64,000 bases of DNA from an uncultured delta proteobacterium (GTDB lineage Bacteria > Myxococcota_A > Polyangia > Polyangiales > B10-G4): NCBI GenBank assembly GCA_963727445.1, contig CAVSGI010000009.1, positions 544,001 to 608,000 of the forward strand. The letters run 5' to 3'. Under the pieces are notes generated by a model. The model worked only from the letters and a program-made list of their open reading frames with translations, was not told where the DNA came from and searched no databases. Below, piece after piece: positions 1-64,000 of this stretch. How positions within the stretch are numbered: position 1 is the first letter of the stretch; the number at the start of each line of letters is the position of its first letter. The translations under genes were made by a program, and so were the position numbers.

Positions 1-367
1 GCGTGATCTGCTGGCGCCCGCGGGCGCGCCCCCAGACCTCCGTGTACTCGGCGACCGTCGTCACCGGCACCGACACCGTCTGGATGCCCTGCCGATAGAA
101 AATGCAGCCGTCGATCTCCGTCGTGTAGTCGGCGCCGTCCGGGCACGTACCCATGCCGGGATTCATCTCGTAGACCATCACCCGATCCATGACCGGCGGC
201 GCGGCGTCCAAGTCTGCGTCCGGCGTGCGCGCGTCGACGGCGGTCACGTCATTCGTCGCCACATCGGTCGCCGATCCATCCGCTCGCCCGTCCACCTCGA
301 GCACCAGCCCGCAGCCCGAGGAGAGCACCAAGGCGAAGGTGAAGAGAGTGCGGAGGCGGGGGGACAA
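1..367 (-). CDS. Hypothetical lipoprotein, 3' end runs off the window
   Basis: Read manually from TTG at 367: MSPRLRTLFTFALVLSSGC (lipobox), then a D/A-rich linker; frame open to position 1. Confidence 0.6.
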   Translation of the reverse strand, partial: MSPRLRTLFTFALVLSSGCGLVLEVDGRADGSATDVATNDVTAVDARTPDADLDAAPPVMDRVMVYEMNPGMGTCPDGADYTTEIDGCIFYRQGIQTVSVPVTTVAEYTEVWGRARGRQQIT

Positions 368-400
368 CCTATGTGAATGGTACCGCGTTCCGGCGCCCAT

Positions 401-2188
401 TCAGAGTCCCGCCGTCGCCGCTGGCACCGGCAGCTCCGCCGAGTCGAGGTTGACGCCGTTGTTGCTGAAGCGAACCTCGTCCATGAGCCGCCCGACGTCG
501 TAACCGGGCACCTGGACGTTCACGCCCACCGGGTTGTCGCTCACGAGCCCGTCGTGCAGGTCGAGCTCGCCGTCCACGGCGACCTGCGCGCCGACCAGCG
601 CATTGCCGCTCAACTGGAAGCGCGTCGCCAGGAGGTGCCCGCCGAGGTATGCGCCCATCCCGATCCCCGTCGCCTCGCAATCCACGCCACAGCTTCGACC
701 CAGCGTTCCCTCCACCAGGATCTCCTCGAGGGTCACGGTCGCGCCGGCGGCAGCGACGACCGCGACCTCGTGACTCCCCGCCACCTCGATGCGCCGGCCG
801 GTGAAGGTGGCGTCGCGCTGGATCTGGAGCGCCCGACCGTAGACGCCGGTCGCGTCCGGCTGTGTGTCGCGCACGACCAGATCCTCGGCCGTCACGCTCG
901 AGCCCTCGTCGGTCGCCAGCACGGCGGCCGTCCGTACACCCTCCAACCGCACCCGCGTGAGCACCGCGGTCGCGCCTTGCCCGATCTCGATGCCGTCGTG
1001 AACGGCGCCAGGCGCTTCGGCCCGAATGATGACGTCGGTCGCGTGCAACGTGCTCCCCGGATCCGCCGCGGCCATGGCGAAGGACCAGATCCGCCGGTGG
1101 CTGGTCCTCTCCAGCGTGATCTCGGAGCCATTGAAGGCGAGAAGGGCGCCGGAGAGCATGGTTGAGGACCTCGGTGAGCCCTCGATGGCCGCGTCACGAA
1201 GGGTGAGCACGCTGCCCAGCAGCGCCAACATCGTCCCATCGCCCACGACCGCCAGGCGCTCGAGGGTGGTGTTGCTGCCCGTGTTGCCGACGAAGACCTC
1301 CGGGTCGTCGCTGCGCGTCGCGACCACGATGTCGGCGAGCTCGATGGTGCCGGCAGAGCTCAGGGCGGTGTGCACCGCGCCGGTGCACGCCACCTCGTTG
1401 CCCATGAGCACGGCGGAAGGCGCCACGTAGAACGCGGTGCCGGCGACGTCGTGGAGCCTCAAGCGGCTGACTTGGGTCGTGCCTCCGGTCGTCGACAGGC
1501 CGGTTCCGCCGATGTCGTCGAAGACGACGCGATGGACCTCGAGGGTGCTCGCGATCGCGTTCAGCCCCGTCCCGGCGCTGGTGATGCGGAGGTTGTCCAC
1601 GATGGCGTGGGTGTTTTCGAAGCTGAGCGCGGGCTCGCGATCCGTGCCCGAAAGCACGACCTCGGCGCAGGCGCCGCGCAGCGAGACGTCGCGGTCGATC
1701 AGCGTCGCCTCGTAGGCGCCGGGGGCGATGGCGACGGCTCCACCATCCGGAGTCGCCGCGACGGCCTCGGCGAGTGTGCGAAACGGCGCGTCCTGGCTGC
1801 CGTCGCCTCCCGGGTCGGCGTCAGCGCGGAGAAAGACGACGGCGGTCTCGGGCACGTCGGTCGGCCACCCGTCGCTGGGGCATGCGGAGGTGACGCTCAC
1901 GCATCCATCGCCGCCGGGAAAGTGGGCCTCGGGCAAAGGGCAATCCTCGAGTCCCATCGGGTAGGGCTCGCAGATCGCCGGGCCGCCCTCGGAGGTCTCG
2001 CGCCAACCGGCCGGGCAGGGCGTCAGCTGCGGGGGCGCGGGCGCGGCGAGGGTGAAAGGGGCGGTTGCGTCGGCGTCGAGGGCGCTGTCGGCGGCACCAT
2101 CGCGGGCGTCGCGCCCTGTGTCCATCGGGCTCACGTCGTCCCCGCACGCCGAAAGCGAAAGGGCGAGCAGGATGAAAAGGGCCCCCAC
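401..2188 (-). CDS. Lipoprotein with a DUF1565-like N-terminal region and right-handed parallel beta-helix repeats
   Basis: LALSLSAC lipobox; Cys-rich segment; GDGSQDAPFRTLAEAV..IAPGAY motif followed by repeated beta-strand units. GTG at 2188 preferred; ORF open to 2233. Confidence 0.7.
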   Translation of the reverse strand: MGALFILLALSLSACGDDVSPMDTGRDARDGAADSALDADATAPFTLAAPAPPQLTPCPAGWRETSEGGPAICEPYPMGLEDCPLPEAHFPGGDGCVSVTSACPSDGWPTDVPETAVVFLRADADPGGDGSQDAPFRTLAEAVAATPDGGAVAIAPGAYEATLIDRDVSLRGACAEVVLSGTDREPALSFENTHAIVDNLRITSAGTGLNAIASTLEVHRVVFDDIGGTGLSTTGGTTQVSRLRLHDVAGTAFYVAPSAVLMGNEVACTGAVHTALSSAGTIELADIVVATRSDDPEVFVGNTGSNTTLERLAVVGDGTMLALLGSVLTLRDAAIEGSPRSSTMLSGALLAFNGSEITLERTSHRRIWSFAMAAADPGSTLHATDVIIRAEAPGAVHDGIEIGQGATAVLTRVRLEGVRTAAVLATDEGSSVTAEDLVVRDTQPDATGVYGRALQIQRDATFTGRRIEVAGSHEVAVVAAAGATVTLEEILVEGTLGRSCGVDCEATGIGMGAYLGGHLLATRFQLSGNALVGAQVAVDGELDLHDGLVSDNPVGVNVQVPGYDVGRLMDEVRFSNNGVNLDSAELPVPAATAGL

Positions 2189-2275
2189 ACCCTGCAGACT
2201 ACCTGGATGTGCGGTGAGAGATCTCCCAACCACGTCGACCCCGAAGTGCTATTCCGGCCGTTCTGGAGATACAGA

Positions 2276-3295
2276 ATGCGCGTACTTCCGGTCCTCTTGG
2301 CCTTCTTCGTCGCCGCTTGTAGCAATCCCACCGACACGCCGGCGCCTGATCCGGCGAGCGGCACCCTGTCGCACACCTTCCCCGGCTTCACGGTGATGGC
2401 CGGTCAGGAGATCGCCGACCAGTGCCAGAGCTGGACCGTCGGCAACGACCAGCCGATCTACGTGAGCCGCGTCAGCGAAGACAACGGAGGCGCCTTCCAT
2501 CACTCGAACTGGTTCGCGGTTCCGCCGAGCGCGTTCCGCGGGGAGGACGGAACCTGGACCTGTCGCGACCGCGGCTACGACGAAGCCGTCGCCGGCCTGG
2601 TGGGCGGCGTCTTCTTCGCGCAGTCGACCCAGGCGCTGGCGGAGGTGCAGCAGTTCGTGCCGGGGGCGGCGGTGTTGGTCCCCGCGAATTCGGTGATCGT
2701 CGGCGGTCTGCATCTGCTCAACGCGACGCCCTCTGCGGTGGACACGCAGATCCGCTTCGACATCGACACCATCCCCGAAGAAGAGGTCACCACCGTCCTT
2801 TCGGCGATGAGCTTTACCAACAACCACCTCGCCATCGCGCCACGCATCGAGTCACGCCATCGGATGGAGTGCGATCTCGACGAGACCTACCAGCGCGAGT
2901 TCGGCCACGGGCCCGACTTCGAGATCTACTACGTGCTCCCGCACTATCACGAGCTGGGCAACTACTTCCGTCTCGAGCTCGTCGGCGGTGAGCGAGACGG
3001 CGAGGTGCTCTACGAAGTCGATGCGGCGGTGGGCGACTGGCTCGGCAAGAGCTTCGATCCACCGATCGAGGTGACGGGCGCGACCGGGGTTCGCATGGTC
3101 TGTGGTTACGACAATCCCCGCGATGAAACCGTCGGTTACGGCATCGGTGACCAGGAGATGTGCGTCTTCCTCGCTTATACCAACAGCCCGCTGCGCTTCG
3201 GCGGGGTCAGCATGGACGCCGCCGACGCCGGTGACGTCGAGGGCATGCCCACCCGCGACTCGTCCTGTCAGCTCTTCTCGTCGCGTAGGCTCTGA
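2276..3295 (+). CDS. Copper type II ascorbate-dependent monooxygenase (PHM/DBH-like) lipoprotein
   Basis: FVAAC lipobox; candidate CuH ligands FHH and LHLLN; CuM ligands PHYH and EMC. Confidence 0.75.
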   Translation: MRVLPVLLAFFVAACSNPTDTPAPDPASGTLSHTFPGFTVMAGQEIADQCQSWTVGNDQPIYVSRVSEDNGGAFHHSNWFAVPPSAFRGEDGTWTCRDRGYDEAVAGLVGGVFFAQSTQALAEVQQFVPGAAVLVPANSVIVGGLHLLNATPSAVDTQIRFDIDTIPEEEVTTVLSAMSFTNNHLAIAPRIESRHRMECDLDETYQREFGHGPDFEIYYVLPHYHELGNYFRLELVGGERDGEVLYEVDAAVGDWLGKSFDPPIEVTGATGVRMVCGYDNPRDETVGYGIGDQEMCVFLAYTNSPLRFGGVSMDAADAGDVEGMPTRDSSCQLFSSRRL

Positions 3296-3336
3296 AAGCG
3301 CTCGAAACTCGCTCGGCGCCGGGTACGATCGGCGCG

Positions 3337-3822
3337 TTGAGCGACAAACGCGCCATCCTCGACGCCGTCCTCGCGAGCCTCGAAGCGGAGGTGGCGTCGC
3401 TCCTCGCTTCCGCCACCGCGACCTACGAAGGCGCGACTCACGAGGAAGCGAAGCCGGAAAACGACAAGGACACCCGCGCCCTCGAAGCGTCGTATCTGGC
3501 CCGCGGTCAGGCGAAGCGCGTCGAGGAGATGAACGAGACGATCACCCGTCTGCGCTTCATAGAGCTGCGCGAGTTCGGCCCGGACGACCCCATCGGGATC
3601 TCGGCGCTGGTGGACGTGGAGATCGATGGCGGGCGCGTGGAGCGGATGTTCCTCGTGCCGATCGGCGGCGGGCGGGAGGTCGAGGTCGGCGGCGCGAAGG
3701 TGCGGGTGGTGACCTCGGGCTCTCCGGTCGGCCGTCAGCTCCTCGGCAAGTACGAGGGGGACGACTTCGTGCTCACCATCGCCGGCAAGCGGCGCGAGTA
3801 CGTGGTCGAAGCGGTGCGCTGA
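3337..3822 (+). CDS. GreA/GreB family transcription elongation factor
   Basis: N-terminal coiled coil (ENDKDTRALEASYLARGQ); C-terminal IGISALV...SPVGRQLLGK. Confidence 0.8.
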   Translation: MSDKRAILDAVLASLEAEVASLLASATATYEGATHEEAKPENDKDTRALEASYLARGQAKRVEEMNETITRLRFIELREFGPDDPIGISALVDVEIDGGRVERMFLVPIGGGREVEVGGAKVRVVTSGSPVGRQLLGKYEGDDFVLTIAGKRREYVVEAVR

Positions 3823-3823
3823 G

Positions 3824-4528
3824 TCACGGCTGCGCGAGGGTCGCGAGGCGACGCGAGACGCCCTCGCGAATGATCGGCCCATGACCGGCACACAGCGTGC
3901 GGACCTCCGGGCCCTCGCGGAGGAAGGTCTTCACGGCGCGGTGGCAGGCCGCCACGTCGAGGCTGTACTCCGGCACCGCGAGCTTGAGGCTCACGCGGAA
4001 GCGTTGCACCGGAAAGCCCGCGAGGATCGCGTCGCCCGAGAAGAGTGAGCCGCTCGGCTCGTGGAGGATCAGCACCGAGCCTTCGGTGTGCCCGGCGACC
4101 TCGTGCGAGACGAATCCCCACTCGCCCTCGCTCTCCTCGAAGGACGCATCGACCTTCGAGAGCGCCGGGTAGCGATCCTCAATCATGCACAACAGGCCGT
4201 GCACGTGTGGCGCCCCGCGTCCGGCGAGGGGCGTGCGCGGGGCCGACTCTTCGAGGATCGCGGCGTCGTCGGGATGCGCCACCACCGGGCAGCGGAAGCG
4301 GTCCCTCAAGAAGGCCGCGTTGCCCGCGTGATCGGAGTGACGGTGGGTGAGCAGGATGGCCGTCAGGTCGCCCGGCTCGCGGACCCCGGCGCGCCGGAGA
4401 TCGGCGATTAGCCCGCGCCGCTCGGCGCGGTGACCGGTGTCGATCAGGAAGTGGCGGCCGCGTTCGTCGCAGAGCAGCCAGCTGTTCGCGATGCGTACCG
4501 AACGGAGTGCGTGGACGGAGAAGGTCAC
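3824..4528 (-). CDS. MBL-fold metallo-hydrolase
   Basis: LIDTG, THRHSDHAG, GHTEGS, FSGDA and GHG motifs. Confidence 0.9.
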   Translation of the reverse strand: MTFSVHALRSVRIANSWLLCDERGRHFLIDTGHRAERRGLIADLRRAGVREPGDLTAILLTHRHSDHAGNAAFLRDRFRCPVVAHPDDAAILEESAPRTPLAGRGAPHVHGLLCMIEDRYPALSKVDASFEESEGEWGFVSHEVAGHTEGSVLILHEPSGSLFSGDAILAGFPVQRFRVSLKLAVPEYSLDVAACHRAVKTFLREGPEVRTLCAGHGPIIREGVSRRLATLAQP

Positions 4529-4563
4529 GGCGAGAGCATAGTCGAGGTATCGTTCGGCGGCTC

Positions 4564-5370
4564 TTGAAGGATTCGACCCGCAAGATTCTGATCGCCGTCG
4601 GCGTCGCGCTCCTGGTGGTGATCGTCACCTGCGGGGGCCTCGGCATCTTCGCCTACTGGAAGATGACCGCGTGCATCGCCGAGCTCGAAGAGCCGGTCGA
4701 GACGGTCGTCGCCGAGCTGCCGTGCCCGTCGGGGGGCCGCGTCGAGGTCGTCAATCTCCGCACGACCACCAACTGGCTCGAGGGTGTGTATCGAAACGAA
4801 GCCTTTCTCCGGTACCCGCCGATCGGTGCCGACGTGCCGGTGACCCTCGGGGGATTCCGCGATTTCCTTCCGGAGGCGCACACACCCGCCTATCGCATCG
4901 ACGGTGACGCGTCTGTCGACGGCTTCCAGGTCTACCTCGACCCGTCGGTGGTGCCCGCGGCCGGGGCTGATGCGCTCGAGGCGTGTTTGATCGGGCGAGC
5001 CGACGAGCTCATGACGGCGCTGCGGCTGGCCGACGCCCTCCACATTCCGCCCGACCCGTCGACGCCAACAGGTGTGGTGTATTGGCGCGCTTCCCGAGAG
5101 GACCTCGAGGTGACCTTCAGCGCGCCCACCGGAGAGACGATCGAGCTGAGCTCGCAGGGCAGTCTCGGGCTCCACGTTCCCGGCCGAGGCACGACCATCG
5201 GGGAGGTGACGCGGGGCGAAGACGGCACGCTCGAGGTCACCGTCGACTACAACCTCTACGCCTCCGGTCTCTCTACAACACCCGTGTCGAGCTTCCGCAC
5301 CGACACGGGCGAGACGCTGGAGCAGTGGTTTGGCGTGCCGCCCACCGTCGCGCCGGGCACGCCGCCCTGA
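4564..5370 (+). CDS. Hypothetical protein with an N-terminal membrane anchor
   Basis: Hydrophobic segment ILIAVGVALLVVIVTCGGLGIFAYW; start uncertain (ORF open from 4507). Confidence 0.6.
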   Translation: MKDSTRKILIAVGVALLVVIVTCGGLGIFAYWKMTACIAELEEPVETVVAELPCPSGGRVEVVNLRTTTNWLEGVYRNEAFLRYPPIGADVPVTLGGFRDFLPEAHTPAYRIDGDASVDGFQVYLDPSVVPAAGADALEACLIGRADELMTALRLADALHIPPDPSTPTGVVYWRASREDLEVTFSAPTGETIELSSQGSLGLHVPGRGTTIGEVTRGEDGTLEVTVDYNLYASGLSTTPVSSFRTDTGETLEQWFGVPPTVAPGTPP

Positions 5371-5376
5371 GCGACC

Positions 5377-5869
5377 TCAGAGCCGGCCGGCCTGGCGCAG
5401 CGCCATGCGGTAGCCGTTGCCGCGACGGTCGCGCGGGTAGTCCGCGAGGAACGCTTCCATCTGATCGAGCATCCGCGCTTCGTTGCCAAGAGCCCGATGC
5501 GCCTCGATCAGGCGCTGGCGCTCGGCCGCGCGCAAACCCTCCCGCTGATCGAGGGCCTGGACGATGCAAGCATCGGCGTCGGCCCCGGCCTCGCACCGGG
5601 CGACGGCGGCGGGAGGAGGCTCGGAGGGATCGAAAGTGGGGGCGGCCGTCGCGGTCTCGGTATCCGTCTCCGTGTCCGTGGCGGTCTCGGTCTCCGTGTC
5701 GGTATCCGTATCCGTCTCGGTCTCGGTCTCGGTCGCGGTCTCCGTCTCCGTCTCCTCCGTCCCCGAGAATCGTCGTCGTCTCCGTTCCGGACGTCTCCGT
5801 GGCGGGGCGTTCGTCGGAGCAGGCGCTCAGGCCGACGAGGGCCGCGGCGGTCAGCACCAGGCCACGCAT
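5377..5869 (-). CDS. Small lipoprotein with a Thr/Glu/Asp-rich linker; one-base frameshift near 5770
   Basis: VGLSAC lipobox; shifting frame at about 5770 gives TEETETETAT...RCEAGADADACIVQALD...MEAFLADYPRDRRGNGYRMALRQAGRL, ending at TGA 5377-5379. Confidence 0.65.
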
Positions 5870-5871
5870 GC

Positions 5872-7161
5872 TCAGAGACCCGAGAGCTGCTGGCGGATGC
5901 GGCGGCGGTTCACGTGGCCCGTGCCGTGGAGCGCGCGCTCGTAATACTCGCGGGCCCGCGCGCGGTCGCGCCGAGCGAGCATGGCGTCACCATAGAGCTC
6001 GAGGGCTGCGCTGAGGTTTTCGTGCTGCTGAAGGAGGCGGTCGAGGAAGCCGACCGCCAGCACGTCGCGGTGCAGGCGCAGGGCGAGGCGCGCCGCGTCG
6101 AGCATCGGCCGCGGGTTGCCCTGCATCAAATCGGCGGCCTGGCGATAGGTGCGGAAGGCCTCCTCGTTCTGCGTCATCGCCTCGTAGAGCTTGGCCTTGG
6201 CCAAGACGGCGCCTGGGTGGTTCTCGACGAGCGCAAGTCCGCGGTCGAGCTCCGCCATGGCCGCTTCGTGCTCCCCGGCGGCGGTGAGGGCGCGCCCCAG
6301 GCCTACGTGAGCGTCCGCGTTCACACGCGATGCCTGGATCGCCGCTTCGTAGGCCGCGCGCGCGCCCGGGATGTCGTTCGTGGCGAGGAGCGCGTCGCCC
6401 AGCGCGATCTGCGCCTCGGCCCAGCCTGGGCGTCCTTCGGTCGCGCGCCGGAGGAAGGGAATGCCATCGCTGCCGCCGAGGGCGCGTCCCAGCTCGAAGG
6501 CGATCTCGGGATGACCCGCGTCAGGGCGTGGGCTCCCCGCTTCGAGCTCGCTCTTCTGATCGGCCGTACGCAGCGCCGAGACCGCGTCGTTTCGGCGATG
6601 GGCCGCGAAGTAGAGCCGGCCCAGGCCGAGGTGTGGCAGGGCGCTGTTCGGCTTCGCGCGCGCGGCGCGCTGGTAGGCGGACTCGGCGTCGCTCACCGCG
6701 TTGCGCAGGCGGTGGGCGTCGCCCAGGGCGAGGAGCGCCTCGAACTCTTCGGCGTTCATCGCGAGGGCGGCTTCGACCTCTTCGAAGGCGCGCGCGCTGC
6801 GGTTCCAGACGAGGAAGGCGCGCGCCTCGCAGACGTGGGCGAGGGGCGAGTCCTCGAAGCGGGCGAGGGGACGACACGCCGCGCGGGCGGGTCGGTACTC
6901 ACCTTCGGCGAAGGCCACCCGCGCGACGTCGAATACGCGCGAGGGATCGTCGCGGTCGAGGCGCGCCGCGGCTTGAAGCGCCCGCTTCGCCTCTCGGAAA
7001 TGACCCGCGCGAAGCAGCGCCAGCCCGTATCGGCTCTGCGCGTCCGCGTCCCGCCGATTCTGTCGCGCCCCGGCCGCGAGCCCTTCGAGGGCCTGCTCCT
7101 GTGCGGCGACCGGCAGAGCCACGGCCCAGAGGAGCGCCGCGATGATGATTCGGAATCCCAC
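5872..7161 (-). CDS. Secreted tetratricopeptide repeat protein
   Basis: Signal peptide (ALPVAA-Q) and many TPR units. Confidence 0.85.
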   Translation of the reverse strand: MGFRIIIAALLWAVALPVAAQEQALEGLAAGARQNRRDADAQSRYGLALLRAGHFREAKRALQAAARLDRDDPSRVFDVARVAFAEGEYRPARAACRPLARFEDSPLAHVCEARAFLVWNRSARAFEEVEAALAMNAEEFEALLALGDAHRLRNAVSDAESAYQRAARAKPNSALPHLGLGRLYFAAHRRNDAVSALRTADQKSELEAGSPRPDAGHPEIAFELGRALGGSDGIPFLRRATEGRPGWAEAQIALGDALLATNDIPGARAAYEAAIQASRVNADAHVGLGRALTAAGEHEAAMAELDRGLALVENHPGAVLAKAKLYEAMTQNEEAFRTYRQAADLMQGNPRPMLDAARLALRLHRDVLAVGFLDRLLQQHENLSAALELYGDAMLARRDRARAREYYERALHGTGHVNRRRIRQQLSGL

Positions 7162-7279
7162 GTGTTTTTCCTCCCCCACAGGGCAGAGAGAGGGAGCCAG
7201 AGCCCCCCAGGGGCGCGAGTGGAGTGAGACGGCGCTCGCGCCCTTTTCTTCAGTTCTCCCACGGCTTTTACCGCCACCA

Positions 7280-7631
7280 GGGACCTGGTCAATGCAGGAG
7301 ATCGGCTCAGGCCCCCTTTGCGCTCGGTGGGCGGAGGGCGGCTGAACGTACTCACTGGGACCTGGTCAATGCAGGAGATCGGCTCAGGCCCCCTTTGCGC
7401 TCGGTGGGCGGAGGGCGGCTGAACGTACTCACTGGGACCTGGTCAATGCAGGAGATCGGCTCAGGCCCCCTTTGCGCTCGGTGGGCGGAGGGCGGCTGAA
7501 CGTACTCACTGGGACCTGGTCAATGCAGGAGAATCGGCTCAGGCCCCCTTTGCGCTCGGTGGGCGGAGGGCGGCTGAACGTACTCACCGGGACCTGGTCA
7601 ATGCAGGAGATCGGCTCAGGCCCCCTTTGCG
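7280..7631. repeat. Intergenic tandem repeat, 77-bp unit, four full copies plus a partial copy
   Basis: Unit GGGACCTGGTCAATGCAGGAGATCGG...GAACGTACTCACT starts at 7280, 7357, 7434, 7511 and 7589; copies are near-identical. Confidence 0.95.
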
Positions 7632-7689
7632 TCGGGCGGCCCGAGCCGCTTTGACGTGGAAGGTGGGCAGTCGTAGCTTCCCGGCGCCC

Positions 7690-8472
7690 ATGACCAGCCG
7701 CCTTCTCACGGGCCTCTTCGCCCTCCTTCTCGCCATGCCCTCGTTGGGGTGCGGCGGCGAGAGCGCCAACCGCAACCTCTCCTACGGCGACAGCGCCGAG
7801 GCCGAGTACCAGGCGGCGTACGAGGACTACGAGGACGGCGACTGCCTCGACGCCGAGCCGGCGTTTCGCAAGGTGCGTCGCGAGTATCCCTACTCTCGCT
7901 ACGCCGCGCTCTCGGAGCTTCGCATCGCCGACTGCCTGCTCCAGGAGGACAAGGCCCCCGAAGCGATCGCCGCCTATCGCCGCTTCGTCCGCAATCGTCC
8001 TTCACACGCCGAGGTCCCCTACGCGCGCTTCAAGATCTCGGAGGCGTACTTCAAGCAGATCCCCGACGAATGGCTCCTCAGCCCCCCCGCCTACGAACGC
8101 GATCAGGGCGCGACGCGCGAGGCGCTTCGCCAGCTGCGGCGCTTCATCCTCGACTTCCCCGATGATGAGCGGGTCGAAGAGGCGAACGACATGGTGCGGC
8201 AATGCCTGGAGCTCCTGGCGCGCCACGAGCTCTACGTCGCCGACTTCTATCTGGAGCGCGGCCATCCCGAAGCGGCAGTCCTGCGCCTCGAGACGCTGGT
8301 CAACTCCTACGAGGGCAGCGGCATCGAGCCCGAGGCGATGCTCCTGCTGGGCCGCGTGCACCTGAACATGCAGAACCAGGACAAGGCGCGGGAGACCTTC
8401 GAGGAGCTCATCGATCGCTTCCCCGATTCCGGCCACGCCCAGCAGGCCCGGGCCTACCTGAGGGAGCTTTGA
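7690..8472 (+). CDS. bamD: Outer membrane protein assembly factor BamD
   Basis: SLGC lipobox; YPYSRYA, P.H..VPYA, ERDQ..TREAL and LARHELYVADFY motifs typical of BamD/YfiO. Confidence 0.9.
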   Translation: MTSRLLTGLFALLLAMPSLGCGGESANRNLSYGDSAEAEYQAAYEDYEDGDCLDAEPAFRKVRREYPYSRYAALSELRIADCLLQEDKAPEAIAAYRRFVRNRPSHAEVPYARFKISEAYFKQIPDEWLLSPPAYERDQGATREALRQLRRFILDFPDDERVEEANDMVRQCLELLARHELYVADFYLERGHPEAAVLRLETLVNSYEGSGIEPEAMLLLGRVHLNMQNQDKARETFEELIDRFPDSGHAQQARAYLREL

Positions 8473-8562
8473 GGTCCGCGCTTTCGTTGGATCAATCCCG
8501 ATCCGCGAGTTAGGATTGCGGCCATTCATTCGCGGGGTGGCCAGCCACCCCGCTCACGCCTC

Positions 8563-9333
8563 ATGGACGATCGGACCAAGCAGATACTCTCCCTCGGGCG
8601 AGAGCACTACGAGAAGCGGGAATTCGACAAGGCGGAGCACTACCTCCGGCAGATCGTCGAACGAACCCTTCGCTACGCCGACGTCTTCAACATGCTGGGC
8701 GTCATCGCCCATGATCGCGGACGTTTCGAGGAGGCCCAGAGCTTCTTCGAGGAGTCGCTCTCGATCAATCCCAACTACACCGAGGCGGCGCTGAACCTCG
8801 CGGTCACCTACAACGATCTCGGTCGCTACGACGAGGCCAAGCGCATCTATCAGGCTGCGCTGAGCCGAGGCGAGGAGTCGGAGAACTCTCTCGACCCCTT
8901 CGTGAAGGGCAAGATCGCCAACCTCCACGCGGAGGTGGCCAAGGCCTATCAGGACGCGGGCCTGATTCGCGAGGCGATGCAGGAGCTCCACAAGGCGGTG
9001 CTCCTCTGCCCTCACTTCGCCGACCTTCGACTTCGTCTCGCGAATCTCTATCGTCAGAAGGGGGACATGGACGCGGCGCGCTTCGAGCTCGAAGAAGCGG
9101 TGAAGTCGCGCCCCGCCTACGTGCCCGCGCGCATCGCGCTCGGCGTGGTGCTCCTGGCGAAGGGCGACAAGGATGGCGCGCAGGTCCAGTGGGACGCGGC
9201 TCTCGAGCACGATCCCGAGAACAAGACCGCGCAGATGTATCTGAGGATGGCGAAGAATCCGCAGCCGTCGGAGCCGCCCCCGCCGGTAGACCCGGCGTCG
9301 GAAGACCTCAGCTCCTTGGACGAAGACGACTGA
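8563..9333 (+). CDS. Cytoplasmic tetratricopeptide repeat protein
   Basis: TPR units (YADVFNMLG, NPNYTEAALNLAVTYNDLG, PHFADLRLRLA). Confidence 0.85.
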   Translation: MDDRTKQILSLGREHYEKREFDKAEHYLRQIVERTLRYADVFNMLGVIAHDRGRFEEAQSFFEESLSINPNYTEAALNLAVTYNDLGRYDEAKRIYQAALSRGEESENSLDPFVKGKIANLHAEVAKAYQDAGLIREAMQELHKAVLLCPHFADLRLRLANLYRQKGDMDAARFELEEAVKSRPAYVPARIALGVVLLAKGDKDGAQVQWDAALEHDPENKTAQMYLRMAKNPQPSEPPPPVDPASEDLSSLDEDD

Positions 9334-9337
9334 GAAG

Positions 9338-9637
9338 ATGACGAGAGTTCGATTCGAACCGTCCGGCTACGAGCTGGACGTTCCCGCCGGCCGTCGCCTG
9401 GTCGACGTCACCGACGAGCACCCCCGCGCCGACGTGCCCTACAGCTGCCGCTCGGCGAGCTGCGGCACTTGCCGGGTCGAGGTGATCGAGGGCATGGAGG
9501 GGCTGTCGCAGCCCGACGACGACGAGCTCGACGTCCTCGACATCTTCGGCAACGAGGAAAACGTGCGCCTGTGCTGCCAGATCAGCCTGGAAAACGAGGT
9601 CCCGCGGCTGGTGCTGCGGGTCGTCGATCCGGACTGA
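9338..9637 (+). CDS. 2Fe-2S ferredoxin (adrenodoxin-like)
   Basis: CRSASCGTC and RLCCQ. Confidence 0.9.
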   Translation: MTRVRFEPSGYELDVPAGRRLVDVTDEHPRADVPYSCRSASCGTCRVEVIEGMEGLSQPDDDELDVLDIFGNEENVRLCCQISLENEVPRLVLRVVDPD

Positions 9638-9823
9638 GCGGCGCGCCGAGCGCCCAGGCGCCGAGCGCCGCTCGAGGCCCGCTCAGCTGCACGCATGAGC
9701 AGCGCGGGTACGCGAGTGGCGGCCCCCCCCTGTGGGATGTAACATCCCGGCCCGTTTTCCGTCCTCCGGGCTGGGACGCGTCCGTCCCCGTCCGCCCGAA
9801 CAACAAACCTTTCGGAAGGTTCG

Positions 9824-12800
9824 ATGAACCCCACGTCCGACATTCTCCGCGGCGAGCTCGAAAGGCTCTTCGAGCTCGACGACATGATGCGTCTCAGCAC
9901 CGACCTCCTCGGCTTCGATCCCGAGTCGGTCGGCAGCACGACCGGCAAGGGCGCCTTCGCGCGCGCGCTGGTCGATCACTGCGCAGGAGAGGACGCGCTC
10001 GAGGCCCTCGCCGACGCGATCATGATCTCGAAGGGCAGAGGTGCGTCGGACGGGATCTCGAAGGTGCTCGAGGGCGTCGACGGACCCGAGCTGTCACCGG
10101 GTACGGAGGTCGGCGGCTACCGCATCATGAAGAAGCTCGGCGCCGGAGCCATCGGCGTCGTCTACCTCGCCGACCGCAAGGGCGACGGAGACAACGGGGA
10201 GTCCCACGGACCGCGACGCGTCGCGATCAAGGTCATCAAGCGTACGCACACGCGTGACCGTGCGGCGGTCAGTCGCTACCTCACGGCGATGCGCGCGATG
10301 AAGAACATGCGCATCCCCGGCGTGGCGCAGGTCGCTGGTGTCGGCACCCTCGCCGATGGGCGTCCCTGGGTTGCGACCGAGTACGTCGAAGGGCAGAACC
10401 TCGCGGCCCGCATCTCCCGCATCGGCGCGATGCATTTCAACGAGGCGCGCGGCATCATCGTCAGCGTCCTGACTGCGCTTCGTGACCTTCATCAGAAGGG
10501 CATCGTTCACTCCGACGTGAAGAGCGAGAACGTCTTCCTCGTGCGTCCCGAGGGGCGGGACGGCTCGCGCGGCGAGCCGACCGGCGTCCTTGTCGACGGC
10601 GCCGTCGATCGGCTGATCGGGCGTGGAGCCGGGCTCCTCTCGGTCTCGGGAACGGCCAAGGCCCTGGACCCGCAGCTCGCGCGCGGCGAGAGCCCGAGCC
10701 CGCAGAGCGATCTCTACGCCGTGGGCGTGCTCCTCTACGAATTGGTGGCGGGCCGTCCGCCCTTCGAGGGCAAGAGCAGCATCGACGTGGTGGCAGCGCA
10801 CCTGACTCAGGAGCCCGAGCCGCCCTCGACCTACGCGCCCAAGGGCTGGGTGCTCGGGGCCCTCGACGAGGTCGCGCTCAAGGCGCTCGAAAAGGATCCG
10901 AAGGACCGCTTCCGCGACGCCGCCGAGTTCCTCGCTGCGGTCGAGACGGTCGCGAAGGCCAGCCGCGTGCCCCAGAAGAAGGCGGACCTCGACGAGGACG
11001 CGTTCTCGGCTGCGAAGGACAAGCTCCTCGCCGACCCGGCTGACGAGGATCTGGCCGTGAAGCTCGAGCGCGTCGCCGAGCCGGCGCACGCCTGGGAGAA
11101 GACGGCCGAGGCGCTCGCCGAGGCCGCGGAGAAGGCGGAGGACGCCGAGGTGAAGAAGGCGCTCTTCTTCCGCATCGCGCGCATTCAGGAGAACGAGCTC
11201 GAGGATCGCGAAGAGGCCGAGGAGGCCTACCGCTCGATCCTCGAGATCGACGACGAGGACGAGATCGCCTTCATCGGCATCGAGGAGCTCAAGCGCGCCG
11301 GACACGACGCAGAGGGGCTGGTCGAGGTGCTGCTCGAGAAGGCCGAGCGCGAAGAGGAGGCGAGCGCGCGTGCAGACGTGCTGCGCGAGATCGCGGGCCT
11401 CTACGAGGATCAGCTCGAGTCGGCCGACAACGCCTTCGTCGCCTAGGTGCAGGCGCTGGCGGACGATCCGCGCGACGAGCGCACCCAGCGCGAGGTGGCG
11501 CGCCTCGCCGGCAGCAGCGCCGAGAAGTGGAACGAGGCGATCAGCATCCTGAGCGAAAGCGCGCAGGACCCGGACGAGGACACCGACACGCCCGGGCTCT
11601 ACGTTCTGCTCGGCCGCTTCTACGGCGAGCAGGTGGCGCGGCCCGACTTCGCCATCCAGTGCTTCTCCAAGGCGCTCGAGCTCGACCCGAACAGCGATGA
11701 GGCCTACGACGGCACCGCGGCGCTCTACAAGCGCAGCCAGTCGTGGCAGGAGCTGGTCACGCTGCTCACCACCCGCGCCGACAAGGAGAAGAACCCAGCG
11801 CGCGCGCGTGATTTCCGCGCCGAGGCGGACGCGTCGTCTTCAAGAACATGGGCGACACCAAGGCGTCGGCTGCCGCGCTCTCGCAGATCCTGGAAGAGGA
11901 TCCCGCGCACCCCCTCGCCGCCGATCTGCTCGAAGAGATCTACGCCGAACAGAAGAACTGGAAGGACCTCGCGAAGCTCCTCGACACCCGCTCGCACAAC
12001 GAGAAGGGCGAGGCGAAGGTCGCGACCCTGGTGCGCATCGGTGAGCTCTTCGAGGATCGCCTCGACGACATCGAGAAGGCGCAGGTTCATTACGAGGCCG
12101 CCCTCGAGCACGATCCGAACGACCTCGAAGCCCTCAAGGGACTCGAGCGCATCTACGCGCGGACCGAGAAGTACAAGAAGCTCCTCGACGTGCTCGAGAA
12201 GCAGGTCGAGCACGTGGCGACGCCGCGGCAGCGCATCGCGCTCCTCGAGCGGATGGGCGGCATCCTGGAAGAGGAGTTCGTCGATCACGACCGCGCCATC
12301 GCGGCCTACGAGGCGGTGGTCGAGATCGAGCCGGGGCACGAGGGCGCGAACACCGCCCTGGCGCGCCTGTACCGTCAGGTGCAGCGCTTCGACGACCTGG
12401 CGATGACGCTGGATCGCCACGCCAAGTCCAGCACCGACGACGAGCGCAAGGTGCAGCTCCTGATCACCGCGGTGAAGGTCCTGATGCAGGACGTGGGTGC
12501 GCCCGAGCGCGCCCTCGGCATGGCCGAGCGCATCCTGGCGGTCGACCCGGAGCACAACGAGGCCTCGACCTGATGGCGCGCCTGCAGGCGCAGACCGGCG
12601 ACGCCGCCGCGGCCATCGACGCCACCGACCGTCTCGCCGAAGCCGAGAAGGACGGAGAGAAGAAGTGCGAGCTGTGGATCCGCGCGGGGCGCATGCTCGA
12701 GGACAAGGGCGACAACGACGGCGCCATCACCCGCTACAAGCGCGCTCTCGACGCACACCCCAAGTCGCCCGACGCCGCGGCGGCGCTGCGGAACCTCTAC

Positions 12801-15152
12801 ACGGGACGCGGCGACGCGCACGGCGCGGTCGAGCTGCTCGCGCGCGAGCTCGAAGTCACCGACGGCTCGGTCGCCAAGTCCAAGCTCTACGCGGAGATGG
12901 GCAACCTCTACGTCGAACGCATCGAAGACGACAAGAAGGCCCGCGAGGCCTACGAGAAGGCGCTCGAGCTCGACCCGACGTGTACGCCCGCGGCCTACGG
13001 TCTCGCCAAGATGGCCCATGCCGCGAAGAACTGGGCGGACGCCGCGAAGTACGCCGAGCCACTCCTCACGCGTGCTTCGGAGATGGAGCCAGCGGCGGCG
13101 CGCGAGCTCTGCGTCATGTGCGGCGACGCGCTCAGCGAGCTCGGGCAGTACGACAACGCGCAGCGGGCGTATCTGAACGCCAAGGCCTTCGCGCCGGACG
13201 ATCGAGAGGTCATGGAGCGTGTGGCCGACGTCACCTTCCGCGCGGGCGCCGCCGACGAGGCCGCCGAGCTCTACCGCGAGCTGAACAAGCGCTTCGGGCG
13301 CGAGCTCTCGGGCGGCGAGCGCGGCTTCATCCTGTACCGCCTCGGCGAGTCGTCGCGTCGCGCCGGCAACGGCAAGGAAGCGATCCTGGTGCTCAAGGAG
13401 GCGGCGGACCTCATGCCGGAGTCGCCGGATCCGCTCGACTCGTTGGCCAAGGTCTACGAGGACCAGGGCAACTGGGACAACGTCGTGCGCACGCACCGCC
13501 AGCGGATGGAGAACGCGGCGGACGACGAGCGCTTCGGCCTCTTGGTGAAGGTGGGCGACATCCTCCTCGAGAAGATGGGCGACCGCGCCAAGGCGTCGAA
13601 GAGCTACACCGCCGCGCTCGAGATCCACGCCGACGATCGCAACCTGCTCACCAAGCTCATGGGGCTCTACTCCGAGAGCAAGGATTGGTCGCGGCTGGTC
13701 GAGGTCATCCTGCGCATCTCGGAGCTGATCGACGACCCGAAGCAGCTGTCGAAGTACTACAACACCGCGGCCGCGATCTGCCATCAGGAGCTCGGGCGAC
13801 TGGACGAGGCCGCCGACTACTACGAGCAGGCGCTCGAGAACGACCCGTCCCTCGACAAGGCCTTCGAAGGGCTGGTGGACTGCTACGGCAAGAAGCTCGA
13901 GTGGACCGGTCTGGCCGACGCCTACAAGAAGCAGATCGAGCGTCGCGCCGCCGACGCGCCGGAGAAGCGCGCCGCGCTCTACGACGCGCTGGCCGAGGTT
14001 CTGCAGCACCGCCTCTCGGAGCCTTCCGAGGCCGTCGAGGCCTACGAGAAGGCGCAGGAGCTCGACCCGGACAACCGCGCCCGCGCCGAGAAGCTCGCGA
14101 GCATCTACGAGTCGGATCCGAAGCGGTATTTCTCGCGCGCCGTCCGCGCGCACTCGGTGATCCTCGCCAAGAGCCCGTATCGCGTGGAGAGCTATCAGGC
14201 GCTCAGAAAGCTCTACACCGACATGAAGAAGCCGGACGAGAGCTGGCTGGTCTGTCAGACGCTCACCGCGCTCAGCATGGCCGAGCCGGACGAGGCCGCA
14301 TTCTTCAAGAAGCATCGCCAGCGTTCGCCCGCGAACGCGCAGGAGTTCCTGAACGAGGAGATGTGGTTCAACAACCTCGTCCACGGCACCCAGGACCCTC
14401 TGCTCACGGGTATCTTCGCCGTCATCACCCCCGCGGTGATCAAGGCGCGGCAGCAGCCGCTCTCCGCCTTCAAGGTGGACGGTGGCGCGCGCGACCCCGA
14501 AAAGGACGACGCCGCCATGGCGCAGACGCTCCAGTGGGCGTCGACCGTGTCTCAGATCGCGCTACCGGAGCTCTACTATCGGCCGAGCGATCCCGGCGGG
14601 CTCAGCTTCCTCTTCACCGACCCGCCGGCGATCGGCCTCGGCAAGGGCGCCCTCGCCGGCGGTCCGAGTCAGGCGCTGGCCTTCGTCGCCGGTCGCCACC
14701 TCGCCTATTTCCGTCCCGGCTTCTACCTCCGACATCTGGTGCCCACGGGCAGCGGCCTGAGGGCCTGGCTCCTCGCCTCGATCCAGATGGTGCAGCCGCA
14801 GTTCCCGGTGCCGGCCAACCTGGGCGGGCCCACCAAGGAGGCGCTCGGCGCTCTCAAGGAACACCTCACCGGTCAGAAGAAGGACGAGCTCACCAGCCTG
14901 GTGAACAAGCTCCTCGCCGCCTCGCCCAGCCTCGACATGAAGAAGTGGGTCGCCGCGGTGGACATCACCGCCGACCGCCTCGGCTTCGTCCTGGCGAACA
15001 GCCTGGAGATCGCCCTCGCCATCGTGAAGGCCAGCCCCGAGGACTCCGCCGGCGTGAGCCAAAAGGACCGGCTCAAGGAGCTCTACCTCTACTCGATCAG
15101 CGAGGAGTACATGGGCCTGAGGCACAAGCTGGGCATCGCCATCGGCGATTAG
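9824..15152 (+). CDS. Giant protein: divergent Ser/Thr kinase domain, long TPR array and an AgmK/GltI-like C-terminal domain. Broken by an in-frame TAG (11444) and frameshifts (about 11831 and 12565)
   Basis: GAGAIG, VAIK, HSDVKSEN; TPR sense continues across ORF fragments 9824-11446, 11447-, 11848-12573 and 12573-15152. Confidence 0.75.
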
Positions 15153-15197
15153 AGCCCGGGCCATCGGCGACTGACGCCCGGGCCATCCGCGATTGAC
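15138..15197. repeat. Three degenerate 22-bp direct repeats of the gene end
   Basis: GCCATCGGCGATTAG.. / GCCATCGGCGACTGA.. / GCCATCCGCGATTGA at 15138, 15160 and 15182. Confidence 0.7.
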
Positions 15198-15283
15198 AGT
15201 TGCGGACCCGGGGCCGCGTGCACACAAGTGGATCTTTCCAGGGGAGAATCCTCCCCGCTTCGCCGTAAGCCGAAACACTCGCA

Positions 15284-16276
15284 TTGCCGTCTACACCGAC
15301 CCCTCAATCCATCCGCAATCGCTGCACGCTGTATCGCCCGATCGACCGGGTCGCTGCACCGAGACCGAGATTGCGGGGGGCGCTCGAAGGGGTGGTGGCC
15401 GAGGTCGGCCCGGACGCAGCCGCCTCCGACGTTCAGGGGTTCACGCTGGTCGCCATCGGCCAGGGGTCGTGGCTGCGGCGCTTCCTGCCGGCGATCCGCG
15501 ACGCGCACATGGTGGTGGGACGGCACACGGAGTGCGAGCTCTCGCTCCAGGGAGACCCGACGGTCTCGCTGAGGCATCTGCTCCTGCGCGCCATTCGGCT
15601 CGAGGACGGCACGCCGGCGATGCGGGTGCTCGATCTGGAGACGCCGCTCGGATTCGGGATCGAAGATGGGACGCCGGTGCGATCCGTCGTCGTCACCGGG
15701 CCCTTCGCGATCGCGGTGGGCGATTGGGTGCTGGCCGGGGTTCCTCACGGCCCCCGTCCCCCAGCGGTGGAGGGAGGCGATGGGCCCTATCGGGTCCCGG
15801 CGCCGGAGCTGCACATGTCGCACGAGGTACCGCGTCGCGTCGCGGGCGACGTTCGCCGCTCGCACATCACGCTCCTGCCGGCGGCGTCGTCGCTGGTGGG
15901 AGCGCCGCGCCAGTGGGCGGTGCAGATGTTGACCCTTCGCCGAGGGCATCGCGAAGCGCAGGTCGGCATCACCCACGAGGCGCTCGAGCGCGGCATCCTC
16001 ATCGGGCGCTACGAGCGGTGCGTGACGGGGGGGCTTCGCGAGCTGCTCAGTCAGTCCATCTCGCGCGCGCACGCGCTGATCCTGCGCACCGAAGGCGAGG
16101 ATTGCATCTACGACCTCGCCTCCACGCAGGGGCTCTACATGGTCACCGATGGGCTCTTCGCCGGGTCGAACGGCGGCCGCATCAAGGGCGCCACTCTGCC
16201 GCGGCGCGGTGCGCGGATCCGCCTCGGGGTCGAGGACCCCGTGGAGCTCGTCTGGCCCGCCCAGCTCGACGCCTGA
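15284..16276 (+). CDS. Protein with two FHA-like domains
   Basis: VGRH...PTVSLRH and IGRY...SISRAH...DLASTQG (GR and SxxH motifs); start uncertain. Confidence 0.7.
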   Translation: MPSTPTPQSIRNRCTLYRPIDRVAAPRPRLRGALEGVVAEVGPDAAASDVQGFTLVAIGQGSWLRRFLPAIRDAHMVVGRHTECELSLQGDPTVSLRHLLLRAIRLEDGTPAMRVLDLETPLGFGIEDGTPVRSVVVTGPFAIAVGDWVLAGVPHGPRPPAVEGGDGPYRVPAPELHMSHEVPRRVAGDVRRSHITLLPAASSLVGAPRQWAVQMLTLRRGHREAQVGITHEALERGILIGRYERCVTGGLRELLSQSISRAHALILRTEGEDCIYDLASTQGLYMVTDGLFAGSNGGRIKGATLPRRGARIRLGVEDPVELVWPAQLDA

Positions 16277-16329
16277 GCCTTTGAAGATCGCTGGCGCCAC
16301 TGCGTCCGACGCCCGCGAGGTATGTTGGG

Positions 16330-17631
16330 ATGATGGATGGACGCGCGCGGCTGGTGTGCTTGGTCGCTTCGGTTTTGGTCGGCTGCGGTGGTGATCCAAT
16401 GCGCAGGCCCGCTGGGGACGGCGCGGTGGACGCCGCTGGCGACAGCGGTGTAGGCGACGGAGAGGCGGGCGACGGGAGCGCGGATGGCGCGACGCCGGAT
16501 GCGGACGCGGCAGCAAGCGACGCCGAGTCGGCCGATGCGGGCGATGGGAGCATCGCCGACGCGGGGAGCGCCGACGGCATGGCCGCCGACACCGGGATGC
16601 CCCTCGACACGAGCCCAACGCGCTTCACGCTCCCATTCACCCCATACGACTTCGACGTCGACTCGAGCGGTCGCTTCGCCGTGGCGGGACGACAGCGTAT
16701 CGGTACCACGACCAACGTCGGCCTCACCTGCGGCGAGCCGCTTCGCACCGTGACCCTCGGCACCGAGAATCCCACCGGGGCGATGGTGCGGCGGAGCCGG
16801 ACCAGCGGGCGGACCTACATCGCGATCGAGGTCTTCGGAGCGGCGAGCCTTCGCGCATGGGTGATGGAGTCGACGAACGGGGACTGCGATCGGCCCCTGC
16901 TTCCGGCTCACACCTTCGATGCCGCGTGGGTGAGTGGGTCGTTTCAGGCGGAGGTCGTGCACGACCTGGACGTGACGGACGCGGGGTTGGCCTGGGTCCT
17001 CACCAGCTACGGGGACGAGGTGCGGCTCACGCGATTCGATGGCGTCGCGCGCGGTGAGTCGCGCGGCGTCAGCTGCTTTCCGTCCTTCGGGCCGGATGCG
17101 GTTCGGATGGCGCTCGACCCGGCGACGGGCGCGGGGGCGGTGGCGTGCGCCTCGTCGCTCAGCGGGATCGAGATCCGCCGCTTCGACGCGAGCGGCTGGA
17201 TGGGCACGGGGTTCGTCGCGCTCGCGGGCACCGACAGCATCTTTCCGCAGACACTCGAGATGTCGATCGACGATGCGGGCGTCGTCGCTCTTTCATGGCG
17301 TGGTTGGGGTATGCCTGTCACGACGGAGAGTCGGCACGTGACCACCATCGACGCGGCCGGTGCGGTGAACGACCTCGATCTCGGGGCGTCAGCGAGCGTC
17401 GGCGCGGCCGGGTACGAGGACTTCGTTCGCGATCGGCGCCTGCCCGCGGATTTCGTCCTGGTGGAGAGGGCGGCGCGGACGCTCAGTCGCTATTCGGCCG
17501 TGCCAGCGTTGGCCGGCAGCGGCACCGCGCCGCTCTACGTCTACTCGTCGCCGGTGCGGGCGGATGGGTACGGACGGGCTTACGCGTTCGACAGCATCGA
17601 GCTCACACGCTCCGACTTCACGCTGCCGTGA
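16330..17631 (+). CDS. Hypothetical lipoprotein with a D/A/G-rich linker and beta-rich C-terminus
   Basis: VLVGC lipobox. Confidence 0.65.
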   Translation: MMDGRARLVCLVASVLVGCGGDPMRRPAGDGAVDAAGDSGVGDGEAGDGSADGATPDADAAASDAESADAGDGSIADAGSADGMAADTGMPLDTSPTRFTLPFTPYDFDVDSSGRFAVAGRQRIGTTTNVGLTCGEPLRTVTLGTENPTGAMVRRSRTSGRTYIAIEVFGAASLRAWVMESTNGDCDRPLLPAHTFDAAWVSGSFQAEVVHDLDVTDAGLAWVLTSYGDEVRLTRFDGVARGESRGVSCFPSFGPDAVRMALDPATGAGAVACASSLSGIEIRRFDASGWMGTGFVALAGTDSIFPQTLEMSIDDAGVVALSWRGWGMPVTTESRHVTTIDAAGAVNDLDLGASASVGAAGYEDFVRDRRLPADFVLVERAARTLSRYSAVPALAGSGTAPLYVYSSPVRADGYGRAYAFDSIELTRSDFTLP

Positions 17632-19156
17632 GCGAGAGCTTCCAGCGCTTGCGCTTCGGGTCTCGGCCGACGACGCGAACCGTCACCGCGTCCCCGAGGC
17701 GCAGGAAGATCTTGCCGTCGGCTTCGCGGAGCGTGACCTGATCGCGGCCGATGGAGAGCTGCTGGTGCGCGGCTTCGCTCACGTGGGAGACGTAGGCCTT
17801 CACGTCGAGGGGTGGGTCGTCGATGAGGACGTACACCTTGCCGTGCGCGAGGCCGACCACGGTGCCCTCGCCCGAGAAGCCGTGCTCGAAGACGTCGTCG
17901 AGGACGAGCTCGTTCGCGCGCTCGTTGAGGGTGCGCTGTAGATCGCGAGAGCGGTTGGCGGAGCGGACGACCTCCTCCTGGACCGCGACGTTTTCTTTTT
18001 CGGGCTCGGGCGTGACGCCACCCAGCGCCTCCCAGAGCTCCTTGTGCAGATAGATGCCGACGATCTCGCGCATGGGCGCGCTGAAGCGCGCGTAGACATC
18101 GGCGCCGACGCCGTAGTGGATGCCGGGCTCGCTCCGATACGACGCGCGCCCGTTGACCATCACCGCCTGCCGGTGCACCGCGCGCGCGATACGCCCGAGG
18201 CGGCCTTCTTTCGGAAGGTCGTCGAGCCACTCCGCCATGGAGCTCGCGCGACGCGGATCCCACGCGTCTTTCGGGAGGCTCTGGACCTTTCGGAGCGCGG
18301 TGAGCAGACCCTTCAGGTCGGCCTCCTTGTCGCGCTCGGGTGGCGGATGGACGCGGAAGATGGGCTGCACCCGCGCGTCGCCGTGGTGCTTCTGCAGGAT
18401 GCGTGCGCCCTCGACGTTGCAGAGGAGCGAGAGCTGCTCGTTGTAGCGCTCGACCGGGTGCCGCACCGCTTCGCTGACGACGAAGCGCATCCCGTGGACG
18501 CCGACCTCGAGCTCGTGGCGGCGATAGCGCACCACGTCGCGCTCCCGTGCTTCGTGCATGCGCAACAGGCCGACGTCGCGGAGCGCCTCGAGGCTCGCAG
18601 GGACGCCCTCGGACAGCCCGGCAGCGTCGCCGTCGTCATAGAAGGATTGGACGCGATCGAAGGAGAGCTTGTGCCGGCTGTGGATTCGCGCGCGGACGAC
18701 GTCGGTCTCCACCACCTTGCCCCGGGCGTCGAGGCGGGTGCGGAAGACGGTGGAGCGGCGGTCGACCTCGGGGCCGAGGGAGACCAAGCCTTCGGAGAGC
18801 TCGCGGGGGAGCATGGGGACCATCGTCGTCGGCAGGTAATAGCTCGCGCCTCGGGCGAGGGCCTCGGCCCAGAGCGCCGAGCCCGGTCGCACGTAATAAG
18901 CCGCGTCGGCGAGGGCGTAGTGGACCAGATAGCCGTCGCCGTCGCGCTTCACCCAGGCCGCCTGATCGAGGTCCCTCGAGGATTGGTGGTCGATGGTCAC
19001 GAAGGGCAGTCCGGTCCAGTCCTCGAGCGTCGGGTCGTCGATGCCGGGGCGCTGTTGCCACTGCGCCGTCTCGTCGCGCACCGCGGGCGGGAACGTTTCC
19101 TCGATTCCCTCCTCGGCGAGCAGGGCCCGCATCTCGGATTCGGGGGTGGCGGCCAT
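17618..19156 (-). CDS. RNB-domain exoribonuclease (RNase II/R family) with an S1-like C-terminus
   Basis: FVTIDHQSSRDLDQA, YYLP..VPMLP..LS..SL and YARFSAPMRE motifs. Confidence 0.85.
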   Translation of the reverse strand: MAATPESEMRALLAEEGIEETFPPAVRDETAQWQQRPGIDDPTLEDWTGLPFVTIDHQSSRDLDQAAWVKRDGDGYLVHYALADAAYYVRPGSALWAEALARGASYYLPTTMVPMLPRELSEGLVSLGPEVDRRSTVFRTRLDARGKVVETDVVRARIHSRHKLSFDRVQSFYDDGDAAGLSEGVPASLEALRDVGLLRMHEARERDVVRYRRHELEVGVHGMRFVVSEAVRHPVERYNEQLSLLCNVEGARILQKHHGDARVQPIFRVHPPPERDKEADLKGLLTALRKVQSLPKDAWDPRRASSMAEWLDDLPKEGRLGRIARAVHRQAVMVNGRASYRSEPGIHYGVGADVYARFSAPMREIVGIYLHKELWEALGGVTPEPEKENVAVQEEVVRSANRSRDLQRTLNERANELVLDDVFEHGFSGEGTVVGLAHGKVYVLIDDPPLDVKAYVSHVSEAAHQQLSIGRDQVTLREADGKIFLRLGDAVTVRVVGRDPKRKRWKLSLTAA

Positions 19157-19238
19157 CGAGGCGCATTGTAGCGTCTCCGCCACGCTGGGCGGCGTTGGTC
19201 ATCGACAGGGCGCGCGGTCGGCGTTACGGTTTTACCGC

Positions 19239-20291
19239 GTGGCGAGCGCTTCAGAGTCAGCGGCGGCAGGGGTCGGCGACGGGCCGGAGACGACCGCCGA
19301 CGTCGAGGTCATGGACGCGGAGCTCCTCTTGCGTCTCTCCGGGCCGAACAGCGCGCATCTGAGGACGCTCGAAGGTGCGCTCGGGGTGAGCCTGGGCCTT
19401 CGGGGTCACACCATTCTGGTGCAGGGGCAGACCGACGCCGTCGACCAGGCGGTGCGGGTGCTCCTCGAGCTGGTCGATGTGCTGGGGCGCGGGAAGAACA
19501 TGTCCGGTGTGGAGATGGCGCGCGCGGCGCGGACGCTCCAGCGCTATCCGGAAGTGAAGCTGCGCGACCTCTTCGACGACGTGGTCCTGGTGGCGTCGCA
19601 GAAGAAGGCCATCGCTCCGAAGGGCATCGCGCAGCAGATCTACATCCAGGCGATTCGCGACTTCGACGTGGTCTTCGGCATCGGGCCGGCGGGTACCGGC
19701 AAGACTTACCTGGCGATGGCCATGGCCGTGCGCGCGCTTCAGTCGAAGCTGGTCAAGCGGATCATCCTGACGCGGCCGGCGGTCGAGGCCGGCGAGAAGC
19801 TGGGGTTCTTGCCGGGTGATCTCGCGGAGAAGGTGAATCCGTATCTCCGGCCGCTCTACGATGCGCTCCACGACATGATGGACATCGACAAGGCGCAGGC
19901 GTTGCTCGCCCGCGGCACCATCGAAGTCGCGCCGCTGGCGTTCATGCGCGGCCGGACGCTCAACGACAGCTTCGTGATCCTGGACGAAGCGCAGAACACC
20001 ACGCCGGACCAGATGAAGATGTTCTTGACGCGCCTCGGCTTCGAGTCGAAGGCGGTGATCACCGGCGACGCGACGCAGACCGATCTACCCGAAGGGCGGC
20101 GCAGCGGGTTGGCCGACGCGGCGAATCTCCTCGGAAAGATAGAGGGGATCCGCGTCTGTCACTTCACCGACGCCGACGTGGTGCGGCACCCCCTCGTGCA
20201 ACGCATCGTCCGGGCGTACGATGGGCGCGACGCCAGGCGCGAGGCGCAGCGTCAGGCCGAGGAAGAGGAGAGCGGGGGAGACGAGACGTGA
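19239..20291 (+). CDS. phoH: PhoH family ATPase
   Basis: GPAGTGKT, RPAVEAGEKLGFLPG, MRGRTL, LDEAQN and VVRHPLV. Confidence 0.95.
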   Translation: MASASESAAAGVGDGPETTADVEVMDAELLLRLSGPNSAHLRTLEGALGVSLGLRGHTILVQGQTDAVDQAVRVLLELVDVLGRGKNMSGVEMARAARTLQRYPEVKLRDLFDDVVLVASQKKAIAPKGIAQQIYIQAIRDFDVVFGIGPAGTGKTYLAMAMAVRALQSKLVKRIILTRPAVEAGEKLGFLPGDLAEKVNPYLRPLYDALHDMMDIDKAQALLARGTIEVAPLAFMRGRTLNDSFVILDEAQNTTPDQMKMFLTRLGFESKAVITGDATQTDLPEGRRSGLADAANLLGKIEGIRVCHFTDADVVRHPLVQRIVRAYDGRDARREAQRQAEEEESGGDET

Positions 20292-22255
20292 GCAACTCGA
20301 CCACGACTCGAACGCCGGGGGCGACGTCCCCAGCGGGATTCATCGCGAAGCGGATCAAGGCCGATCCGCGTATCGATCGCGATGAGATGGACGTGGTGGT
20401 GGCTGGTCAGGTGGTCGAGATCACCAAACGAGATGCGCTCCTGGTGGCGGTGCCCACCATCAGTCTGGCGCACGACGCGCTCGAGCCTTACGCGGAGCGG
20501 ATCGCCGAGGGGCGAGCGGGGCTGATCCTGGTCGGCGTTCCCCCGACCGGGTTTCTCGAGACGCTGCCCGAGCGTGCGGTGGTGGCGTTGGTCGACGGGA
20601 CCTTCGGCGACGACGCGCTCTACCTGACCTTTCAGGGGATGCTCGAGCGGGTGGAGATGCGCCTCACGGACGACCGCCGGCGGCGCACCCTCGATCGCTA
20701 TCGGTACGAGCTGGGCGAGCTCGTCGAGATCGCGCGCGCCTTGAGCCAGGAGCGCGACACGTCGCGCCTGCTGAACCTGATCCTCGAGAAGAGCCGATTC
20801 ATCACCGGTGCGGATGCCGGGAGCATCTACGTCCTGGAAGGGGACGATCCGGACTTCATGAATCGGAAGCTGCATTTCAAGCTTTCGCAGAACGAGTCGT
20901 GTGAGTTCGAGTCGAGCGAGTTCACCATGCCCGTGTCGACCCGGTCCATCGCGGGCGCGGCGGCGGTGACGCGTTCGCCGATCAACATCCCGGACGTCTA
21001 TCGGATCCCCGAGGAGACCCCGTACGGGTTCGACAAGAGCTTCGACGAGAAGGTCGGCTACCACACCAAGTCGATGATCACGCTGCCGATGATCTCGGCG
21101 GAAGACGACGTCATCGGGGTGATTCAGCTCATCAACAAGAAGAAGCACCCCGAGAAGCGACTGGTCGAGAAGGCCGACTTCGATGCGGAGGTCGTGGAGT
21201 TCGGCGAGCGCGAAGAGGAGCTCCTGCAGACGCTCGCCTCGCAGGCGGGCATCGCGCTCGAAAACGCGCTCCTCTACGAGGAGATCAACCGCATCTTCGA
21301 GGGGTTCGTGCGCGCGAGCGTGCAGGCGATCGAGCAGCGCGATCCCACGACGAGTGGTCACTCGCTCCGGGTGAGCGTGCTGTCGTGCCGGCTGGCCGAG
21401 ATCGTGGATACGGTCGATGCCGGGCTCTACGCGGACACCAGCTTCACGCGGCGGCAGATCAAGGAGCTCGAGTACGCCTCGCTCCTGCACGATTTCGGGA
21501 AGATCGGCGTGCGCGAGAAGGTGCTGGTGAAGGCGAAGAAGCTCTATCCGCACGAGCTGGCGGCGGTGCGGGCGCGATTCGACTACCTGCTGAAGGCGGG
21601 CGAGGTCGAGATGCTGCAGACGAAGATGCAGCTCGTGGCGTCGGGCGCGTCGAAGGAGGAGCTCGAGGCCGCGGAGATGGCCTACGAAAAGAAGCGAGGC
21701 GAGCTGCAGGGCGCGTATCAACTGGTGCTTCAGGCGAACGAGCCGACGGTGATGTCGGAGGGCGACTTCACGGCGGTGGGTGCGCTCGCCGAGCGGACCT
21801 ACGTGGGGCCGGATGGATGCAGCCATCCACTTCTGCACGACAACGAGGTGAAGTCGCTTCAGGTGACGAAGGGGTCGCTGAACGATCAGGAGATCGAGGA
21901 GATTCGATCACACGTGACGCACACCTTCGACTTCTTGTCGCGGATCCCGTGGGGCAAGACGATGCGTTTCGTGCCGCAGATCGCCGGCGCCCACCACGAA
22001 AAGCTCAACGGCAGCGGCTACCCGCGCGGCGTCAAAGCGGACGCGATCCCGCTCCAGTCGAAGATCATGACCATCGCAGACATCTTCGACGCCCTCACCG
22101 CGCGCGACCGCCCCTACAAGAAGGCCATGCCCGTCGAGCGCGCCCTCGCCATCCTCGGCTACGAAGTCAAAGACAACCACATCGACGCCGAGCTCGTCCG
22201 CCTCTTCACCGAAGCCAAAGTCTTCGAAGCCGTCCAAGACGACCTCTCCTACTAA
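20288..22255 (+). CDS. GAF + HD-GYP cyclic dinucleotide phosphodiesterase
   Basis: GAF domain (GVIQLINKK); TSGHS, LHDFGK, HHEKLNGSGYP and DIFDALT..RPYK. Confidence 0.9.
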   Translation: MSNSTTTRTPGATSPAGFIAKRIKADPRIDRDEMDVVVAGQVVEITKRDALLVAVPTISLAHDALEPYAERIAEGRAGLILVGVPPTGFLETLPERAVVALVDGTFGDDALYLTFQGMLERVEMRLTDDRRRRTLDRYRYELGELVEIARALSQERDTSRLLNLILEKSRFITGADAGSIYVLEGDDPDFMNRKLHFKLSQNESCEFESSEFTMPVSTRSIAGAAAVTRSPINIPDVYRIPEETPYGFDKSFDEKVGYHTKSMITLPMISAEDDVIGVIQLINKKKHPEKRLVEKADFDAEVVEFGEREEELLQTLASQAGIALENALLYEEINRIFEGFVRASVQAIEQRDPTTSGHSLRVSVLSCRLAEIVDTVDAGLYADTSFTRRQIKELEYASLLHDFGKIGVREKVLVKAKKLYPHELAAVRARFDYLLKAGEVEMLQTKMQLVASGASKEELEAAEMAYEKKRGELQGAYQLVLQANEPTVMSEGDFTAVGALAERTYVGPDGCSHPLLHDNEVKSLQVTKGSLNDQEIEEIRSHVTHTFDFLSRIPWGKTMRFVPQIAGAHHEKLNGSGYPRGVKADAIPLQSKIMTIADIFDALTARDRPYKKAMPVERALAILGYEVKDNHIDAELVRLFTEAKVFEAVQDDLSY

Positions 22256-22603
22256 CGGGGACGGTCTACACTTTTCAACTTTCTCCGCCGGTTTCGCGCC
22301 CTGCGATCGCGATCCACCGGGGACGGTCTACACTTTTCAACTTTCTCCGCCGGTTTCGCGGTCGCTGACACCCCGCGATAGTGCGCTCATCACCATTTCG
22401 ACGTGCTTCAATGCCTGAGCGATCGATCCACCGGGGACGGTCTACACTTTTCAACTTTCTCCGCCGGTTTCGCGGTCGCTGACACCCCGCGATCCACCGG
22501 GGACGGTCTACACTTTTCAACTTTCTCCGCCGGTTTCGCGGTCGCTGACACCCCGCGATAGTGCGCTCATCACCATTTCGACGTGCTTCAATGCCTGAGC
22601 GAT
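22256..22603. repeat. Left-end array: four copies of the 28-bp end motif, each with a different length of transposase 3' end
   Basis: Copies start at 22256, 22318, 22432 and 22498; the first three duplicate about 43, 106 and 62 bp of the true end. Confidence 0.95.
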
Positions 22604-23552
22604 GGCGGCTTCGTTCCGGTTGAGCAGCGCCGAAGCGGCTGAGTCGCTGATTCCCAAGTGCGTGGCCATTTCACTGGCGTTTCGATTCAGGCCACGCGAC
22701 CACACGATGACCGCAACGCGACGAGCCGTGGTCAGAGTGCGCAAGCGGCTTCTGGATCTCATTGCGGCTTCATCGACCCCGAGGACGCGAGCCACGACGT
22801 GAACCACCGTTGCACAATCCATGGGCTCAGAGTTGCGACTCGGCAGCGAGGGGGGAGCAACCACCGGCACACGCATGAGCTGACCGTGGTCGTCCAAGTC
22901 GAAAACGGGCGGCGCGACTTGCACCGGGCCACCGGATTCGTGGCGGGCCTCTCGTTGTAGCCGGGGGATTCTGTCTCCCGCTGAGGGCATCGTTTCGAGG
23001 CTCTTCGCGGTGTCGGTTTACGAATTCGTCGAACGACTTCCTGCCGGAGGCACGACTGCTGAACCCCGACAGCTCCAGCCCGAGTTCGATGTGGAGCCAC
23101 GAAGGGGCGCCGGTCGGCTCGAGGTAGAGCCGGTGGGAGGTCCAGCTCGACTCCCGCGCCAACCTCACCACTCCGGCCCGCGGGGGGTTGTTGCTGACGT
23201 AGGACACCAGATAGCCAACAGCGTCGGCGCCACAGATGATGGTCGTGGGACGGCCCGCGAACAGAGGCCCACGGCGTTCCTGGCGCTTGTTCATCCACGT
23301 CGCGAAGCCGCCGTTGAGCGCCTTCATGAAGCCCTCGAGATCGAGCGTGCCAGCCATGGCCACCAAGTGGATGTGATTGCTCATCACGCCATAAGCGATG
23401 ATGCGCCAATCGGTGCGTGCCATGACAATGCCGAGCCGCCGGAGGTATTCGCCGCGTTCTGCCGCGCAGGTGATGCGGAAGCCCCCGTCGACGAAGCGAC
23501 AGACGATGTGGACGATGGAGCCTGGAGGTAGGAGTCGAGGTTGCCTGGGCAC
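22517..23552 (-). CDS. REP-associated tyrosine transposase (RAYT, Y1_Tnp) with a C-terminal DnaA_C-like HTH; frameshift at about 22960-23000
   Basis: MPRQPR start; MSNHIHL (HUH); GPLFAGR; SYVSNNPPRAG (Y..NP); WTSH. The second frame gives VARVLGV..RSRSR..TARRVA..SEMATHLGISDSAAS. Confidence 0.85.
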
Positions 23553-23598
23553 GACCCCTTGTCGGCTGGTGAGCGGCGAAGTTGCGGACCTGAGCGAC

Positions 23599-23772
23599 GA
23601 AAGTTGAAAAGTGCAGACCGTCCCCGGTGGCGTGTCCCCGGTGGCGTGGTGAGTGGCGAAAGTTGAAAAGTGTAGACCGTCCCCGGTGGCGCCGTCCCCG
23701 GTGGCGCCCGGTCCCCGGTGGCGCCCGGTGGCGTGGTGAGTGGCGAAAGTTGAAAAGTGTAGACCGTCCCCG
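23599..23772. repeat. Right-end array: three inverted copies of the end motif interleaved with GTCCCCGGTGGCG units
   Basis: GAAAGTTGAAAAGTGYAGACCGTCCCCG at 23599, 23658 and 23745. Confidence 0.95.
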
Positions 23773-25290
23773 TTAGCGCATGATGGCTACTAGGGTGGCG
23801 GTGATGATGGCGATGAGGATGCTGGCGCCGGCGACGGCCAGCCAGTTGACTTTGGATTGGGGGCGCGTGGGGGGGATGGCTGCTTGGGGGTAGGAGAGCT
23901 CGCTCCAGTTCGGGCGGTTCATTTCGACGGTCCGGGCGGTCTCGATCTTGTCTTCTCGGGCGGGAGGGGTGGTGCGTTTGTCGGTGGTGCCGATGGCGTC
24001 TTCGAGGGTGGTGCCGGCGTCGCCGCCCGGGGAACCGTCGACCTCCTCCGGTAGGATGAGCGGCTTGGTGGGGCTGGCCTCGAGGTCCTGCGGCGCCTCG
24101 CCGCGAAGCGCCGCCATCGCGCGGCTCGGCGGCGGGCGTCGCCCTCCATCACTCGTCGGGTTCGTGTCCCGCTCCGAGATCGACACCGGCTCGAGCGCTC
24201 CAGGTGGCGGCGTCAGATCCATCGCCGTCCGCCGCATCGTCCGCTCGCCCTCCATCGGCTCGCTCGACCCCAGCTCCTCACTCAGCTCCACCGACACCTG
24301 CGTCGGCGCCGACTGAATCTCGTCCACGTCGTCGTACGCTTCCCGCCGCCGTCCCGACTCGGACGGCTGCCGGTGCCTCCGGCTCCCCTGACCCAGCACC
24401 TCGTCGATCGCATCGTCCAGGGTCTCGAAGACCACGCCCCCCGCGAACGGCTCGAGCGCCAGTCCCAGGGTGCGAATCGACGGGTAGCGGTCGTCCGGAT
24501 TCGGCGCCATCGCCTTCAGCACCACCTCTTCGAGCTTCTCCGGCACGTCGATGTTGATCACCGTCGGCGGTCGCGGATCCGTGTTGGTGATCTTGAAGAA
24601 GAGGTCGGGTAGCGAATCTCCGTCGAAGGGCAACTCGCGCGTCAGCCCTTCGTAGAGCATCACCCCCACCGAGTACACGTCCGCCCGCTGGTCTACCGTG
24701 CTCGAATCGGCGATCTGCTCCGGCGCCATGTAGTACGGACTCCCGAGGAACGTCCCCGCGCCCGTCAGCTTTCCGGTGGCATCCGGATCGCGCAGCTTCG
24801 AGATCCCGAAGTCGAGCACCTTCGCCCCGCCGGCGCGCCCGCGCCTCGGCAGGCACAAGAAGATGTTGTCCGGCTTGAGGTCGCGATGCACCACACCACG
24901 TTCGTGCGCCGCGAACACACCGCGCAACGCCGGCATCAACGTCTGCACCAGATCCTTCGGGCTCGGCGCCCCGCGGTCGAGATACTCCCGGAGCGACTCC
25001 CCGCGTAGCAGCTCCAGCACGAGGTAGAGCGACTCCTCGTACCGCCCCGCGTCGTAGATCTCCACCACGTTCGGATGGTCCACCGCGTTCGCCGCCCGCG
25101 CCTCGCGCAGGAATCGCGACGCCACCGTCGGATTCTCCGCCAGCTGCGGGTAGAGCCACTTCAATGCGACCCGCTTGCCGATCAGCTCGTGAGTCGCTTC
25201 GAAGACGACTCCGGCCGCACCCTTGCCGAGCTGCCGCTCCAGTCGATACTTCTCGGCGATGACCTCTCCGGGCTCGGGGACATCACTCAC
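23773..25290 (-). CDS. Ser/Thr protein kinase with a C-terminal transmembrane helix
   Basis: GKGAAG, VALK, HRDLKPDN, DFG and GSPYYMAPE; GTG at 25290 preferred. Confidence 0.92.
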   Translation of the reverse strand: MSDVPEPGEVIAEKYRLERQLGKGAAGVVFEATHELIGKRVALKWLYPQLAENPTVASRFLREARAANAVDHPNVVEIYDAGRYEESLYLVLELLRGESLREYLDRGAPSPKDLVQTLMPALRGVFAAHERGVVHRDLKPDNIFLCLPRRGRAGGAKVLDFGISKLRDPDATGKLTGAGTFLGSPYYMAPEQIADSSTVDQRADVYSVGVMLYEGLTRELPFDGDSLPDLFFKITNTDPRPPTVINIDVPEKLEEVVLKAMAPNPDDRYPSIRTLGLALEPFAGGVVFETLDDAIDEVLGQGSRRHRQPSESGRRREAYDDVDEIQSAPTQVSVELSEELGSSEPMEGERTMRRTAMDLTPPPGALEPVSISERDTNPTSDGGRRPPPSRAMAALRGEAPQDLEASPTKPLILPEEVDGSPGGDAGTTLEDAIGTTDKRTTPPAREDKIETARTVEMNRPNWSELSYPQAAIPPTRPQSKVNWLAVAGASILIAIITATLVAIMR

Positions 25291-25344
25291 GTCTAAAGAG
25301 TATCCCCAGCGATGCTCACCGAGAAGGGTGTATGGTTCCCCCGG

Positions 25345-26250
25345 ATGGACGACCGCATCCACGATGGCGTTCTCGATCTCGTCGGCCGAACCCCCCTGGT
25401 GCGCCTCTGCAAGCTCTCACCCGAGGGCGGCGCCGAGGTCTGCGCCAAGCTGGAGTCCGCAAATCCGGCTGGCAGCGTCAAAGACCGCCCGGCCCTCTCG
25501 ATGGTCCTGGCGGCCGAGGCCGCGGGCGAGCTCGCCGACGGCGCGACCATCGTCGAGGCCACCAGCGGCAACACCGGCATCAGTCTCGCCATGATCTCCG
25601 CCGTTCGCGGCTATCGTTGCATCCTCGTCATGCCCGAGGACATGAGCCTCGCCCGCCGCGAGATCCTCCGCCTCTATGGGGCTGAAGTGGTCTTGACCCC
25701 GGCCGAGGAGGGAATGGCGGGCGCCGTCGACCGCGCCGAGGAGATCCGCAGCGCCGAAGGCGCATGGATGACGCGCCAGTTCGAAAATCCAGCCAACCCC
25801 GAGATCCACGCGATCACCACCGCTGAAGAGATCTGGCGCGCGACCGGCGGTTCCCTCCACGCTTTCGTCGCGGGTGTCGGCACTGGCGGCACCCTCACCG
25901 GCGTCGGCCGCGTCCTCAAGGAGCGAAACCCCGACATTCGCATCTACGCCGTGGAGCCACGCGCGAGCGCCGTGCTTTCCGGAGGTAGGCCCGGACTGCA
26001 CGGGATCCAGGGCCTGGGGGCGGGCTTCGTCCCGGAAGTGCTCGACCGGGCGCTGATCGACGAGGTCCTGACCGTCACCGATCTGGCCGCGGAACGCTCC
26101 ATGCGTCGCCTCGCGCGCGAAGAAGGCCTCCTCGTGGGGCCCTCCGCGGGCGCCAACGTCCACGCTGCCATCGAGGTCGCCGACGCGCTCGAAAAGGGCC
26201 AGCGCGTCGTCACCATCCTGTGCGACACCGGCGAGCGCTACCTCTGCTGA
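25345..26250 (+). CDS. cysK: Cysteine synthase A
   Basis: NPAGSVKDR, TSGNTG, GVGTGGT and HGIQGLGAG. Confidence 0.93.
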   Translation: MDDRIHDGVLDLVGRTPLVRLCKLSPEGGAEVCAKLESANPAGSVKDRPALSMVLAAEAAGELADGATIVEATSGNTGISLAMISAVRGYRCILVMPEDMSLARREILRLYGAEVVLTPAEEGMAGAVDRAEEIRSAEGAWMTRQFENPANPEIHAITTAEEIWRATGGSLHAFVAGVGTGGTLTGVGRVLKERNPDIRIYAVEPRASAVLSGGRPGLHGIQGLGAGFVPEVLDRALIDEVLTVTDLAAERSMRRLAREEGLLVGPSAGANVHAAIEVADALEKGQRVVTILCDTGERYLC

Positions 26251-26365
26251 AACCCCCCGCACCTTTCGAGACGGGTCCTCATGTAGGCAAAAGTAGGTGC
26301 AAGCCCTTGGCCGCCCTGCCTTCACCATTCCAAAACGGCCCCCGTCCTGGTACCTCAGTACGACG

Positions 26366-27058
26366 ATGAAGCGGGCTTTCCTTCGCCATATCGCGCTGTC
26401 CGCCGTCCTGTTCTGCGCCATCCCCGTCGGCCTGCTCGCCTCACTGCCGAGCACGGCCGAGGGCCAGTGCATCGACGAGGCGATCCGGGACGAGCTCAAC
26501 GCCCGCCGTCGTTACCGCGGCGTACAGGAGCGGCTCTTCCAGAAAGCCGGCCGGCACGAGCTGAGCGTGATGGGCGGCGTCTATTCCGCCGACCTGCTCT
26601 CCTCTAGCTATCTGCTGCAAGGCGCCTACACGTTCCACGTCACTGAAGAGCTCGGCCTCGAAGCCAGCTTCGCCTGGAGCCAGGCCGACTCGAAGATCGT
26701 TCGCATCATCGAGAACGCCACCGGTGTCGAGCTCATCCGCGAGCAGGCAGACGTCTTCATCTATCAGGCGCACATTCTGTGGTCGATCGCGTATGGAAAG
26801 GTCCGGTGGTTCGGTAGCTCGATCTCGCGCTTCGATTTCTACCTGGCCCTCGGTGGCGGCGTCACGGACAACCAGACGGCGCGCGGCCTGACCTTCAGTG
26901 GCGGCATCGGGTTCAAGTTCTTCGCCGGCGAGTGGTTCGCCTTCCGCATCGACGTGCGCGACCAGGTGCTGCAGCAGGAGGTCCTCGGCGAGTCCACGAT
27001 CACCAACAACATCGCGGCCACCCTCGGGTTGTCAGCGTTCATCCCGTGGTGGAACTGA
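26366..27058 (+). CDS. Outer membrane beta-barrel protein (GltA/NfsA-like)
   Basis: Signal peptide; VQERLFQKAGRHEL, YGKVRW, RFDFYL..GGG and alternating beta strands. Confidence 0.7.
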   Translation: MKRAFLRHIALSAVLFCAIPVGLLASLPSTAEGQCIDEAIRDELNARRRYRGVQERLFQKAGRHELSVMGGVYSADLLSSSYLLQGAYTFHVTEELGLEASFAWSQADSKIVRIIENATGVELIREQADVFIYQAHILWSIAYGKVRWFGSSISRFDFYLALGGGVTDNQTARGLTFSGGIGFKFFAGEWFAFRIDVRDQVLQQEVLGESTITNNIAATLGLSAFIPWWN

Positions 27059-27079
27059 AGAACGAAGGGTAGGCAGGCC

Positions 27080-27910
27080 ATGCAACACCGGCTTCGAGCG
27101 CTCGTCGCAGTCTTTCTCGCCCTCTTCTTCGTGGTCCTCGCTGCGTCGGATGCGAGCGCGCAGCGCCGCCGTCGACGCCGTCGCCGGCCGCCCCAGGAAA
27201 CGCAGCAGACCGAACAGGAGACCCCCGACGCGGGCCAGAGCAGCGCGGAAGGCGCCGCCGAAGGGCAGGTCGCCGGCGACGGCGATGGCGAGGGCGAAGC
27301 CGAGCTGCCTCCCGCCGAGTTCGAAGGCGGTGACGCCGCGGACGAGACTGAAGGCGCTGCCGCATCGGCGAACGAGTCGGGTGAAGGCGGCGCTGGCGCG
27401 GTCTACGAGGAAGAGGAGGAAGGCCCCGACCTCGGCCCGATCCGCGAGGAGTTCACCGCCATCATGGACGAGCTGGTACAGGTACGGAGCCGCGTCGCGG
27501 TCCTCGGCCGCCAGCTCTTCCGCACGCGGATGCGCGTGGTCGTCCAGAACCGCGCCGGCGACGACCAGACCCTCGCCAAGCTGGTCCTCAAGCTGGATGG
27601 CGCGCCCATCTTCCAGGGCGAGGGCCGCGAGGTTCCGGAGGACGGCGCCCAGGTCTTCGATGGATTCGCCGCGCCCGGCCCCCACGTGATGACCGTCGAG
27701 GTCGAGCAGCGCGCCCGCGCCGACGACGACTATCGCTACGAGCTCCGCGACACCTATCGCTTCCAGGTCATCCGCGACCGGCTCATCGAAGTGGAGATCG
27801 TCCTCGACGACGACTCCGACATCGCGGAGGACTTCGCCGACGACGAGGAAGGCGAGTTCGACGTCCGCACGCGCATGCGGGTCGCGACGAGGGCGCTGGG
27901 CGACGACTGA
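27080..27910 (+). CDS. Secreted hypothetical protein (acidic linker, coiled coil, beta-sandwich-like domain) in the Glt-like operon
   Basis: Signal peptide (ASA-Q), poly-Arg run, acidic linker; stop overlaps the next start (TGATG). Confidence 0.7.
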   Translation: MQHRLRALVAVFLALFFVVLAASDASAQRRRRRRRRPPQETQQTEQETPDAGQSSAEGAAEGQVAGDGDGEGEAELPPAEFEGGDAADETEGAAASANESGEGGAGAVYEEEEEGPDLGPIREEFTAIMDELVQVRSRVAVLGRQLFRTRMRVVVQNRAGDDQTLAKLVLKLDGAPIFQGEGREVPEDGAQVFDGFAAPGPHVMTVEVEQRARADDDYRYELRDTYRFQVIRDRLIEVEIVLDDDSDIAEDFADDEEGEFDVRTRMRVATRALGDD

Positions 27911-29983
27911 TGCTCCGGGGCGCGCTCACCATCCTCCTCTGTCTCGCGGCCGCCGCTCCGGCCTGGGCGCAGGACGGCGATCTCCCGCCGCCCGAGTTCG
28001 GTGGGAGCGATCGTGAGGCGGCCGGCGAAGATGCCGGCGAGAGCGCCGCGTCCAACGATGAAAGCGACGTCACCCCCCTTCAGACCTATCTCACCGCCCT
28101 CGCCGATCGCCGCCTGCTCTCGGAGGAGACCGGCTCGGTGGAGCGCCTGCGCGAGCTGGTGCGCACCGGCGAGGACCTGTACCTGAACGAGCGCTATGGC
28201 GAGGCCGCCCTCAACCTCTTCGAGGTCGCGGAGAGCCCGCAGTTCGCCGACTTCGTCGACCTCGACGAGTTCCGCGGCGCCGAGTTCATGCTGGCGCGCA
28301 GCCTCGAGCAGCTCGGCGCGCTCCGCACCGCGTCGCGCTATCTCGAGAAGATCATCGAGCGCGGCCCCGACGACGTCTACTTCGGCCCGGCGATGCGCAA
28401 GTACGTCGACGTCGCCCTGGCCAGCGGAAACATCGCGGCCGCGATTGAGCGTCTCGACGATCTCGGCGCCGGTGACATGGACATCACCGACGACAACGAG
28501 AACGAGATCTTCTACCTGCGTGGCCGCGAGCGGTACACCGAGGGCGACTTCGGCCCGGCCGAGGAGTTCTTCTCCGAGATCACCCGGCGGAGCCGCTGGT
28601 ACGCCGCGGCCCAGTATCTGCGCGGCGTGATGGCCGCCCGGCAGGGCGACCTCGAGACCGCAGAGAACCACTTCTGCACCATCGCCGAGCAGGGTGACGA
28701 CGACCGCTTCACCTTCTACGTCGACGACCGCTACTTCGAGGTGAAGGACCTCGCCCGCCTCGCCCTCGGCCGCGTCGCCCACGAGGGCCTGCGCTCGGAC
28801 GACGCCTTCTACTACTACTTCCAGGTCCCCGCCGACTCCGAGCACGTCGCCGAGGCCCTCTTCGAGGCCGCCTACTCCATGTACGAAGGCAACGACATGG
28901 AGACCGCGATCGACCTCCTCGACCAGCTCGAGGCGCGCTTCCCCCAGTCGGCCTGGGTCGACGAAGCGTCCCTGCTCCGCGGCTACGTCCACCTCGGCCG
29001 CTGCGAGTTCGAAGAGGCGAGTCAGCTCTTTCAGCGCTTCGCGACGCGCTTTCAGCCCATCGTCGAAGAGATCGATTCGATCCTCGAGAGCCCCGCGCGT
29101 CAGGAGGGCCTCTACGAGGAGCTCCTCGCCGAAGAGGACGCGCCGCCGCCGACCGAGGGTGAGGAGCTGGACACCACCACCCGCGGTCTGCTTCTCGCGA
29201 TGCTCCGCGTCGACCCGCAGTTCTACCGCCTGCATTCCGACGTCCGCACCCTCGACGCCGAAGCGGCGCGCGCGGGTCGCCTCTCCAACGACGTGCGCGC
29301 GATGCTCGGCCGAGTGCAGGGCGAGGACGCCCCGGTCGCGGCCGCCGAGCTCGACGACGGCTATGACGAGATCGGCGAGGTGCGCCGCGAGGTCGACGAC
29401 GCCAAGGCGGTGCTCCGCAGCCTGACGGCGCAGGTCGACGCGATGCGCGCCGCCGGCGCCAGCCGCGATCAGCATCGCGCCTCTGAACGAACAGCTCACG
29501 GCCCTCGGCAATCGCATCGGTGAGCTCGAGCAGCGCTTCCGCCACACCGCCGCCGAGCTCCGCGAGCCCACGTCGGTCGCCGGCGGCGAGGGCGAAGGCG
29601 AGCTCGAGTCGCTCCTCCGCCACGACATCGCCAGCGCGCGCCGCCTCCCCTCGCGCGTCGCAGCTGCGCGCGCGCACATGATCGACGCGGCCAACGACGC
29701 CGCGCTCCACGGCCTCAGGCAGCTCCGTGGTCGGGTCGGCGGCGAGCTCCGGCGCGCGCGAATCGGTCGCATCGACGCGGTCATGGGCAGCAAGCGCCGC
29801 GTCGAGATCCAGATCGAGAGCCTCGCGGCCGGTCGCTTCCCGCCGGAGCTCCTGGACCCGCTCCGCATCCAGGGGCTGCTTCGAGACGACGAAGAGTATT
29901 GGCCTTTCGAAGGGGAGCTCTGGGAAGACGAGTTCGACGAGACCGATCCCATCGACGAGCTCCTCGACGAGGAGGAGGAGTGA
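27910..29983 (+). CDS. GltC/NfsC-like TPR protein; frameshift at about 29473
   Basis: Signal peptide, TPR units and C-terminal EYWPFEGELWEDE motif. Confidence 0.7.
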
Positions 29984-29985
29984 GG

Positions 29986-32900
29986 ATGATCCGCGCGGTC
30001 GTCCTCGCGCTCCTCGCGAGCGCTTCGATCAGCGGCGTGGCGTCGGCGCAGCGGCCCGACCGCAACATGAGCCGTTTTCAGGAGGCGACCGAGGAACGGC
30101 AGATCGCCGCGCCCGGCGGCGGCGACGACTCCGTTGACGAAACCACCACTACCTCCGTCAGCGGCTCGCCCGAGAACATGGAGGACGCGCTTTACCTCCG
30201 CGAGCGCGCCGACAACCTCGGCGAGGCGGCTCGCGCCTTCGAAGACGAGCAGCTGCAGCAGCTCCTCCACTCGCGCGAGCAGCTGGTGGTGGCGCGCCGC
30301 ACCGAGGCCATCCGCCTCCTCGAGGAGTTCATCTCCGAGGAGCCGGAGGAGGCCATCGAGATGCCCGACGCGCTCTTGCGTCTCGCGGAGCTCAAGCTGG
30401 GAGCTCGCCCGCGCGAACTACATCGAGACCTTCGGCGCCTGGCAGCAGGTCCCCGAGGCGAACCGCGGCCCTCAGCCCCACCCGGACTACGGCGAAGCGG
30501 TCGCCGCTCTACGACCGCATCCTCGAGCATCACCGCGACTTCGATCGCTACGACCTGGTCCTCTACATGAAGGCCTACGCCTTCGTGGAGAAGGGCGAGA
30601 TGGACAACGCCCTCGTCCTGTACCGGCGCATCCTCGCCGAGTTCCCCCAGAGCCGCTTCGTCCCGGACGCGCACTTCGCCCTCGCCGAGAGCCAGTTCGG
30701 CGGCGCCTACGACTACGCAGCTGCCCTCGAGGAATACGAGAACGTCCTTCGCTACGAGGACAGCGGCCTCTACGACGTCGCCCTCTTCAAGAGCGCGTGG
30801 TGCCTCTGGCGTCTGAACCGCAGCCAGGAGGCCGCGCAGCGCTTCCGCATGGTGCTGGACCTCGGCCAGAACCGTCAGAACCTCACGGCGCAGCAGCGGC
30901 GCCGCCTCGAAGAGCTGCAGGACGAAGCCCTCAGCTACCTCATCCAGGTCTTCACCGAGGACGAGAGCAACTCCGCCCAGGACGTCTTCGATTTCCTCGA
31001 GGAGATCGGCGGCGAGCGCTACGCGCACCGCGTCCTCAGGCGTTTGTCCGAAACGTATGTCGGTCAGGCGCGCTACGAGAGTGGGATCGAGGCCTACGAG
31101 CTGCTCCTCGAGATGGACCCCATGTCGCCCGACGCGCCCAAGTACCAGCGTGAGATCGCCGCCGCCTATGCGTCGATGGGCCAGGACCAGAAGACCGTGG
31201 AGGCGCTCGAGACGCTCGCCTCCACCTACGGTCGCGGCAGCGCGTGGGCGCGCAACCAGGCCGACCCCGAGCTGGTGCGCAGCGCCCAGGCCCTGACCGA
31301 GCGCGCAGATCCGACGCCAGGCCTTGATGGCTGGCACGAGGTAGGCCAGCGGGAGAACCAGAACCCACGTCTCGAGCAGGCCGCGGCGCTCTACGAGATC
31401 TATCTCGAACACTTCCCGCGACTCCGAGAAGGCCTACCAGATCAACTTCTACATCGGCGAGATCCTACTTCCACCGCCTCGAGCGATTCCCCGAGGCCGG
31501 CGACGCGTACCTGGCGGCGGCACGCCTCAACCCCCAGGGCGAGCTCACCCGCGACGCGCTCTACAACGCCATCGGCGCGTTCGAGCGCGTTCGTGAGAAC
31601 GAGCTCCAGCACTGTGGGCGCGGCGGAAGCGGCAACGCGCGCCGCAACCAGCCGGAGCAAGCGGCCGAAGAGTGACGAAGGCGGCGAGGGTGACGAGAGC
31701 GAGGGAGAGTCCGCCGCGTCGAGCCCGAGGAACGGCGCCCGCTGCGGCGAGAGCGCAAACGACCGCAAGTTCAGCTCGGCCATCAGCTCTACGTCGAGCT
31801 CTTCCCCAACGACCCGGACCTGCCCGAGATCCTCTTCCGTCAGGGCAGGCTCTACTACGACCGCGGCATCTACGACCCCGCCATCCGTCTCTTGGGCCAG
31901 CTCCTCGACCGCTTCCCCAACAGCGACTACGCGGAGCCGGCGGGCGAGCTCATCCTCGACTGCTTCAATCGCGCCGACGACTACCAGAACATCGAGACCT
32001 GGGCGCGCCGCCTCAAGGGTGCCCCCGCTTTCTCGAGCCAGGCGGCGCAGACGCGGCTGAACGGGCTCATCCTCCAGTCGGTCTTCAAGCTCGGCGAACA
32101 GCTCGCGAATCGCGGCGAGCACTCCGAGGCCGCCGACGCCTACTTCCGCGCGGCCGAGGAGTTCCCCACCGACGATCGGGCACGCCAGGCCTATTTCAAC
32201 GCCGGCGTCGAGCGCCAGCGCGCGGGGGATCTCGGCGGCGCCGCCACCGCCTACGACCGCCTCATCGAGCGCTACCCCGGCACCGACGAGGGTGCCCAGG
32301 GCGCTCGCACGGCGGCGCAGATGTACGAGTCCATCGCGCAGTTCTCCGACGCGGCCCGCTACTACGAGGCCTACGCCGAGAGCTTCCCCCGCAAGGAGTA
32401 CGCTGCGGACTCGCTCTACAACGCCGTGCTGCTTCGCGTCACTGCCGGCGACGACAGCCGCGCGGTCGAGGACGGCAACCAGTTCCTCGAGGCGCTTCCC
32501 CCGCCACGAGAAGAAGGACGACGTCTACTTCTTCATCGGTCGCGCGCAGGAGAACGCCGAGAACTGGGGTGAAGCGGCGTCGACCTATCGGCAATTTCAT
32601 CCGCAGCACCCACGACCTCGACCTCAAGGTCGAGGCGACGACGCGCCTCGGAATGGTCCTGTCCGAGGACGGCAACCAGCGCGGTGCGGCCAGCGCCTTC
32701 GAGGACGCGGTGCGGCTCGGAAGGCGCAACGCCGCGCGCCTCAACGCCGGGCTCTACTACGCTGCTCAGGCGCGCTACCTCCAGGGCGAGGCGGTGCTCC
32801 ACGAGTACGAAGCCGTGCAGATCGCCGGTCCCACCGAGGGCCTGACCCAGCGCCTGCAGCGCAAGGCCGAGCTCCTGCGTCGCGCCGCCACCATCTTCAC

Positions 32901-33375
32901 CGATGTCGTCTCGTTCCAGGTGGCCGAGTGGGTGACCGCCGCGCTCTTCCAGATCGGCCGGAGCTTCGAGACCTTCGCCGCCGACCTCAACAACCAGCCC
33001 ATCCCCGAAGGCTTCAACGAAGAGGAGGAGGCGAGCTACCGCGACCAGCTCTATCAGTTCATCATCCCGATGGAGCAGCAGGCCATCGACGCCTACACCG
33101 GCGGTTACGAGAAGGCGATCGAGCTGCAGATCTACAACCGGTGGACCGCCAAGCTCCGCGAGGGCCTGACGCGCCTCGACGACCAGACCTATCCGCCGCT
33201 CCGCGAGATGGGCGGGCAGATCGTCGAAGGCGTTCCCCTCGCTCCGCCGCAGCCGCTCGACGGTCTGCGCCGCGGCTCGGAAGGCCAGCGATCGAACGAC
33301 GAGGCTGACGGGGACGACGAAGACGACCAGGCCGACGACGAGGGCGACGACGACGGACAGGAGGGCGAGTCATGA
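29986..33375 (+). CDS. GltD/AgmU/NfsD-like large TPR protein; at least seven frameshifts
   Basis: Signal peptide; PDALLRLAEL; ALFKSAWC; C-terminal AEWVTAALFQIG...PMEQQAIDAY..GYEKAIELQIYNRW. Indels near 30397, 30504, 31419, 31465, 31615, 31785, 32495 and 32595. Confidence 0.75.
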
Positions 33376-34541
33376 AGCGCGCGCTTCTCCTCGCGGTCCT
33401 CGCTTTCGCGCCCGCGCCTCTCGCCGTGGGCTGTGGTGGGGCCAGCGCGGAGGTCGAGACCACGCCCGCCGAGCTGCCTCCCGCCGACCCGCGCGCCGTC
33501 CGCGCCTTCCGCGCCGGCAACCGGCTCATGTCCCGCGGCGGCAACCGCTCCGAGACGCGCGCGCTCCGCCGCTTCCGCGAGGCGGTCGAGATCGACCCCT
33601 ACCTCTGGGAGGCCTACTACAACATGGGCGTCCTCCATCGCCGTCGCGGAGAGATGCGCGAAGCCATCGAGGCGCTCGGCAACGCCCGCCGCATCCAACC
33701 CGGCGCGCGCGAGCCCCTCCTGGCGCTCGCCGAGGTCCGCTATGCCATGGGCGACCGCGACGAGGCCATCTCGCTCCTCGACGCCTTCGTGGACGTCGAC
33801 CCCGACGCGGTCGAGATACGCGTCGCCTACGCCACCATGCTCCGGGAGGCTGGTCGCTACGACGACGCCCTCGAGCAGGCGCGCGAGGCGCTCATCCGCG
33901 ACTCGGCCAATGTTCAGGCGCTCATCGAGATCGGCCGCGTCTATCGCGCCAACGAGCAGTACGACGTCGCCGAGCTCGTCTTCCGCAAGGCGCTCGACCT
34001 TTCGGAGGAAGGCAGCGCCGCCCGCGCCGAGATCCACAACGACCTCGGCCTGGTGGCGCTCGCGCGCGGCGACACCCAGGCCGCGTTCCTGCAGTTCGAT
34101 CAGGCGGTGCAGCTCGACGCCCAGAACAAGAGCGCGCACATGAACCAGGGCTCGGTGCTCCTGCAGGCCGGCGACTGGGCCGGCGCATCCGCCCAGTTCC
34201 AAGCCGTGCTGCGCATCGACCCCGACGACCTCGATGCGCGCGTCGCTCTCGGCATCTGCTACCGTGGACAGGGTGACAACCGCCAAGCGCGCCGGGCCTA
34301 CGAAGACGTCCTCGACGACGCGCCCAACCACCCCGCCGCCCTCTTCAACCTCGGGGTCCTCAAGGCGGAGTTCCTCAATCAGCGGCCCCAGAGCCGCGAG
34401 CTCTTCGAGCGCTTCCTCCGGGTGGCGCCCAGTGACGCACCGCAGCGCGAGATGGCCGAGCGCTATCTCCGCGAGATCCCTGCAGAGGGCCCTCGCCGTC
34501 GTCGCGGAGGCGGAGGCAACGGGGGTGGAGGTGGCGCATGA
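33372..34541 (+). CDS. GltE/AglT/NfsE-like TPR lipoprotein
   Basis: LAVGC lipobox and TPR units; lies directly after the GltD-like gene. Confidence 0.7.
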   Translation: MKRALLLAVLAFAPAPLAVGCGGASAEVETTPAELPPADPRAVRAFRAGNRLMSRGGNRSETRALRRFREAVEIDPYLWEAYYNMGVLHRRRGEMREAIEALGNARRIQPGAREPLLALAEVRYAMGDRDEAISLLDAFVDVDPDAVEIRVAYATMLREAGRYDDALEQAREALIRDSANVQALIEIGRVYRANEQYDVAELVFRKALDLSEEGSAARAEIHNDLGLVALARGDTQAAFLQFDQAVQLDAQNKSAHMNQGSVLLQAGDWAGASAQFQAVLRIDPDDLDARVALGICYRGQGDNRQARRAYEDVLDDAPNHPAALFNLGVLKAEFLNQRPQSRELFERFLRVAPSDAPQREMAERYLREIPAEGPRRRRGGGGNGGGGGA

Positions 34542-34567
34542 GCCGTGATGTCTGGTGGTACCCCACC

Positions 34568-34912
34568 ATGGGGCGCGTCGCGATTTTGGCCCTCGTCGGG
34601 GCCCTCGTGGGAACTTCCGTCGCTGCGATGGGTCAAGAAGCGAGGGGCCGCACCGAGGCGTCGGCCCCCACGGGTGCCGGCGCGGACGATGATCTGCCCG
34701 GCGCGGGCGCGGCGGAGGATGAGGTGACGGAAGAAGGCGGCAGCAAGGTCAAGGTCTACCAGTTCGGTGGCCTCGACATCTCCGGCCGGCTCAAGTCGCC
34801 CCAGCTCCTCTACTTCCTGAACCGTCTTCGCGCGGAATTCGATCGCCCCCGGCTGCCTCATCGCTCGTTCATGCCGGAGCTGGTAAGGTCGTCCAAGACG
34901 AAGACGTTCTGA
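34568..34912 (+). CDS. GltF/CglF-like small secreted protein
   Basis: Signal peptide; F..LDISGRLKSP..YFLNR...F......RSFMPEL pattern; position in the operon. Confidence 0.65.
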   Translation: MGRVAILALVGALVGTSVAAMGQEARGRTEASAPTGAGADDDLPGAGAAEDEVTEEGGSKVKVYQFGGLDISGRLKSPQLLYFLNRLRAEFDRPRLPHRSFMPELVRSSKTKTF

Positions 34913-34925
34913 GAGTCGAACACAC

Positions 34926-36293
34926 GTGGCGAGCACACAGAAAGTCTCCTCCCGACACCTTCGCGTGGCCTTCGTCTGGAACGGCACGCTTCAAGCCGAA
35001 GAAGAGCTCGACACGCCGCGGCCGGTGATCCTCGGCCAGGGCGCCGACGCGCTCTTCGCCATCCCCGACGACGTCTCCCCCGAAGACCGTCTGGTGGTCC
35101 TCGATCCCGGCAAGGCCGGCTACCGGCTCAAGCTCACGCCGCGGATGGGCGGCGACGTGTGGATGGGTGGGCAGCGCCGCAGCGTGCGCGACCTCGCCGC
35201 CCAGACCAGCGAGGTCGAGCTCGGGCCCAACGACTACGGCGTCGTCACCCTCGGGACCGTCGCCTTCTTCTTCCAGCACGTGAAGGCGATGAAGCCGCTC
35301 AAGCGGCCCTTCTTCACCGCCGACGGCACCCTCGTAGCGTCGATGGGGCTGAGCCTCTTCCTCTTCACGGCGCTGATGGTGCTGATGTACGTCGCGGCCG
35401 AAGAGTTTCGCGATCCCGATCCGCTCGAGCTCCCCTCGGACCTCATCGCGCAGTTCCTGGTGACGCCGCCCCCCGAGGACATCCTCGAGGAGATGACCGA
35501 GGAGAGCGGCACCGAGACCGAAGACCCGGGCCTCGAGTCGCGTGACGAGACCGGCGGCCGCCGCGCGGAGGGCGAAGAGGGCCGCGTCGGTCGCGAGGAC
35601 TCGCCGGTGGAGGACACCGAGATCGCCGACCCGCACGTGGCCGAGGTCGCGGCGAGGGTGCGAGACACCGGTCTTCTCGGCGCGCTCTCCGGAGGACACG
35701 AGGGCAACGCCATCGCCGCGGCTCTGGACGTGCCCAACGTCAGCGACGTGATCAGCGGCCTCAACAGCAGCCGCACCATCCTCGGCCGCGGCGCTGGTGG
35801 CACCGGCCTGCTCGGCTCGGGCAGCGGCGGCGGCGGTGACGGGCCGGGCGGCCTCTTCGGGGCCGGCGACGTCGGCACCGGCATCGGCGCGGGTCGCGGC
35901 GGCGGCCTCGGGCGCGGCATGGGCGGCATCGGCGCCATGGGCAAGCAGCGCTCCGAGCGCGTCATCAGCGTCCAGCGCGGCGCCCCCCGCGTGAACGGCT
36001 ACCTCTCGCCGGAGCAGATCAACCGGGTGGTGCGCGCGAACCAGGCGGCGATCCGCTACTGCTACGAAGTCCAGGTCCAGCGGCAGCAGAACCTCCGCGG
36101 CCGCGTCTCGATCCAGTGGCGCATCAACCTGCAGGGCAGCGTCACCAGCGCCCGCGTCGCCAACTCGAGCCTCAACAACGCGTCGGTCGAAGGGTGCATG
36201 GTCCGTCAGATCCGGCGCTGGCGCTTTCCGCAGCCGGATGGTGGGGAGGTGGTGGTGACCTACCCATTCATCTTCGGCGTCGAAGGCGGCTGA
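34926..36293 (+). CDS. GltG/PglI/NfsG-like protein (TM helix, Gly-rich linker, TonB-C/AgmX-PglI C-terminal domain)
   Basis: GEEGRVG; INRVVRAN..AIRYCYE...VEGCM..IRRWRFPQPDGGEVVVTYPFIF. Confidence 0.8.
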   Translation: MASTQKVSSRHLRVAFVWNGTLQAEEELDTPRPVILGQGADALFAIPDDVSPEDRLVVLDPGKAGYRLKLTPRMGGDVWMGGQRRSVRDLAAQTSEVELGPNDYGVVTLGTVAFFFQHVKAMKPLKRPFFTADGTLVASMGLSLFLFTALMVLMYVAAEEFRDPDPLELPSDLIAQFLVTPPPEDILEEMTEESGTETEDPGLESRDETGGRRAEGEEGRVGREDSPVEDTEIADPHVAEVAARVRDTGLLGALSGGHEGNAIAAALDVPNVSDVISGLNSSRTILGRGAGGTGLLGSGSGGGGDGPGGLFGAGDVGTGIGAGRGGGLGRGMGGIGAMGKQRSERVISVQRGAPRVNGYLSPEQINRVVRANQAAIRYCYEVQVQRQQNLRGRVSIQWRINLQGSVTSARVANSSLNNASVEGCMVRQIRRWRFPQPDGGEVVVTYPFIFGVEGG

Positions 36294-36377
36294 CGAGGCG
36301 CCCACGTGCGCCATCCGCCGGCTTTCGTCCTCGGGCCCTCCCTGCGACGCACCGTTAGTGCGCCTCAGTCGGGCCCT

Positions 36378-36476
36378 GCGGGCGCGCTCGGCGGCTGACG
36401 CACGTGGACGCCTCGTCCCAAGACTGGGCGGGCGCGCTCGGCAGCTGACGCACCTCAGCGCCTCGTCCCAAGACTG
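36378..36476. repeat. Two 50-bp direct repeats
   Basis: GCGGGCGCGCTCGGCRGCTGACGCAC...CGCCTCGTCCCAAGACTG at 36378 and 36428. Confidence 0.8.
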
Positions 36477-36526
36477 CCCACCAAGACCCGTCGCGGCCTG
36501 TGGCCGCGACCCGGCGCCAGCGGCGC

Positions 36527-37117
36527 CGTGCAGGGGAGTCCGACATCTGATGCATCTCTACCCGGGGCGGCGGTATCGCCGCCCCGCATCTGACGCAGCG
36601 ACTTGTCGGACGCGGGGACGCAGTCCCCGGGGGAGCGTGGAGGGGCGTGAGCCCCTCACCAAAATTCAGCAACCGTGCAGGGAAGTCCGACATCTGACTC
36701 ATCTCTACCCGGGGCGGCGGTATCGCCGGCCCGCATCTGAGGCAGGGACTTGTCGGACGCGGGGACGCAGTCCCCGGGGGAGCGTGGAGGGGCGAAGCCC
36801 CTCACCAAAATTCAGCTATCGTGCAGGGGAGTCCGACATCTGATGCATCTCTACCCGGGGCGGCGGTATCGCCGGCCCGCATCTGAGGCAGGGACTTGTC
36901 GGACGCGGGGACGCAGTCCCCGGGGGAGCGTGGAGGGGCGAAGCCCCTCACCAAAATTCAGCTATCGTGCAGGGGAGTCCGACATCTGACTGCATCTCTA
37001 CCCGGGGCGGCGGTATCGCCGGCCCGCATCTGAGGCAGGGACTTGTCGGACGCGGGGACGCAGTCCCCGGGGGAGCGTGGAGGGGCGTGAGCCCCTCACC
37101 AAAATTCAGTTATCGTG
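36527..37117. repeat. Tandem array of four hairpin-rich units of about 147 bp (REP/BIME-like)
   Basis: Units start at 36527, 36674, 36820 and 36966; internal stems GTCCGACA/TGTCGGAC, CGGGGAC-GCA-GTCCCCG and GAGGGGC-GAA-GCCCCTC. Confidence 0.95.
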
Positions 37118-37123
37118 TGCGGT

Positions 37124-37750
37124 ATGTCGCTCGTGCTTCATCATCATCCGTTCTCTCGTGCGGCCAACGTCGTGTGGATGCTCGAAGAGGTTGGCTGTGA
37201 GTACTCGCTGGCGTTCGTCGACCTGATGGCGGGCGCTCAGAAGGAGGCGGCGCACCGAACGCTCAATCCGATGGGCAAGGTGCCGGTGCTCGTCGATGGC
37301 GAGGCGGTGGTCAGCGAGGCCGCGGCGATCGCCGTCTATCTCGCCGACCGCTACGCGATGGGGCGGCTCGCGCCGGCGCTGGACGCACCCGAACGCGGTT
37401 CCTATCTGCGCTGGTCTTTCTACGCGCCTTCGGTCATCGAGCCGGGCTGCCTCGCCAAGAGCGCCGAGTGGGAGTTCCGTCCCGGTCAGGCGGGGTGGGG
37501 CACCTACGACGAGATGCTTGACACCATCAGCGCGGCCATCGGCGACGGGCCCTGGCTCCTCGGCGAATCGTTTTCGATGGCCGACGTGGTCTTCGGCGGC
37601 ACCGTGCGCTGGATGACGATGTTCGGCATGCTCGACAAACGCCCCGAGTACATGGCGTACGTCGAGCGCCTGAACGAACGACCGGCGCAGAAGCGCGCCC
37701 GGGAGATCAACGATCGCATCGTCGAAGAGCGGGGCCTGAAGCGGCGCTGA
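37124..37750 (+). CDS. Glutathione S-transferase family protein
   Basis: WMLEE, NPMGKVPVL, SEAAAI.YLAD and PWLLGESFSMADV. Confidence 0.92.
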   Translation: MSLVLHHHPFSRAANVVWMLEEVGCEYSLAFVDLMAGAQKEAAHRTLNPMGKVPVLVDGEAVVSEAAAIAVYLADRYAMGRLAPALDAPERGSYLRWSFYAPSVIEPGCLAKSAEWEFRPGQAGWGTYDEMLDTISAAIGDGPWLLGESFSMADVVFGGTVRWMTMFGMLDKRPEYMAYVERLNERPAQKRAREINDRIVEERGLKRR

Positions 37751-37886
37751 GCGGTCTGGCCCCCCCGATCGGGGCCCGTCCCCCCCAAGCCCGCAGCGAG
37801 TTCCATCGTGATCTTCGAGATCAGGTGCTGGTACGCACCCTGCACACATCCCGAGTGGGGTATCTTATTCGCCCGAGGTATCGAAG

Positions 37887-38687
37887 ATGCGCGCATCAGC
37901 TTGGTTCACGGTTGTCATCCTCTCCCTGTCGCTGGTCGGCTGTTTGGAGCAGACCGACCAGACGGGGGCCGCGGGGACCGGGCTGTACGCATTTGCGCTG
38001 ACGGATACGACGCCGCCGATCGCCATGACCGACGAGGCGGCCCTCTACCTCATCGAGGATCGCGCCGAGCTGCCGCTCCGCCCGCCGACCGACGAGGAGC
38101 TCGCGGAGATGGCGGCCTCGGCGCCAGCGCCCTTTCCCAACCGTCCCTTCCACGTCCTGGGGGACATCGGTATCGAGGTGGACCTCGTGCTGACCAACCT
38201 CACGGACGAGCGCCGCACCGTCGACGCCATCATCAACGGCTTCAACGAGTTCACCGAGTACGTTCCGTCGTTCCAGATCGTCGACCGGGATCTGCTGGTC
38301 GACTTCTCTCAGTGGGAGCGCTCCGTGGTGATCGAGCCGGGCGAGCAGTTCGTCGTCACGGTGACCGAGCGTGAGCTGGAGGAGGTGGCCACCGACCTCG
38401 CGACCGTCGCCAACGGCGCACCCAACGGCAACGAAGTGGTCTACTTCGAAAACCAGTCGGGCGACGGCGACCCCCGGGTCGATCCTTATATCCCGGAGGT
38501 GATCCCCGGCCTCACGGGCATGCGCTTCGGGATCCGGGCCACCGAAGCCTCGAACGTCGTCCTCGAGGCCTCCATCCGCCTCGTGGACTACGCAGGCAAG
38601 GTCAGCGACGACGCGAGCGACCCCGCCATGGTCTGGGTTCTGCCGACCCCGACCCCCTACACGCCCGCCCCGCCGGCCATGCCCTGA
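37887..38687 (+). CDS. Hypothetical lipoprotein
   Basis: SLVGC lipobox; typical codon usage. Confidence 0.7.
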   Translation: MRASAWFTVVILSLSLVGCLEQTDQTGAAGTGLYAFALTDTTPPIAMTDEAALYLIEDRAELPLRPPTDEELAEMAASAPAPFPNRPFHVLGDIGIEVDLVLTNLTDERRTVDAIINGFNEFTEYVPSFQIVDRDLLVDFSQWERSVVIEPGEQFVVTVTERELEEVATDLATVANGAPNGNEVVYFENQSGDGDPRVDPYIPEVIPGLTGMRFGIRATEASNVVLEASIRLVDYAGKVSDDASDPAMVWVLPTPTPYTPAPPAMP

Positions 38688-38737
38688 AGCTCGTCGGGCT
38701 CCGTTTGAGCCCCCCTTTCTGGTAGGCTCCCCGGGCC

Positions 38738-39490
38738 GTGCGCGCCCCCTCGATCAGCGCCCTCTTCGCCGCCCTCCTCCTCGCGACGAGCGCCCCCGCG
38801 CGCGCGCAGGATGGCGACGCCGCGGCGGGTGGCGAGTCGACCTCCGCAGCCACCGACACCGGGGCTTCGGACGAGGGTGGCGAGACGACCAGCGACGGCG
38901 GCACCGTGACCGAAGAGATCGACGTCACCCGTCTCGACGTCGAACGCCTGCCCCCCGAGGCGATCGAGATCACGCGCGACCTCTACTCCCATGGCCTCTT
39001 CATGGAGGGCTGGATCGGCGGGCGCGGGTTCGTCGGGGGCGTGGGTCGGCTGAGCTCGCCGGGCCTCTTCGCCAACGTAGGCATCGGCCTCGAGATCTTC
39101 AGCTTCCTCTACTTCAAGCTCGCCTTCGAGGGGTCGATCCACGAGACCAACGCGCCCCCACCACCGAGCCCCACCGTCTTCGAGCTCCTCTCCGCGCTGG
39201 CGGAGCTCAAGCTGCAGTTCAACATCAGCACCCGCGTCGCCCTCTGGCTTCAGGGCGAGTTCGGAGGCTCCTTGGCCTTCGGAGACATCCTCCCCATCTA
39301 CGGGATCCAGGGCGCCGACTCGGTCGGGATGATGTACGGCGGCAGCGCGGGCTTCGACTGGCATCTGTACAACCGCCACTACAGCATGGGCTTCCTCGGC
39401 GGCGCGCGCGTGTTCGACGGTCTCAAGACCGTCGACGGCGAGATGACGCTCGGGATCCACGGCGCGCTCTACCTGCGCTACGTCTTCTGA
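38738..39490 (+). CDS. Outer membrane beta-barrel protein (possibly CglE/GltH-like)
   Basis: Signal peptide (ARA-Q), amphipathic strands and C-terminal LYLRYVF beta-signal. Confidence 0.65.
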   Translation: MRAPSISALFAALLLATSAPARAQDGDAAAGGESTSAATDTGASDEGGETTSDGGTVTEEIDVTRLDVERLPPEAIEITRDLYSHGLFMEGWIGGRGFVGGVGRLSSPGLFANVGIGLEIFSFLYFKLAFEGSIHETNAPPPPSPTVFELLSALAELKLQFNISTRVALWLQGEFGGSLAFGDILPIYGIQGADSVGMMYGGSAGFDWHLYNRHYSMGFLGGARVFDGLKTVDGEMTLGIHGALYLRYVF

Positions 39491-39532
39491 CGCCCCCGGG
39501 AGGGACGCGGCGATGCAGATGGCGAAGGCTGC

Positions 39533-40867
39533 TCAGTTCGGGATCAGCGCCTGGACTTCGGCGATCTCGTCGTTGCCGGGATCGAGCTGTCGGGCTTCGT
39601 CGAGCGCCTGCCGCGCTTCGGTCCAGCGTTCGGCGTCGATGTGCCTCCGCGCGGCATCGACGAGGTCCTTGGCGCGCTCCTCCCGCTCGTGAGGGCTGAG
39701 CCCCAGCGTCGGATCGACGGCGGTATCGACGCCCGTATCCACCAAGCCCGTGTCCGGCTCGCCCAGGGTGACCACGGCGGCGTCGCGATCGCGCCTCGCC
39801 GCGTGCGTGGTCACCGCCGCGTTCCCGGCGTCCGCCTCGTCCACGGCGGCGTCGTAGTCTTCGATGGGATCGCCGCCGCTGAGCGCGAAGACCATCGCGA
39901 TGCCCACCGCCAGTCCGCCGAGGAGGATCGCCCAGAACGCGACGGGGCTCTCCTTCTTCGCGTCTCGGGCCGGCGGCCGCGCGATCTGCACGGCACCCGT
40001 GCTCTCGCGATGCACGATCTCGTGGCCGGCCGCCTCGTATGCAGCCCGAAGTGCGGCTGCGAGCTCTCGCGCGGAGCCGTAGCGCTTCTCGGGGTCCTTC
40101 TCGAGCCCGGTCATCAGCACCTTCGACGCCGCGGCGGGGATCTCGGGGCCGATCGCCGCGTCGGCGGCGGCCGGCGGCTCGTCGTGAACGACCTTGTTGG
40201 CGACGGCGACCGCGTCGTCCCCCGGAAAGGCGCGCACGCCCGTCGCCACTTCGTAGAGCACGGCAGCGAACGAGAAGATGTCCGTCTTGGCGCCGTACTG
40301 GCCTTCGACGAGGGTCTCCGGCGCAGCGTAGCAGGGCGTGCCGAGGAACTGGCCTTCGCGAGTGAGCGCCGCGTCGGGGATGCGGGCGATCCCGAAGTCC
40401 GCGAGCTTCACCTTGCCGTCGTCGGTGGTCAGGAGGTTGTCCGGCTTCACGTCGCGGTGAACGATGCTCTGTGCGTGTGCCACCTCGAGCGCCTCGGCGA
40501 CCTGCTCGGCGATCCCCACCAGCTCCGAAGGAGGCAGGGCGCCCTTTTCCCGCAGCACCTCCTTGAGGCTCCGGCCGGGGACGTACTCGAAGACGAGATA
40601 GGGGCCGACCTCTTCGTCTTCACCGACGTCGTAGACCTGCACAATCGACGGGTGGTGAAGCCTGGCGGCCGCGCGCGCCTCGTTCTTGAAGCGCTCGAGG
40701 AAGGTCTTCAGCGAGTCCGGGTCCATCCCCAGATCTCGGAGCGTCTTGATCGCGACCGGCCGCTCGAGCTCGGGGTCCCGGCCCACGTAGACGTAGCCCA
40801 TCGCCCCGGCCCCCGCGAGGCGGTCGATCACGTAACGGCCGATCTTCGAGGGGACTTCCTCGGTCAT
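39533..40867 (-). CDS. Transmembrane Ser/Thr protein kinase
   Basis: GAGAMG, VAIK, HRDVKPDN, DFG, YAAPE; TM helix; C-terminal TPR-like helices. Confidence 0.92.
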   Translation of the reverse strand: MTEEVPSKIGRYVIDRLAGAGAMGYVYVGRDPELERPVAIKTLRDLGMDPDSLKTFLERFKNEARAAARLHHPSIVQVYDVGEDEEVGPYLVFEYVPGRSLKEVLREKGALPPSELVGIAEQVAEALEVAHAQSIVHRDVKPDNLLTTDDGKVKLADFGIARIPDAALTREGQFLGTPCYAAPETLVEGQYGAKTDIFSFAAVLYEVATGVRAFPGDDAVAVANKVVHDEPPAAADAAIGPEIPAAASKVLMTGLEKDPEKRYGSARELAAALRAAYEAAGHEIVHRESTGAVQIARPPARDAKKESPVAFWAILLGGLAVGIAMVFALSGGDPIEDYDAAVDEADAGNAAVTTHAARRDRDAAVVTLGEPDTGLVDTGVDTAVDPTLGLSPHEREERAKDLVDAARRHIDAERWTEARQALDEARQLDPGNDEIAEVQALIPN

Positions 40868-42285
40868 CAGAGTCGGTGGAGCTTGACCGTGTTCGGGCGC
40901 ACCGACGTGGGCCAGGCGCAGACGAGGCCGAAGTGATCTCCGGCCTTGGCGAGCTTCTCACGAACGAGGAGCGCCGTCGCGATTCTCAGCGTCTCCTCCA
41001 TGTCTTCCGGCGGGACTTCGAGATAGGGCCGCACGCCCCATTCGAGTGCCAACCGGCTCGCGATCTTGGGGTCGGAGGTGATTGCGACGATCGGCGATTT
41101 CGGTCTGTATTCGCTCAGGAGCTGGGCGGTGGTTCCACCTCGGGTGAAGACCACCAGCACTTGGAGCGGCAGCGCGAAGCTCAAGAGCGCCGCGGCGCGG
41201 GCGGCGGCGTTGCTCTCCGCCCAGTCTCCGTGCTCCTGGAAGGCCTCGAGGTTCTTCGGCTCGGTCTCCGGATCGTTCAGGACCTCGCCCTCCACCTCGC
41301 TGATGATGCTCGACATCATCTTCACCGACTGCGTCGGATAGCGACCCGAAGCCGTCTCCCCACTCAACATGAGCGCGTCGCTTCCGTCGAGGACCGCGTT
41401 GGCGACGTCGTTCGCCTCGGCGCGCGTGGGGCGCGGGTTGCGGATCATCGAGTCGAGCATCTGCGTCGCGGTGATGACGATCTTCCCGCGCCGGTTCACC
41501 GACCGGATGATGCGCTTCTGGATCAGCGGCACCTTCTCGGACCCGACCTCCACCCCGAGATCTCCGCGCGCGACCATCAATCCGTCGGCCTGGTCGGCGA
41601 TGGATTCGAGGTTCTCGATGGCCTCTGGCTTCTCCATCTTGGCGATGACCGGCGTCCCCTTGGAGAGCGCCTGTGTCTCGCGCACGTCTTCGGCCGTCCG
41701 CACGAAGGAGAGGGCGACGTAGTCCACGCCGATCTCGTCGACCGCGAATGCGAGGTCGGAGCGGTCCTTCTGGGTCAGGGAGGGGGTCGACAGATTGACC
41801 CCGGGAAGGTTCAGGCCCTTCCTGTCGCTCAGCGTGCCGGGGACCGTGACCGTGCAGACCACCTCGTCGCCTTCGATCCGATCGACCTTCATGCCGATGA
41901 GACCGTCATCGATGAGGATGTCGTCTCCGGGCTTCACGTCTGAAGGCAGCGCCGAATAGGACACGCTCACCCTTTCGGCGTTCCCGTCGACGTCTTCAGT
42001 GGTGATGCGAAACTCCTGACCGGCCTCGAGCTCCACCGGGCCGCCCGAGAATTTTCCGATGCGGATCTTCGGCCCGCAGAGATCGGCGAGGATCGCGATC
42101 GGGCGCCGCGCCTTGGCCGACGCCTCCCGCACCAGTCGCGCGGTCTCGGCATGTGTGGCGTGGTCGCCGTGTGAGAAGTTGAGTCGCGCACAGTCCATGC
42201 CCGCCTCGACGAGGCTCGCGATTCCCTCGCGAGTCGCACTTGCGGGTCCCAGGGTGCAGACGATTTTTGCCCGCCTCATGGACAT
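40867..42285 (-). CDS. pyk: Pyruvate kinase
   Basis: RRAKIVCTLGPAS, RLNFSHG, MVARGDLGVE, ATQMLDSM..NPRPTRAE and MLSGETA. Confidence 0.97.
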   Translation of the reverse strand: MSMRRAKIVCTLGPASATREGIASLVEAGMDCARLNFSHGDHATHAETARLVREASAKARRPIAILADLCGPKIRIGKFSGGPVELEAGQEFRITTEDVDGNAERVSVSYSALPSDVKPGDDILIDDGLIGMKVDRIEGDEVVCTVTVPGTLSDRKGLNLPGVNLSTPSLTQKDRSDLAFAVDEIGVDYVALSFVRTAEDVRETQALSKGTPVIAKMEKPEAIENLESIADQADGLMVARGDLGVEVGSEKVPLIQKRIIRSVNRRGKIVITATQMLDSMIRNPRPTRAEANDVANAVLDGSDALMLSGETASGRYPTQSVKMMSSIISEVEGEVLNDPETEPKNLEAFQEHGDWAESNAAARAAALLSFALPLQVLVVFTRGGTTAQLLSEYRPKSPIVAITSDPKIASRLALEWGVRPYLEVPPEDMEETLRIATALLVREKLAKAGDHFGLVCAWPTSVRPNTVKLHRL

Positions 42286-42327
42286 CCTTTTACCGTTTTT
42301 CCGTGCCCATGTGGCACCCTCCGAACC

Positions 42328-43098
42328 ATGTTCCGTGCCGTGGTCGCCAGTCTCGTGGGTTTCGCCCTGGTCGTGGCCGTAGCCGGTTGTGCCTATCCGC
42401 GCCGCTCGACCTCCCTCTCCCCGGCTCCACCCGGCTCCACCTCGGTGGCGGTGCCGGAGCACGTCTGGCAGCTCGAGTTCGTCTCTGCCCACGTGCCCCC
42501 CCGGGATCGGGGCGGACACGCGTGGGATGACGACGGCGACCCGGATCCCCTGATTCGCCTCTATCGCGGCGACCAGCTGGTGTGGGAGTCCGAACCGAAG
42601 ATGGACACCCTCGAGCCCGAGTTCGACGTGACGCTCCCCAAGAACGTCTGGGTCCCCCCGGACCAGATGCTTCGAATCGAGCTCTGGGACCGTGACGTCA
42701 GCGATCACATCATCGGCACCTGGCAGGGACGTGGCCTCCCTCCGAACGCGCTGCCCGATGCCGATGCGCGGATCATGCTCGAGGGTGGGGCGACCATCGT
42801 GCTCCGTGTGAAGCCTCCGCGAGCGCACCGGGGCGTCGGCATCACGCTCTTCGAGGCGCGCGGCAGCTCGCTGCGGGTCGTCGAGATCGAGCAGTTCTCG
42901 CCGGCCGGCCGCGCGGGGATCGTCGTCGGTGACGACATCGTGAAGATCGGTGACAAGGCGGTCTCGGAGCTCAACGACGCCCAGGCGGCGAGCGCGCTCT
43001 CGCTGGCGCTCGATCGGGAGTCTCCCATCGTCGTCGAGCACGAAGGCCAGCGCCGGACCGTCACGATGGATCGCGACTTCGTCTGGTTGAGCATGTGA
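42328..43098 (+). CDS. Lipoprotein with C2-like and PDZ domains
   Basis: VAGC lipobox; WDDDGDPDP...DTLEPEF...IELWDRD..DHIIG (C2-like); GVGI...SPAGRAGIVVGDDIVKIG (PDZ). Confidence 0.75.
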   Translation: MFRAVVASLVGFALVVAVAGCAYPRRSTSLSPAPPGSTSVAVPEHVWQLEFVSAHVPPRDRGGHAWDDDGDPDPLIRLYRGDQLVWESEPKMDTLEPEFDVTLPKNVWVPPDQMLRIELWDRDVSDHIIGTWQGRGLPPNALPDADARIMLEGGATIVLRVKPPRAHRGVGITLFEARGSSLRVVEIEQFSPAGRAGIVVGDDIVKIGDKAVSELNDAQAASALSLALDRESPIVVEHEGQRRTVTMDRDFVWLSM

Positions 43099-43685
43099 GC
43101 TCTCCCCGGCTGTCTGCGCTCGGCCTGATCGCGGTGGCCTCGATCGGCTCGTGGATGGGCGCGCCCGAAAGTGCGCACGCGGACGCGCAGGTTTCGTCGC
43201 GGTTGGGGATCGGGGGTGGGGCGCGCCGGGGCGCGCTGGGCGCCGTCGACGGCCGCTTCGAAATGCTGCTCCGCGCGGAGGTCCTCTTCGGCGGTGCGCG
43301 GCCCGACGTCGTCCGTGTCGGTCCGGCGATCGATCTCCGGACGGGCAACTTCGCGTCGGCGGAGGTCGCGGGGGGCCTCACGCTCCTCTTGCCCGTCGCC
43401 TCCGGTTGGCCGCTCTGGCTCACCGCCGGCGCGGGCTATGCGGCCCGCGACGACGGCCCGAGCGCAGCCATCGGACTCGTCACGATCGCGTTTGGTTATC
43501 GGGACTACGATTACAGCGATCCCTACGGCTTCGCGGTCGACGTCTACGCGACCTATCGCACGGATTTCGAGGACCCCTCCCGCTTCGAGATCACGGCGGG
43601 GCTTTCCTTCGATCTCGAGCTGATTTTCGTCCTTCCAACGCGCCTCTTGGCCACGTGGATCACCGCCGGCGATCCCGACGAGTGA
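43095..43685 (+). CDS. Secreted hypothetical protein, probable small beta-barrel
   Basis: Signal peptide (AHA-D) and alternating hydrophobic strands. Confidence 0.6.
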   Translation: MSSPRLSALGLIAVASIGSWMGAPESAHADAQVSSRLGIGGGARRGALGAVDGRFEMLLRAEVLFGGARPDVVRVGPAIDLRTGNFASAEVAGGLTLLLPVASGWPLWLTAGAGYAARDDGPSAAIGLVTIAFGYRDYDYSDPYGFAVDVYATYRTDFEDPSRFEITAGLSFDLELIFVLPTRLLATWITAGDPDE

Positions 43686-43821
43686 GGCCGAGCGCTCGCC
43701 GAGATCCCTCAGGCATCGGGCGTTTGTCGGGCCCGAAGCGCGCTGACGACTCCTTGGGGATGACGTGTCTCGACGGTAGGATGTGCCCCGTCGTCCTACA
43801 GCGTACGGGAAGGGTGGACAG

Positions 43822-46023
43822 GTGGGCGCCGAAGAGAGCTCTTTGCAGCGCGTGGTCGAAGACGGGGTCGATCAACTCCGTGCGGGCCTCACGGTTCTGA
43901 CGCGCGTCGCGCTCGAGCCGAAAGACGTGCCGCCGATCAAGGCGCGCGTAGACGGTTGCGTGGCGGCGTTCCTCTCGCTGCCGCTGCCACAGCAAGCTGA
44001 GTACAAGTCGCGGGCGACCGGGCTCGAGCCGGAGATCGACGAGGTCAAGGCGCTCCTGCTGCGCGCCGACGCGAAGGTGCCGATGGGGACCTTCCGGCGC
44101 AAGATCGACACCGCCTCGCTCGACGCCGACCAGCTCGTCAGCTACGCGCGCCTGTTGGCTACGAAGCCTTTCGACGGGGGCCCGCTACAGCAGCGCTTCG
44201 AGCTGATCGTCACGCGGGCGCTCTCGGTGGAGAAGCCGGGGCGCGTTTTGGCCCTGCGTCCGCTCGCTGAGCGCGACGCGATCCTCGATCGCATTCTCGT
44301 CGGTCACGTCGGTGATCCGGCGAGGCGCGAAGAGGCCACGAAGTTCTTCGCGGACGCGAAGGCTCGGCTCTCCGAGTTCGCCGATGCGGGACAGCTCTTC
44401 GAAGCGAACTTCGATCGTGAGGCTCGCGCCTTCGAATCGGAGCTGGGCGACGGGCTCCTCGACCGTGAAGTGCTCTCGGCGTTGGTGGAGTTCGAGGTTG
44501 CCTTCAACGCGCGCCGCCTCGCGATCCCTGCTTCCGCGCATCCCATGTCGCTGGCTCCGGGGCCTGCGGGCCCCTCACGTCGAGCGCCGCGGCGGCCTCC
44601 GCTCCTGAGCCGGCCCGCGCCACCACCCGTGCCGGGTGGTGTTCCGGCCGACCTGGCATCCTTGATCGACGAGAGCGTCGCCGAAGTCGGCGATGCCGCT
44701 GCGGCCGGCGAAGCCGCCATCGAGCTCGCCTCCGAAGACTCGGGCGACGGGACGGCGCCGGCGAAGGAGAGCTCGCCGGCCGAGCTGGCCGCGGTGCTCT
44801 TCGACGAGGCGGAAGACCGCGTCCGCGCCATCGCCGATCTCTTGGACGTAGGGCAGGCGCTCGGGGTCGATGCCTCACACCTCGAGCTCGTCCGAAGCAC
44901 TCTGGATCTGTGCAAGAAGAACCTCGACGCGCTCGGGGAGCCGGGAAGCGAGGGCTACGAGAGGCGGCTTCGGACCTACGAGGAGTCGGTCTCGGTGGGC
45001 GAGGAGACGGCGCTCGAGATCGACGCCCTCATCGACATGCGGTCGACGAAGGAGTGGTTCGAGGAGGCGCCGCGATCGCCGGAGCTGCTCCAGCGCTACG
45101 CTCGCCTTCTCGGCGGCGCACGCCGCCTCCGGGACGTGCAGCTCGACCGGCTCGAGTTCCTGGTCACGCGCCTGTTGTCGACCGATGCCGGAAACGAACG
45201 GAAGCAGATGGCGTCGCGCGCCGAAGCCGCGCCGATCCTCGAGTACGTCCTCGTCGAGCGCCCACACGTCGAGGCGCACGAGCGCGCGAGCGCGGTGACC
45301 TTCTTTCGCGATGCCACCCTGCAGCTCGCCACCCTCCACTCGCTGGAAGAGGTCTTCGACGGGGGCTTCTACCTGGACGTGCGCGGATACAAGGTCGCGC
45401 TCAGGGATCAGCTGCGCGACCCCGACGTCCTCTACGCCGCCATCGCCTTGAACGTCGCGATCCACAACCGGCTCGAGGAGATGCGCGAGCTCGAGCTGCG
45501 CTCGCGGCACAGCCTCCACGACATGGTGGGAGCCGAGGAGGAGGAGGTTCAAAAGGCGTTCATGAAGCGCACGAGCCTGCGGGCCAACCAGCGCTTCGAA
45601 GAGACGCGACGGTACCTCGAGAAGTATCGCGAGAACGTCGACAAAGGCGTGGCGAAGCGCCCGCCGCTGGGCCGCCGCCAGGTCTTTCGCGGGATCATGG
45701 CGGCGGTGGCCGTCATCCTCGCGGTCGTCGCGTGGGTCTTGATCGATCGCGACGTCAACTCGGTTCGCGCGATGTCGTCCTCGGACCTGGAGCGCCTGTC
45801 CCCCGTGCTCGAGTCGGGGGGCATCTCGGTCGGCGAGAGCCGAGCGTTCATCGGCGCCGTCTCCTCGGCGCGCTGGATGCTCCTGTCGCCGGAGGAGAGG
45901 CATGACGCCGCCGAATCCATCTTGAGCGGCCTGAGCCGATACCAATGCCACTCCGCGTGGATCACGCGTGACGGACGCCAAGCGATCCAGATCGAAGGCG
46001 GGGAGCTCGTGAGCGTCGAATGA
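43822..46023 (+). CDS. Hypothetical helical protein with an internally duplicated domain and a C-terminal TM helix
   Basis: Two similar segments YARLL...R.E..VTR.LS...FF.DA...L.D..VL; TM helix IMAAVAVILAVVAWVLI. Confidence 0.7.
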   Translation: MGAEESSLQRVVEDGVDQLRAGLTVLTRVALEPKDVPPIKARVDGCVAAFLSLPLPQQAEYKSRATGLEPEIDEVKALLLRADAKVPMGTFRRKIDTASLDADQLVSYARLLATKPFDGGPLQQRFELIVTRALSVEKPGRVLALRPLAERDAILDRILVGHVGDPARREEATKFFADAKARLSEFADAGQLFEANFDREARAFESELGDGLLDREVLSALVEFEVAFNARRLAIPASAHPMSLAPGPAGPSRRAPRRPPLLSRPAPPPVPGGVPADLASLIDESVAEVGDAAAAGEAAIELASEDSGDGTAPAKESSPAELAAVLFDEAEDRVRAIADLLDVGQALGVDASHLELVRSTLDLCKKNLDALGEPGSEGYERRLRTYEESVSVGEETALEIDALIDMRSTKEWFEEAPRSPELLQRYARLLGGARRLRDVQLDRLEFLVTRLLSTDAGNERKQMASRAEAAPILEYVLVERPHVEAHERASAVTFFRDATLQLATLHSLEEVFDGGFYLDVRGYKVALRDQLRDPDVLYAAIALNVAIHNRLEEMRELELRSRHSLHDMVGAEEEEVQKAFMKRTSLRANQRFEETRRYLEKYRENVDKGVAKRPPLGRRQVFRGIMAAVAVILAVVAWVLIDRDVNSVRAMSSSDLERLSPVLESGGISVGESRAFIGAVSSARWMLLSPEERHDAAESILSGLSRYQCHSAWITRDGRQAIQIEGGELVSVE

Positions 46024-47318
46024 TCGCGCTCCGATCGCCGATGGCTTTCGGGGTCATCGCTCTCGCGCTCGCCGGCGCGGGGGCGATCTTCTGGGGGCAG
46101 ACCCTCGACCAGCGCGCGATCGCGGGATCGAAGGAGAGCGCGTTTCATGCGGTGAGCCGAACGCGGGCGCTCGACCGCATGTCGTTCGACGAGACCGTTG
46201 ACCACGATCAGCTCCGCGCGTGGCAGCGAGATGCGCGCGATCCACAGGAGCGCGAGGTGCTCGAGGCTCTGTCCGCCTGCGAAGGGGCGGCGGCCTGCGA
46301 CTCGGCCCGGAGGCGCGCCCGGGAGCACTACGCGGAGGCGCTCGAGCGCGCCTGGGCAGCGTCCCAGGACGCCGCTGATCGCGCGGGCTGGGCCACGGGC
46401 GCTGGCGTCTTGAGCTTAGCGGGCGCCCTCCTGCTCGCCATCGCTTCGGCTCGGCGCGGGGTGCCAAAGGCGCCGCCGGCCGTGAGCCCCGAGGCCCCGC
46501 CCGATGCCGAGCCGGCCGCCCAGCCGGAGGTGGAGGCGCTTCTGCGCCGGCGGCTCGAGGAGCTCTATGCCGCGCGCCTGAGGGCCTGGGAGAGCGACCG
46601 CTTCGCGGCCTACGGCGAGCTCGCCGCCGGGCTCTCGCACGGCCTCAAGACTCCCCTCGCGAGCATTCGAGCGGCGACCCAGGTCGCGATCCGCCGACTC
46701 GGGCAGGAGCATCCGGCGACGCCGCAGCTCTACGACGTCATCGCGGAGGTCGACGCGCTGGTCGAGCAGATCAAGCGATTCCTCGCGGCGACCGGTTCGG
46801 GCGAGCCGGTGCCCGCGCGCGTCGCGCCCGGTCAGCTGGTCGATGCCATCGAGAGCAGCTACGCCAGCGAAGCGGCGGAGCGGGGAGTGAACCTGCGTTG
46901 CGAGGTCGACGATTCACTCGGAGAGGTGTTGGTCGACGCTGCGCTCCTCGAGATGGCGCTCCGCAACCTGGTGGAGAACGCGCTCGCCGTCGCGCCGGAA
47001 GGGAGCACGGTGCGGGTCTACGCCGGGCCGACGGAGCCGCCGTCGCGTGTCGGGCTGGACAACGTCGCCCCAGCGAGTGGGCGGTGGTGCGAGATCGTGA
47101 TCGCCGACGAAGGGCCGGGGATTCCTTCGGAGGCGCTGGGCACCGGCCCTGTCGAGTCGACCAAGGCGAACGGGAGCGGTCTGGGCCTCGCCATCGCGCG
47201 CCGGATCACGGCGCGGCACGGCGGCGCGCTCCTCGTGGATACCAGCCCCACCGACGGAACCTCGGTGAGGGCGGTGCTTCCGGCGGCGCCGGAGGAAGGC
47301 AGAGGGGTCAGGGCATGA
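46020..47318 (+). CDS. Sensor histidine kinase
   Basis: Two TM helices; SHGLKTPL; NLVENA; DEGPG; GSGLGL. Confidence 0.9.
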   Translation: MIALRSPMAFGVIALALAGAGAIFWGQTLDQRAIAGSKESAFHAVSRTRALDRMSFDETVDHDQLRAWQRDARDPQEREVLEALSACEGAAACDSARRRAREHYAEALERAWAASQDAADRAGWATGAGVLSLAGALLLAIASARRGVPKAPPAVSPEAPPDAEPAAQPEVEALLRRRLEELYAARLRAWESDRFAAYGELAAGLSHGLKTPLASIRAATQVAIRRLGQEHPATPQLYDVIAEVDALVEQIKRFLAATGSGEPVPARVAPGQLVDAIESSYASEAAERGVNLRCEVDDSLGEVLVDAALLEMALRNLVENALAVAPEGSTVRVYAGPTEPPSRVGLDNVAPASGRWCEIVIADEGPGIPSEALGTGPVESTKANGSGLGLAIARRITARHGGALLVDTSPTDGTSVRAVLPAAPEEGRGVRA

Positions 47319-48695
47319 TCTTCATCGTCGAAGACGAGCCGGTGCTCCGGCGTTCGTTCGTGGAGTTCCTGTCTCTCGCCGGCCGGCCGGTGGAGGGCTT
47401 CGAGACCGCGGAGGCGGCGCTCGAAGCGGCGCACGAATCGCCGCCCGACGTCATCATCTCCGATCTCCAACTTCCGGGAATGGGCGGTCTCGAGCTCCTG
47501 GAGAAGCTCGCTGACATCGATCCGTCCATGGTGCGCATCGCCGTCACCGCCCACTCGTCGACGAAGTTCCGTCCTCGCGGCGATGCGCAGCGGTTGTTAC
47601 GAGTATCTCGAAAAGCCAATCGACCTCGATCAGCTCGAGCGTCTGGTGGAGCGAGCGCTGGCCGCGAAGCGCACGGAGCGCGAGCTCGGATGGCTTCGTG
47701 AAGGGGAGGGCGCGTCCGAGGGCTCGGCGCTGGTCGGTGACAGCCCGGCGATCGTCGCCATCCGGCGCGAGATCGAAATGCTGGGCGCCATCGGCAAGCA
47801 GGCGCCGCCGGTCCTGGTCATCGGGGAGACCGGCGCAGGCAAGGGGCTGGTCTCTCGACTCGTGCATCGCGCGCGCTTCGGCGACGACGCTCCCTTCATC
47901 GAGGTCAACTGCGCGGCGCTGCCCGCCAACCTGATCGAGGCGGAGCTCTTCGGATACGAGAAGAGCGCGTTCACCGACGCCAAGACCGCGAAGCCCGGCC
48001 TCTTCGAGGCCGCGGAGAACGGGACCATCTTCCTCGACGAGATCGGGGAGCTCGAGCTCTCCCTGCAGCCGAAGCTGCTCTCGGTCGTGGAGTCGGGGCG
48101 AGTGCGCCGCCTCGGCGGGGTCCGCGATCGACCGATCTCCGCGAACATCATCGCGGCCACCAACGTGGACCTCGAGCGGCGCGTGAAGGCTGGCCAGTTC
48201 CGCGCCGACCTCTACCACCGCCTGGCGGCCTTCACCCTCTCGGTGCCGCCCCTCAGAAAGCGCGACGGGGACGCGGTGACTCTCGCGCGGACGTTCATGC
48301 GCGAGTCGGCGCGCAAGTACGACAAAGCGCTCACGAAGCTCTCCGAGGCCGCCGAGAAGCGCATCCTCGCCAACGAGTGGCTGGGGAACGTTCGCGAGCT
48401 CCGCTTCGCCATGGAGCGCGCGGTGATTCTCGCGGACCCACACGCGACGACATTGAGTGCGGAACACCTACCTGGCGGCGCCGCGGACGGCTCCGCGGCG
48501 GTCGACGCGGCGGGCTCGGACGAGATCATGGTGGCGCTGCCTGAAGAGGGTGTGCCCTTCGAAGACCTGGAAAAGGCCATCCTCTCCGCCGCCCTGGAGC
48601 GCGCGGGCGGCAACGTGGCAGGCGCTGCGCGGCTTCTGTCGCTGAGTCGCGAGACCATGCGCTACAGGCTCAAGAAGCTCGGGCTCGTTGGTTGA
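47315..48695 (+). CDS. Sigma-54-dependent response regulator (REC-AAA-Fis HTH); frameshift at about 47567
   Basis: IVEDE..DVIISDLQLPGMGG; GETGAGK; ELFGYEKSAFTDA; FLDEIGE; GNVRELR; Fis-like HTH. Confidence 0.88.
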
Positions 48696-48776
48696 TATCC
48701 ACCACTCGGGTGCTCGCGGTGGTTGATTTGAACCAACGCCGCACCGCCGAAACGAGCGAGTCTGGGGAAATCGACA

Positions 48777-48792
48777 TGGAACGCAGGATGCA
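48777..48792 (+). promoter_or_regulatory. Putative sigma-54 (-24/-12) promoter upstream of the pilin gene
   Basis: TGGAACGCAGGATGCA has GG-N10-GC spacing and lies next to an enhancer-binding protein gene. Confidence 0.45.
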
Positions 48793-48805
48793 AAGGAGGT
48801 CGGAC

Positions 48806-49213
48806 GTGGATCGACGCGCACGGCGGAAGCGAAGGCGACAGGCGGGTTTCACGATCATGGAGATGATGTTCGTCGTCCTGATCGTGGGCCTGCTCGCGAG
48901 CGTCGCGATGCCCAGCTACTCGATGTACATGCTCAAGGCCCGTCGCACCGAAGCGGTCGTGGGCCTGCACCGCATCTGGGACATGCAGCAGGCCTACTAC
49001 TACAACCACGACGAGACCTACGCGGGCGATTTCGATTCACTCGGCTTCTACGGCTACGAGCGAATCGACGCCCACACCGTGTTCGGCCAGCGCTACACGT
49101 ACCGCATCTCGCAGCCCTGGGGTGAAGACTCCTGGTACTGCTCCGCCACGGCGAACGTGGATGCCGACGACTGGCCCGACGTGTTGATCACCGGCTACCG
49201 CCCAGCAGACTGA
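48806..49213 (+). CDS. Type IV pilin (PilA/PilE-like)
   Basis: Basic leader and G|FTIME prepilin site with Glu5; hydrophobic helix; KARRTEA. GTG follows AAGGAGGT; ATG at 48776 is an alternative start. Confidence 0.88.
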   Translation: MDRRARRKRRRQAGFTIMEMMFVVLIVGLLASVAMPSYSMYMLKARRTEAVVGLHRIWDMQQAYYYNHDETYAGDFDSLGFYGYERIDAHTVFGQRYTYRISQPWGEDSWYCSATANVDADDWPDVLITGYRPAD

Positions 49214-49221
49214 AAGGAACC

Positions 49222-49848
49222 ATGCCCATGCTCGAGCTCAGGAACAAGAAGGGGAAGCTTTTCGACCCGAAGACCTTGCTGAAGGTCTCCGGGCTCGGAG
49301 CACTGGGCCTGGTCATCATTCTCTTCTCGACGGACGCGTTCGCCTCCGGCGGGTGGTTGCACATCCTCTACGATGACTGGAACAACGGTTACTACCCGGT
49401 GGACGACTTCGATCCGAGTGGCCTCGGTGGTGGTGAGCCCACCACCAGCGCGGGCGGCGGTGACGAAGGTGGCGACGAGGGCGGCTCGGCCGGCAGCGGT
49501 GACGAGGGCTCGGCAGGCGGCGGCGACGAAGGCGGCTCGGCCGGCGGCGGCGGTGACGAGGGCTCGGCGGGCGGCGGCGGTGACGACGAGGGTTCGGCCG
49601 GCGGCGGCGACGAGGGCTCGGCCGGCGGCGGTGACGAGGGCTCGGCCGGCGGCGGCGGCGACGACGACCACGGTTCGGGCGGCGGCCATGACGACGACCA
49701 CGGCTCGGGCTCTTCGATGGGTCGGTGCGCAGGCGGCAGCAGCACCGGCGGCGATGATGACTGCGGTCACGGCAACGACGACGACGGCTACGACGAAGAC
49801 AACCCCGGCGCGTCCACCGGCACGATGCGCGGCGGCTCGATGAGCTGA
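49222..49848 (+). CDS. Secreted Gly/Asp/Glu-rich low-complexity repeat protein
   Basis: AAGGA ribosome-binding site; signal peptide (AFA-S); about seven GGGDEGSA units; C-terminal CGHGNDDDGYDEDNPG. Confidence 0.75.
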   Translation: MPMLELRNKKGKLFDPKTLLKVSGLGALGLVIILFSTDAFASGGWLHILYDDWNNGYYPVDDFDPSGLGGGEPTTSAGGGDEGGDEGGSAGSGDEGSAGGGDEGGSAGGGGDEGSAGGGGDDEGSAGGGDEGSAGGGDEGSAGGGGDDDHGSGGGHDDDHGSGSSMGRCAGGSSTGGDDDCGHGNDDDGYDEDNPGASTGTMRGGSMS

Positions 49849-49871
49849 GCGCCCATTGACTGCCATGGGCG

Positions 49872-49910
49872 GAGCCCCGAGGACGAACGCGTCCTCGGGG
49901 CTCTTGTCGT
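49872..49910. terminator. Stem-loop between convergent genes
   Basis: 14-bp perfect stem GAGCCCCGAGGACG-AACG-CGTCCTCGGGGCTC. Confidence 0.7.
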
Positions 49911-49917
49911 CTACGCG

Positions 49918-51042
49918 TCAGCCGCGAGGAAGCGGGGGGTGCGACTCGATGAAGGCAACGGCCTCGCCTGGACCGTTGACGAAGCCTACGTGCCCTGCGT
50001 AGTCCTTCCCACGGCTGAGCGCCGCGAGGAGCGATTGCACCGGCTTGTCTTCGCGCCAGTAGCGCTCGCCCAAGAAAACCATCGCGCTCACGACCTCGAA
50101 GGTGCGGTAGTGGTTCTGGGCGGCGTCCATGAACACCTCCTGGATGGTGCCGGCGCTGCCGGGCGCGAAGACCACGCCGTGGGTGGAGATCGCCAAGAGG
50201 CCATCCTCGCGCAGGCTGTTCGAGAAGTACTTGGCGACGTGGGTGGCGAAGAGGTTGGTCGGCTCGTGTCCGTAGAACCAGGTCGGGATGGCGAGGCTCT
50301 CGGCGCCTGCGCCGGGGTGCGCGTCCCGAACGGCGTAGGCGGTGTCGAAGAAGCCGTCGTCGCGGTAGGTCGGTGCGGGGGCGAGGGTGGATAGCGCCCG
50401 CTCCACCTCGGCTTCGCTCGCGCCGGCGAGCCACGCACCGAGGTTCGCCGCCTCCATCGCCCCGGGTCCGCCGCCGGTGGCGACGGAGTAGCCGGCCTCG
50501 GCGAGGCGCTTGCCGATGTGCACCACGTCGCGGAAGGCGGCGTCGGTGCGGGCGAGGGCGTGCCCGCCCATCACGCCCACCACGCGGCGCCCCTCGCCCA
50601 GGAGGTCGGCGAGGGCGTCGTCGATCGCGTGGTCGTGAAGTCGCTGGGCGAGCGCTTCGAGCACCGGGAGCTTGTCGCCGCGCTTTCGGAGCGCCTCGTA
50701 GTGGGCGTAGATCTCGGCGTCGCGAGTTTGCGAGAGAAAGCTCGCGTGATCGCCGCGGACGTAGCCTTCCATCAGCTCGTCCGGGGTGTAGAGCGCGCCG
50801 CGATACATGTCGAAGGGGAGCCCCGGGATGACAGGGAACACCAGACCGCCGTCGCGCGTCACGTGCGCGCGGGCCGCGTCGCTCAGCGTACATCCGAGGA
50901 AGACGGCTCTCTCGCACGAGGCGGAGAGCAGCACGTCTTCATACTGGGAGAGGTCGACGTCTTGAACGACGACGTTCGCGAGGTCGCCCACTTCGGCCAG
51001 ATGCGCCCGCAGGGCCTCGGCCGACTGGACCTCGTGATGCAT
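49918..51042 (-). CDS. LOG family / SLOG nucleotide-binding protein
   Basis: VMGGH, TGGGPGAMEAANLGA, PTWFYGHEP, FSNSLREDGL and PGSAGTIQE. Confidence 0.85.
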   Translation of the reverse strand: MHHEVQSAEALRAHLAEVGDLANVVVQDVDLSQYEDVLLSASCERAVFLGCTLSDAARAHVTRDGGLVFPVIPGLPFDMYRGALYTPDELMEGYVRGDHASFLSQTRDAEIYAHYEALRKRGDKLPVLEALAQRLHDHAIDDALADLLGEGRRVVGVMGGHALARTDAAFRDVVHIGKRLAEAGYSVATGGGPGAMEAANLGAWLAGASEAEVERALSTLAPAPTYRDDGFFDTAYAVRDAHPGAGAESLAIPTWFYGHEPTNLFATHVAKYFSNSLREDGLLAISTHGVVFAPGSAGTIQEVFMDAAQNHYRTFEVVSAMVFLGERYWREDKPVQSLLAALSRGKDYAGHVGFVNGPGEAVAFIESHPPLPRG

Positions 51043-52091
51043 CAGGCGGTGGCGGCCTTCTGGAGCCGCTCTTCGGCGATCATGTCGGCGATGCGGCTGG
51101 TGGGCGCCATGGCACCCTTCGCTCGATCCGCGATCTCGTAGATCGTGTCGTAGATCTTCATGGTCTTGTCGCGCGCCTTCTGCTCGTCGTAACCCAGGAC
51201 CTCCTGGGCCACGTTCACCAGGCCGCCGGCGTTGATGGCGTAGTCCGGGGCGTAGAGGATGCCGCGCTGCATCAGGTCCTCGCCGTGGCGAGGCTCGGCG
51301 AGCTGGTTGTTCGCGGCGCCCGCCACGATCTTGCACTTGAGCTGGGGGATGGTGTCGTCGTTGAGCGCGCTCCCGAGCGCGCACGGTGAAAAGACGTCGC
51401 ACTCGACGCCATAGATGTCGTCGAGCTCGACGATCTCGGCGCCGAACTCGCGCTGGGCGCGCTCGCTCTTGAGCGGATCGACGTCGGCGACGGTGAGCTT
51501 CGCGCCCATCGAGTGGAGCTCTTTGCAGAGGTGATAGCCGACGTGCCCGACGCCCTGCACGGCGACCGCGAGGTTGTCCATGTCGTCGCGGCCGAGCACG
51601 AACTTCACGCAGGCCTCGATGCCGCGGCGCACGCCGAGGGCGGTGAAGGGGCTGGGGTCGCCCGAGCCGCCGCGCTCCGGCTTCACGCCGGTCACGTGCT
51701 TGGTGACGCTTCGGATGATCTCCATGTCCTCGAGGCCGGTGCCGCTGTCCTCGGCCGTGATGTAGATGCCGCCGAGGTCGTCGATGAAGCTGCCGAAGGC
51801 ACGGAAGAGCGCCGCGCGATCGAACTCCTTCTGCGGCTTGATCAGAACCGATTTGCCGCCGCCGTGGGCGATGCCGGTGATGGCCGCCTTGTAGGTCATG
51901 CCGCGCGCGAGACGCAGGGCGTCGACGAGCGCTTCCTGCTCGGTGTCGTAATGGATGAAGCGACATCCACCGAGGGCCGGGCCCAGACGCGAGTCGTGAA
52001 TGGCGACGATGGCCTGAAGTCCCGTCGCCGCATCGCGCTTGAGGTGCACCTGACCGTAGTCGTAGTGCGCCATGTGATCGAACACGCCCAC
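51042..52091 (-). CDS. ldh: Leucine (Leu/Phe/Val) dehydrogenase
   Basis: LGPALGGCR, GMTYK, GGGK, YITAED, GDPSPFTA, VQGVGHVG and GAANNQL. Confidence 0.93.
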   Translation of the reverse strand: MGVFDHMAHYDYGQVHLKRDAATGLQAIVAIHDSRLGPALGGCRFIHYDTEQEALVDALRLARGMTYKAAITGIAHGGGKSVLIKPQKEFDRAALFRAFGSFIDDLGGIYITAEDSGTGLEDMEIIRSVTKHVTGVKPERGGSGDPSPFTALGVRRGIEACVKFVLGRDDMDNLAVAVQGVGHVGYHLCKELHSMGAKLTVADVDPLKSERAQREFGAEIVELDDIYGVECDVFSPCALGSALNDDTIPQLKCKIVAGAANNQLAEPRHGEDLMQRGILYAPDYAINAGGLVNVAQEVLGYDEQKARDKTMKIYDTIYEIADRAKGAMAPTSRIADMIAEERLQKAATA

Positions 52092-52203
52092 CGCGAGCTC
52101 CTTTCAGCTCCCCGTCTTGGGAGGGGCCGAACATTACGGGGCGCCCCGCGTCTGAATCAACCCGAAGCCGTGCGAGGGCTCAACTGATAAGCTGAGCGCC
52201 CGA

Positions 52204-52821
52204 ATGCTGCACCGCGCCATCCCCTTCGTGCTCGTGCTCTCGATGTCCGGCGTGGCGCTCGCCCAGGACGGCGACGGCGCCTACGGGCGCCTCGACCACG
52301 ACATGATGTTCTCGATCGGCCTCGGCGGCGGGGCGGTGGTCGACGGCCCCAGCGACGCCGTGCTCCTGGCGGAGCTCAGGGCGCGGTACCTCGACATGGT
52401 CGGCTTGCTGGTGGCACCGGAGTGGCAGGTCGACGCGATCGGGCGGCTCATCGTGGCGACCGAGATCCGCCCGCTCTGGCCGGTGCGCTTCCTCCTGAAC
52501 GGCTTCTCCGGCAACGAGTGGCTCGACCTCTTGCTCGAGTCCGTGAGCGTCGAGGTGGGCGCCGCGATCCTGCCCCTCACGGACCAGGTCGGCGTGGGGC
52601 TCGCCATCGGCCTCGGCCTCGACGTGCCGATCCTCGTCCCCTCGATCTTCGCCGAAGGCTTGATGCTGCACCTGGGCGCGCGCCACGTCCGGGCGGGCCC
52701 CTCGGACCAGGCGGGGCCTTCGGGGGGCGTCTCCGATTGGACCTTCGCGGCGAGCCTTGTCGTGAAATTCGGGGCCGATCTGGGCATCGCCTCGAGCGAG
52801 CCCCGCCGCTACCGGTACTGA
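52204..52821 (+). CDS. Secreted hypothetical protein, probable beta-barrel
   Basis: Signal peptide (ALA-Q); DGAYGRLD; beta-strand pattern. Confidence 0.6.
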   Translation: MLHRAIPFVLVLSMSGVALAQDGDGAYGRLDHDMMFSIGLGGGAVVDGPSDAVLLAELRARYLDMVGLLVAPEWQVDAIGRLIVATEIRPLWPVRFLLNGFSGNEWLDLLLESVSVEVGAAILPLTDQVGVGLAIGLGLDVPILVPSIFAEGLMLHLGARHVRAGPSDQAGPSGGVSDWTFAASLVVKFGADLGIASSEPRRYRY

Positions 52822-52857
52822 TTAGCCGATCGGCGCCGAGCCAGATATCCTCCCGCC

Positions 52858-54090
<1,233 letters not shown>

Positions 54091-54171
54091 CGCCGCGCCG
54101 ACCGCGCGCCTTCGTCGAAAACTGGACCCTCTCGATCGCCCCCGGCACAAACGAGGGAGAGGGGAGGTCCC

Positions 54172-54588
54172 ATGGGCTCGTTCGTGAAAAAGGCCGACGA
54201 TCGGAAGCAGGCGCGCCGCGCAGTGAAGGCGGAGGTGCAGGTGGTCGAGGAGCAGGAGTTCGTCCTCCTCGCCGATCAGGTCGTCGATCTATCCGTCGAT
54301 GGGATGCTGGTGAAGAGCGATGCGCTGCCCGCCATCGGGACGCCGGTCTTCGTGTCCTTCAAGGCGCCGGGCACCGACGTGTGGATCGATACCGAGGCTA
54401 CCGTCGCGCGCCTGAGCCGCGGCCGTCGGGGACGCGGTGACGTCGCTGGGCTCGGCCTGCGCTTCGGCGCGATGACCCCGGAAAACAGGGCCATCCTCGC
54501 GCGCTCCCTCATCGGCCGGCCGCCGCCCGTCCCCGGCCGGCACTTGCGTCGCGACTACGCGGCCACGATCCGAGTCCTCGGATCCTAG
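54172..54588 (+). CDS. PilZ domain protein
   Basis: RKQAR (RxxxR) and DLSVDG (DxSxxG). Confidence 0.88.
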   Translation: MGSFVKKADDRKQARRAVKAEVQVVEEQEFVLLADQVVDLSVDGMLVKSDALPAIGTPVFVSFKAPGTDVWIDTEATVARLSRGRRGRGDVAGLGLRFGAMTPENRAILARSLIGRPPPVPGRHLRRDYAATIRVLGS

Positions 54589-54638
54589 ACCAAAGTTTTC
54601 TTAGACCCTCGCCCGAGTCCGGCACTACAGTGCCCTCC

Positions 54639-55187
54639 ATGGACGAGTCCCGGAGGGCCATGGCGACCTGGGTCGGCACCCTCGCCCGCGGAGGCGTGAT
54701 CCGAGAGGAACGCGAGGAGGCGGGCGTCGCGGTGGCGGCATTCGTGGTCGGCGAAGATCGGCTCGGCGAGCTCCGCGCCTGGTTCAGCGAGCAGAGCCCG
54801 GAGGTGCGCACCCGCGAACAGCGCGCCGCGGTCGAGGTCTGCATCTGGATGGCCCACGCCGATCGCGAGGTGGTGCACGAAGAGGCCGATCTCTTGCGCG
54901 CGATCGTCATGAGCTGCGAGGTGGACGAGGAGGAGAAGAAGGCGCTCCTCGCGTCGGTCGCAGAGCCGCCGGCGCTCTCGGACATCGCCGAGCGTTTGAC
55001 CCACCCGGCCTTGCGGGAGCTCATGCTCGCGCTCAGCTGGGAGCTCGCCTGTGCTGACGGGCGCATCGACCCCATGGAAGCGGAGCTGCACGCAGGCTTG
55101 TCCAAGCGCCTCGGCGTGGACGTCGAGCGCGCCGCGGAGCTGCGCGCGTCGGTCGAGGAACAGGTCCTTCCCGCCGGACCCGCATGA
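54639..55187 (+). CDS. TerB-family (tellurite resistance-like) protein
   Basis: MAHADREVVHEE and LACADGRIDPME motifs. Confidence 0.75.
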   Translation: MDESRRAMATWVGTLARGGVIREEREEAGVAVAAFVVGEDRLGELRAWFSEQSPEVRTREQRAAVEVCIWMAHADREVVHEEADLLRAIVMSCEVDEEEKKALLASVAEPPALSDIAERLTHPALRELMLALSWELACADGRIDPMEAELHAGLSKRLGVDVERAAELRASVEEQVLPAGPA

Positions 55188-56677
55188 TCGAGGGTGCCGG
55201 AGGGGGAACGGCGGCGCCCGATGCGCGCGAGCCCCAAAAGAGCGACAGGCCAACCATCTCTGCGCGCGAGAGCGGCGCGCCCTGGGATGCGCCACGCTCA
55301 CCACGCTTCGGACTCGGTCTGCGCGCGCAGATCATCCTCGCGCTGAGCTTCGCCTTCGTCGCCAGCTTCACGCTCCTCGGCGTGGCCACCGTACAGATCA
55401 CTTACCGCGACGCGCAGATGACGCGTCAGAGTGCCGCGGAGACGACCGCCCGCGCGGTGGCCGCGTCGCTCGATGCGCTCGGAGAGGAGCGGATCGCGCG
55501 CGCGCCGGAGCTCGCGCGCGACGTCCTTTCCGATCCGGTGATCGCCGGCGTCGAGGTCGCATGGCCGGGGATCGAGGCGCAGGCGTGGGGGGTCATCGCC
55601 AGCGAGCCGGCGGGACGCGCCCCCATGGCGCGCGGCGGCGAGGTGCGTGTCTTCCTTCGTCCGGGGGGCGGCGGCGGCGGGAGCGATCTGCTCCTCTTCT
55701 ACTTCGCCTTCACGGGTGGCGCGATCCTGCTCCTCACCTACGTCGCGCTCACCTATCTGATCGTGAGGCCGCTCTCCAAGCTCACCGCGGCCTCCGAACG
55801 CCTCGCCTCGGGTGGACGTCACGTCGACGTACCCGTGGGAGGCGCGGGGGAGGTGGCGCGCCTCGCGGTGAGCTTCAACCGCATGGCGGCGGAGCTGCGC
55901 AGCGAGCGCCAGGCGCTCGAGGACCGCCTCGCCGAGCTCGAGCAAACCACCGCCGACCTCGAGACCGCGCAGGATCAGGTGGTCCGAGGCGAGCGTCTGG
56001 CTTCCGTCGGCCGGCTCTCCGCCGGGGTCGCCCACGAGATCGGCAATCCGCTCTCGGCGATCCTCGGCATGGTCGAGCTGGCGCGCGATCCCGACGTCGA
56101 GGAGGGCGATCGCGCGGAGTTCCTCGCGCGGATCCAGCACGAGACGGAGCGCATCAATCGCATCATTCGCGACCTCCTCGACTTCTCGCGGCGCGGGAGC
56201 GACGACGCGATGATGGGACAGAGCGCGAGCCTCGCGGACGTCGTCGCGGACGCCGCGAGCCTGGTCGCCCCTCAAAAAGACCTCCGGCAGATCACCATCG
56301 AGCGGCGTGTGGCCGAGGCGCTCCCGCGGGTCGCGGGCCCGGCGGACCACCTCACACAGATCGTGCTCAATCTGCTCCTGAACGCCGCCGACGCCATCGA
56401 CGGAGAGGGGTCGATCCTCATCGAAGTGGCGGCGCACCCCGACGCCGAGGATCGCGTGCGGTTGAGCGTCACGGATACGGGCACGGGCATCGATCCCGTG
56501 CTCTTGCCGAACATCTTCGAGCCCTTCGTCACCAGCAAGAAGTCCGGCGAGGGCACTGGCCTCGGGCTGGCGGTGACCCACGCATTGGTGGAGCGCATCG
56601 GCGGCACCATCCTCGCCGAAAACGACACGCGCGGCGGGGCGCGCTTCGTGATCGACCTGCCCATCGCGCCGGAGTGA
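55184..56677 (+). CDS. HAMP-domain sensor histidine kinase
   Basis: Two TM helices; HAMP; AHEIGNPL; NLLLNA; DTGTG; FEPF; GTGLGL. Confidence 0.92.
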   Translation: MIEGAGGGTAAPDAREPQKSDRPTISARESGAPWDAPRSPRFGLGLRAQIILALSFAFVASFTLLGVATVQITYRDAQMTRQSAAETTARAVAASLDALGEERIARAPELARDVLSDPVIAGVEVAWPGIEAQAWGVIASEPAGRAPMARGGEVRVFLRPGGGGGGSDLLLFYFAFTGGAILLLTYVALTYLIVRPLSKLTAASERLASGGRHVDVPVGGAGEVARLAVSFNRMAAELRSERQALEDRLAELEQTTADLETAQDQVVRGERLASVGRLSAGVAHEIGNPLSAILGMVELARDPDVEEGDRAEFLARIQHETERINRIIRDLLDFSRRGSDDAMMGQSASLADVVADAASLVAPQKDLRQITIERRVAEALPRVAGPADHLTQIVLNLLLNAADAIDGEGSILIEVAAHPDAEDRVRLSVTDTGTGIDPVLLPNIFEPFVTSKKSGEGTGLGLAVTHALVERIGGTILAENDTRGGARFVIDLPIAPE

Positions 56678-56680
56678 CGC

Positions 56681-57865
56681 TTGCGCCGCGCGAGCACCAT
56701 CATCGCCTTCGCCGTCCTTCTCTCGCTGGCGCCCACCATCGCTCGGGCGCAGCCTCGGATCCGGCTCTACACCTTCGGTCCTGGTGACTCGGTCCCGGAG
56801 CGCTTCGGCCATAGCGCGCTGCGCGTCACCGACGGAGACGAGGACATCCTCTACAACCTCGGCCATCCCCAACAGGACCCTGGCGGGGTCGGCTTCTACG
56901 TCGCGCTCGCGCAGGGGCGCACCCCCTTCGTCGGGACCGCGCGAGAGGCCGAAGCCGCCATCGCCCGATACCGTGACGTCGATCGCACGATTCGCTACCA
57001 GACCCTCGTGCTCTCACCGGAGCGCGCGCGCTGGCTCGCGGGTTGGCTTCGCCACGAGGTCGGCGGCGGTCTCTTCCACTACGACTACGACTACCTTCGC
57101 GACAACTGCACCACCGAGATCCGCGATCTCCTCGACGAGGCGACCGACGGCGCACTCCGGCGCACGGCGGAGCGCGCGCCACCGGGGCCGACCTATCGCC
57201 AGCTGACCTCCGACGGGTTCCGCGGAGACTTCCCCACGCTCCTCGGAAGCGATCTCCTCACCGGCCCGGCCAACGACGTCCCCATCACGCGCTGGCAGGA
57301 GCTCTTTCTGCCGGCGCCGCTCCACGACACGGTCGCCGACGTTCCCGACTTCGTCTCGGCTTCGGAGGTGGTCTACGCGCGCCGCGGTCCGCCGGTGCAT
57401 CGCGGCAGCCCGTACGTCGCGCGCATCGCGATCTTCGTTCTCTCACTGAGCCTCTTCCTGCTCCTGGTGGGGGCGCGGCGTTATCCGCGACTCACCCGCG
57501 GCGCCGGCGTCGTGCTCTTTCACGTCGCACCGATGATCGCCATGACCGGGCTCGGCGTCTGGTTCTTGATGGCCACTTCGACCCTCGTCGACCTGACCTG
57601 GAACGAAAACGCGATCGTGATGTGGCCGACGGACCTGTTGCTCCTCGTCCCTGCCGTCTCTTGGATCCGAAAGCGCGAGCCCCCTCGGCGCTTCTTCCGA
57701 GCGTATCTCTCGCTGCGCCTCTTCGGCATCGCGTGCCTGATCGGGGCGAAGCTCGCGGGCCTTGCGATTCAGGACAACGCGAGCTTCATCGCGTCGACGG
57801 TCCTCGTCCTCACCGGCGTGCTCGTGCGCCTGTCGCCAATGCTTCAGAAGCGCGTAGCGACGTAG
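56681..57865 (+). CDS. DUF4105 / Lnb-like protein (NlpC/P60-like domain plus C-terminal TM helices)
   Basis: FGHSALRV and YDYDYLRDNCTT; four to five C-terminal TM helices. Confidence 0.75.
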   Translation: MRRASTIIAFAVLLSLAPTIARAQPRIRLYTFGPGDSVPERFGHSALRVTDGDEDILYNLGHPQQDPGGVGFYVALAQGRTPFVGTAREAEAAIARYRDVDRTIRYQTLVLSPERARWLAGWLRHEVGGGLFHYDYDYLRDNCTTEIRDLLDEATDGALRRTAERAPPGPTYRQLTSDGFRGDFPTLLGSDLLTGPANDVPITRWQELFLPAPLHDTVADVPDFVSASEVVYARRGPPVHRGSPYVARIAIFVLSLSLFLLLVGARRYPRLTRGAGVVLFHVAPMIAMTGLGVWFLMATSTLVDLTWNENAIVMWPTDLLLLVPAVSWIRKREPPRRFFRAYLSLRLFGIACLIGAKLAGLAIQDNASFIASTVLVLTGVLVRLSPMLQKRVAT

Positions 57866-58731
57866 AGATCGATCACCGGGCCGCCGGATTGGCGACGCAC
57901 CAGGAAGAACGCCCCCTCGAAGGCGAGGCCCACGTACCAGTGTGGGACCACCTGCCAGTCGGTCTCGACGGCGAAGCCCACGTAGGTGGTGCCGTTGCCC
58001 TGACCGCTGGGGCTGAGCGCACGGGGCGCGCTGCCGTTGCCGATGGAGTGAAAGCCGGTGAGACGCCCGCGAATGCCGAAGCCCGAGGCGGTAGTCACGC
58101 CGCCCTCGGCCGTCCAGAGCAGGACGTGGTCGTAGCTCTCGCTGCGGATCATGTATCCGCCGCTCCCCGCCAGATAGAAGCCGGAGTCGAAGCCGTAGCC
58201 GATCGAGAGCTCGAGGGGAAAGTCCCACGAGCCGGTGCCTACCCGGAGCCGGCCGATCTCCGCGTGCGGCGGCTCGGTGCTGTAGACCGGCTGCACTTCG
58301 GCGCCACTCGCCAGAGGCGCGCGCACCATGGCTTGAAACGCCATACGGAAGCGATCGATCTTCAGAAAGCGCAGGCGAAGACCCGCGGCCGGATCGCCCG
58401 GCGCCACGTGGGCGTGGAGCTGATCCGCGCGTTGATCGCGCAGGTAGAAGGTGCGCATCAGATCGGTCTGCCACACCACGGCGAGCCCGATCTCGTCTTC
58501 CTGGATCAGGCCGACCTCGCCGTAGGTGGCGAGGAAGAGCTCGTTGTAGCCGCCGAAGTCGAAGCGGAAGCCGTCGCCGTCCGCGAAGCCGAAGCCGTAG
58601 AGCCACTTGAGCCAGAGCTTGGCGTAGCCCTCGCCGGGCGCGGGGACCCAGGGGCCCGCGGCAGCCGAGTCCGGCGTCAGCAGAAGCGTGGCGGCGATCA
58701 CGGCGATCGCGAGGGTGGAACGCTTCGGCAC
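57844..58731 (-). CDS. Putative outer membrane beta-barrel protein
   Basis: Signal peptide; GPWVPAPGEGY; aromatic-rich strands; terminal Phe. Confidence 0.65.
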   Translation of the reverse strand: MPKRSTLAIAVIAATLLLTPDSAAAGPWVPAPGEGYAKLWLKWLYGFGFADGDGFRFDFGGYNELFLATYGEVGLIQEDEIGLAVVWQTDLMRTFYLRDQRADQLHAHVAPGDPAAGLRLRFLKIDRFRMAFQAMVRAPLASGAEVQPVYSTEPPHAEIGRLRVGTGSWDFPLELSIGYGFDSGFYLAGSGGYMIRSESYDHVLLWTAEGGVTTASGFGIRGRLTGFHSIGNGSAPRALSPSGQGNGTTYVGFAVETDWQVVPHWYVGLAFEGAFFLVRRQSGGPVIDLYVATRF

Positions 58732-58820
58732 CGGCGGAGGCTACGATGGACGGGCGCTTCTGTGGGCAGCGAGTGCGGGCGCGCCGGGAACCTGGGCGAC
58801 GCATGGGTGTCGGACAGGGG

Positions 58821-60104
58821 ATGGCGAAGCACGGCGTCGAGGTGATCCTTCGCTGGGAGGGCGAAATCCTGGTTTGGGAGCACACGGTCACTCCTGGGTC
58901 GCCTCTCGCAGGGGCAGTGGCCCTGCCGGAGCTTCCCGAGGACGGATCGTGGGTGTTGCGCAAGGAAGGCGCGCTGCTCCTCCGCGCCCGGCGCGCGCCA
59001 CTCCCCCGATATCGGGACCCGGGCGGGAAGCTCGACCGCGGTCTCGCCTGGTCGATGACCGCCGCGATGACCCTCGGGATCGCATTTCTCCTCCTGGTCG
59101 GCTTCGCCCCGCCGGCGGGGGCGACGATCGCGCTCGGGCCCCTCACCCAGAGCTCCCGACTCCTCGCGTACGTGCGGGCCCCGAGGGCGGAGCGCGTGGT
59201 TCTCCGCGACCCGCTCGACAGGTGGGGAAGTGGACCCATCACCGACGACCAGGGACGCCCCATGGAAGAGGAAGCAGGGGTCTCGGGCGCCACCGACGGC
59301 CCGCAATCGCGACGCGGACGGATCCGATTTCGCGGTGACGACGAGGTCGTTCGACGCATTCCGAGAGAGGTGCCCAATCCGCGCCAGGTGGGGATCCTCG
59401 GTGTGCTCGCCTCTTTCGATGCGGAGCGTCGCGCGGGAGCCCTCGCTGGTGAGGTCGACGCGACGGGATGGACGCGCGACGAAGCCTTCGGCCGTCCGCT
59501 GGCCCAGCTCGTCGGGCTCGGCCATGGCGCCGACGGCTTCGACATGGTGGGCACGGGTCGCGGTGGATGCTGGCCGGGCGAAGAGGGGTGCGGCGAAGGA
59601 ACCGTGGGCCTCGGTCGTGGGCTGGGCTTCGGGGGCATCGGTCGCGGAACGACCTGCAACGAAGTCGATTGTGTGGTGGGTACTTTTGGCAGTGGCGTGG
59701 CGGGCGGTTTCATCCCCTTGGGTGGTCGCGCGGAAGGGACGCGCCGCCATCGCACACGGGGGTCCCGCGTGCCCGACGCGATGCGGCGCCTCACCGTCGC
59801 GCACGACGAAGGCCTCTCACGCGAGCAGGTGCGCCGCGCGCTCGCGGGTCACCGCGACGCCATCCGTCATTGCTACGCACGCGCCGAGGCGGCAGCGGGC
59901 GGGGAGACGGGCGCGGTGGAGATCGGCCTCGCGATCGCGCCCGATGGCCACGTGCTCTCGAGCGGTGTGGTCACGGATACTCTGGCCGACGACGCAGTCG
60001 CGTCGTGCATCGCCTCCGTGCTGTCACGCGCGCGTTTCCCCCAGGCCCCGGCCTCCACCGTCGCGAGCGTTCCCTTCGGGCTGGGCGTCTTCGGCGGCAG
60101 CTGA
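58821..60104 (+). CDS. GltG/PglI-like AgmX-PglI C-terminal domain protein (divergent)
   Basis: VEVILRWEG; TM helix; Gly-rich linker; GLSREQVRR..IRHCY..VASCI..RFP..VPF. Confidence 0.72.
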   Translation: MAKHGVEVILRWEGEILVWEHTVTPGSPLAGAVALPELPEDGSWVLRKEGALLLRARRAPLPRYRDPGGKLDRGLAWSMTAAMTLGIAFLLLVGFAPPAGATIALGPLTQSSRLLAYVRAPRAERVVLRDPLDRWGSGPITDDQGRPMEEEAGVSGATDGPQSRRGRIRFRGDDEVVRRIPREVPNPRQVGILGVLASFDAERRAGALAGEVDATGWTRDEAFGRPLAQLVGLGHGADGFDMVGTGRGGCWPGEEGCGEGTVGLGRGLGFGGIGRGTTCNEVDCVVGTFGSGVAGGFIPLGGRAEGTRRHRTRGSRVPDAMRRLTVAHDEGLSREQVRRALAGHRDAIRHCYARAEAAAGGETGAVEIGLAIAPDGHVLSSGVVTDTLADDAVASCIASVLSRARFPQAPASTVASVPFGLGVFGGS

Positions 60105-60243
60105 TCCACCCGCGCCGGGGAGTGGCCGCTCCATCGGCCGCCAGTGACCAGAGATCCACTCGCTCCTGGCGGGCTCGCATTCACAATCGACTGTGATCTC
60201 CACGCGGGGGTCGCGGCATGAAAAGTGCTCGACGCGCCAGCTC

Positions 60244-61512
60244 ATGAAGACCACCCGCTTGCTCATCGCCTTGACCCTTCTCGTACCTGCGCTCGGCGCC
60301 TGCGCGGCCATGGACCCCGATGGGGCCGATGCCCGCGATGCCTGTGCGCTATGCGATGGCGGCAAAGCCGATGACCTGACGGAAGGCTCGTGCGACGCCC
60401 AGGCCGTCTTGGCGCTCGCCAACACGGCGACCGAGCAGGTTCTCGATGAGGACGTGGGCCTCGATTCGCGGGCCGCAGAGGGGATCGTGAGCGCGCGCCA
60501 AACGGGCGACCTCACCTTGCAGACGCTGGACGCCGTTCCCTACGTCGGCCCTCAGGCCTTCGACCGCATGCGACAGTACGCGACGGGGCACGACTTCGTG
60601 CCCGCCTCATGCGGCGAGACGGTGACGACGCATCTCCAGGTGCCGCTCGTCAGTGAAGACGACGAGGTGACGCCCCTGTCGACCTACAACGATCAGATCG
60701 TGGCGGCGGGCTTCGAGCCGCTCCCCGACGTCGTGAAGGTCAGCGACTATCACGATTGGGCCGACCTCATGGACCGCATCGATACGATCGCGGCGACCGT
60801 CGACATGCCCCTCGCCAAGAGCTATGCGCAGTCGCCCGACGACATCGCCGACCTCTGCTATCGCGGCGACGCCAACGAGATCGCGGACCTCGCGGCGAAC
60901 CTCTCGGATTCGGTCTTCGGCGACATGTTCCTGGTGCTCGGCTACCGCTACAAGGACACCACCGAGTTCTTCATCGACGACTACGAGCTCGACGGAACCG
61001 AGCGTCCCGCGGAGTGGAACGACTTCGATGGGTCCGGCGAGAACGTGATGATCCTCCACACCATCGGTGACGAAGGCTACGAGGCCACCGCCGAGGTTCC
61101 GCGCTGCGCCGGCGACACCCAGCCGCCGCCGCCGGTTCTGCAGGGCATCACCGACATCACCTGTCAGACGACCACTGCCGAACACGACGGTACGGCCACC
61201 ATCAAATTCAGCGTGACCCACCTCGGAGAGGACAGCATGGACTACGTGTGGCCGGAGGGAGACGACGCGTCGCCCTTCACCGTGACGCCCGAGTCCTCCA
61301 AGGCCTTCACCCTGGTGGGGGGCGTTGCGGACGGGTACGTGCAGAACGCGCCGGACCGGCTCCGCGTCTGGGCCGACCAGGACGGCTTCGAGTTCGGCAC
61401 CCTCGCGCTCTACAAGGACAGCGAGTACACCCGCGGCTACTTCCTCTTCGAGGACGGCCAGAGCGACTACGAGTTCTACACGACCGTCTTCTGCGAGCTC
61501 ACCGAGCGCTGA
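60244..61512 (+). CDS. Lipoprotein with a GKAD motif and a helix-hairpin-helix-like domain
   Basis: ALGAC lipobox; GGKAD; LANTAT..LD.DVGLDSRAA..IV..R..LDAVPYVGP. Confidence 0.7.
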   Translation: MKTTRLLIALTLLVPALGACAAMDPDGADARDACALCDGGKADDLTEGSCDAQAVLALANTATEQVLDEDVGLDSRAAEGIVSARQTGDLTLQTLDAVPYVGPQAFDRMRQYATGHDFVPASCGETVTTHLQVPLVSEDDEVTPLSTYNDQIVAAGFEPLPDVVKVSDYHDWADLMDRIDTIAATVDMPLAKSYAQSPDDIADLCYRGDANEIADLAANLSDSVFGDMFLVLGYRYKDTTEFFIDDYELDGTERPAEWNDFDGSGENVMILHTIGDEGYEATAEVPRCAGDTQPPPPVLQGITDITCQTTTAEHDGTATIKFSVTHLGEDSMDYVWPEGDDASPFTVTPESSKAFTLVGGVADGYVQNAPDRLRVWADQDGFEFGTLALYKDSEYTRGYFLFEDGQSDYEFYTTVFCELTER

Positions 61513-61532
61513 GTAGAAAAACGGGGGCGATT

Positions 61533-61572
61533 CGGCGGCCTGACGCATCCGCGTCGGCCGCCGTTTTCGTTT
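61533..61572 (+). terminator. Intrinsic terminator
   Basis: CGGCGGCC(T)GACGC-ATCC-GCGTCGGCCGCCG followed by TTTTCGTTT. Confidence 0.7.
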
Positions 61573-61838
61573 CAGCGACCGACCTTCTTCTTGAGCGCTT
61601 CGAGCTCGTCTTCAATCTCCCGCTTCTGCTTCGCCTCGGCGCGCGCCTTTTCCTTCGCCGTCTTCTTGGCGGCTTTCTCCTGAGCCCGCCGATCCCGGGC
61701 GTCCTGGATGTCGTCGGCGACCTCTTCCACGTGCGACTCGACGCTCTCCTTGAATTCGTCGACCGCGGAGCGGGCCGCTTCTTTGCCGACTTCCCAGCCG
61801 AAGCCTTCGAGGAGGGCGCGCATCAAGGTCCGCTTCAT
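61572..61838 (-). CDS. Small hypothetical coiled-coil protein
   Basis: GAGGAG ribosome-binding site before ATG; charged helix ending ELEALKKKVGR. Confidence 0.7.
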   Translation of the reverse strand: MKRTLMRALLEGFGWEVGKEAARSAVDEFKESVESHVEEVADDIQDARDRRAQEKAAKKTAKEKARAEAKQKREIEDELEALKKKVGR

Positions 61839-61889
61839 CTCCTCATCGTACGCGAAGGGGCCGTGCTTCTCCCCGGAGGGCCCTGCGGC

Positions 61890-64000
61890 TCAGTAGCCCT
61901 GCTGGTCGAGCTGCTGTCGGAGCTGCTCCAGGAGCGCTTCGGTCTGGTCGACGGTATCGGCACCGAGCACCGCGGGGCTCCCGGCATCGGGGAGTGGGCC
62001 CAGGTGGGGGCGCTCCATCGAGAAGAGCAGGGCGTCGGCTTCGTCGCGCCAGCGCTGGGGGGCCTCCTCGCCGAGGGTGAGGATCCCCATCACGCGCGCT
62101 TGGCCGCGCAGCTCGGCGTCGAGGAGGTCGAGCCCGCGCTCGAGCCCGGTGGCGTCCTCGCGGAGGCGGACGGGATCGGCCCAGCCCAGCATCAGCTCCG
62201 TGCGCGCATCGCCCACGAGCTCACGCGCCTGGGAGATGAAGGGCGAGGCGTCGCGTCCCGTCTTCAGTGCGAGGGCGATGGTGGACCACACGGTCGTTTG
62301 GTGAATGCCGTCGCTCGGGCTGAGGGCGAAGGCACGCTCGACCAGCGTGGGCGGCGCGCCTTCGGAGGCGGCGGCGAGGCGTAGCAGGGAGTTCGCCATG
62401 TGCGGATCGACGCCATAGGCGTGGTTGACCGCGGCTTCGAGGCGTCCGTCGTCGAGCATGGTGTAGCTGCGGCCGATGCCCTCGTTGGTCCACGTGGCCC
62501 GCTCCTCAATCCCCTGCATCTGCGCCAGGAGCTGCGAGTGTGGCATCAGATCATGCATGGTGGCCGGATTCGGATGGGAGACCGCGCGCCGCACGCGAGC
62601 CAGCTCGACCGCGATCTCGGCTGCGATGTCGGAGCGCATGCGGGCGGCGGTCTCGAGGGCGGTCTGCGCTTCGTCGTAGCGTCCCTCCGCTGCCAGGACC
62701 GAACCGGCCGCGCGCGCGAAGAAGGGGTTGTTCGGAAACTGCTGGTAGCCGGCGACGAACGCGCGGTTCTTCTCCACCTGATCGACCATGCAGCGTGTCT
62801 GCAGATACTCGGCGTCGCCGCCCATCGCGGCCGCGCCCCGCTGGCGCTGGCGCTGGCAGATCTCGGATCGCTCGCCATCGCTTTGCGCGAGATCCTGCTC
62901 CAGGCGAAGCAGCTGCACGTCGCCCGGGCTCTCGGCGATACGCGCCGCCAGAATCTCGGGGAACTCGGGCTCCTCGGAAGCCATGCGCAGCCAGAGGCTG
63001 AGGTGGGTCGAGGTCTCCGCATCCCAGCGCGCGTGCGCGAGGATCACCTCGCGCGGATCCTGCCCCGGGGGCATGGCGGAGAGCTGCGCCGCGGGATCAT
63101 CTCCGGCGACCCCATCGAAGACCAGACGCGTCGTGCCGCTCCCGTTCCCCGAAGCGCTCGAAGGAGGCTCGCTGAAGACGAACCCCGCGTCGGTGGTGGT
63201 GATCCGCGGCGCGCCCATCAGGCGCGGGCCGGGGTCGTACGCGCTGCCGTAGACGGCGGTCCACTCGACGAGCGGCGAAGCAGAGGCGACGTTGTAGACG
63301 TACTGGGCCTGACTGTTGGCGACGTCCGCATCGAAGTCCTCGATGAGCGCGCCTTCGCGGGTGGTGGTGACGATGTGCACCTCTTCGTCCTCGATCTCGA
63401 CCTCGCGGTGCATGCCCGGGCTGAGCGAGAATCTCCTCGTCGCCGATCTCCACGTCCACCGGGCGATCGAGGCCGTTGTAGACGACAATCGAGTGCTCGA
63501 CCGCGGCCACGCCGCCGAGCCAGAAGCCCGCGCCGAGGATCGCACCAGCCACGCAGAAGCGAACGGTGCCGGGGACGATGCCCTCGGCGAGCATGAAGCG
63601 ATCCCAGAGGTCGAGCTTCTTCTGGCGCTTGCGCTCGCGGCCGGGGATCAGGGTGACGTAGTGACCCGGCACCAGCGCGGTGGTCGGCGCCTCGCCGACT
63701 TCGCATTCGCCGCGGGCGCAGCGCGCGATGTGCTCCTCGGTGTCGAGGAGGACCTCGAGGGTGCAGGCGCGGAGCGCGCCGAGGTCGCCGGCGACGGTGA
63801 TGAGCCAGCTGTCGGCGGCCTGCATCCAGTCGCCGATGTTCATCTCGGTCGGAACGCCGAGCCTGAAGTCGCCGAGCGCCTTGGACCAGCTCTCGACGTC
63901 GAGGCGACGGGCGACGGAATCGGGCAGGTAGACCGCCTCCTTCTGTGAGAAGACCCGGGCGAGGGCGTCGTAGGCCTCGGTCGCGGCGGCCACCAACCGT
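61890..64000 (-). CDS. C-terminal part of a large membrane protein with a TPR-like region (possibly M48 peptidase family); frameshift at about 63430; start outside the window
   Basis: ORF 63097-63996 (TM helix VRFCVAGAILGAGFWLGG) continues into the 61890 ORF at SLSPGMHREVEI; no HExxH motif inside the window. Confidence 0.6.

Follow-up and report, generated by a model that had tools for sequence, protein, structure and literature searches.

Silent sites in genes next to the terminal repeats of a Y1/HUH transposase element carry a strand-specific footprint in the genome of an uncultured delta proteobacterium (G000). On the strand running toward a repeat, silent sites are C/A-rich for ~280 nt and then G-rich, with a decay over about 3.6 kb in the pooled old loci, and the pattern surrounds 53 repeat loci, most of them without a transposase. 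We regard it as very probably a substitution bias caused by the element, as read from standing composition, and the mirror-image shift suggests that DNA at the end repeats may be nicked again and again and re-copied with errors.

We analyzed a window of 64,000 nucleotides (contig CAVSGI010000009.1, positions 544,001 to 608,000) in which two convergent host genes flank the element:

20288..22255, + strand: host gene with GAF and HD-GYP domains (Pfam HD_5, GAF; open reading frame)
20757..21985, + strand: left far zone, silent sites G-rich on the strand toward the element, fading farther out (residual +0.23 at 400-1500 nt)
21985..22255, + strand: left near zone, silent sites C/A-rich (residual -0.28)
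22257..22526, + strand: left terminal repeats, four copies (22257, 22319, 22433, 22499), 28 nt, GGGGACGGTCTACACTTTTCAACTTTCT
22517..22990, - strand: transposase C-terminal part, Bac_DnaA_C-like helix-turn-helix (PF08299, E 1.1e-5; alignment A1, model positions 191-336)
22827..23552, - strand: transposase (TIRYT) N-terminal part, Y1/HUH (PF01797 above cut-off; alignment with 27 homologues)
23598..23771, - strand: right terminal repeats, three copies (5' ends 23625, 23684, 23771)
23773..24082, - strand: right near zone, 3' end of the kinase gene, C/A-rich on the coding strand (residual -0.34)
23773..25362, - strand: Ser/Thr kinase host gene (Pkinase)
24082..25290, - strand: right far zone, toward-running strand G-rich (residual +0.33)
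25312..26250, + strand: PALP gene (cysteine-synthase-like), directed away from the element (Pfam, sequence listing)

A distance of 1 nt separates the TAA stop of the HD-GYP gene from the outermost left repeat, and that of the kinase gene from the right repeat. Gene calls in G000 are home-made; both skewed genes are Pfam-confirmed and can be aligned to their orthologues right to their ends, and the changes are synonymous. The HD-GYP gene has one full-length match in the genome. A same-genus orthologue of the kinase gene, with no element downstream, is free of skew.

An earlier note on this DNA had described a mirror-image switch in both genes, ~300 nt from the element, between codons ending in G or T and codons ending in C or A. 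We confirm the switch. In the HD-GYP gene (20288-22255, +) the change point is best placed at 21985 (support 21976-22111), which is 272 nt away from the repeat; among fourfold codons ending in G or C, those with G make up 82/116 outside the switch and 6/45 inside it. The change point of the kinase gene (23773-25290, -) falls at 24082, 311 nt from the repeat (24076-24103), with shares of 99/123 outside vs 7/57 inside; permutations reached the observed split in 0/2000 cases for each gene. Third bases inside the switch are C66 A9 G15 T0 (HD-GYP) and C71 A12 G18 T2 (kinase), and the adjoining 600 nt outward hold G117 T14 of 200 and G120 T13 of 200, respectively. G versus C is thus the main effect, with smaller shifts in A and T. 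The outer zone, which the note had bounded at 21400 and 24700, extends farther, the pooled old-locus decay length being about 3.6 kb. The coding strand of the PALP gene is C-rich at third positions by the sequence listing, which a far zone carrying on along the physical strand would predict.

Ordinary gene ends show nothing comparable. With windows picked after the pooled profile was known, the studied locus ranks first of 6,714 gene junctions, and the top 8 are repeat loci without exception. None of 1,156 repeat-free convergent pairs has a near value <= -0.2 and a far value >= +0.1 on both sides (studied locus, -0.28/-0.34 near and +0.23/+0.33 far), and ordinary convergent ends, where switches of equal size might have been common, pool to -0.03/+0.007.

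Pooling 91 flanks across the genome gave a profile of -0.31 at 0-50 nt, zero near 275 nt, +0.08 at 400-1500 nt and zero again beyond 7-10 kb; the switch has a median position of 278 nt (IQR 222-317; 27/34 flanks). Genes pointing toward a repeat have a C4 of 0.79-0.74 near it and 0.45 far from it, and genes pointing away show the mirror image (0.27-0.31 near, about 0.60 far). It is therefore the physical strand that matters, which rules out transcription of the host genes as the cause and, together with the convergent-end and junction comparisons, an ordinary gene-end effect. At loci with repeats in one orientation, a near zone is present in the outer flank (-0.24) and absent from the inner one (+0.12, n = 84 sites). 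The footprint has its anchor at the 5' (outer) side of the repeat and goes with the physical strand. Its proposed centring on the element accordingly applies to the terminal repeat and not to the transposase gene, as dozens of transposase-free repeat dimers have the footprint. The shift is of similar size in all 8 codon boxes, and a weaker footprint of the same form surrounds a second repeat family, which has a transposase of its own.

Two comparisons bear on whether the skew follows the arrival of the repeat. We divided loci into old (unique spacers) and young (a shared-spacer subfamily at 19 loci), age being inferred from spacer sharing. All 38 flanks of old loci are negative (mean -0.25) vs 10/19 at young loci (mean -0.01; p = 7e-6), with young copies at a median of 167 nt from genes and old copies at 3 nt; a weak residual far signal (+0.03 to +0.07) is present at young loci. 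We also compared G000 reciprocally with another genome of the genus (G001), between which fourfold sites are saturated (0.42-0.54 of sites differ in the larger classes). Where the repeat is in G000 only, the values in G000 and G001 are -0.34 vs -0.08 near (6 genes) and +0.23 vs 0.00 far (18 genes); where it is in G001 only, the near zone is -0.17 in G001 vs -0.05 in G000 (27 genes) and the far zone is missing (-0.03 versus 0.00). The single site occupied in both genomes has no footprint in G001 (+0.22, 28 sites). Element-free orthologues, which might have shared the pattern, thus lack both zones, and the results support a build-up of skew after the repeat arrives, in keeping with the suggested long-term origin around a resident element rather than a recent insertion. 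Foreign DNA brought in by the element was rejected as a source, since the near zones correspond to host-gene C-termini that the orthologues share. A repair-gene difference between G000 and G001 was uninformative (MutL in both; Y-family IMS hits, 3 vs 1).

The element is a TIRtron, with a Y1/HUH transposase and DnaA-type helix-turn-helix between non-hairpin GGGGACGG terminal repeats. The name RAYT first given to it has to be replaced by TIRtron/TIRYT, and we rejected a canonical REPtron (GTAG-type REP plus RAYT) because the repeat has neither a hairpin nor a GTAG foot. A single repeat has a folding energy of 0 kcal/mol and contains an inner direct repeat, ACTTT-TCA-ACTTT. Its end agrees with the TIRtron motif GGGGWSAS at 7/8 positions; position 7 is G, a variant that is also dominant in related loci. 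The locus carries 4+3 copies in inverted orientation around the transposase gene, the left copies within local tandem duplications and the right ones with short reiterations of flank+GGGGAC(GG) at 23618-23723. The N-terminal part of the transposase has the HUH motif SNHIHL and a conserved Tyr118 in YVSNNP; H60, H62 and Y118 are invariant across 28 aligned sequences. Homology is lost in this frame near 22960-22985, and the helix-turn-helix, with a PF08299 match under the curated cut-off, lies in another frame. Homologues are mostly single chains of about 280-380 aa. The transposase of the repeat family is frameshifted in the source assembly, either as a pseudogene or through an assembly indel. 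The dispersed repeats total 176 copies over 53 loci and occur singly, in dimers and in clusters. Target-site duplications at the repeat edge were absent from 35/39 paired loci and 1 nt long in 4, a result that excludes a classical MITE or DDE insertion sequence. A plasmid search for homologues found distant ones only.

Other genomes repeat the footprint in part. Related genomes and Neobacillus, which were independently assembled and whose genes were called blind to the tested letter, have the near zone again; a strong far zone is confined to G000. Related loci with unrelated inner repeat sequences (L090, L124, L142) have near zones of -0.36 to -0.49, and the far zone at 49 related loci is inseparable from baseline. 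In Neobacillus T falls from 0.32 to 0.20 near the repeat and A rises, and the far zone is missing. Micropruina (14/29 flanks negative) and Faecousia (16/25) lack a clear near zone despite many repeats, and a GTDB sample gave only 37/64 flanks. E. coli REP clusters have a weak skew of opposite sign (+0.06 toward and +0.17 away at 0-100 nt) in a 450-kb sample (43 clusters; 9 tiles of 50 kb, partly picked in regions expected to be REP-rich), so the E. coli REPs are not a general case of the footprint.

The substitution spectrum bears on how the skew was made. Twofold sites show both a G>A and a T>C shift. In a toy mutation-selection model that assumes equilibrium and a simple baseline, deamination or transitions alone give a C4 of 0.55-0.63 vs 0.83 observed; the model needs T>C plus a G>C transversion excess. 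Of the two kinds of mutagenesis proposed earlier, cytosine deamination alone is rejected in this model and error-prone resynthesis is favoured by the excess required. Among 23 short reiterations, 13 are clean tandem duplications ending at GGGGAC with an overlap of 0-2 nt (8 with none), which fits ligation better than slippage. These exact ends suggest, by inference from sequence, a nick in the outward strand followed by error-prone resynthesis. Longer duplications vary at both ends and do not indicate a single nick.

We propose that the skew is probably a mutational scar, laid down slowly around resident TIR copies as follows. The TIRYT protein would act in trans on all copies, its helix-turn-helix binding the inner direct repeats, and would nick the outward-running strand at CC^GTCCCC (the complement of GGGGAC^GG), remaining on the 5' end. 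The freed 3'-OH could then prime outward host synthesis. Flank+GGGGAC duplications would arise when very short runs (12-21 nt) are joined back onto the displaced flap. Longer runs, made by a Pol I-like or Y-family polymerase that inserts G and T too often, would replace about 280 nt of the outward strand and leave it G/T-rich as the near zone. We rate an origin of the near zone in nick-primed resynthesis slightly above an even chance. In G000, and by a weaker argument, excision or resection of the nicked strand may often continue for kilobases, and the opposite strand, single-stranded or itself re-made, would drift G/T-rich as the far zone; we consider this origin of the far zone rather doubtful. 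Several findings count against the scheme: the variable ends of the longer duplications, the C^T cut that characterised TnpA_REP makes in single-stranded hairpins, the frameshifted transposase, the weak far signal at young loci and their greater distance from genes, the footprint-free shared site in G001, the missing far zone in G001 and Neobacillus, and the genomes with many repeats but no clear near zone.

Transposase-independent damage is an unlikely rival: an inverted pair or a bound protein could cause cruciforms or fork stalling, with host nucleases and repair leaving both zones without HUH nicking. The length of the far zone matches resection or gap tracts (3.6 kb decay) and varies with the host, some unrelated G000 repeat families show a fainter profile of similar form (-0.06 to -0.10 near the repeat, about +0.055 far from it), and the toward strand of E. 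coli REP clusters has a weak G/T excess. However, two 20-locus repeat families give no signal, one-orientation loci in which no partner was detected keep a near zone on the outer side only, wide pairs (1.5 kb at the studied locus, 2.2 kb at C21) are among the strongest, and the duplications stop at a fixed base of the repeat. Transcription-associated mutagenesis, in which the outward strand is exposed by ~280-nt transcripts or R-loops that start from an outward promoter within the repeat, appears improbable. It predicts the correct strand and side for the near zone, and the reverse strand of the repeat has TTGAAA (TTGACA/TTGTCA in the second family), but a sigma-70-like promoter scan of both ends found 0, near zones are equally strong with the unrelated inner sequences of L090, L124 and L142, the away-gene mirror excludes host-gene transcription, and G>C and the far zone are left unexplained.

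Selection on RNA or DNA composition, for example for C-rich, G-poor Rho loading (rut) sites that halt transcripts before the repeat, would also build up with age, and transcripts entering the repeat do meet a C-rich, G-poor near zone. We find it very improbable: the Rho RNA-binding domain PF07497 was not found in G000 (85.6% complete) and is present in 2/31 genomes of the order (2/23 of high quality), the shift is alike in all 8 codon boxes, and the kilobase far zone crosses gene borders. Rut sites are pyrimidine-rich, whereas Neobacillus loses T and gains A near the repeat. Equally hard to credit is insertion at skew switches already present. IS200/IS605 elements favour lagging-strand templates (bioRxiv 10.1101/279083), and the G001 orthologues dip slightly below zero toward their ends (-0.08); yet young copies lack the near zone, empty-site orthologues lack both zones, and switches are almost absent off repeats (near z > 5 at 1/6,666 junctions vs 8/48 at repeats). 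Home-made gene calls and the frameshift, possibly an assembly indel, could point to an assembly, gene-calling or chance artefact, but the changes are synonymous and lie in genes that Pfam confirms and whose alignment with orthologues reaches their ends, and the pattern recurs in independently assembled genomes with blind gene calls, which makes an artefact extremely improbable.

The nearest relatives of the element are the TIRtrons (Di Nocera et al. 2013, PMC3733652), TnpA-Y1 subclass 2.1.2 of Quentin et al. 2018 (bioRxiv 10.1101/279083). It shares with them the Y1/HUH transposase, terminal inverted repeats starting GGGG[AT][CG] and dispersal as singles, dimers and clusters, has their C-terminal Bac_DnaA_C-like helix-turn-helix as a match below the cut-off in another frame, and differs in the G at position 7 from the GGGGWSAS of most, though not all, members. 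The TIRtron passages of these papers describe neither an effect on flanking genes nor a cleavage site, the word 'skew' is absent from the main text of PMC3733652, and that paper left binding and cleavage of TIRs by TIRYT to be tested. As in REP/BIME/REPIN-RAYT systems (PMC3333891; PMC5581495; bioRxiv 2021.07.10.451892), one transposase serves many inverted dimers in trans. For E. coli BIMEs a nick was proposed whose 3'-OH primes synthesis by the host before the strand is re-ligated (PMC3333891), a route that would amplify units and could capture neighbours; as a base-composition term, 'skew' is absent from the main texts of the three papers. Characterised TnpA_REP acts on single-stranded hairpins, cut in vitro at C^T (PMC3333891), unlike the hairpin-free, GTAG-free repeat here with its putative CC^GTCCCC site.

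The skew itself resembles GRINS (Nivina et al. 2021, PMC8256042), in which strong, correlated skews of G+T against C+A peak at third codon positions and switch abruptly inside 1 kb; their mechanism is stated there to be unknown, with error-prone replication proposed. GRINS are anchor-free duplicated stretches of >500 bp in genes, tied to gene conversion, whereas here single-copy genes carry the skew, and its distance from a transposase repeat and its polarity are fixed; the repeat families listed hold no >80% identity duplication of 21000-25000 besides the element ends. GC skew at the locus reaches +0.24/-0.28 and +0.33/-0.26 in 300-nt windows, a measure that differs from the GRINS criterion (mean absolute GC and TA skew >0.15 over >500 bp). 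A further parallel, grouped with the strand skew of replication origins, is the mutation footprint that Pol I leaves around the ColE1 origin (Allen et al. 2011, PMC3167613), a distance-dependent, strand-asymmetric excess of C>T and A>G on the new strand beside a priming site (C>T 140 vs G>A 29; A>G 32 vs T>C 9). That system used an engineered low-fidelity Pol I on a plasmid and decays over more than 1.3 kb with no sign switch, unlike the flip at about 280 nt and the dozens of chromosomal anchors described here.

Our literature search found no description of a silent-site skew linked to TIRtron repeats. The footprint is a genome-readable record of repeat activity and a clock for the residence time of a copy at its site. 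It points to one strand, to CC^GTCCCC as candidate cut site, to tracts about 280 nt long and to a spectrum, and each of these is directly testable in a culturable host such as Neobacillus. A neighbouring repeat can locally reset the silent-site composition of ordinary genes, which matters for analyses of codon bias, dS and skew, and the repeats provide an anchored natural case of the G+T/C+A skews seen in GRINS, where the origin is unknown. Tentatively, and at somewhat less than an even chance, TIRYT repeats may be dispersed, transposase-activated nick-and-prime sites, miniature rolling-circle-type origins that by repeated re-synthesis recode the last ~90 codons of adjacent genes, bias several kilobases in some hosts and act as a local strand-polarised mutator. 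If true, this reading would model how GRINS-type skews arise and would be a candidate host-level effect of 'domesticated' Y1 transposases. The footprint bears on the cellular role of RAYT/TIRYT proteins and on why hosts keep them.

The element lies between two convergent genes whose TAA stop codons are each positioned 1 base outside the outermost repeat.

20288-22255, + strand: GAF/HD-GYP gene, left neighbour of the element
22517-22990, − strand: transposase C-terminal ORF, in another frame and overlapping the N-terminal ORF, with a Bac_DnaA_C match below its cut-off
22827-23552, − strand: transposase N-terminal ORF, with a Y1_Tnp match
23773-25362, − strand: Ser/Thr kinase gene, right neighbour, convergent with the HD-GYP gene

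Homologues of the transposase are mostly single chains of ~280-380 aa, and their alignment shows H60, H62 and Y118 to be invariant. Two homologues are both named and assigned a taxon, labelled Deltaproteobacteria and Sandaracinaceae, which makes a myxobacterial host probable. As the gene occupies two frames here, it is frameshifted, near 22960-22985, and may be a pseudogene or an assembly error. Elsewhere in the window, a TPR-like gene run (27910-33375) is split into overlapping ORFs (29678, 29899/29986, 30567, 31892), possibly by assembly indels. The 28-nt repeat occurs in four left and three right copies, all facing inward, and a folding prediction of the single repeat gave no fold. This is a TIRtron/TIRYT arrangement (available text of Di Nocera 2013, PMC3733652), subclass 2.1.2 (available text of Quentin 2018, bioRxiv 279083). 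The repeat has two parts, a GGGGACG(G) tip that is conserved and inner direct repeats that are specific to each family. Rolling-circle origins consist of a nick site and a bind site, which this layout resembles. Target-site duplications are absent at 35 of 39 paired repeat loci.

The earlier note had correctly placed switches in codon endings at about 21980 and 24090, each ~300 nt from the element; change-point fits position them at 21985 in the HD-GYP gene and 24082 in the kinase gene, 272 and 311 nt from the repeat. Among G/C-ending fourfold codons, those ending in G number 82/116 outside versus 6/45 inside the switch in the HD-GYP gene, and 99/123 versus 7/57 in the kinase gene; 0/2000 permutations reached either switch. 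The shift is mainly between G and C, with smaller shifts in A and T. Ranking of 6,714 gene junctions, using windows picked after the pooled profile was known, places this locus first, and the top eight junctions all have the repeat. A near-zone z above 5 was found at 8/48 repeat junctions versus 1/6,666 others.

Genome-wide, the repeat is present in 176 copies at 53 loci of the genome under study (G000), which encodes just one full transposase of this family. We called 7,772 genes with a codon model of our own and scored each G/C-ending fourfold site relative to the average of its codon box. For the strand that leads up to the repeat (the toward strand), the pooled G excess of 91 outward flanks is −0.31 at 0-50 nt, −0.23 at 50-150 nt and about 0 at 275 nt (near zone), then +0.08 at 400-1500 nt and +0.03 at 3-5 kb, falling to 0 past 10 kb (far zone). 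Ordinary convergent gene ends, which the earlier note had named as a check, carry no comparable switch: the 1,181 convergent pairs without the repeat reach −0.03 and +0.007 at most, and relaxed thresholds, exceeded by the element locus, are reached by 0/1,156 pairs. Genes pointing away from the repeat have the mirror pattern on their own coding strand, which rules out codon preference and host-gene transcription as causes. Loci with repeats in one orientation have a near zone outside the 5′ end only.

A second repeat family in G000, with 68 copies at 22 loci and a transposase of its own (C10:487.6 kb), has a footprint of like shape that is weaker (−0.12 near, +0.01 to +0.04 far). Of the abundant intergenic words, 19 in all, two families of 20 loci each lack a footprint, three words show a similar but weaker shape and three more deviate otherwise; the effect is therefore strongest at TIR repeats and perhaps not confined to them. 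The overall GC skew of every large contig stays within about 0.02 of zero, and local footprints may be easier to detect for that reason. We also observed low-copy GGGGAC-type repeats of other families (G000:C11:34584, C12:24442, C12:53438-53987, C24:18650) and two further Y1 transposase genes (L002, G000:C9:167305-170535; L001, G000:C10:984238-987510) adjoining long 6/12-nt simple repeats of the TCCGTC/TCCGCG type, L002 additionally having 117-nt inverted repeats with a small hairpin. At L210 (G000:C21:405643-407849), a repeat pair surrounds ~2 kb in which two ORFs, of 337 and 460 aa, appear to be cargo; its convergent neighbours are formate-dehydrogenase-subunit-like and cysteinyl-tRNA-synthetase-like, judged by translation, and both outer flanks have a strong footprint.

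Orthologues without the element, the other check named in the earlier note, lack the pattern. From 30 HD-GYP loci, 17 homologues with long matches (35-70% identity) were compared; none has the switch or, within 70 nt after the stop, the repeat (a GGGAC word occurs in two). The same-genus kinase orthologue, with no element downstream, is neutral in composition (25/56, 43/88, 37/81), and aligned sites differ by G>C 9 to 0 in the near zone and by C>G 54 to 11 in the far zone. Reciprocally, where only G000 has the repeat, scores are −0.34 versus −0.08 near (6 genes, at loci picked as strong) and +0.23 versus 0.00 far (18 genes) in orthologues of G001, the second genome of the genus. Where only G001 has it (27 genes, taken from its transposase locus and 20 of 27 repeat loci), near scores are −0.17 versus −0.05 and a far zone is absent. 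One site is occupied in both genomes, and there the G001 copy lacks a footprint. Fourfold sites are saturated in this comparison, and the scores describe standing composition. The G001 repeats (L410-L429, L435) are related yet different, forming compact dimers whose arms are separated by a few bases; where bases vary, the two arms agree, suggesting arm-to-arm correction. The match at its transposase locus contains one TGA stop.

Of the 39 paired loci in G000, 19 have almost the same 41-46 nt spacer and are treated as young, recently spread copies; the other 20 have unique spacers and are treated as old. Among flanks with at least 12 sites, 38/38 old flanks are negative (mean −0.25) versus 10/19 young flanks (mean −0.01; p = 7e-6), with the confounder that the median distance to the gene is 167 nt for young copies versus 3 nt for old. 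With age inferred from spacers, the footprint builds up after the repeat arrives; young loci retain a weak far signal. The median distance of the switch from the repeat at old loci is 278 nt (range 163-521; taken over the 27/34 flanks where the switch is strong), and their far zone has a decay length of 3.6 ± 0.3 kb. A stop codon lies within 10 nt of the repeat in 23/40 old flanks, 13 of them TAA, against 215 TAA stops in 6,855 genes. L211 (G000:C8:197207-197390) combines a young-type spacer with a strong, old-type far zone at either side and a near zone confined to the left; it may be an old site at which both the element and the right flank have been replaced. In the young subfamily, for example at G000:C14:205806 and C21:508462, shared sequence reaches 7-9 nt beyond the repeat (GCTAAC or GCTTGAT by side). 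This is close to the size of the duplicated flank pieces, and some flank may therefore travel with the mobile unit.

Of 120 transposase loci fetched from other genomes, 49 were kept (repeat detected, GC at least 60%; 7 duplicate or doubtful loci dropped). These loci are kin and not independent; their pooled near zone runs −0.13, −0.09, −0.04, then zero, with near lower than far in 50/66 evaluable flanks and a far zone inseparable from baseline. In a GTDB scan, GGGGACGGT dimers turned up across many phyla, with the expected direction in only 37/64 evaluable flanks (80 loci with flanks, among at least 124 found). Three genomes were studied in depth, two of them picked for one strong-looking locus that was left out of the counts. 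Neobacillus cucumis (39% GC; 57 clusters in 20 tiles) has near values of −0.15 and −0.085, zero past 200 nt, 48/62 negative flanks, the mirror in away genes and no far zone. In the last 33 codons of its 31 repeat-ending genes, C rises from 0.19 to 0.28 and T falls from 0.31 to 0.20, with no end shift in 172 control genes. The near zone is not clear in Micropruina glycogenica (14/29 flanks) or a Faecousia MAG (16/25). Repeats on M. glycogenica contigs C6, C7 and C12 form tandem arrays (23-24 nt period, up to ~9 consecutive copies) lacking a near-zone footprint. The toward strand at REP clusters of E. coli K-12 (43 clusters in 450 kb; tiles L458-L466) has a weak excess of G+T, opposite in sign to the G000 near zone (z = 2.7 and 4.1 over 0-100 nt, in a small sample). 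The near zone, though not universal, extends to two phyla or more; the far zone has so far been seen in G000 alone.

At old loci, fourfold sites 0-200 nt from the repeat are C 0.83, G 0.10, A 0.03 and T 0.035 on the toward strand; purine twofold sites are A 0.34 (background 0.146) and pyrimidine twofold sites T 0.045 (background 0.156), alike across codon boxes and next-base contexts. Cytosine deamination, suggested in the earlier note, does not by itself account for this spectrum: in a toy equilibrium model G>A alone gives C 0.55 and both transitions 0.61-0.63, and ~fivefold G>C is required for C 0.81. Read on the outward strand, the changes are C>T, A>G and C>G, a gain of G and T that would fit misinsertion on a newly made strand. 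Error-prone Pol I likewise makes both transitions (C>T, A>G) on the new strand (available text of PMC3167613).

Truncated repeat starts stop after six bases in 19/42 cases, some counted twice. Clean tandem duplications, in which 6-15 nt of flank are repeated together with GGGGAC, make up 13 of the 23 short reiterations (two being copies inside one larger duplication); their overlap is 0-2 nt and, in 8, none. The ends of longer duplications vary. A nick, short displacement synthesis and flap re-ligation would produce a fixed end of this kind, free of microhomology; a similar scheme has been proposed for BIME amplification (available text of PMC3333891). Judged from sequence, these duplications would place the nick on the outward strand, the strand and direction that the near zone needs.

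The literature searched (main texts, mostly outside subscription journals) contains no description of a compositional footprint around RAYT, REP or TIR repeats, including the available text of related-system sources on GRINS (PMC8256042) and REP/REPIN-RAYT (PMC5581495, bioRxiv 2021.07.10.451892). There, the term TIRYT is confined to the available text of Di Nocera 2013 and Quentin 2018, whose supplements could contain the GGGGACGG variant. The element type is already known; the footprint, its age dependence and the putative cut site appear undescribed.

The footprint is anchored on the repeat, has a fixed polarity and strand, depends on age and is absent from empty orthologues. Repair induced by structure or forks, without HUH cutting, is an unlikely but serious candidate for its origin. 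An outward promoter in the repeat is improbable, and a promoter scan found none. Selection for Rho sites is somewhat harder to credit, as the Rho RNA-binding domain was found in 2/31 genomes of the order and not in G000; it occurs in 2/23 of the high-quality genomes, suggesting wide Rho loss in the order. We give equally little weight to a target preference of the element for such sequence, and an artefact is scarcely believable.

We favor recurrent cutting, in which TIRYT would nick the repeat again and again and the host would resynthesize ~280 nt outward from the nick, leaving the near zone. In G000, longer excision or resection may bias the opposite strand and produce the far zone.

Follow-up and report, generated by a model that had tools for sequence, protein, structure and literature searches.

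Within the window, the whole 64,000-nt stretch of DNA that was analyzed, a TIRYT gene lies between two convergent host genes and is surrounded by tandem copies of a 27-nt repeat. The features of this locus are as follows.

20288..22255, + strand: host GAF + HD-GYP gene (Pfam GAF/HD_5), whose TAA coincides with bases 1-3 of the left inverted repeat
22253..22283, + strand: outermost left end, TAAC plus 27-nt unit (22257-22283)
22308..22423, no strand: 116-nt duplicate of 22488-22603, 100% identical (family D1), which includes one 27-nt unit and repeats the 3' end of the gene
22319..22345, + strand: second left copy of the 27-nt unit
22433..22459, + strand: third left copy of the 27-nt unit
22499..22525, + strand: innermost left copy of the 27-nt unit, which gives the transposase its last codons and TGA (22517-22519)
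22517..22969, - strand: TIRYT gene, 3' part, linker plus DnaA-domain-IV-like HTH (Pfam match about 22643-22810)
22969..22970, - strand: one extra base, frameshift; homologs change frame at 22965-22981
22974..23552, - strand: TIRYT gene, 5' part, Y1/HUH domain (H60 and H62 at 23375-23367, Y118 at 23201-23199, WTSH serine motif)
23599..23625, - strand: innermost right copy of the 27-nt unit, with one mismatch; the GTG start lies 46 nt downstream
23658..23684, - strand: middle right copy of the 27-nt unit, flanked on both sides by truncated GGGGAC fragments (D3, D5)
23745..23775, - strand: outermost right end, TAAC plus 27-nt unit (23745-23771)
23773..25362, - strand: host Ser/Thr kinase gene (Pfam Pkinase), whose TAA starts the right inverted repeat

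A sequence-only reading of this DNA had claimed an exact 31-bp inverted repeat as the boundary of the element. The repeat is indeed exact (22253-22283 and 23745-23775), spans 31 bp when measured from the host stop codons or 32 bp with the neighboring host C, and opens in both arms with the stop codon TAA of the convergent gene on that side, which encodes the HD-GYP/GAF protein on the left and the Ser/Thr kinase on the right. However, it is not a lone pair. Seven copies of the 27-nt unit, four on the left and three on the right, form tandem arrays in which the inverted repeat is the outermost pair. The element does occupy the convergent gap as described, but the gene covers only 1036 of the 1523 nt between the host genes and the remainder is array. 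Similarly, the transposase TGA falls within a unit copy, which is the innermost left one rather than a terminal one. The end motif has seven matches within the window, compared with none in 100 shuffles. A sigma-70 promoter scan found none.

The HD-GYP gene stops at the same codon in 11 of 13 orthologs (10 with TGA and one with TAG), and the same-genus ortholog of the kinase gene ends at the same position with TGA and without the repeat. Orthologs with TGA are expected in any case because TAA is rare. No empty site was found among 13 HD-GYP loci of relatives, where the two host genes were not found next to each other, or in genome G001, where the kinase has a different neighbor and the HD-GYP contig stops before the 3' end of the gene.

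The assignment of the gene to the Y1/HUH transposases was confirmed at the level of residues, with NHIHL at amino acids 59-63 and YVSNNP at 118-123 (Y118, N122, and P123). When profiles were searched as had been suggested, Y1_Tnp scored above its cut-off (26.4 bits versus 23), whereas Bac_DnaA_C gave E=1.1e-5 and stayed below its own. The predicted C-terminal HTH nevertheless holds: a profile search matches DnaA (E=5.6e-7), Bac_DnaA_C matches 31 of 83 relatives at E<=0.01, and the modeled fold of ortholog P0002 aligns with DnaA domain IV (Z 13.0, rmsd 1.9, 91 aligned). The ortholog model also aligns with E. coli TnpA-REP (PDB 4ER8; Z 16.5, rmsd 3.0, 161 aligned), the closest solved fold. H60 and H62 are invariant in the 83 relatives; the Tyr motif was the search pattern for these relatives, and its invariance is therefore by construction.

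The gene is frameshifted in the assembly. A public contig from run X1 (151 nt, depth 2) is identical except that it omits one base at 22969. Moreover, 74 of 79 relatives are full-length, the other five being cut by contig or locus ends, and 4 of 79 tested host ORFs of the same assembly are likewise frame-split. The extra base is probably an assembly error or an allele, and the single contig at depth 2 suggests that the frame is probably open in the living population.

The genome-wide motif scan that the sequence-only reading had called for revealed 176 copies of the 27-nt unit in 55 clusters, 126 of them exact. Most copies form gene-less head-to-head dimers of ∼97 nt and arrays, and one ∼97-nt lineage accounts for 22 of the 38 head-to-head dimers, at 21 sites. 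Many dimer spacers are unique, and a search for them as captured genomic DNA gave just short GC-rich matches. The sole gene flanked by the 27-nt repeat is the TIRYT gene of this locus, and no near-identical second copy of the whole element is present in the assembly (86% complete). The genome carries a second HTH-type gene, L004, which is intact and whose end, present in 68 copies, is a different one. The same-genus ortholog has a third end sequence, other neighbors, and short dimers of its own, and the end sequence is particular to each related gene. For other TIR-bounded Y1 elements, the genome contains pairs of copies at separate sites that are 89-99% identical, the identity beginning at the repeat. 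A metagenome scan yielded six loci, one of which is a dimer of the same family and none of which carries the gene. Viral contigs gave 37 single 15-mer matches; a second copy or a match to a transposase accompanied none of them, and they were taken as chance.

Of 71 related loci whose flanks are long enough, 66 have an inverted repeat, versus 6 of 55 control windows. Across the family, the end is bipartite, with a conserved NGGGWCRS tip and a variable box repeated 8-9 nt apart. Sequence identity at lags 8 and 9 is 0.41 and 0.43, respectively, compared with 0.26 in shuffles (maximum 0.30 of 500), and the best box lag is 8 or 9 in 47 of 64 ends. In the present element, the candidate operator consists of ACTTT twice, 8 nt apart. 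A single 27-nt unit does not fold, which agrees with the earlier description of the motif as nonpalindromic. The GTAG tetranucleotide that had been noticed in the end motif does not characterize the family. It occurs in 6 of 64 family ends and neither in the second family of the genome nor in the same-genus ortholog, and no conserved hairpin follows it.

The variable part of the end is the tandem box, which makes the earlier proposal that the HTH may recognize the ends plausible, with the box as its putative operator. However, covariation does not single out the HTH. Among 61 proteins, the partial correlation between HTH and boxes is 0.16-0.20, and 10-residue windows of the catalytic domain reach 0.20. 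The boxes follow the protein phylogeny (r 0.46 for the same 61 proteins) but show no specific relation to the HTH.

The element is a new copy of the TIRYT/TIRtron class (subclass 2.1), a type that has already been described. Thus a RAYT-like subclass with nonpalindromic ends and an HTH had been correctly recognized from the sequence, although it is not new. In the available text of Di Nocera, De Gregorio, and Rocco (2013; PMC3733652), TIRtrons carry a RAYT-like HUH/Y gene between TIRs that are unrelated to REP hairpins, and some TIRs, but not all, contain GGGGWSAS. The locus shares with them the HUH and catalytic Tyr residues (H60, H62, and Y118 here), the lack of relation between TIRs and REP hairpins, ends starting GGGG-W-S, TIRs dispersed as dimers and clusters, several genes per genome each with different TIRs, and TIRs that may overlap the end of the gene. 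It differs in that its end, GGGGACGG, matches GGGGWSAS at 7 of 8 positions, the clade consensus being NGGGWCRS; 5 of 42 related ends fit GGGGWSAS exactly and 39 of 42 fit GGGGWSRS. The tandem 8-9-nt boxes and the stop-codon junctions considered below do not appear in the available text of that paper, and no published description of them was found in the literature as available.

Quentin et al. (2018; PMC6006769, as available) equate TnpA-Y1 subclass 2.1 with TIRYT and question end recognition by the HTH on the grounds that GGGGWSAS does not resemble a DnaA box; the candidate HTH site here is instead the variable tandem box inside the conserved tip. By its features, the enzyme resembles subclass 2.1.2 in its Y---NP context, its HuH-to-Y distance of 58 (class 2 range 58-67), the serine motif after the core, and a C-terminal Bac_DnaA_C-like HTH (class domain Bac_DnaA_C / HTH_23 / HTH_28-like) without REP hairpins. 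Like the RAYT/REPIN systems in the available parts of PMC8266576 and bioRxiv 2021.07.10.451892, it combines a single-copy enzyme with many ∼100-nt nonautonomous inverted doublets with variable spacers, and would share the C|T junction of RAYTs (PMC8266576). Unlike RAYTs, it has no palindromic REP unit, no conserved GTAG, and an additional HTH domain, and the NCBIfam RAYT model (REP_Tyr_transpos) scores far below its cut-off (25.3 and 31.1 bits versus 80). With the IS200/IS605 TnpA proteins (IS608, ISDra2), the enzyme shares the Y1 HUH core (Foldseek E about 1e-4) and no target duplication was seen; however, it has Y---NP where they have Y---Q, is about twice as long, and has symmetric inverted ends rather than subterminal hairpins and no TnpB.

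The position of the ends relative to host stop codons was examined with gene ends from a purpose-built codon-model gene caller. Of 67 outward ends facing the 3' end of a gene, 22 lie exactly at +1 after the stop (at most 0.10 expected, p about 3e-7). The stop at these ends is TAA in 14 of 22 cases, versus 239 of 7484 genes (3%) genome-wide, and C precedes it in 19 of 22, versus 49%. CTRA is found at -5 in 32 of 91 outer ends, and one gene falls one codon short of its same-genus ortholog, at a CTC|TAC step. The excess of TAA and the preceding C suggest a C|T junction with the element supplying the stop, and it is likely that the end of the repeat provides the host stop codon. RAYTs cut at C|T (PMC8266576, as available). 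The genomic junctions would place the cut site here 4-5 nt outside GGGG (C|TRA), and not directly at GTCCCC as had been proposed. The C|TRA flank is seen in this family only, being absent from the second family (44 ends) and the G001 family (48 ends), and the flanks of the 97-nt lineage are conserved out to -7/-8, beyond what a C|T junction predicts. Breakpoints of the tandem copies gave no constant position for a fixed cut site. A YR target-site duplication was discarded, as flank pairs that break it by eye outnumber those that fit, and a GC duplication is compatible with part of the 97-nt lineage but not with this locus.

We consider it probable that the locus is a TIRtron in which a single-copy gene, encoding a Y1/HUH nuclease with a fused DnaA-type HTH, resides between arrays of its own 27-nt end, and that the enzyme distributes gene-less two-ended copies across the genome. 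The HTH may bind the two boxes as double-stranded DNA, in place of the hairpin read by RAYTs and IS200 enzymes, while the Y1 domain may nick single-stranded DNA at C|T about 4 nt outside GGGG, as RAYTs do. A TAAC or TGAC end would then be joined to a host C|T site. Insertion at C|TGA would exchange the stop for TAA and leave the protein intact, and the gene itself would move only rarely. More tentatively, the enzyme could be a true hybrid, with a DnaA-type domain on tandem double-stranded boxes and an end that, by beginning with a stop codon and being joined at C|T, lands on host stops and rebuilds them. If so, end recognition and cutting would be separate, exchangeable modules. Subclass 2.1 is the second largest group of Y1 enzymes, found in 14.9% of strains (Quentin et al., PMC6006769, as available), and a literature search found no experiment on it. 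This genome offers two cognate enzyme/end pairs and, in L004, an intact gene, together with an ortholog from the same genus and candidates for both the operator and the cut site. With these exact substrates and predictions, it can therefore be tested how a hairpin-reading enzyme family handles inverted-repeat ends.

Several other explanations were weighed against the proposed TIRtron mechanism. It is rather unlikely that an element of the same class merely inserts at YTRA-like sites or in short convergent gaps, where harmless insertions survive, and rebuilds no stops. Such survival would fit the 28 of 55 clusters between convergent genes (versus 555 of 4748 gene pairs), and 26% of intergenic-plus-stop CTGA sites are stops, near 22/91. 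Across the family, 69 ends have a coding stop at most 150 nt away, and 36 of them lie at -2 to +4 relative to it, where short gaps predict 27-40%. However, 4.4% of TAAC sites are stops, compared with 12 of 25 TAAC outer ends. Furthermore, inner tandem copies carry the flanks TAAC and YGAT too, as does the same dimer in an unrelated metagenome contig (L184); the flanks therefore travel with the element. A REP-type role of GTAG as the guide choosing a CT cut seems improbable. In a group 3 RAYT, GTAG selects CT or CA (PMC8266576, as available), the CT peak appears only in the GTAG-bearing one of three families counted genome-wide, and A at -5 equals the end's own position 10 in 19 of 48 G001 ends. 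Yet that comparison rests on three families, few family ends contain GTAG, and for 120 ends from 60 loci the planned test (flank -5 equal to end position 10) was negative (z 0.89). In a search of 120 ends for an end-flank guide code, 1 of 400 cells (z 3.88) exceeded the 95% null maximum of 3.68, without a rationale.

We regard it as very unlikely that the repeat sites are old and inherited, perhaps as host 3' hairpins, with the resident enzyme converting their sequence in place and no new insertions. In one orthologous gene, a repeat follows the stop in G000 as well as in G001, but its end sequence differs between the two; in another, the stop in G005 is directly followed by an end of the GGGACGG type. 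Both flanks are common in five of the six closest gene pairs (at least 75% amino acid identity), and the many unique dimer spacers point the same way. Nevertheless, the majority of orthologous sites, including 12 of 13 G000 matches to G001 repeat-adjacent genes, lack a repeat in the flank examined, flanks are almost never common in gene pairs below 75%, and the 22 dimers at 21 sites have a common spacer lineage. Just as improbable is a dead relic whose repeats are fossils or are mobilized by another transposase. The frameshift in the assembly would fit this, and RAYT frameshifts occur naturally in Neisseria (bioRxiv 2021.07.10.451892, as available). Against it stand the X1 contig without the extra base, the frame-split host ORFs of the same assembly, the full-length relatives, and the large share of exact unit copies.

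The window element is real and is an additional member of the already known TIRYT/TIRtron class, named by Di Nocera et al. 2013 (PMC3733652), in which a RAYT-like Y1/HUH transposase (TIRYT) is flanked by terminal inverted repeats within a whole element (TIRtron). This assignment is very nearly certain.

22253–23775: window element, its limits given by an exact 31-bp inverted repeat
Flanks: two convergent host genes, one GAF/HD-GYP and one Ser/Thr kinase; the 31-bp repeat arms begin on the TAA of both

The repeat, its bounds, and the element's position flush against two convergent genes had been proposed from the sequence alone and were borne out. The core of the repeat is a 27-nt unit, GGGGACGGTCTACACTTTTCAACTTTC, present in seven copies in the window (four on the left side of the gene, three on its right) versus none in 100 shuffles. 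These arrays also contain a 116-nt duplicate with the 3′ end of the gene and truncated GGGGAC fragments. The TGA of the transposase gene does lie inside a unit copy as claimed, but this is the innermost left copy rather than the outermost one. A single unit yields no fold, which agrees with the earlier description of the end motif as non-palindromic; two units head to head form a single long stem. TIR dimers and clusters were already noted by Di Nocera et al. 2013 (PMC3733652).

The proposed HMM search matched Y1_Tnp above the cut-off in the 5′ part of the gene (motifs NHIHL and YVSNNP) and Bac_DnaA_C below the cut-off in the 3′ part. The predicted structure of P0002, an intact same-genus ortholog (pLDDT 95.7), aligns with E. 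coli TnpA-REP (4ER8; Z 16.5, rmsd 3.0, 161 aligned) and with DnaA domain IV (3PVP; Z 13.0, rmsd 1.9, 91 aligned). Quentin et al. 2018 (PMC6006769) assign 20 TIRYTs out of 26 to subclass 2.1; all of these have an HTH. Most of the 29 homologs of the window protein are 277–376 aa long. Because they switch frame along the window gene at 22965–22981, the gene carries one extra base. A 151-nt contig (depth 2) from sequencing run X1 equals 22867–23018 exactly, save one base omitted at 22969, and 4 of 79 host ORFs tested in the assembly are frame-split as well, although some splits may be alignment artefacts. The extra base is therefore likely to be either an error in the assembly or an allele that segregates. 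Conserved host genes are frame-split at C6:122229–122874 and C15:174210–175041 of the source genome, G000, probably through indel errors.

Homologs have inverted repeats too. After nine of 80 related loci were left out for short flanks, a repeat was found in 66 of 71, versus 6 of 55 control windows. We compared 64 ends (62 anchored pairs, the window, and L004, the second HTH-type locus of G000), one of which (L063) is mis-anchored. The ends share a conserved tip, NGGGWCRS. From position 10 to 29 they differ between lineages, yet repeat at a lag of 8 or 9: identity is 0.41 and 0.43, respectively, versus 0.26 when shuffled (maximum 0.30 in 500 shuffles), and one of these lags is best in 47 of 64 ends. 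The box of the window element, ACTTT, occupies end positions 14–18 and 22–26. Since DnaA-type domains bind 9-bp repeats (PMC6006769), the two direct boxes would suit recognition by such a domain. Covariation of boxes with protein did not single out the HTH. The GTAG highlighted by the sequence-only reading is present in the window's end, but it is not a family feature (6 of 64 ends). Our literature search, with most subscription papers outside its range, found no experiment on subclass 2.1 and no report of boxes or stop-codon junctions; the figures and alignment supplement of PMC3733652 may show boxes.

The source genome (9.5 Mb, 68.8% GC; records of homologs are mostly from Myxococcota) holds 176 copies of the unit with up to five mismatches, 126 of them exact. 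They form 55 clusters, counting the window element's own two arrays. One spacer lineage of 93–98 nt is common to 22 of 38 head-to-head dimers, at 21 sites. Among the other Y1 genes found in the assembly, none adjoins the window's repeat. The intact gene at L004 is paired with another end sequence, which occurs 68 times, grouped into 24 clusters. The ortholog in G001, a same-genus genome, lies between other genes and has a third end sequence and many 59–62-nt dimers, 23 of which were retrieved. The L004 end includes TTGACA, a perfect sigma-70 −35 box. Among 17 spacer groups of dimers, 11 give a length of 94–100 nt despite unrelated spacers, hinting at a preferred length.

G000 C10:487559–488613 (L004:1392–2446): intact HTH-type TIRYT, 327 aa, with its own end sequence
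G000 C9:168173–169706 (L002:869–2402): 253-aa Y1 gene in ~117–140-nt inverted arms
G000 C9:292130 (L230) and C9:305552 (L231): ~1.4-kb Y1 elements of another type
G000 C10:416661 and C13:35192: same type
G000 C13:434750 and C20:160720: same type
G000 C21:29932: same type

Gene pairs with at least 75% identity share both flanks in five of six cases, whereas more distant pairs share one flank in two of 57. Judged from these comparisons, the TIRYT gene would stay in place over short times and relocate over long ones. G000 also has TIR-bounded Y1 elements of a different group, whose pairs are 89–99% identical although they lie apart in the genome. Identity begins at the repeat, which shows that such units are able to move whole. 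The seven ~1.4-kb elements have inverted ends with a GAGATC core, as well as tandem copies of the end; their pairs, at separate sites, are 99.3%, 97%, and 89% identical, and they are good material for mapping junctions. The L002 element has 6/12-nt tandem tracts on both sides and an 82% identical relative at C10:985759.

Unit clusters favor convergent genes (28 of 55, versus 555 of 4748 gene pairs overall; 7484 genes, our own calls). Of 67 outward ends facing a gene's 3′ end, 22 lie exactly one base past the stop, where at most 0.10 are expected. The stops are 14 TAA, 8 TGA, and no TAG, preceded by C in 19 cases. The simplest reading is that the element end would begin TAAC or TGAC and be joined to host C|T, where RAYTs are known to cut (PMC8266576). 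Nine of the 22 genes were compared with relatives: five have the same end codon as the closest ortholog, whose stop is TGA; another lacks one codon, at CTC|TAC; a further gene is 3–5 codons shorter; and two have variable ends. TAAC and YGAT flanks are likewise found at inner unit copies, and an unrelated metagenome contig (L184) has them beside the same dimer. Three points count against a C|T junction: the flank pattern is missing in the other two families counted, flanks of the 97-nt dimer lineage are conserved out to −7/−8, and TGA in orthologs is expected anyway. Taken alone, this junction has about an even chance of being correct; the overall mechanism model of the window element is somewhat probable.

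Across the whole family, a coding stop is found at −2 to +4 for 36 of 121 outer ends, and 14 of these ends overlap the stop. For the 69 ends with a stop no more than 150 nt away, the proportion is 52%, versus 27–40% expected, a modest surplus. Ends starting AGGG, together with the T just before them, complete a host TAG (nine ends at −2; L068, L070, L078, L091, L092, L104), which is a second mode of stop-codon overlap in the family. Orthologous genes have a GGGAC-type end right past the stop in two genomes at L050 (G001) and G000 C10:328857, and again at L158 (G005, another relative) and L146 (G000). At both sites the end sequences differ between the two genomes, and each is either a hot spot or a site that was inherited and had its sequence rewritten where it stands.
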